Shown: positions 1-28,243 of the stretch, in pieces
Position numbering within the stretch: position 1 is the stretch's first letter
How the letters are laid out: every line of letters begins with the position of its first letter
Assembly (NCBI GenBank): GCA_041687695.1
Contig: JAWLBL010000049.1
Span: 1-28,243, forward strand
From: Myxococcota bacterium
GTDB taxonomy: Bacteria > Myxococcota_A > UBA9042 > PHBI01 > JAWLBL01
Direction: 5' to 3'
DNA: 28,243 bases
Translations under genes and position numbers: made by a program
Notes under the pieces: model-generated
What the model was told of the DNA's origin: nothing
The model's input: the letters and a program-made list of their open reading frames with translations, nothing else
Database searches by the model: none

Positions 1-97
1 GTGCGGTTTCCCACACTGACCACAGCTCCGACGACGACTAGGCGTAGGTCCCCTTCGAACGGAACTCCGGCTCATACACCACTTGACAGGACGCTAC
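1..97 (+). mobile_element. Probable right end of an insertion sequence (IS256-like terminal inverted repeat); transposase outside window
   Basis: TACACCACTTGACAGGACGCTAC (75-97) resembles IS256-family termini as recalled. The upstream CGGTTTCCCACACTGACCACAGCTCCGACGACGAC resembles non-coding sequence often seen near IS right ends. No transposase is visible. Confidence 0.4.
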
Positions 98-155
98 TTC
101 CTCGTGGAAAGGAGGCCGCATGATGCCCAAGGCCACTGCGATGGGGAAGGCTTCG

Positions 156-193
156 AAAACGACGAGGGCGCGACCTCGTCGAGGTCACGCCCT
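156..193 (-). terminator. Intrinsic terminator hairpin
   Basis: Minus strand AGGGCGUGACCUC-GAC-GAGGUCGCGCCCU (13 bp, with one U-G pair that works only on this strand), followed by CGUCGUUUU. Confidence 0.65.
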
Positions 194-298
194 GTTCGGG
201 TGAAGGGTGGGTCGCGCGCGTTCTGGGGGGGTCGGTCCCAGTGGTAGTGTTTCCGCCAAGGTTTGTCTCGGGGGGCGGACGCGTCTCACGACCCGCCC
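156..298 (-). ncRNA. Putative sigma-54-dependent small RNA (~140 nt)
   Basis: Bounded by a consensus -24/-12 promoter (predicted TSS ~296) and a terminator hairpin. The 5' stem-loop GGGCGG-GUC(GUGA)GAC-GCGU-CCGCCC starts at the predicted TSS. The unit has no ATG and no SD. Confidence 0.55.
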
Positions 299-306
299 GG
301 CAACTA

Positions 307-322
307 AGCAAGAGGCGTGCCA
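307..322 (-). promoter_or_regulatory. Sigma-54 (RpoN) -24/-12 promoter
   Basis: Minus strand TGGCACG-CCTC-TTGCT is an exact match to the TGGCACG-N4-TTGCW consensus and is intergenic. Confidence 0.8.
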
Positions 323-351
323 GCACACATGGAGCCGCCATGACCGGCTCC

Positions 352-400
352 GGGGGGCCGAAAGCGGCCCGTGGCGCGCTTCGGGGGCCGCTTCTCCCCC
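352..400 (-). terminator. Hairpin downstream of the metallophosphoesterase gene (possible terminator)
   Basis: Inverted repeat AAGCGGCCC (362-370) / GGGCCGCTT (385-393), extended by G6/C5 runs; ~55 bp after the stop codon; weak U tract. Confidence 0.4.
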
Positions 401-453
401 GTCAGGCCTGAGGCCAATCGGCCTCGGTGGGGTCTAGTGGCCGCAGTCCGGGG

Positions 454-1896
454 TCAGTAGGGCAGCGGGTCGCCTTCCTGCCAACGCTCGAAGACGACAT
501 ACACCTGGTCGGGGGCGACCGGGCGCACGATGAGGAAACGACGCGCCCGGGCGAGCGTCGTCTCGCGTTCGCTGTCGAGGACCGGGGCCCAGGTCCCCAG
601 GTTGTAGTAGCGGCCGCCGCCGGCCAGGGGGCGCCGCTCGGGGCGGTGGCTGTGGCCGAAGGCGACCACCGGGACCCGCAGGTGGCCGGCGATCTGCTCG
701 GCGACCAGGCCCCAGCGGCCGCGCTCCTGCAGCGCCAGGCTGCCGCGGCCCATCGCGCGCAGGACGAAGGTCAGCGCCGGCAACAGGGTCAGCAGCAGCA
801 GCCCCTGCGTCCAGGTGCGCGCGGCGATGACGCCGACCGTCAGGATGAGCGCGCCCAGCACCGCGATCAGGAAGCGGTCCAGCCACAGCTCGTGCAGCAG
901 GTGGCGGAAGCGGTCGGCGATGGGGCTCGAGCTCAGGCGCTCGAGGACGCCGATGAAGCCGGCGTCGACGCCCTTGGCCTGCCCGTAGGCGCGGTAGCGG
1001 GCCTGGCGCTCGGCCTCGGAGCCGCGGGCGCGGCGGCGCATCGCGCGCACGTCGAGGAGGGCACGCACGGAGGCGGCCATGAAGGGTCGGAACAGCGGGC
1101 GGCGCGGCCAGTAGAACTTGACGAAGTGCCGCATGTAGCCGCCGAGCGACATGATGAAGCTCTCGTCGTTATAGGGGTTGAAGGTCCCCAGGCGGCTGAG
1201 CGTGTAGCGCGCCATGACCGACCCGAACGAGCTCTCGATCTCGGCCGGCCGGCGGCGCGACGGCGGCAGCACGGGCGACAGCACGTCGCGGTAGCTGCAG
1301 GTCGTGTCGTACTGCTGGCCGTGCTCGGCGTAGAGCACGCCCGGCACGTACAGGAACCAGGGCTCGACGCTGACGGCGGCGGCGACCTGCTCGCCCGTGC
1401 CGATGGGCGCGCGCGCGGCCAGGGCCTGCCGCAGGACCTCCTGCACCTCGGGGAAGGTCAGCTCGCGGTCGTGGTTGCCCATGACGAAGGTGGCGCGGTT
1501 GCCGCGGCCCAGGAACCAGGCCAGCGTATCGAAGAACAGCGGGTGGTCCTCGATGATGCGGCGCATCTTGTAGACGCTGCCTTCGGACGAGGGCGGCAGC
1601 CCGATGGGGGGCGCCTCGACGCCCGGCGGCGCCGAGAAGACGGCGTCGAAGTCGAAGGTGTCGCCGTTGAAGACGATCTCGGTGCGGGAAAAGCGCGCGG
1701 GGCGCCGGCGCTCGAGCGAGCGCAGCAGGCCGGCGAGCGCCTCGTCCTGGATGGCGTCGACGGCCTTGTACTCCCACCAGCCGGGCGCGGGGGGGCGGAT
1801 CACCTCGGTCAGATGCACGTCGCTGACCAGCGCGTACTCGGTGCGTCCATCCGAATGCGGGACATGGATACTGACGGGGCCGGCCCCTGGCCTCAT
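454..1896 (-). CDS. Calcineurin-like metallophosphoesterase (LpxH-like) with an inserted transmembrane hairpin, ~480 aa
   Basis: Motifs SDVHL, GDTFD, GNHD, EHG, GHSH. Two hydrophobic segments precede GHSH. Start moved to ATG 1896 (GAGGAGG upstream) because the longer ORF overlaps the next gene. Confidence 0.88.
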   Translation of the reverse strand: MRPGAGPVSIHVPHSDGRTEYALVSDVHLTEVIRPPAPGWWEYKAVDAIQDEALAGLLRSLERRRPARFSRTEIVFNGDTFDFDAVFSAPPGVEAPPIGLPPSSEGSVYKMRRIIEDHPLFFDTLAWFLGRGNRATFVMGNHDRELTFPEVQEVLRQALAARAPIGTGEQVAAAVSVEPWFLYVPGVLYAEHGQQYDTTCSYRDVLSPVLPPSRRRPAEIESSFGSVMARYTLSRLGTFNPYNDESFIMSLGGYMRHFVKFYWPRRPLFRPFMAASVRALLDVRAMRRRARGSEAERQARYRAYGQAKGVDAGFIGVLERLSSSPIADRFRHLLHELWLDRFLIAVLGALILTVGVIAARTWTQGLLLLTLLPALTFVLRAMGRGSLALQERGRWGLVAEQIAGHLRVPVVAFGHSHRPERRPLAGGGRYYNLGTWAPVLDSERETTLARARRFLIVRPVAPDQVYVVFERWQEGDPLPY

Positions 1897-1938
1897 CGGT
1901 CTCGCGCCTCCTCGCGCCGCCCGCTGCGGCGGGCGCCG

Positions 1939-1967
1939 GTTGTACCCGACGCCCGCCGGGTTGTCGA
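1939..1967 (-). promoter_or_regulatory. Candidate sigma-70-type promoter of the metallophosphoesterase
   Basis: TCGACA-N17-TACAAC on the minus strand, ~40 bp upstream of the start. Confidence 0.4.
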
Positions 1968-1999
1968 TCGATGGCGGCGGGCGAGGAGGCGCGATGACG

Positions 2000-2884
2000 T
2001 CAGCGGCACTGATCGAGGTGCGTCGGGTGGAAGCCCTTCTCGAGCAGACGGATGGCGCACTGCTCGTCGACGCGACGGCACTTGTCCAGGTGCGTCGGGT
2101 GGTGGCCCTTGTCGAGCAGCGTCGCGGCGCAGCCGGGCGTGAGGTCGGCGGTGCAGTGCGACAGGTGCGTGGGGTGGTGGCCGCGGGCGAGGAGCTCCTC
2201 GGCGCACCAGGGCTCGACCCGCACGCACTGGTCGAGGTGCGTCGGGTGGTGGCCCTTCTCGAGCAGGGCCACGGCGCAGCGCTGGTTGACGCCACGGCAC
2301 TTGTCGAGGTGCGTCGGGTGGTGGCCCTTGTCGATGAGCACCGAGTCGCAGGTCTTGACCGGCTTGGGCGGCGGCGGCGGCGGCGGCGGCGGCGGGACCG
2401 GGACCGGCGGCGGCGCGACCACCACGTCGTCGTCGGCGCTCAGCGGCAGGGCGCCGATGTCGCCGGTGTCGCGGAGCTTGCGGTACCGCTGCAGCGCGCG
2501 ATCGACGTCTCGGAAGATGACGCTCTGGCGGGCCTCATCGCCGGGCCGCCACGGGCGGTTGACCACGACCTCGCTGTCGCGAGCCTGCTTGGCGCGCTTG
2601 CCCTGCAGCATGGGGCGCACCAGGATCTCGCGGCCGCGCGCGTCGGCCCACACCGAGCGCAGGCTCCAGCGGATGGCGCGCGTCTCGAGGCGGCCCGGGC
2701 TCTCGACGACGTCGGGCTCGGCCAGGATGCGATAGCCCACGTGTTGCATCGGGGCGGGCGGCGGTTTGACGATGGCGCCGGGCGGCCTGGGCCCGCCGGG
2801 GCGGGCGGGCGCGGCCGGGGCGACGAGCAGGGCGACGGCCGCGAGGCTGGCGGCGAGGGCGAGGCGATGATGGAGGGGTCTCAT
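2000..2884 (-). CDS. Secreted hypothetical protein with a Pro-rich linker and five C-terminal Cys/His repeats, ~294 aa
   Basis: Signal peptide MRPLHHRLALAASLAAVALLVAPAAPA; poly-Pro linker; five copies of C-x3-L(L/I)-x-(K/R)G(H/F)HPTHL-x2-C. Variation between repeats preserves this reading frame. Confidence 0.8.
   Translation of the reverse strand: MRPLHHRLALAASLAAVALLVAPAAPARPGGPRPPGAIVKPPPAPMQHVGYRILAEPDVVESPGRLETRAIRWSLRSVWADARGREILVRPMLQGKRAKQARDSEVVVNRPWRPGDEARQSVIFRDVDRALQRYRKLRDTGDIGALPLSADDDVVVAPPPVPVPPPPPPPPPPKPVKTCDSVLIDKGHHPTHLDKCRGVNQRCAVALLEKGHHPTHLDQCVRVEPWCAEELLARGHHPTHLSHCTADLTPGCAATLLDKGHHPTHLDKCRRVDEQCAIRLLEKGFHPTHLDQCR
2003..2350 (-). repeat. Intragenic ~72-bp tandem repeat (5 copies) encoding Cys/His modules
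   Basis: AGGTGCGTCGGGTGG(TGG)CCCTT and close variants recur on the + strand at ~72-75 bp spacing. Confidence 0.85.
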
Positions 2885-3014
2885 GGCGTCTTCCGAGGTA
2901 GGTCGATGAGCGGCGAGGGTCGCTGCACGAGGCGGTGGACGGCGAAGCGTCCGCGCCATTCATCGCAAACGGGCGCTTCGACGCAAGCCGCGTGACTCCG
3001 CGAGGCCCGCGGGA

Positions 3015-3042
3015 TTGAACCTGCCAGCCACCCGACTAAGAT
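3015..3042 (+). promoter_or_regulatory. Candidate sigma-70-type promoter of the NYN gene
   Basis: TTGAAC-N16-TAAGAT in the divergent intergenic region. Confidence 0.45.
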
Positions 3043-3109
3043 GGGCGCGGCTCCGGGCGACCATGTCGGCCGGGCGGAGCCGTGTGAGCCAACACGCCGC
3101 ACCGTCACG

Positions 3110-3126
3110 TGCACAATCTTGTTGCA
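3110..3126. promoter_or_regulatory. NtrC-box-like palindrome
   Basis: TGCACAATCTTGTTGCA compared with the NtrC consensus TGCACCA-N3-TGGTGCA; AT-rich in a GC-rich background. Confidence 0.35.
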
Positions 3127-3162
3127 GATCGCGTGCGGCCATCGTCCTTGAGGTGCGTCCAG

Positions 3163-4488
3163 ATGGATGCCTCTTCGACCGCGATCCTGATCGATTTCGA
3201 GAACCTGATCCTCGGCCTGCAGCCCGAGACGCCCGAGGAAGGCTCGGACGACATGGTGCTGCCGCTCGACGTCAGCCTGTTCTTCCGGCTGGCCGAGGAA
3301 GAGGGGCCGGTGGCCATCGCGCAGGCCTACGCGGACTGGCGGCTGGGGCTGTACAACCGCCACCAGGTCGAGCTGTACAAGCACGGCGTCGAGCTGGTCC
3401 ACGTGCTGGGGCGCAACTTCAAGAACGCCGTCGACGTGCGCATGGCCGTGGACGCCGTCGAGATGATCTACGAGCGCCCGCACATCAAGACGTACGTGGT
3501 CGTCAGCGGCGACCGCGACTTCATCCACGTGCTCAAGGTGCTGCGCAAGAACGACAAGCGCGTCATCGGCGTCGCGCCAGCGCGCAGCGCCAGCGAGGAT
3601 CTCGCGGGGCTGTGCGACCGCTTCGTGACCTACCGCGCGCTGTGGCGCACCCACCACGAGCAGGACGAGGCCTCGGAGCCCGGCGAGCCGTGGGAGGACC
3701 TCAAGGCGCGCATCGCCATCCTGCTGGCCAGCCACGCGGGCGAGGAGGGCCTGGTCGGCGCGCAGATGAAGCCGCTCATCCGGCGGCACCTGTCGCCGAC
3801 CTTCGACGAGGCCAACTACGGCTTCTCGAAGCTGACGAACCTGCTGAGGGCGATGCCGGACGTGGTGCGGGTCGACCAGCCGGTGCCCGACGGCGACGTC
3901 CGCATCTATCCCCTGCTGGACGCGGGCGAGGCGCAGCAGCTGGCGCAGGCGGTCGGGGCCTCGGCGCTGGTGACCCAGAGCACCGATCCCATGCGGCGCT
4001 TCCTGACGCAGGCCCGCGAGCGCCTCATCCACTGGCGCTACGAGTGGAGCCCGGCGACGCGGCGCGAGCTGCTGGCGGCCATCCACGAGGTCATGGTGGC
4101 CGAGCCGCCGTTCACGCAGGACGAGATCATCCACGCGATCCAGCACGGGCCCATCGGGCAGCGCGAGGGCATCACCACCACTCAGATCGCGCGCTACCTG
4201 TCCATCTGCTACCAGTCGCTGATGTTCCACATCGAGCAGAACGACAAGGATCTCCCGGTGCGGACGCGGCGGCTGACGCTCCGCGAGGAGTACGAGGCGC
4301 TGCCCGACTTCGTCGCCCGCTACGAGCAGAGCATCGTCTACAAGATCGGCGAGCTGCTGCCCGAGGACCCGCACGAGGCGCTGTGCTGCACCTGCCGGCT
4401 GCTGGGCTTCGGCGACGCCGATGAGGCCGAGGAGGCGCACCTGACGTACGTGCGCGCGCTGCTCGAGCGCGCAACCCGGCGCGGGTGA
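3163..4488 (+). CDS. NYN (LabA/DUF88, PIN-like) domain protein with an OST-HTH/LOTUS domain and a C-terminal extension, ~441 aa
   Basis: ILIDFENL, AYADW, KNAVDVRMAVDA, VVSGDRDF, ASEDLAGLCDRF (NYN); PTFDEANYGFSKLTNLL (LOTUS); GAGGTG SD before ATG 3163. Confidence 0.92.
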   Translation: MDASSTAILIDFENLILGLQPETPEEGSDDMVLPLDVSLFFRLAEEEGPVAIAQAYADWRLGLYNRHQVELYKHGVELVHVLGRNFKNAVDVRMAVDAVEMIYERPHIKTYVVVSGDRDFIHVLKVLRKNDKRVIGVAPARSASEDLAGLCDRFVTYRALWRTHHEQDEASEPGEPWEDLKARIAILLASHAGEEGLVGAQMKPLIRRHLSPTFDEANYGFSKLTNLLRAMPDVVRVDQPVPDGDVRIYPLLDAGEAQQLAQAVGASALVTQSTDPMRRFLTQARERLIHWRYEWSPATRRELLAAIHEVMVAEPPFTQDEIIHAIQHGPIGQREGITTTQIARYLSICYQSLMFHIEQNDKDLPVRTRRLTLREEYEALPDFVARYEQSIVYKIGELLPEDPHEALCCTCRLLGFGDADEAEEAHLTYVRALLERATRRG

Positions 4489-4492
4489 GCCG

Positions 4493-4966
4493 TCAGGTCA
4501 GCCCACGCGCGCGGGCCCAGGCGGCGAGCACGTCGGGATAGGGCATGCAGCTGTGCCGCTCCGACACCCAGGCCGTGGCCTCGTCCAGGGTCATGCCGCG
4601 GTGGGCGGCCAGGTAGCCGATGACCACCGACGGCGAGCGGTTGAGGCCGGCCGTGCAGTGGACGTAGACCTTGCGCCCGGCGGCGACGTGTTGGGCCACC
4701 GCGTCGACGGCGGCCTCGAGGTGGCGCTCGAGGTCCTTGCGATCGAAGTCGCGGACCGGGACGCGGGTCGTCGAGATCCCGGCGCGCATGTACAGCTGCC
4801 ACAGGACGCCCCACGACAGGCCGCGGCTGGCGAGGTCCTCGTCGCTCTGGAGCGTCACGAGCGCGCGGACGCCGCCGACCTCGCGCAGCCACTGGATCTG
4901 CTCGGGCGTGTGCGGGTGGCTCCCGACCGCGAGGGTGTCGTCGAGGTCGCTGAAGTGCTGGAGCAT
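4493..4966 (-). CDS. Dual-specificity phosphatase, SEX4/LSF2/laforin-like catalytic domain, 157 aa
   Basis: CX5R loop VHCTAGLNRSP; D-loop VRDFD; VGSHP and LQSDEDL motifs. Confidence 0.9.
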   Translation of the reverse strand: MLQHFSDLDDTLAVGSHPHTPEQIQWLREVGGVRALVTLQSDEDLASRGLSWGVLWQLYMRAGISTTRVPVRDFDRKDLERHLEAAVDAVAQHVAAGRKVYVHCTAGLNRSPSVVIGYLAAHRGMTLDEATAWVSERHSCMPYPDVLAAWARARGLT

Positions 4967-5015
4967 GCGGGACTCCCGGGCGTTCGGCCGCGACGGACGC
5001 CGTCGGCGGGCGATT

Positions 5016-5045
5016 AGTCTAGCCGGTTCGCGACGTTCCGGCCAA
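5016..5045 (-). promoter_or_regulatory. Candidate sigma-70-type promoter of the DSP gene
   Basis: TTGGCC-N18-TAGACT; the same hexamer pair recurs upstream of the mutase gene. Confidence 0.4.
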
Positions 5046-5064
5046 TCCGTGTTATGAGGCCCTC

Positions 5065-6033
5065 GTGTTCGAGCCCTACCCCTCCCCGGCCCCGACGCCG
5101 CCCCGCCGCGCGGCCTCGGGGTGGCTCGCCGTGAACGTGGTCGCGGCCTGGGCGGGGGTGCTGGTCGGCGTCGCCCTGGGGTGGCCCGAGGCCGCGCCGC
5201 CAGCCGTGGTCGACGCGCGCCCGCTCGGGGCCCCGACGCTGCCCGCGCGCATCACGCCTGCCGCGCCCGCGGGGTCCGACGGCGTGGCGCACCCCGAGCT
5301 GGAGGGCCTGCGGTTTCGCGGCTGGCACGGCATCGACTCGGACGCCGAGCCCCCGCCCGACGCGGCCCTGCGCTGGGCCCTGCTGGCCGACGGCGCGGGC
5401 CGGCGCGTCACGATGGTGCGCTTCTCCCGCGACGCGCTCGAGGCCGCGCTGATGCCGTCGGCCGCCAACGCGCTCGAGCGGCCCGAGCTGAGCGCCGCCG
5501 TCAAGGTCGACGCCGAGCGCGTGGCCGCCGTGCTGGATCTGGGCGTCCCGGCCGGCGCCATGCTGGACGGCCACCTGGTCGGCGTCCTGCACCGGGCCGC
5601 GCCCATGCTGGCCATCGAAGGGGGCTACGTGCGCCTGGCGGCCGACGCCTCGGACGTCCCGTCGTGGAGCCACGTCGCGCAGGGCCGCGCGCCCGAGTCC
5701 GGCGAGCCCTTCGCCGGCGTCGCCATCCTGGCCGACGGATACGCGCTGTGGGTGCACGCCGTGGGCGTCGGGCCCGACGCGATCTCGGCCCTGCTGGCGC
5801 GCCTGGGGGCGCGTCGGATCGTCCTGCACGCCGGGGTGGATGCGCTCCGCCCCGGTCATCTATACACTCGCCGCAGCGAGCGGACGGGCACCTGGCAGCT
5901 GTCGCGCCGGGCGCTCGTCCCGGGGTCGGGGTTCGAGGCAGTCCCTTCCCTCAAGCTGGACAACGTCCGCCTCGTGCTCCATCACCGGCCCCCGGGCTTC
6001 GTCCCGGACCGAACAGCGACCGTCGAGCGATGA
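5065..6033 (+). CDS. Membrane-anchored hypothetical protein, possibly a degenerate phosphodiester-glycosidase (NAGPA-like) fold, 322 aa
   Basis: N-terminal TM helix; the segment AGVAILADGYALWV...ISALLARLGARRIVL resembles the NAGPA core but lacks LDGGGS; its TGA overlaps the ATG of the next gene. Confidence 0.65.
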   Translation: MFEPYPSPAPTPPRRAASGWLAVNVVAAWAGVLVGVALGWPEAAPPAVVDARPLGAPTLPARITPAAPAGSDGVAHPELEGLRFRGWHGIDSDAEPPPDAALRWALLADGAGRRVTMVRFSRDALEAALMPSAANALERPELSAAVKVDAERVAAVLDLGVPAGAMLDGHLVGVLHRAAPMLAIEGGYVRLAADASDVPSWSHVAQGRAPESGEPFAGVAILADGYALWVHAVGVGPDAISALLARLGARRIVLHAGVDALRPGHLYTRRSERTGTWQLSRRALVPGSGFEAVPSLKLDNVRLVLHHRPPGFVPDRTATVER

Positions 6034-8495
6034 TGCGAACGAAATCCCGTCTTTTGACCCGCCACCTCCTGGCCCCCGCCTTCGCGCTGGGCGCCCTCGC
6101 CGCCACCGGCTGCGGCAAGCAGCCCGAGCCCGCCCCGGCCCCGACGCCTCCGTCGGCCGTGACCGCGCCCGAGAAGCCCGCCGAGCCGCCGCCCGCGCCG
6201 CCCTCGCCGCTGGCCGACGCCGAGGCCGCGCTGACGCAGCCGGTCGAGACGCCCGAGGCCATCACCGCGGCCCTGCAGAAGGCCGAGGAGCTGGCGACCT
6301 GGGCCGAGAAGAACCCCGGCGCCGAGGCCGCCAAGGCCCGCCTGACGTCGGCGCGCTTGCGGCTGGTGGCCGTCGCCGCCGCGGCAGGCCTGGACAGCGA
6401 GCCGGCGCAGCGCGCGCTGGGCGGCGAGGCCAAGCAGCTGGCCGGCATCCGCGCGACCCTGGATCTGCTGGCCCAGCAGCCGGCCGAGGGCGTCGACCCC
6501 AAGCCGGTCGCCGACGCCGTACAGGCCATCCTGGGCGCCGACCCCGAGCAGAAGGAGGTCACCTTCGACCGCGGGGCCGCCGAGGCCCTGGCGAAGGGGA
6601 CGACGCTCGAGGGCGCCGCCGTCCGCGTCCTGTGGCTGGCGCGCTACCAGCGCGCGCTCGAGGCGCTGACCAACCCGACCGCCGAGATGGCGGTGCCGGC
6701 GATGTCGCGCGCGGTCGGGCGGCTGCTGTGCGCGACCTGCGCCGACGCGCACCACGTCACGCCCGACGTGGTCACGCGCTTTCTGCTCAACCCCAAGAAC
6801 ACCGACGGCGTCGTGTGCGCGTCGGCCGTGACGGCCGCGCAGGAGGCAACGACCGCGACGGCCCAGCTCGAGGCCATGGCGACGTGCCGCGAGGCGCTGG
6901 GCGTGAGCGACCCCACCGACCCGGCCTTGTTCTGGGGCACCAACGCGCTGGCGGCGGCGACGCTGACCCAGGCGTCGGCGCTGGCCAACGCGCCGGCCGT
7001 CGAGGGCGCGCTGGCGACCGCGGCCAAGCGCAAGGCCGAGGCCGTCGGTCAGCGCCTGTCGGGCGTCTTCGCCCTGCCGGTGCCGGTGGTCGTCGAGAAG
7101 CTGCCGGAGTCGGGCGAGCGCGTGGTGGGGACGCTGCCGGCGATGGTCGACGGGCTCGGCGTCGGCGGGCTGACGGCGACCAGGCAGGCGCTGCCGACCG
7201 TCGTGGTCGGCCCGGACGCCGTCAAGATAGGCCTGCGGCCGCTGGTCGAGGTGCGTGACGGCAAGGTCGTCGCGCTCAACCCCGAGCTGAACCTGCCGTC
7301 GGGCGGGCGATCGGTCATCACGCTCGAGGCGCTGGCCGAGGCCGAGCCGGCCGAGGGGCAGACCGGGGTCGCCGAGGTCATGTCGGGGGCCGCCGAGATG
7401 AAGCTGGGCGCCGAGAAGGTCGCGGCGCGGGTCGCCCCGGCGGCGCTCGGGGCCGGCGAGGTGGGCGGTGTGGTGAACGTCGCCGTGGACGCGCAGGCGC
7501 CGGCCTGGGCCGTGGTCAAGACGCTGGACGGCCTGAAGGCGGGCGGGTTCGAGCACGTGCGCTTCCTGAAGACCGCGACGCACACGCGACAGCTGCCGCT
7601 GGTGGTGCGTCAGGCGCCCGAGGCGGTGACGCAGCGCACGGCGGGCTTCGCGCGGCCGCTCATCGCGGTGGTCGGCGCGACGCACGTGGACGTGTGGACG
7701 CCCGAGGGCGACGGCCCCGAGGGCGTGAAGAAGGACGCCGACGCCAAGATGCCCGAGGGGCTCGAGCCCGGTTACAAGGGCAAGGCGCTGGTGCGGCTGC
7801 GCGTGCCGATCCCCGAGGGGATGGGCTACGGGCTGACGGCGCCGACCCTGCAGCAGGTCGACGCGGCCATCGGCTACTTCGAGAAGACCACGGGCGCCAC
7901 CGGGACGCTGCACGTCGTCGCGGGCGAGGGCGCGCGCGCGGCGGACGTCCTGCGGGTCGCGCAGGCCTATCAGGAGAAGGCGGGCAAGGAGCTGGCCGAC
8001 CCGACGACCCTGTGGCCCGAGGTGACCTGCGGCGGCCCCGAGTACGTCAAGGCGCGCCGCACGCCCGAGGGCTGCGCCACGGCGGTCGCGGTGGCGTTCT
8101 CGGCCGTCGAGGAGCCGTCGAGCAAGGGGATCCGCGACTCCATCGTGGAGAAAAAGGACGCCCCGCCCAAGAAGGCCGAGCCGCCGCCGCAGGCCGGCTT
8201 CTGCAACCAGAACGACATCCGCGTGAACATGAACAAGCGGATGGGCTCGTTCCGGTTCTGCTACGAGCGCGAGCTGCAGCTCAAGAACTCGCTCGAGGGG
8301 CGCGTCGTCCTGAAGTTCACCATCGGGCCCGACGGCTCGGTGCAGGGCGAGCCGACCATCGCGTCGGCCACGCTCAAGGACGAGTCCGTCCACAAGTGCA
8401 TGATCAACAACGTGAAGAAGGTGAAGTTCGGCAAGCCCGAGGGCGGCGTGTGCGTCGTCCAGTACCCGTTCGTGTTCCAGAACAAGGGCAACTGA
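6030..8495 (+). CDS. Large lipoprotein with ExbD/TolR-like modules and a C-terminal AgmX/PglI (TonB-C-like) domain, ~821 aa
   Basis: Lipobox LAATG-C; C-terminal FRFCYERELQ..LEGRVVLKFTIGPDGSV..VHKCMI..KFGKPEGG..VQYPFVF; internal VAVDAQAPAWAVVKTLDGLKAGGFEHVRF; ATGA coupling to the upstream gene. Confidence 0.85.
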   Translation: MMRTKSRLLTRHLLAPAFALGALAATGCGKQPEPAPAPTPPSAVTAPEKPAEPPPAPPSPLADAEAALTQPVETPEAITAALQKAEELATWAEKNPGAEAAKARLTSARLRLVAVAAAAGLDSEPAQRALGGEAKQLAGIRATLDLLAQQPAEGVDPKPVADAVQAILGADPEQKEVTFDRGAAEALAKGTTLEGAAVRVLWLARYQRALEALTNPTAEMAVPAMSRAVGRLLCATCADAHHVTPDVVTRFLLNPKNTDGVVCASAVTAAQEATTATAQLEAMATCREALGVSDPTDPALFWGTNALAAATLTQASALANAPAVEGALATAAKRKAEAVGQRLSGVFALPVPVVVEKLPESGERVVGTLPAMVDGLGVGGLTATRQALPTVVVGPDAVKIGLRPLVEVRDGKVVALNPELNLPSGGRSVITLEALAEAEPAEGQTGVAEVMSGAAEMKLGAEKVAARVAPAALGAGEVGGVVNVAVDAQAPAWAVVKTLDGLKAGGFEHVRFLKTATHTRQLPLVVRQAPEAVTQRTAGFARPLIAVVGATHVDVWTPEGDGPEGVKKDADAKMPEGLEPGYKGKALVRLRVPIPEGMGYGLTAPTLQQVDAAIGYFEKTTGATGTLHVVAGEGARAADVLRVAQAYQEKAGKELADPTTLWPEVTCGGPEYVKARRTPEGCATAVAVAFSAVEEPSSKGIRDSIVEKKDAPPKKAEPPPQAGFCNQNDIRVNMNKRMGSFRFCYERELQLKNSLEGRVVLKFTIGPDGSVQGEPTIASATLKDESVHKCMINNVKKVKFGKPEGGVCVVQYPFVFQNKGN

Positions 8496-8513
8496 GCGTC
8501 ATCGCCGGATGCG

Positions 8514-8574
8514 AGCGGCGCCGGCCGGCGTGCGGTCCCCTGGACGGGGGCTGCCGCCGGCCGGTGTCGTTTCG
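8514..8574 (+). terminator. Long hairpin between convergent genes (terminator)
   Basis: CGGCGCCGGCCGGCG ... CGCCGGCCGGTGTCG, with G-U pairs favouring the + strand; inner TCCCC/GGGGG stem; followed by TTT. Confidence 0.6.
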
Positions 8575-8614
8575 AAGGGCGAAGTCCGCCTCGGAGGTGA
8601 CCCGGACGGCCTGG

Positions 8615-9295
8615 TCAGCGCGCGACGATGGCCTCGAGGCAGGTGCGCAGGCCCTGGAAGGCGCGGGCGCGGTGGCTGATCCGGTTCTTCTCGGCCTGGG
8701 CCAGCTCGGCGAAGGTCTGGTCGGCCGGCGGATAGAGGAACAGCGGGTCGTAGCCGAAGCCGCCCTGCCCGCGTGGCGCGCGCAGGATGAAGCCACCGCA
8801 GCGGCCCTCGATGGTGGCCATGGCGGCGCCGGGCGGGAGATCGCGGCGGCTGGGGCTGCGCCAGTCGCAGCCGGGGCGCGCAGGCACGGCGCGGTCCTCG
8901 GGGACCAGCAGGACCAGCGAGCAGACGAAGGCGGCCGTACGCTGGCCGTCGGGGACGTCGGCCAGCTCGCGCAGGAGCAGCGCGTTGTTGTCCTCGTCGG
9001 TGGCGCGCTCGCCGGCAAAGCGCGCGCTGAGGACGCCGGGGGCGCCGCGCAGGGCGTCGACCACCAGGCCGGAGTCGTCCGCGAGGGCCATCGCGCCGGT
9101 GCGCGTGAAGGCGGCGGCGGCCTTGAGCAGGGCGTTGTCCTCGAAGGTGGCGCCCGTCTCGGCGACCTCGGGGACGCCGCACTCGGCGGCGCTGACGACC
9201 TCGATGGGCAACGCCGCCAGCAGCTGGCGCAGCTCGGCCAGCTTGTGCGGGTTGCGGGAAGAGACGACCAGCAGGTCCTGTTGCGAGGAAGTCAT
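8615..9295 (-). CDS. rdgB: Non-canonical purine NTP pyrophosphatase (RdgB/HAM1), ~226 aa
   Basis: SRNPHKLAE, ETGATFEDNALLKA, LADDSGLVVDAL-GAPGVLSAR, GFGYDPLF, KNRISHRARA; GGAGG SD before ATG 9295. Confidence 0.96.
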   Translation of the reverse strand: MTSSQQDLLVVSSRNPHKLAELRQLLAALPIEVVSAAECGVPEVAETGATFEDNALLKAAAAFTRTGAMALADDSGLVVDALRGAPGVLSARFAGERATDEDNNALLLRELADVPDGQRTAAFVCSLVLLVPEDRAVPARPGCDWRSPSRRDLPPGAAMATIEGRCGGFILRAPRGQGGFGYDPLFLYPPADQTFAELAQAEKNRISHRARAFQGLRTCLEAIVAR

Positions 9296-9447
9296 GAGAG
9301 CCTCCAGGGTGCCGAGCGCGGCGACTGTCCCCCACCGGGGCAGGCTGCGCAATCCTTTGTTTTCGCTCGGGTCGCGCCCGGCCGCTGGCCGCGCGCCGGC
9401 GGCTCCGCTATGGTGCGCCGCAAGCCCGAGAGGTTGAGGAGAGGACG

Positions 9448-10878
9448 ATGAGCGAGACCCTTACCGCGCTCGCGCGCTTTGGCGTGGACGAGCCGGCGCT
9501 GCAGGAGACCTTGGGCGCCATCATGGGCCGGGACGTCGACGACGCCGACCTGTACTTCGAGCACGTCGAGAGCGAAGGGCTCTCGCTCGAGGAGGGCATC
9601 GTCAAGAAGGCCTCGCGCTCGGTGCACCAGGGCGTCGGCGTGCGGGCGGTGGCCGGCGACCGGACCGGCTACGCGCACTCGGACGAGATCGACGGGGCGC
9701 GGCTGCTCGAGGCGGCCCAGGCGGCGCGGGCCATCGCGCGTCAGGGCGGCTCGCAGCGCTCCGTCGCCATCGCCGGGTCGGGCAAGACGCACGACCTGTA
9801 CCCCGTGACCGACCACGCGGTCGACGAGCCGCTCGAGGCCAAGCTCGGCCTGCTCGAGCGCATCGACCGGGCGGCGCGCGCCGTGGACCCGCGGATCCAG
9901 CAGGTCATGGCCAGCTTCGCCAGCGAGCGCAAGACCGTCGCCATCGTCACCGCCGACGGCCGGGTCGTCGTCGACGAGCGGCCGCTGACGCGCCTGAACG
10001 TCACCTGCATCGCCGTCGACGGCAAAAACCGCCAGGTCGGCAGCGCCGGCGGCGGCGGACGCAACGCCTTCTCGTTCTTCCTCGAGGCGGATCGCTGGCA
10101 GGAGTACGTCGAGGAGGCCGCGCGGCGGGCGGTGCTGAACCTGTCGGCCGTCGACTCGCCGGCGGGAGAGATGGACGTGGTGCTCGGACCGGGCTGGCCG
10201 GGCATCCTGCTGCACGAGGCCATCGGCCACGGCCTCGAGGGCGACTTCAACCGCAAGGGGACCAGCGCGTTCTCCGGCATGGTCGGGCGGCAGGTCGCGA
10301 GCCCGCTGGTCACGGTGGTCGACGACGGCACCATCGCGTCGCGCCGCGGCAGCCTGAACGTGGACGACGAGGGCACGCCGACGCAGCGGACGGTGCTCAT
10401 CGAGGACGGCATCCTCAAGGGCTACCTGCAGGACCGCACCAACGCCCGCCTGATGGGCGTGGCGCCGACCGGCAACGGCCGCCGCGAGTCGTACGCGCAC
10501 GTGCCGATGCCGCGCATGACCAACACCTTCATGCTGGCGGGCGAGCAGGATCCCGCGGACATCATCCGGGGCGTCAAGCGCGGCATCTACGCGGTCGCCT
10601 TCGGCGGCGGACAGGTCGACATCACCAGCGGCAAGTTCACCTTCACCGGCTCCGAGGCCTACCTCATCGAGGACGGGCAGGTCACCAAGCCCATCAAGGG
10701 CGCGACCTTCATCGGCAACGGGCCCGAGGTCCTCAAGCAGGTGACGGCGGTGGGTAACGATCTGCAGCTCGATCGCGGCGTCGGGACCTGTGGCAAGGAG
10801 GGCCAGTCGGTGCCGGTCGGCGTCGGGCTGCCCACGATTCGCATCAACGGACTGACCGTCGGCGGCGTCGCCGTCTGA
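9448..10878 (+). CDS. tldD: Metalloprotease TldD
   Basis: GWPGILLHEAIGHGLEGDFNRKGTSAF, GNGRRESYAHVPMPRMTNT, GTCGKEGQSVPVGVG; GAGGAG SD. Confidence 0.96.
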   Translation: MSETLTALARFGVDEPALQETLGAIMGRDVDDADLYFEHVESEGLSLEEGIVKKASRSVHQGVGVRAVAGDRTGYAHSDEIDGARLLEAAQAARAIARQGGSQRSVAIAGSGKTHDLYPVTDHAVDEPLEAKLGLLERIDRAARAVDPRIQQVMASFASERKTVAIVTADGRVVVDERPLTRLNVTCIAVDGKNRQVGSAGGGGRNAFSFFLEADRWQEYVEEAARRAVLNLSAVDSPAGEMDVVLGPGWPGILLHEAIGHGLEGDFNRKGTSAFSGMVGRQVASPLVTVVDDGTIASRRGSLNVDDEGTPTQRTVLIEDGILKGYLQDRTNARLMGVAPTGNGRRESYAHVPMPRMTNTFMLAGEQDPADIIRGVKRGIYAVAFGGGQVDITSGKFTFTGSEAYLIEDGQVTKPIKGATFIGNGPEVLKQVTAVGNDLQLDRGVGTCGKEGQSVPVGVGLPTIRINGLTVGGVAV

Positions 10879-10889
10879 GGAGCTGGGGG

Positions 10890-12254
10890 ATGACCAAGGA
10901 CGTCACCGAGGATCGTCAGGCGCTGCTGCAGCACGTCCTGGACACGGCCAAGCGCCACGGGGCCACGGCCGCCGACGCGCTGTTCGTGTCGGGGCGCTCG
11001 ACCGAGGTGCGGGTGCGCCTGGGCGAGACGGAGCAGGTCAAGCAGAGCCGCAGCAAGGGCGTGGGCCTGCGCGTCTTCGTCGGCTCGCGCAGCGCGACCA
11101 CCAGCTCGAGCGATCTGTCGAAGGCCTCGCTCGAGGACCTCATCGCGCGGACCGTCGCGGCCGCCCGGGTCACCGCCGAGGACCCGGCCGCGCGCCTGCC
11201 GGACGCGGCGCTGTACGCCGACGAGCCGCCCGGCGACCTGGAGCTGTTCGACGAGCGCCTGCTGAGCCTGGACGCCGAGACCGCCATCGAGATGGCCAGG
11301 GCCTGCGAGGACGCCGCCCGCTCGGCCGACCCGCGGGTCACCAACTCCGAGGGCGGCGACATGAGCTGGGGCGTCTCCGAGACGCACTTCGCCAACACGC
11401 TGGGTGTCTACCGCGTCAAGCGCGGCGGCTCGGTGGGCCTGTGGACGACGCCGCTGGTCGAGGCCGAGGGCGTCAAGGAGCGCGACTACTGGTACACCAG
11501 CGCGCGCTACCTGGCGGACCTGGCCTCCCCCGAGTCGGTCGGCCGCGAAGCGACCCGCCGCGCCCTGCGCCGCCTGGGCGCGCGCAAGCCCAAGACCTGC
11601 CAGGTCCCGATCATCTTCGAGGCGCCGGTCGCCTCGCGGCTGCTGGGCGCCCTGGCCGGCGCCGTCTGCGGCGGGGCGGTCTATCGCAACGCCAGCTACC
11701 TCGCCGGCCTGGTGGGCGAGCGCATCGCCGCGCCCGAGGTCACCATCGTCGACAACCCGCACATCAAGCGCGGCCCGGCCTCCAAGCCCTTCGACGGCGA
11801 GGGGCTCGCGACCTCGCAGACGGTGGTGGTCGAGGGCGGCGTCCTGAAGAGCTACCTCCTCGACACCTACAGCGCCGCCAAGCTGGGTCTGCAGACCACG
11901 CGCAACGCCAGCCGCGGCCTGGCCGGCACCCCGTCCGCCTCGCCCACCAACCTGTGGATGCAGCCGGGACAGGCCTCGCTCGAGGAGCTGATCGCCGACG
12001 TGAAGCAAGGCCTGCTGGTGACCGAGCTCATCGGCTTCGGCGTCAACGCCATCACGGGCGACTACAGCCAGGGCGCCTCGGGCCTGTGGATCGAGAACGG
12101 CCAGATCGCCTACCCGGTCAGCGAGCTGACCATCGCCTCGACCCTGCCCGAGATGTGGCGGACCCTCGACGGCATCGGCTCGGACCGCGATCCGCACCGC
12201 TCGGTCAGCGCGCCGTCGCTGCGCATCGCCAAGATGACCGTCGCCGGCAGCTGA
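10890..12254 (+). CDS. pmbA: TldE/PmbA, partner subunit of TldD
   Basis: PFDGEG, YLLDTYSAAKLG, GVNAITGDYSQGASGLWIENG; lacks HExxH; 11 bp after tldD. Confidence 0.94.
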   Translation: MTKDVTEDRQALLQHVLDTAKRHGATAADALFVSGRSTEVRVRLGETEQVKQSRSKGVGLRVFVGSRSATTSSSDLSKASLEDLIARTVAAARVTAEDPAARLPDAALYADEPPGDLELFDERLLSLDAETAIEMARACEDAARSADPRVTNSEGGDMSWGVSETHFANTLGVYRVKRGGSVGLWTTPLVEAEGVKERDYWYTSARYLADLASPESVGREATRRALRRLGARKPKTCQVPIIFEAPVASRLLGALAGAVCGGAVYRNASYLAGLVGERIAAPEVTIVDNPHIKRGPASKPFDGEGLATSQTVVVEGGVLKSYLLDTYSAAKLGLQTTRNASRGLAGTPSASPTNLWMQPGQASLEELIADVKQGLLVTELIGFGVNAITGDYSQGASGLWIENGQIAYPVSELTIASTLPEMWRTLDGIGSDRDPHRSVSAPSLRIAKMTVAGS

Positions 12255-12290
12255 CGACCGGCTCGGCGACCTCGCCCCCCTCGCTTGAAC

Positions 12291-12353
12291 GGGGTGCTCC
12301 GGTGCTGAAGGGAGGAGTTGCGCCCCCGCCCTCCCCCAAAACCGGAGCTCCCC
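12291..12353 (+). promoter_or_regulatory. Stem-loop occluding the SD of the TPR gene
   Basis: GGGG-T-GCTCCGGT ... ACCGGAGC-T-CCCC outer stem with an inner GGGAGG/CCTCCC stem; ends 1 nt before ATG 12355. Confidence 0.45.
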
Positions 12354-12354
12354 C

Positions 12355-14088
12355 ATGCGAACGACACCCTCTCGTCGGGCGCGGGCCTTCGTGCGCGGAG
12401 CGCTGTCGGGCCTCGCGGCGCTCGCCTCGGCTTGCGCCTCCGCGCCCCCGGCCGTCCCCACGCCGCCGCCGCCAGCCGCCACGGCCGGCGCCCAGGGCCA
12501 TGCGGCCCACCCGGCCGCCGCGGCGCGCCCGACCCCGCCCGAGTCGGCGCCGAAGCTGATCGTCGGGACCGGCGACTACACCTTCCCCGTCTCGACGCAG
12601 TCGCAACGCGCCCAGGCCCACTTCGACCAGGGCCTCGCCTTCCTCTACGGCTTCGACCGCCACGCGGCCCTGCGTGCCTTCGAGGCCGCCGTGCATCACG
12701 ACCCGAACCTGGCGATGGCCTGGTGGGGCGTCGCGATGGCGCACGGCCCCAACATCAACGAGCCGATGGGCGCCGAGGCGCGAGCCGCCGGCTGGCAGGC
12801 CATCCAGCGCGCGCGGGCGGCTTCGGCCGGGGCCACGGCCCGAGAGCGGGCCTACGTCGAGGCCGCGGCCGTGCTCTTCGACCCGTCCCGGCCGCTCGAC
12901 CAGGCCATGGTCGCCTACGCCCAGGCGATGGGGCGCCTGTCGGCCCAGTACCCCGACGACGTCGACGCCGCGACGATGCACGCCGAGGCGCTGATGGATC
13001 TCCGCCCCTGGGACTACTGGACCGCCGACGGCCGCCCGCAGCCGGGGACCGAGGAGACCATCGCCATCCTCGAGCGCGTCCTCGCGCGCGCCCCCCACCA
13101 CGCGGGCGCCAACCACTACACCATCCACATCCTCGAGGCCTCTCCGAACCCCGAGCGGGCCGTGCCCGCCGCCGATCGGCTGGGCGGCTTGAACCCGGTC
13201 ATCGGCCACATGGTGCACATGCCGGGGCACATCTACATGCAGGTCGGGCGCTACGAGGACGCGGCCGAGGCCAACCGGCGCGCGCTCGAGGCCGATCGTC
13301 GCTTCACGTCGCAGACCGAGCCCGGCGGCGCCTGGCCGATGTACCACGCCCACAACATCCACTTCCTGTCGGCGGCGGCCGCGTGGCAGGGCAACAGCCG
13401 CGAGGCGCTCGACGCGGCGCGCGATCTGGCGGGCACGGTGCCCGTGGAGCACGCGCTCGCCATGCCGATGATGGAGATGTTCACGGTCTGGCCCTTCCTC
13501 ACGGCGCTACGCTTCGCCCGCTACGACGAGGTCCTCGCCACGCCGCGCCCCGATCCACGGCTGCGGTACACCACGGCGATGTGGCATTACGCGCGCGGCA
13601 TGGCGCACGCCGCCCAGGGTCGCCTCGCCGAGGCGCGCCGTGAGGCCGCCCTGTTCGACGAGATCCGCGAGCGGATCCCCACCGACACCGTCATCGGGCA
13701 GACCCGCGCCCAGGCGCTGACGGACATCGGGCGCGAGGTCCTGTCCAGCGAGATCGCCGCCCGCGAGGGCGACCGCGACCGCTCGATCGCCCACCTCGAG
13801 CGCGCCGTGGCCCTCGAACGCCAGATCCCCTACGACGAGCCCCACGACTGGTACCAGCCGGCGGCCCATCACCTGGGCGCGCGGCTGCTCGAAGCCGGCC
13901 GCGCCAGCGAGGCCGAGGCCGTCTACCGCGCCGATCTCGAGCGCCACCCCGAGAACGGCTGGGCCCTGTTCGGCCTGACCCGCAGCCTCGAAGCCCAGGG
14001 CCGCGCGGACGAGGCCATCGAGGTACGCCGCCGCTTCGAACGCGCCTGGCGCAACGCCGACATCGAGCTCGACGCCTCGCGCCTCTGA
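12355..14088 (+). CDS. His-rich tetratricopeptide-repeat lipoprotein of unknown function, 577 aa
   Basis: Lipobox LASA-C; TPR-like helices (AQAHFDQGL, AMAWWGVAMA, HPENGWALFGL); motifs HYTIH, HMVHMPGHIY, YHAHNIHF. Confidence 0.85.
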   Translation: MRTTPSRRARAFVRGALSGLAALASACASAPPAVPTPPPPAATAGAQGHAAHPAAAARPTPPESAPKLIVGTGDYTFPVSTQSQRAQAHFDQGLAFLYGFDRHAALRAFEAAVHHDPNLAMAWWGVAMAHGPNINEPMGAEARAAGWQAIQRARAASAGATARERAYVEAAAVLFDPSRPLDQAMVAYAQAMGRLSAQYPDDVDAATMHAEALMDLRPWDYWTADGRPQPGTEETIAILERVLARAPHHAGANHYTIHILEASPNPERAVPAADRLGGLNPVIGHMVHMPGHIYMQVGRYEDAAEANRRALEADRRFTSQTEPGGAWPMYHAHNIHFLSAAAAWQGNSREALDAARDLAGTVPVEHALAMPMMEMFTVWPFLTALRFARYDEVLATPRPDPRLRYTTAMWHYARGMAHAAQGRLAEARREAALFDEIRERIPTDTVIGQTRAQALTDIGREVLSSEIAAREGDRDRSIAHLERAVALERQIPYDEPHDWYQPAAHHLGARLLEAGRASEAEAVYRADLERHPENGWALFGLTRSLEAQGRADEAIEVRRRFERAWRNADIELDASRL

Positions 14089-14116
14089 CCGGGCCGCCCC
14101 ACCTGAACGGGCGTAT

Positions 14117-14361
14117 CCCTTTTTCCACCCGCCACCGACACGCGTGTCGTTCGCCGGCCCCCTTTTGCACCCGCAACCGACACGCGTGTCGTTCGCCGGC
14201 CCCCTTTTGCACCCGCAACCGGCACGCGTGTCGTTCGCCGGCCCCCTTTTGCACCCGCAACCGACGCGCGTGTCGTTCGCCGGCCCCCTTTTGCACCCGC
14301 AACCGACGCGCATGTCGTTAGCGGGCCCCCTCGTCCACCCGCAACCGACACGCGTGTCGTT
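14117..14361. repeat. Intergenic 42-bp tandem repeat (~5.8 copies), each unit with a 14-bp palindrome
   Basis: Unit CCGACACGCGTGTCGTTCGCCGGCCCCCTTTTGCACCCGCAA starts at 14135, 14177, 14219, 14261, 14303 and 14345 (partial); no unique spacers. Confidence 0.95.
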
Positions 14362-14394
14362 GCCCGGCGGAAGATCCCACTCGCGCGGGCCGCG

Positions 14395-15396
14395 TCATTC
14401 GCGCACCGAGAGCACGGTGAGCGCCTGCTCCTTGTTGTCGGCGACGAAGGCGTGGTCGCCGACGACCCAGACGCCGTGCAGGCCGTCGTCGAGATCGAAC
14501 TTCGCCGAGACGTTCCGCACCAGGATCGGCCGCGTCGGGTCCGAGACGTCCACGATGTCCAGGCCATTGTCGGACGCGACGTAAGCCCGGTCGCCGCTGG
14601 CCCAGACGTCGTAGTGGGCGTAGTTGCCGCTCTGGAACACGCCCAGCCACTGCGGCGCCTTGGGATCCGAGACGTCGAAGACGAGCACGCCGGCGCCCCA
14701 GTTGGCGTAGTACAGCCGGTCGCCGTCGACGAAGAGGCCCAGCCCCCAGGCCCCGTCGGTGGCGGTGTATGGCACCTCGATCACGACCTTCATGTCGGCG
14801 GGTGCGCTGGCGTCGACGACGAGCAGTTGCCCGTCGGCGCGCCCGTAGTAGACCACGTCGCCTTTGGCGGCCAACGCCGTCCCCCCACTGCCTGGGCCGG
14901 TGAGGCCCTCGAACGCCCCCAGCTGGGCGACATTCGCGGGGTCGGACACGTCCAGCACGGCGAGCTTTCCGTCCGATCCGCTGCCGCCCGAGACGTAGAC
15001 GCGCGTCCCGGCCGGCGCGACCTGCACGACGCGCCAGCCCGGAACCCAGGAACCCAGGATCTGCGGGTTTGACGGTTCGGAGACGTCGTAGATGAGCAGC
15101 CCACCAGCGAGGTCCGCCACGTACAGCCGCTGACCCTCCACGGCCGGCTCCCAGGCCTCGGTCGTGGAGAGCGCCCCTACGCGCTTCGGCTGCGTCGGGT
15201 CGGAGACGTCGACGATCTCGACGCCGTAATGCTTGGCCGCGACGTATGCGAACCCCTGATGGACGACCAGGTCCTCGGCGTAGAGGACCTCGACGTGACT
15301 GACGAGCCGTGTCGGTTTGGGGTCGTCGGCAGACGTCGGGAGGCAGGCGACCAGGGCCAAGACGGCGTAGGCGAAGATCGCGACGAGAGTCTTCAT
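14395..15396 (-). CDS. Exported LVIVD-repeat beta-propeller protein, ~333 aa
   Basis: Repeated G(V/L)xI(V/Y)DVSDPxxP motifs preceded by AYVA/LYVA; signal peptide with possible lipobox LVA-C; AGGAG SD. Confidence 0.9.
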   Translation of the reverse strand: MKTLVAIFAYAVLALVACLPTSADDPKPTRLVSHVEVLYAEDLVVHQGFAYVAAKHYGVEIVDVSDPTQPKRVGALSTTEAWEPAVEGQRLYVADLAGGLLIYDVSEPSNPQILGSWVPGWRVVQVAPAGTRVYVSGGSGSDGKLAVLDVSDPANVAQLGAFEGLTGPGSGGTALAAKGDVVYYGRADGQLLVVDASAPADMKVVIEVPYTATDGAWGLGLFVDGDRLYYANWGAGVLVFDVSDPKAPQWLGVFQSGNYAHYDVWASGDRAYVASDNGLDIVDVSDPTRPILVRNVSAKFDLDDGLHGVWVVGDHAFVADNKEQALTVLSVRE

Positions 15397-15710
15397 GGAG
15401 CGCTCCTGACTCGGTTCGGACGGATCCCGACCGTTGAACCCCAGCCGTCGCTCGGTTGTCAACCCGAGCCGGGACGCCCGGCAGAGTCATCGGGCACCAG
15501 GTTGGGGCGCGTCGGATTGTCACGGCTTGCTCGGGATCCCAGGCCCGCGCAGCCAGCTACGCGGGGTGGCATGGGACTGTAGCCTCGCGGGCGCAGCGAG
15601 CTGCGCCATGCCGGAGCACGAGCGAGCTCGTGCAGTCCGGTGGCTCGGGCTAGAACGCGATCACCCTGGGACGCCCGGCCCGGGCGGGTCATGCGGCTTT
15701 GCATGGGATT

Positions 15711-15752
15711 CGAAACGCCGAAGGCCACGGAGCCGGAGCCCCGTGGCCTTCG
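15711..15752 (-). terminator. Intrinsic terminator of the activase/dehydratase operon
   Basis: Minus strand CGAAGGCCACGGGGC-UCCG-GCUCCGUGGCCUUCG then GCGUUU, ~23 bp after the stop. Confidence 0.7.
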
Positions 15753-15775
15753 AGTCGGTGCGCTGCAGGAGCCCG

Positions 15776-17467
15776 TCAGGCCGTGGCGGCGTAGGCGGGC
15801 GCCGGCTTGTTGCGGTCGGCCCAGGCGTTCTTCAGCGCGCGCAGCGGGTGCTTGAGGCGCCCGACCAGCTCGATGGTGTCGGCGGCCGTCGAGGCGTGGT
15901 GGTGCGGCGCCTTGAACAGCGGATGGTTGAGCAGCGGGACCTTGTCCAGGAAGGTCTTCACCTCGTCCATGGTCATGCCGTAGCGGTCGAGCGCCTCGTC
16001 GGCCTCGCGCTGGGCGGCCTGGCGCGCCTTGAACAGCATCATCTGGACGCGCGAGTAGACGTTGACCGCGCCGTCGCCGGTCGTCTCGATGGGCAGGAAG
16101 ATGGCCTGCGGGTACAGCTCGGTGATGGTCGACTGCACGCCGTCCGACACGCCCGACGAGGGCATGCAGCCGAAGGGCTTGATGCTCAGCGTCATGTTCA
16201 CCTTGGAGTGCACGACGTTCAGGATGAGCTTGCCGACCTCCATGTGGCCTTCGCCGCCGCGCAGATCGTTGTTGTAGAAGTCCTTGGCCACCTTGGCGAC
16301 GTCGAACATGTTCGACAGGTGGTAGCCGTGCAGGCCCATCAGGTTCGCGAAGGAGTGGAAGATGCCGCGCACGGCCAGCTCGGCGCCACGCAGCTGCCAG
16401 ATGCGCTTGGCCGGGTCCTTGCCGTCCAGGCCCTTGCGCGCCTTGTCGTCCTTGCGCAGCGTCATGCGGTGCTGGGTGTCGCGGATGTTCTCCCACACCA
16501 TGAACAGCACCCAGTTGGTGACCAGCTGGACGTCGACCTCGGCGCCCTCCTCCTGCAGGAAGGCCGGCATCTTGTAGTTGCCGTCGCCCTCGGTGGTCAT
16601 CGCCCAGAACTCGCCGATGATGCCGACCTTGGGTTTGACCCGCGTCCGGTCCAGCTTCACCTTCGAGAACTCGCCGCGCACCCGCCACAGCGCGCGCAGG
16701 AAGTTGTCCTCGCCGCGGAAGGACGCGTGCAGGATCTTCTTGGCGTTCTCGACGGCCGCGTCGGTCGCGCCGGGCTCGACCTCGTAGGGGCGCAGCCGGT
16801 AGCCGATGGCGTTGATGACGTCGGCGGTCAGCAGCGCCTTGACGATGGCGGTGAAGAACTCGCGGTCGAACTTCAGGCCCAGCTCCTCGCCGGTGGCCTG
16901 CTTCAGCCCGCCCTGCTGCTGGAAGAGCATCACGCGGAAGCCATCGAAGCCCGCGTCTCGCAGCGCCTTGCGGTACTCGGTGACGTAGGTCCCGAACCGG
17001 CACGGCCCGCACGCGCCGGCCGTCATGAACAGGTAGTTCTCGATGATCTCTTCCTTCGAGACGCCCTGCTTCTCGAGCTCGACCAGGAACTTCACCAGGT
17101 TGCCGACGGTGAAGTAGGTCGGGTTGCACTGCCCGCGGTTGCCGAACTCCTTGCCGTAGCGCAGGGCGTCGGTGTCGGGCACGTCCAGGCGCCGCATGCG
17201 ATAGCCGGCGCCCTGCAGCGCTGCCTCGACCAGGTAGTCGTGCGCCATCGTCAGGCCGCCCACCAGGATGGTCGTGTGGGCGCGCTGCGAGGCGACGAAC
17301 TTGCGGTTGACGTACTCGGTGTACTGCTGCTTGGGCCCGCTATCGAGCCCCAGGCGGCGGCGCTCCTCGGCCTCGAACTCGGCCAGGGCGGCCTCGATGC
17401 TCTCGTCGGACAGGGTCTCACCCTTGCCGAGCTTCATGTGGTCCAGCGAAACGTGGCTGACGGTCAT
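15776..17467 (-). CDS. 2-hydroxyacyl-CoA dehydratase-related subunit (homologous to the C-terminal part of large fused activase proteins), 563 aa
   Basis: GKEFGNRGQCNPTYFTVG, AGACGPCRFGTY, KVGIIGEF, GGEGHMEVG, IKPFGCMPS, IETTGDG..NVYSRVQM. Confidence 0.85.
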   Translation of the reverse strand: MTVSHVSLDHMKLGKGETLSDESIEAALAEFEAEERRRLGLDSGPKQQYTEYVNRKFVASQRAHTTILVGGLTMAHDYLVEAALQGAGYRMRRLDVPDTDALRYGKEFGNRGQCNPTYFTVGNLVKFLVELEKQGVSKEEIIENYLFMTAGACGPCRFGTYVTEYRKALRDAGFDGFRVMLFQQQGGLKQATGEELGLKFDREFFTAIVKALLTADVINAIGYRLRPYEVEPGATDAAVENAKKILHASFRGEDNFLRALWRVRGEFSKVKLDRTRVKPKVGIIGEFWAMTTEGDGNYKMPAFLQEEGAEVDVQLVTNWVLFMVWENIRDTQHRMTLRKDDKARKGLDGKDPAKRIWQLRGAELAVRGIFHSFANLMGLHGYHLSNMFDVAKVAKDFYNNDLRGGEGHMEVGKLILNVVHSKVNMTLSIKPFGCMPSSGVSDGVQSTITELYPQAIFLPIETTGDGAVNVYSRVQMMLFKARQAAQREADEALDRYGMTMDEVKTFLDKVPLLNHPLFKAPHHHASTAADTIELVGRLKHPLRALKNAWADRNKPAPAYAATA

Positions 17468-17501
17468 GGCAGGTCTCCTGAGGCGGAAAAAATGGCGTGG
17501 G

Positions 17502-21155
<3,654 letters not shown>

Positions 21156-21209
21156 GAGCACCCCTTCGAGCGGGCCGCGCGCACCCCGGTGCGCGTCGGT
21201 GAGAAGCAT

Positions 21210-21229
21210 TAGACTGTGCGTTCAGTCTA
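21210..21229. promoter_or_regulatory. Palindromic operator upstream of the activase operon
   Basis: TAGACTG-TGCGTT-CAGTCTA has perfect 7-bp arms, lies ~55 bp upstream of the start, and is downstream of a minus-strand TTGACG (21260-21255). Confidence 0.65.
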
Positions 21230-21575
21230 TCGGGGTACACCGCGCCGAAGGCCGCGTCAACCAAGCGCGCGCGCCAACTTGCAAGCCCGCGGGACCTTGG
21301 GCCAAATCGCCCTGACACCGCATGACACCTCTCCGACCCCCGAGGCACGACGTGACACGACTCGCCAGCCTGACGGTCCTACTGCTCGGTCTGCTCGGCT
21401 GCGGCCGGGCCTCGACGCCCGCCGCCACCCGGCTTCGAAGTCGTCGAGGCGGTCTGCGGCCTCCGAGTCGATGATGGCGAGCCCGCCCTCGGCGTCCTCA
21501 CCCTCGAACCGCCGCACCGCCCGAACGGTGGCCGACTCAGCCCGCCGGCGGCTGGAGAAGCGCCCCCGACATGGC

Positions 21576-22442
21576 TCACTCCCAGCTGGTGATGCCGAAC
21601 ATCGACATGAACGGCTGCGAGACCGGGTCGTTGGTGACCAGTCGCAGCTCGGCGGAGCGTGGCTCGCCGTCCGTGGGCGCGAACCTCACGTGAAACGCGC
21701 GCGAGCCTCCCGGCGCAACGACGACGGGCTGATTGAACGCGATCCCGGCCGCGGTCTCGTCGTTCGCCGCGTAGGTCCCGGCTGGCGCGGCCAGGCGAAA
21801 CTCCGGGTCGCCCTCGAGTTCGAAGCCGTACCAGAGCAGGTCCTCGAGTCCCTCGTTGCGCAGCAGGACCACGATGGTCCCGATGCCGCCGACCTCGACG
21901 GGCGGAAAGTCGAGGACCACGGGACTGGCGACCGCGACCGGCTTCCAGTCGACCGCCTCGAAGGTCAGGGCCACGAGGGGATTCGGCCTCGGGACCGGCG
22001 GGGACGAGTTGGAGACGATCACGAGGTCCACCCTCATGACCTCATGGTCGTCGGGGGTGACCCTGAGCTGAAGCTCGAGCTGCGTCGGTCCGCGTTCGTC
22101 CCAGGAGCCGCCGACCTCGAATGGGAACGTCGGCTCTTCCCCCGAGGTCATCACCACGCGAGCGTCGCCGCCGTACGGCACGACGACGATGTCCTCGATC
22201 CGAAGCGGCTCGTCGCCGTGGTTGCGGATGGTCAACGTCGCAGCGAGCTCGTCGGCCGCTCCGGTGAGGATCATGGGGAGCCGGGCCCCATCGAACACGG
22301 TCAAGCCCTCGTGGAGCAGCTCAATTTGCGGTCGCAAGGGGGGATCACAGATCGAGTCCACCCCGCATCCGGTCGCCTCGTCGGCGCAGCCGATGGGCCA
22401 CGCCAGCGTGGCGAGGGCGGCGAGGATCATCGACGTTCGCAT
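21576..22442 (-). CDS. Lipoprotein with tandem Ig-like (ASH / choice-of-anchor D-like) domains, ~288 aa
   Basis: Signal peptide ending WPIG-C; TLTIRNHGDEPLRI, VLLRNEGLEDL, VAPGGSRAFHVRFAP, LRLVTNDP; GAGGTGG SD before ATG 22442. Confidence 0.8.
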   Translation of the reverse strand: MRTSMILAALATLAWPIGCADEATGCGVDSICDPPLRPQIELLHEGLTVFDGARLPMILTGAADELAATLTIRNHGDEPLRIEDIVVVPYGGDARVVMTSGEEPTFPFEVGGSWDERGPTQLELQLRVTPDDHEVMRVDLVIVSNSSPPVPRPNPLVALTFEAVDWKPVAVASPVVLDFPPVEVGGIGTIVVLLRNEGLEDLLWYGFELEGDPEFRLAAPAGTYAANDETAAGIAFNQPVVVAPGGSRAFHVRFAPTDGEPRSAELRLVTNDPVSQPFMSMFGITSWE

Positions 22443-22519
22443 CGGCCACCTCGGCGGGTCGGAGCACGTGGCGAAGCCGAGCGCCGCGCGTGTCGCGGGG
22501 AAGTGGCCTCGGAGGTCCA

Positions 22520-23407
22520 TCAAGGCGAAGTCGCGACGCCCTCGCCCTGCAGCGCGACCTCGGCCTCGCTGTGCGGCGCGTCGGTGATGAAGCGCAGGGT
22601 GCCCTCAGCGGCTCCCGCGGCTTCGGGGGCGAACCACACGGGGATCGGACGGCTGGTCCCCGGCGCGATCAGGAGGGGCTTGTCGAGCCCATAGGTCGAG
22701 GGGCCGGGCGGCGTCCCCCACCACTCACTGCCCTCGAGGAAGGTCCCGAAGCCGGCGTCGCCCTCGAGCTCGAGCGCCATGAGCCGCAGGTCGTCGTCGC
22801 CCGTGTTCAACACGTGGACCGTGCGGGTCGCCCGGTCGCCGAGGGTGACCGCGCCGTAGACGTGCCCGCTGGGCGCCACAGCCGCGTTGGGTGTGAGGTT
22901 CGTGGCCACGACTTCGAAGCGAAGGTCTCCGGCCGCCGTTCCGTTCTCGGTCTTCGCGTTGGAGGCGATCTCGACGCTCACGACCACCGGCTCGTCGCCG
23001 ACACGATCGACCCACAGCTCGGCGACCAGCGTCTTCGGGGCCTCGGAGGTGTGCTCGGCCTCCAGCGTGCGCGGGAGCGCGACCCCTTCGTGCTGCGGAA
23101 AGGCCAGCCGCGCCGTTCCTCCGGTGGTTGCGACCGTCATGGTGTCGACGCGCAGCGGAGCGTCGCCCGTGTTCGACAGGACGAAGGTGGTCGCGAGCTG
23201 CTCGCCGTCGCCATCGAGGTTCACCGTGAGCGTGCTGAGGGGGCCCAGCGTCTTGCCCCCCGCGCTCACGGTGAGCGTGGGAACCTGGCAAACGCAGAAC
23301 CCGTCACCCGCGACCCACTCACCGCAACAGTAGGTCGTCGGCTCCTCGGCGCACGCGGCCGGCATGGTCAGCGCGGCGAGGACGGGCCAAAGGATCGAGC
23401 TTCGCAT
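22520..23407 (-). CDS. Paralogous lipoprotein with tandem Ig-like (ASH / choice-of-anchor D-like) domains, 295 aa
   Basis: Signal peptide ending PAA-C; FVLSNTGDAPLRV, VLNTGDDDLRL, IAPGTSRPIPVWFAP, VALQGEG. Confidence 0.82.
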   Translation of the reverse strand: MRSSILWPVLAALTMPAACAEEPTTYCCGEWVAGDGFCVCQVPTLTVSAGGKTLGPLSTLTVNLDGDGEQLATTFVLSNTGDAPLRVDTMTVATTGGTARLAFPQHEGVALPRTLEAEHTSEAPKTLVAELWVDRVGDEPVVVSVEIASNAKTENGTAAGDLRFEVVATNLTPNAAVAPSGHVYGAVTLGDRATRTVHVLNTGDDDLRLMALELEGDAGFGTFLEGSEWWGTPPGPSTYGLDKPLLIAPGTSRPIPVWFAPEAAGAAEGTLRFITDAPHSEAEVALQGEGVATSP

Positions 23408-23469
23408 GGGGCGCTCCGCGGCCTGGAGGTCGGGCGAGCTTCCAAGCTAGCGCGCAGGCCCGGGGCTGT

Positions 23470-23937
23470 CTACGGGTTCGGCCCAGGGGGCGTGGGCGTG
23501 CCGGGGGCGGTGGGGCGGCCGTCGACCCACTGGGCGTCGGTGTACCAGCGGACGTTGGCGATGCGAGGGTTCGCGGACAGGGCGTCGTGGACGTCCTCGG
23601 CGACGGCCTGGGTGCCGATCGGGTCGGGGCGGCGGGCCCAGGGGAAGAAGCCGCGGCGGCGCTCGACCGACAGGGACCAGCGGCCGGCCTCGGGGTCGTC
23701 GAGCTGGAAGACCACGTCGAAGCGGCGGCCGTTGAGGTGGACGTCGAAGGCGTGGCCGGTGACGGTGGCCCATCGGTTTTCGATGGAGCGGCCGGACGCG
23801 GCGAGGCGGTCGCGCAGGGCCTCATCCAGGGCGAGGCCCTGGGGGACGAGGCCGGTGTGGCCGGGGGCCGGCTCGAGGTCGAGGTCGGCGTCGGGGTCGG
23901 CGTAGTCGAGCGAGTCGAAGGTGGCGTAAAGGGTCAT
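23470..23937 (-). CDS. Hypothetical protein, ~155 aa
   Basis: AGGAG SD before ATG 23937; plausible globular composition; fills the gap between co-oriented genes. Confidence 0.7.
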   Translation of the reverse strand: MTLYATFDSLDYADPDADLDLEPAPGHTGLVPQGLALDEALRDRLAASGRSIENRWATVTGHAFDVHLNGRRFDVVFQLDDPEAGRWSLSVERRRGFFPWARRPDPIGTQAVAEDVHDALSANPRIANVRWYTDAQWVDGRPTAPGTPTPPGPNP

Positions 23938-24013
23938 GGCGGGGCTCCTGCGGTGAGGCGAGGAGAGCACCAGCGGCGCCCGAGAGGCCAGCCCCGGGCC
24001 GCCACCGAGCCGA

Positions 24014-24673
24014 TCAGACCAGCAGGCCGCGCAGGAAGAAGTCCATGATGTGCCGGGCCAGCTCGGCGCGCGGCAGGGGCTCGTGGCCTTCGCCCAGGAG
24101 CTCCTTGCGGATGGCCTCCTTGAAGGCGCCCAGGACGAACACGGCGCGCAGGTGCAGCGGCCCGGGGCGCACGATGCCCAGGTCGACGCCGGTCTTCAGC
24201 GAGCGCGTCATCATGTCGAGCACGCGGTCGTCGAACTCGGCCAGCTTGTCGTCCAGCTCGCGGTCGAGGCCGGCCGCCTCGTGCAGGAAGATGCGGGTGA
24301 GGTCGGCGTTGCCGTAGACCAGGGTCAGGATGCGGTCGATGTTGGCCATCAGCTGCACGGTCGGCGGCGTCGGCGAGGCGACGTCGATGCGGACCAGCGC
24401 GGCGCCGAGGGCGTCGAGGAAGTCGCCGACCAGGGCCTCGAAGACGCCCTGCTTGCCCGAGAAGTGCTGATAGAAGGTGCCGCGGGCGACGCCGGCCTCT
24501 TCGAGGAGATCCTGCAGCGAGGTCTCCTGGTACCCGCGGCGGGCGAACACCCGCCGCGCGGCGTCCAGCAGCTGCTGGCGGCGGGCCTGGCGCAGCTCGC
24601 GCGCGCGGCGGACGCGGCCGTCGACCTCGTCGCCCCCCTCGCCCGGGCCGTCGCTGTGTGGTTCGTGGTTCAC
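24014..24673 (-). CDS. TetR/AcrR family transcriptional regulator, ~219 aa
   Basis: RRQQLLDAARRVFARRGYQETSLQDLLEEAGVARGTFYQHFSGK HTH; the start (GTG 24673) is uncertain. Confidence 0.92.
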   Translation of the reverse strand: MNHEPHSDGPGEGGDEVDGRVRRARELRQARRQQLLDAARRVFARRGYQETSLQDLLEEAGVARGTFYQHFSGKQGVFEALVGDFLDALGAALVRIDVASPTPPTVQLMANIDRILTLVYGNADLTRIFLHEAAGLDRELDDKLAEFDDRVLDMMTRSLKTGVDLGIVRPGPLHLRAVFVLGAFKEAIRKELLGEGHEPLPRAELARHIMDFFLRGLLV

Positions 24674-24717
24674 GATCAACAACTTACGCGGCCGCTGGGG
24701 CCCGGGCAACCCGCGCG

Positions 24718-25638
24718 TCACGCGGACTGCGCCAGGGCGACCCGGGCGGCGCGTTCGAGCGCTGCGTCGCCGGTCGCCAGCGCGTAGTGCAGCAGCAGGA
24801 TCCCGTAGTGCAAGCCGCGAAAGCGCGCGCGCGCCCAGGTGGCGTCGTCGATGGGGCCGTAGGCGTCGCGAAAGGCCCCATGGGCCGAGGGCGGCAGGAA
24901 GCTCCAGGCGATGGACAGGTCCAGCGCCGGATCGCCCAGGTGCAGGTCTCCCCAGTCGATGACGCCGCTGAGGTCGCCGCCCGGCGCGATCAACAGGTGA
25001 CGCAGGTAGAAGTCTCCATGGACCCACACCGCGTCAGCCGTCCAGGGCGACGTCGTCGCCAGCGCTTCGACGGCGGCCCGCACCCGCGCCGCGAGGGCCG
25101 CGTCGAGCGCGGCGCCGATCTCATCGAGCCGCTCGAGCAGCAAGGGCGCGCGGCGCACCAGATCCGTGCGGCCGATGACGTCTCCGGGGGCGCTCGCGCG
25201 GTCGGAGGCGTCGACCGCGATCCCGTGCAGCGCGCGCAGGAAGGCCCCGAGCGGCGCAGCCAGCGCGGCGCGGCCGGCTCCGTCGAGCCCGGCCCGACAG
25301 GCGGTCGTGCCGGTCAGCAGCGCGTAGCCCGCGAACGGGTACGGGTGCAGCTCGGGCACCTCGCCGTACCAGCGCGGGACGGGCACGGGCGCGGGCAGGT
25401 GCGGGGCCAGCCGGGGCAGCCACTCGGCCTCGCTCTTCAGGAACTGCGCCGCGAAGGCCCGCTGCGCGAACCGGAACACGCGCGCGTCGTCGAACAGATA
25501 CGCGACGTTGTCCCAGCCGACGCCCAGCAGCTCCACGCGCTGGGGCGCCACCTCGGGGAAGCGCGTCGCGACCAACTGGCGCGCGAGGGCCTCGGACACG
25601 GGCGCGTCCGGCGTCCAGGTGGGCGGGGCGGCGCTCAA
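24718..25638 (-). CDS. Aminoglycoside phosphotransferase (APH)-like kinase, ~306 aa
   Basis: LGVGWDN, EAEWLPRL, VWVHGDFYLRHLL, GVIDWGDLHLGDPALDL; TTG start overlaps the upstream TGA. Confidence 0.9.
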   Translation of the reverse strand: MSAAPPTWTPDAPVSEALARQLVATRFPEVAPQRVELLGVGWDNVAYLFDDARVFRFAQRAFAAQFLKSEAEWLPRLAPHLPAPVPVPRWYGEVPELHPYPFAGYALLTGTTACRAGLDGAGRAALAAPLGAFLRALHGIAVDASDRASAPGDVIGRTDLVRRAPLLLERLDEIGAALDAALAARVRAAVEALATTSPWTADAVWVHGDFYLRHLLIAPGGDLSGVIDWGDLHLGDPALDLSIAWSFLPPSAHGAFRDAYGPIDDATWARARFRGLHYGILLLHYALATGDAALERAARVALAQSA

Positions 25639-26129
25639 AGGGCCTCGAAGACCAGCCGTCCCTCGGTCCGCGTGAACGTCACCGTCTCTTCCTGGCCGTT
25701 GCCGAACTTCAGCAGGACGCGCCACGAGTCGGCGCTGGTGTCCTGGCGGTGGGTGACCGTGAAGCCGCTGCGGACGTTGACGACCCACTGCTGGCCGCGA
25801 CGCCAGAAGGTTGGCGGGTCGGCCTGGTGTAGGCGATGGAGGTCCGCGGCCAGCTCGGGCGCCGCCGTCGCCTGCAGGGCCGCCAGATCCCGCCGCTCGA
25901 GCGCCGCGGCCACCCGCTCGACCAGCCCCTCTTCCGTCAGATCCGGCGTGGTCGCGGGCGCCAGCGCCGGGGCCGTGGGCAGCGCGATGGCGGGCAGCCC
26001 GCCGACCGACCCGCCGGCCGCCTCGTCGCTCGACCCGCCGAGCCCCTCGGCAGGCGCCTCGTCCTTCCCGCACGCCGAGGCGAGCAGCAGGGCCGAGAGC
26101 AGGAGCGCGCACGTTCGGCGGAGGGCCAT
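25635..26129 (-). CDS. Hypothetical lipoprotein, 164 aa
   Basis: Lipobox LASA-C after a hydrophobic core; coupled to the downstream kinase through a TTGA overlap. Confidence 0.8.
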   Translation of the reverse strand: MALRRTCALLLSALLLASACGKDEAPAEGLGGSSDEAAGGSVGGLPAIALPTAPALAPATTPDLTEEGLVERVAAALERRDLAALQATAAPELAADLHRLHQADPPTFWRRGQQWVVNVRSGFTVTHRQDTSADSWRVLLKFGNGQEETVTFTRTEGRLVFEAL

Positions 26130-26164
26130 CGTTCCGTCGAGGTCAGGGTGGCGTGGCGGAGGGG

Positions 26165-26241
26165 TGGTCGGGGTGGCAGGATTCGAACCTGCGACATCCA
26201 GCTCCCAAAGCTGGCGCGCTACCAGACTGCGCTACACCCCG
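26165..26241 (-). tRNA. tRNA-Pro (anticodon UGG)
   Basis: CGGGGTGTAGCGCAGTCTGGTAGCGCGCCAGCTT-TGG-GAGCTGGATGTCGCAGGTTCGAATCCTGCCACCCCGACCA: full cloverleaf, GTTCGAAT T-loop, encoded CCA, 77 nt. Confidence 0.98.
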
Positions 26242-26270
26242 ATCCCGGAAGGCGTCATCCGCCGCGGAAT

Positions 26271-27917
<1,647 letters not shown>

Positions 27918-27960
27918 TGGGTCGGATCCTGGCTCGGCTTGGGGCTCAAAGGGCGCGCGG

Positions 27961-27988
27961 AGTCTAGCAACAAGTAGGCGCGGGCCAA
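27961..27988 (-). promoter_or_regulatory. Candidate sigma-70-type promoter of the mutase gene
   Basis: TTGGCC-N16-TAGACT with a TGn extension before the -10. Confidence 0.4.
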
Positions 27989-28036
27989 AGGGTGGAGTGG
28001 TGAGGGGTGGGGGTGGGAGCGATGGCGGGAGACGGT

Positions 28037-28087
28037 GGGATGGGGGATGGGGGATGCGGGATGGGGGATGGGGGATGGGGGTGGATG
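28037..28087. repeat. 7-bp G-rich tandem repeat (GGGATGG)n, ~6-7 imperfect copies
   Basis: GGGATGGGGGATGGGGGATGCGGGATGGGGGATGGGGGATGGGGG is directly visible. Confidence 0.85.
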
Positions 28088-28165
28088 AGGCGGGGGATGG
28101 AGAGCTGGCCAGGTGACGACTGGAGCAATTGAACAACCGTGCAGTTAGTCGTCCCGGGACGACGA

Positions 28166-28243
28166 GGGCGCGGGGGGCGCGGGGGGCGCGGGGGGCGCGG
28201 GGGGCGCGGGGGGCGCGGGGGGCGCGGGGGGCGCGGGGGGCGC
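28166..28243. repeat. 9-bp microsatellite (GGGGGGCGC)n, at least 8 copies, running off the window end
   Basis: Perfect period-9 repeat up to the last base. Confidence 0.95.

Follow-up and report, generated by a model that had tools for sequence, protein, structure and literature searches.

Near the start of the window, by which we mean the whole stretch of 28,243 nucleotides that was analysed (contig C49 of genome G000), we identified a predicted RNA gene of about 142 nt on the minus strand (155..296, both ends inferred), which we consider very likely to be real. Read in the direction of transcription, it is preceded by the gene of a metallophosphoesterase-like membrane protein (454..1896, minus strand), a putative enhancer of two tandem inverted repeats (409..445, minus strand) and a sigma-54 -24/-12 promoter (307..322, minus strand). 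It ends in an intrinsic-terminator-like hairpin with a U-rich tail (155..193, minus strand), recognised by terminator scoring and in homologues, and is followed, outside the RNA, by the end of an insertion sequence (98-1) with its 8-bp target duplication (106-99; together 1..106, minus strand). The upstream gene does not encode an activator and serves as a marker of the locus: an orthologue with 50-62% identity lies directly upstream of the RNA in 15 of 15 relatives, and homologues of the protein occur in 87 of 107 class genomes. The protein itself has only a weak Metallophos match (E 0.004, under the cut-off) and reaches no Pfam or NCBIfam cut-off. Comparison of the homologous loci shows the predicted enhancer, sigma-54 promoter, structured non-coding core and terminator to be one gene, and the conservation of all four lends good support to a putative stand-alone, sigma-54-transcribed non-coding RNA.

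The promoter had been proposed in a preliminary description of this DNA and was read directly as TGGCACG (322-316), CCTC and TTGCT (311-307) on the minus strand. It is kept in all 35 homologous loci, i.e. in 16/16 genome loci, where it lies 14-19 nt ahead of the core, and in 19/19 metagenome loci, though the motif was not part of the search pattern used there. Counting 12 nt from the -12 C puts the predicted +1 of the transcript at 296. The source genome encodes RpoN and 30 sigma-54 activator domains. Its 26 copies of the strict motif, as compared with 0, 1, 0, 0, 0 and 6 copies for six wrong spacers, indicate that the motif does not occur there by chance. By our own rough gene calls, a gene start lies at most 260 nt from 23 of these 26 motifs; the promoter of the RNA is among the three without one. 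The claim that the transcript is non-coding held up as well, as no start codon or reading frame is conserved among the 35 homologues: the cores of 14 contain no ATG, GTG or TTG, and the other frames range from 4 to 512 codons. A coding function was rejected on these grounds. A 149-nt stretch of the locus has a folding z-score of -4.46, with none of 200 shuffles equally stable. Among the sequencing runs listed as containing the sequence none was an RNA run; one, flagged as probably DNA, yielded a 151-nt contig spanning 204-295, which speaks neither for nor against transcription.

The RNA is single-copy and kept in 16 of 18 genomes of one order, a lineage known from metagenome assemblies and presumably PHBI01, which is listed as a Myxococcota order (excerpt of PMC11821767). 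Both misses are 67% complete genomes; in one (G007) the locus is broken across two contig ends, and in the other (G014) only a fragment of the upstream gene is found. Blastn against 40 relatives gave matches in 16 of 17 same-order genomes, within approximately 322-195, and same-order genomes carry promoter, core and terminator in the same succession. The covariance model, built from 16 same-order sequences, found a single copy in the source genome and in each of 16 genomes among the 107 of the class, all 16 belonging to this order, and matches in two of 151 phylum genomes, both of the same order. It found none in 89 class genomes of other orders, a count obtained with a narrow model and only 37 candidates scored per genome, which distant homologues could escape. 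On the strength of this count, blastn matches outside the order (G026, G036) were left uncounted. Where genomes of other orders have a homologue of the upstream gene, the surroundings (13 loci) contained neither a model match nor a sigma-54 motif. A two-block pattern run over 185,579 species genomes gave 16 matches, 15 of them true and one within a HAD gene. The metagenome pattern gave 21 matches, of which 19 score 85-108 bits with the covariance model and the other two lack the sigma-54 motif. Pattern matches L030, L059 and L077, with neither model match nor promoter, were dismissed as chance. Conservation spans six families, and the linkers carry indels; in all of these counts kinship makes the genomes non-independent. 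An Rfam 15 scan, one of the checks suggested in the preliminary description, found no known family at the RNA locus: at gathering score the window is without match except for a tRNA, and positions 1-600 gave two chance matches with E about 8. The RNA is not described, and its core motifs do not occur, in the literature searched, a scope outside which most subscription papers fall. It thus very probably represents a predicted small-RNA family that is absent from Rfam and conserved across one uncultured Myxococcota order.

The 25 distinct cores all fold alike, with a closing stem P1, inner hairpins P2 and P3, an A/C-rich linker, a pyrimidine tail and the terminator. P1 joins the 5' strand (279..294, minus strand) to the 3' strand (209..221, minus strand; paired as 221-209 in the fold of homologues) with a mean pair probability of 0.98 over 33 distinct homologues. 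The corresponding value for P2 (278-274 with 257-253; 253..278 including loop L2, minus strand) is 0.95; its 5/5 pairs are invariant in 25/25 sequences, and L2, in which an invariant CGAGA follows a C-run, has a mean unpaired probability of 0.82. P3 (241-237 with 227-223; 223..241, minus strand) with its C-rich loop L3 (236-228) is the most conserved block, invariant except for one C/U position, and L3 is 0.98 unpaired. The two loop regions are alike, each reading CCG, then a C-run, then AGA. The single-stranded pyrimidine-rich tail ahead of the terminator (198..208, minus strand) is moderately conserved (mean unpaired probability 0.69). Two structural details of the preliminary description were not upheld. 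In the full RNA the pairs of the GNRA-capped hairpin GUC-GUGA-GAC reach probabilities near 1e-7, and forming it costs 10 kcal/mol; of its three pairs, two are kept by no more than 7 of the 25 distinct homologues. The middle, described as largely single-stranded, consists of two hairpins within the closing stem, and what stays open is confined to the loops, the A/C linker and the 3' tail. A switch pairing the 5' strand with the second CGACCC, in L3, likewise found no support (probability about 0 in the full-length RNA); in a truncated RNA the same switch has a mean of 0.32 and is very variable. Strand-by-strand duplexes show that the inner half of P1 was rewritten on both strands in several lineages with pairing kept, but column covariation statistics provide modest support for the fold, with two-sided change in only two pairs and a score reached by 23/500 shuffles. 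In the alignment 94.4% of cells pair, and 15 of 22 pairs never vary, including P2, P3 and most of P1a.

The enhancer at 445-409, a feature absent from the preliminary description, has the consensus TG[GC]GG-N8-CCCCA, one base, CG[GA]GG-N8-CCYC (37 bp, inner spacing fixed). A profile built from these same loci matches in 32 of 35; of the remaining three, two are truncated and one retains a single palindrome in phase. The site in the window is the top-scoring one in the genome and lies 112 bp upstream. Among homologues, which as kin are not independent of one another, the distance from the enhancer to the -24 element is 102-184 bp, with values near 102, 113, 124, 137, 148, 160, 170 and 184, which corresponds to a period of approximately 11.5 bp (R 0.85 on 13 distinct distances, equalled by 0/5000 random sets; R 0.92, p 0.0002 on eight distance classes). 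Such helical phasing is expected if an activator bound at the enhancer contacts sigma-54 polymerase through a DNA loop; in supercoiled loops the helical repeat may be longer than 10.5 bp. The conservation and phasing of the tandem palindrome make its function as an enhancer likely.

The same enhancer site also precedes a second sigma-54 RNA, a GT4 glycosyltransferase gene, genes of extracellular contractile injection systems (eCIS) and the gene of an FHA-AAA-HTH sigma-54 activator. The activator gene (G000:C1:289656-291080) lies between dksA and groES and has a perfect single palindrome 66 bp upstream (gene with upstream region, G000:C1:289591-291080); among the 29 activator genes scored it is the only one with a perfect palindrome. 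With at most one mismatch, the palindrome occurs ahead of 16 of 30 orthologues of this gene versus two of 344 control windows, and it is absent upstream of 8/8 orthologues of family f3. These upstream sites suggest that the FHA activator is probably autoregulated, and the FHA-AAA-HTH protein is somewhat more likely than not to be the activator that acts at the enhancer of the RNA. We found no close orthologue in the order genomes G003, G004 and G007; G004, which is 94% complete, nevertheless has the enhancer. Its FHA domain would tie this regulation to Ser/Thr phosphorylation. Of two divergent GT4 glycosyltransferase genes (G000:C5:274105, L274), one likewise has the enhancer and a sigma-54 promoter ahead of it, and the GT4-linked enhancer site recurs in G007. 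Tandem palindromes linked to eCIS genes occur across the class and were located at G000:C11:63352, G000:C17:91040, L171, L172, L186, L192, L200, L202, L257-L262, L268, L270, L273 and L275. A gene with an eCIS_core domain lies behind a tandem palindrome in eight genomes, and a Pvc16-sheath-gp19 (tube) operon lies behind a palindrome in seven of the 20 regions examined for palindrome context, six of these seven outside the order; five of the 20 regions were left unassigned. The Pvc16 operon of the source genome has the site only at three mismatches. As a sigma-54 motif lies within about 320 bp of only two of 18 eCIS-linked sites, the activator may act otherwise there.

The second RNA is unannotated and lies between DsbA-like and carboxyl-transferase genes (G000:C17 about 41100-41240, minus strand; L218:1426-1608:-), with homologues in L212-L217, L219 and L271. 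It was found in eight order genomes by pattern and additionally in G003, and the exact pattern was found in 0/8 f3 genomes. Its enhancer stands at phased distances, six of them in the same phase as those of the first RNA (offset 0.0 bp), and it has a 5'-3' closing stem with compensatory changes around a different invariant core. It has no Rfam match, and the covariance model does not class it as a paralogue of the first RNA (best score 13 bits, none above 10 at the RNA itself). Several copies are without a clear terminator, and for this reason the second RNA may instead act as the leader of the carboxyl-transferase gene.

For the RNA of the window we propose the following mode of action. The activator, most likely the FHA-AAA-HTH protein, would bind the tandem palindromes 112 bp upstream and activate sigma-54 polymerase by DNA looping. 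The 5'-3' closing stem would stabilise the transcript and present two rigid C-rich loops. These loops, chiefly L3, may then begin pairing with short G-rich stretches of mRNA leaders without Hfq, as in sX13, which is the weakest step, and the RNA would thereby lower the translation of several targets as the repressing arm of a programme that includes the eCIS genes and the second RNA. L3, invariant and predicted to be unpaired, is proposed as the conserved accessible seed. Xanthomonas sX13, which is compared with C-rich-loop RNAs such as S. aureus RNAIII, represses via C-rich loops without Hfq and resembles our RNA in stable stems that display C-rich loops, a GC-rich host and Hfq-free activity (excerpt of PMC3771888). 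It differs in that the same excerpt describes no closing stem for it and reports G-rich targets, whereas none were found for our RNA; no sequence relation between the two was seen in Rfam scans. Hfq, CsrA, ProQ and Ro60 were not found in the source genome, which encodes one KhpA/B-type KH protein. Targets were sought by ranking the 5' regions of called genes in this genome. The best prediction (leuA leader, pairing with L2, -32.3 kcal/mol) was matched in 0/12 relatives, and a site at a dksA paralogue recurs in 1/12. The L3 complement is not enriched outside the RNA gene (48 occurrences in 18 genomes, as against 45 of the reversed control), and seven groups of regulon or neighbouring genes showed no seed enrichment, apart from one group of a single sequence. 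Of the earlier proposal of a trans-acting sRNA, the stand-alone gene is thus well supported, while pairing with G-rich Shine-Dalgarno sequences is plausible only, the four target tests being negative. We put the chances of a trans-acting, signal-induced, Hfq-independent sRNA that pairs through its C-rich loops at about even.

A protein-binding RNA, i.e. a titrator or scaffold whose invariant stems and loops form a surface by which a protein is sequestered or organised, is a less likely but serious alternative, kept in play by the invariance of the stems: with 15 of 22 pairs unchanging, conservation exceeds the needs of pairing. The negative target tests point in the same direction, although pairings of four or five G would be too short for such tests to catch. 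The resemblance of the two loop regions and the second RNA of the regulon, with the same closed build around a different invariant core, are also consistent with protein binding. Stable RNAs bound by proteins typically have a 5'-3' closing stem; in 6S RNA and the bacterial Y RNAs the two ends form a long stem that encloses inner loops. Our RNA shares this closed stem and differs from both in having no Rfam match; a canonical 6S RNA is encoded elsewhere in the genome, and no TROVE/Ro60 protein is present. Against protein binding stand this separate 6S RNA, the failure to find CsrA, Ro60, Hfq or ProQ in the genome and the fact that no RNA-binding protein was recognised among neighbouring genes. 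A CsrB/RsmY-type sponge was rejected, as no CsrA was found and both GGA triplets are located within or next to stems and not in repeated loops. Whether by pairing or by protein binding (involving none of Hfq, CsrA, ProQ and Ro60), the RNA and the second closed-stem RNA might be non-coding outputs, gained in this order, of an FHA activator with the older, class-wide job of controlling eCIS genes, timing or gating eCIS assembly or release post-transcriptionally; we regard this extension as speculative and rather doubtful. If true, eCIS control would include a layer of RNA regulation linked to phosphothreonine signalling.

The evidence from the downstream side bears on whether the RNA could instead act in cis as a leader (riboswitch or attenuator) controlling the HAD or lipoprotein gene that follows. 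The hairpin at 193-165 has 13 pairs, and its U-run begins 5 nt past the stem. It scores on the minus strand only, in agreement with the strand-specific terminator originally claimed; terminator-like sites occur at two per 700 nt compared to 0.3 in shuffles. A hairpin of -15 kcal/mol or lower, with freely variable sequence, is present in 31 of 33 homologues, and 21 of 33 have at least four U among the next 9 nt. Three findings would suit a leader: all 14 relatives whose sequence continues downstream have the next gene in the same orientation, the HAD gene of the source genome began about 65 nt beyond the terminator until the insertion separated them, and the hairpin is weak in two of 33 homologues. 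However, there is no competing antiterminator (opening the terminator costs a median of 22 kcal/mol, and less than 15 in only two of 33 homologues), the first downstream gene varies (lipoprotein in nine relatives, HAD phosphatase in four, an unrelated gene in one), and the RNA is intact in the source genome despite an insertion sequence that cut off these genes, now on contig C63. Such a leader is therefore improbable. The HAD domain of the downstream gene was recognised by domain search. Acidic Cys-rich predicted lipoproteins (L211:953-2311:+; after L026-L039) follow the RNA in 10 of 14 relatives, and this family has no Pfam or NCBIfam match. The insertion sequence, which is presumably IS256-like, landed beside the ribosome-binding site of the HAD gene. 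The same end is found on contigs C9, C37 and C60, and the matching duplication beyond the other end lies on C63 (1-110), by which C49 and C63 are joined; a second pair of insertion-sequence ends joins C9 and C39.

The stand-alone RNA gene fits these observations better than a conserved DNA element or promoter relic with no functional RNA, a very improbable reading to which the small number of covarying columns would lend itself. P1 variants keep their pairing via changes on both strands, the terminators hold a hairpin with unrelated sequence, and the promoter, the phase of the enhancer and the terminator have all been preserved in their succession.

The preliminary description had drawn an architectural analogy to Pxr (RF01812) of Myxococcus xanthus, which survives in part: sigma-54 control and C-rich loops are common to both, while the architecture and the activator, for which no response regulator adjoins here, are not. 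Pxr is likewise intergenic, with a sigma-54 promoter and an upstream enhancer region, and has a comparable length (108 nt vs about 140 nt here), an essential C in a hairpin loop and a 3' terminator-like stem (excerpts of PMC5684412 and PMC5568312); a C-to-A change in its loop 1 abolishes function (excerpt of PMC5684412). Pxr is also processed to a short form and blocks fruiting-body development. It is built of three separate stem-loops, SL1-SL3, in contrast to the closing stem, two inner hairpins and terminator of our RNA, and it lies behind the NtrC-like pxrR/nla19, whereas the RNA of the window lies behind the phosphoesterase-like gene and its candidate FHA activator is unlinked. The lineages also differ. 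In a direct cmscan of positions 1-600 the Pxr model gave no match at E up to 10. In the whole source genome its best score was 23.6 bits, elsewhere and far from the cut-off of 80, and no match was obtained in 151 phylum genomes, searches in which the positive controls were also unmatched. That our RNA is a highly diverged Pxr homologue, as the shared phylum, sigma-54 promoter, similar length and C-rich loop might suggest, is the least probable reading, given the lack of an RF01812 match at the locus, the different fold, the absence of a pxrR/pxrK-type neighbour and an origin of pxr placed within the Cystobacterineae (excerpt of PMC5684412).

Few regulatory RNAs have been characterised in Myxococcota, Pxr being the example found in the literature. 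The family described here is very probably a real new small-RNA family of a known kind, with a function inferred from sequence and an unusually complete and testable control region. As an order-wide family it comes with a named promoter, enhancer (37 bp) and candidate activator, from which activation could be rebuilt in vitro or in a laboratory host. In addition, the enhancer supplies a candidate motif to which a conserved sigma-54 activator of the FHA type may bind, and would tie this activator to eCIS operons across the class, which bears on how contractile injection systems are switched on. Opposite the terminator, the plus strand carries a purine-rich, Shine-Dalgarno-like stretch and a 27-codon antisense ORF (107-203), which crosses both the junction of the insertion and the variable terminator and is probably a chance occurrence. 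Towards the other end of the window, a tRNA gene is located at 26168-26241 on the minus strand.
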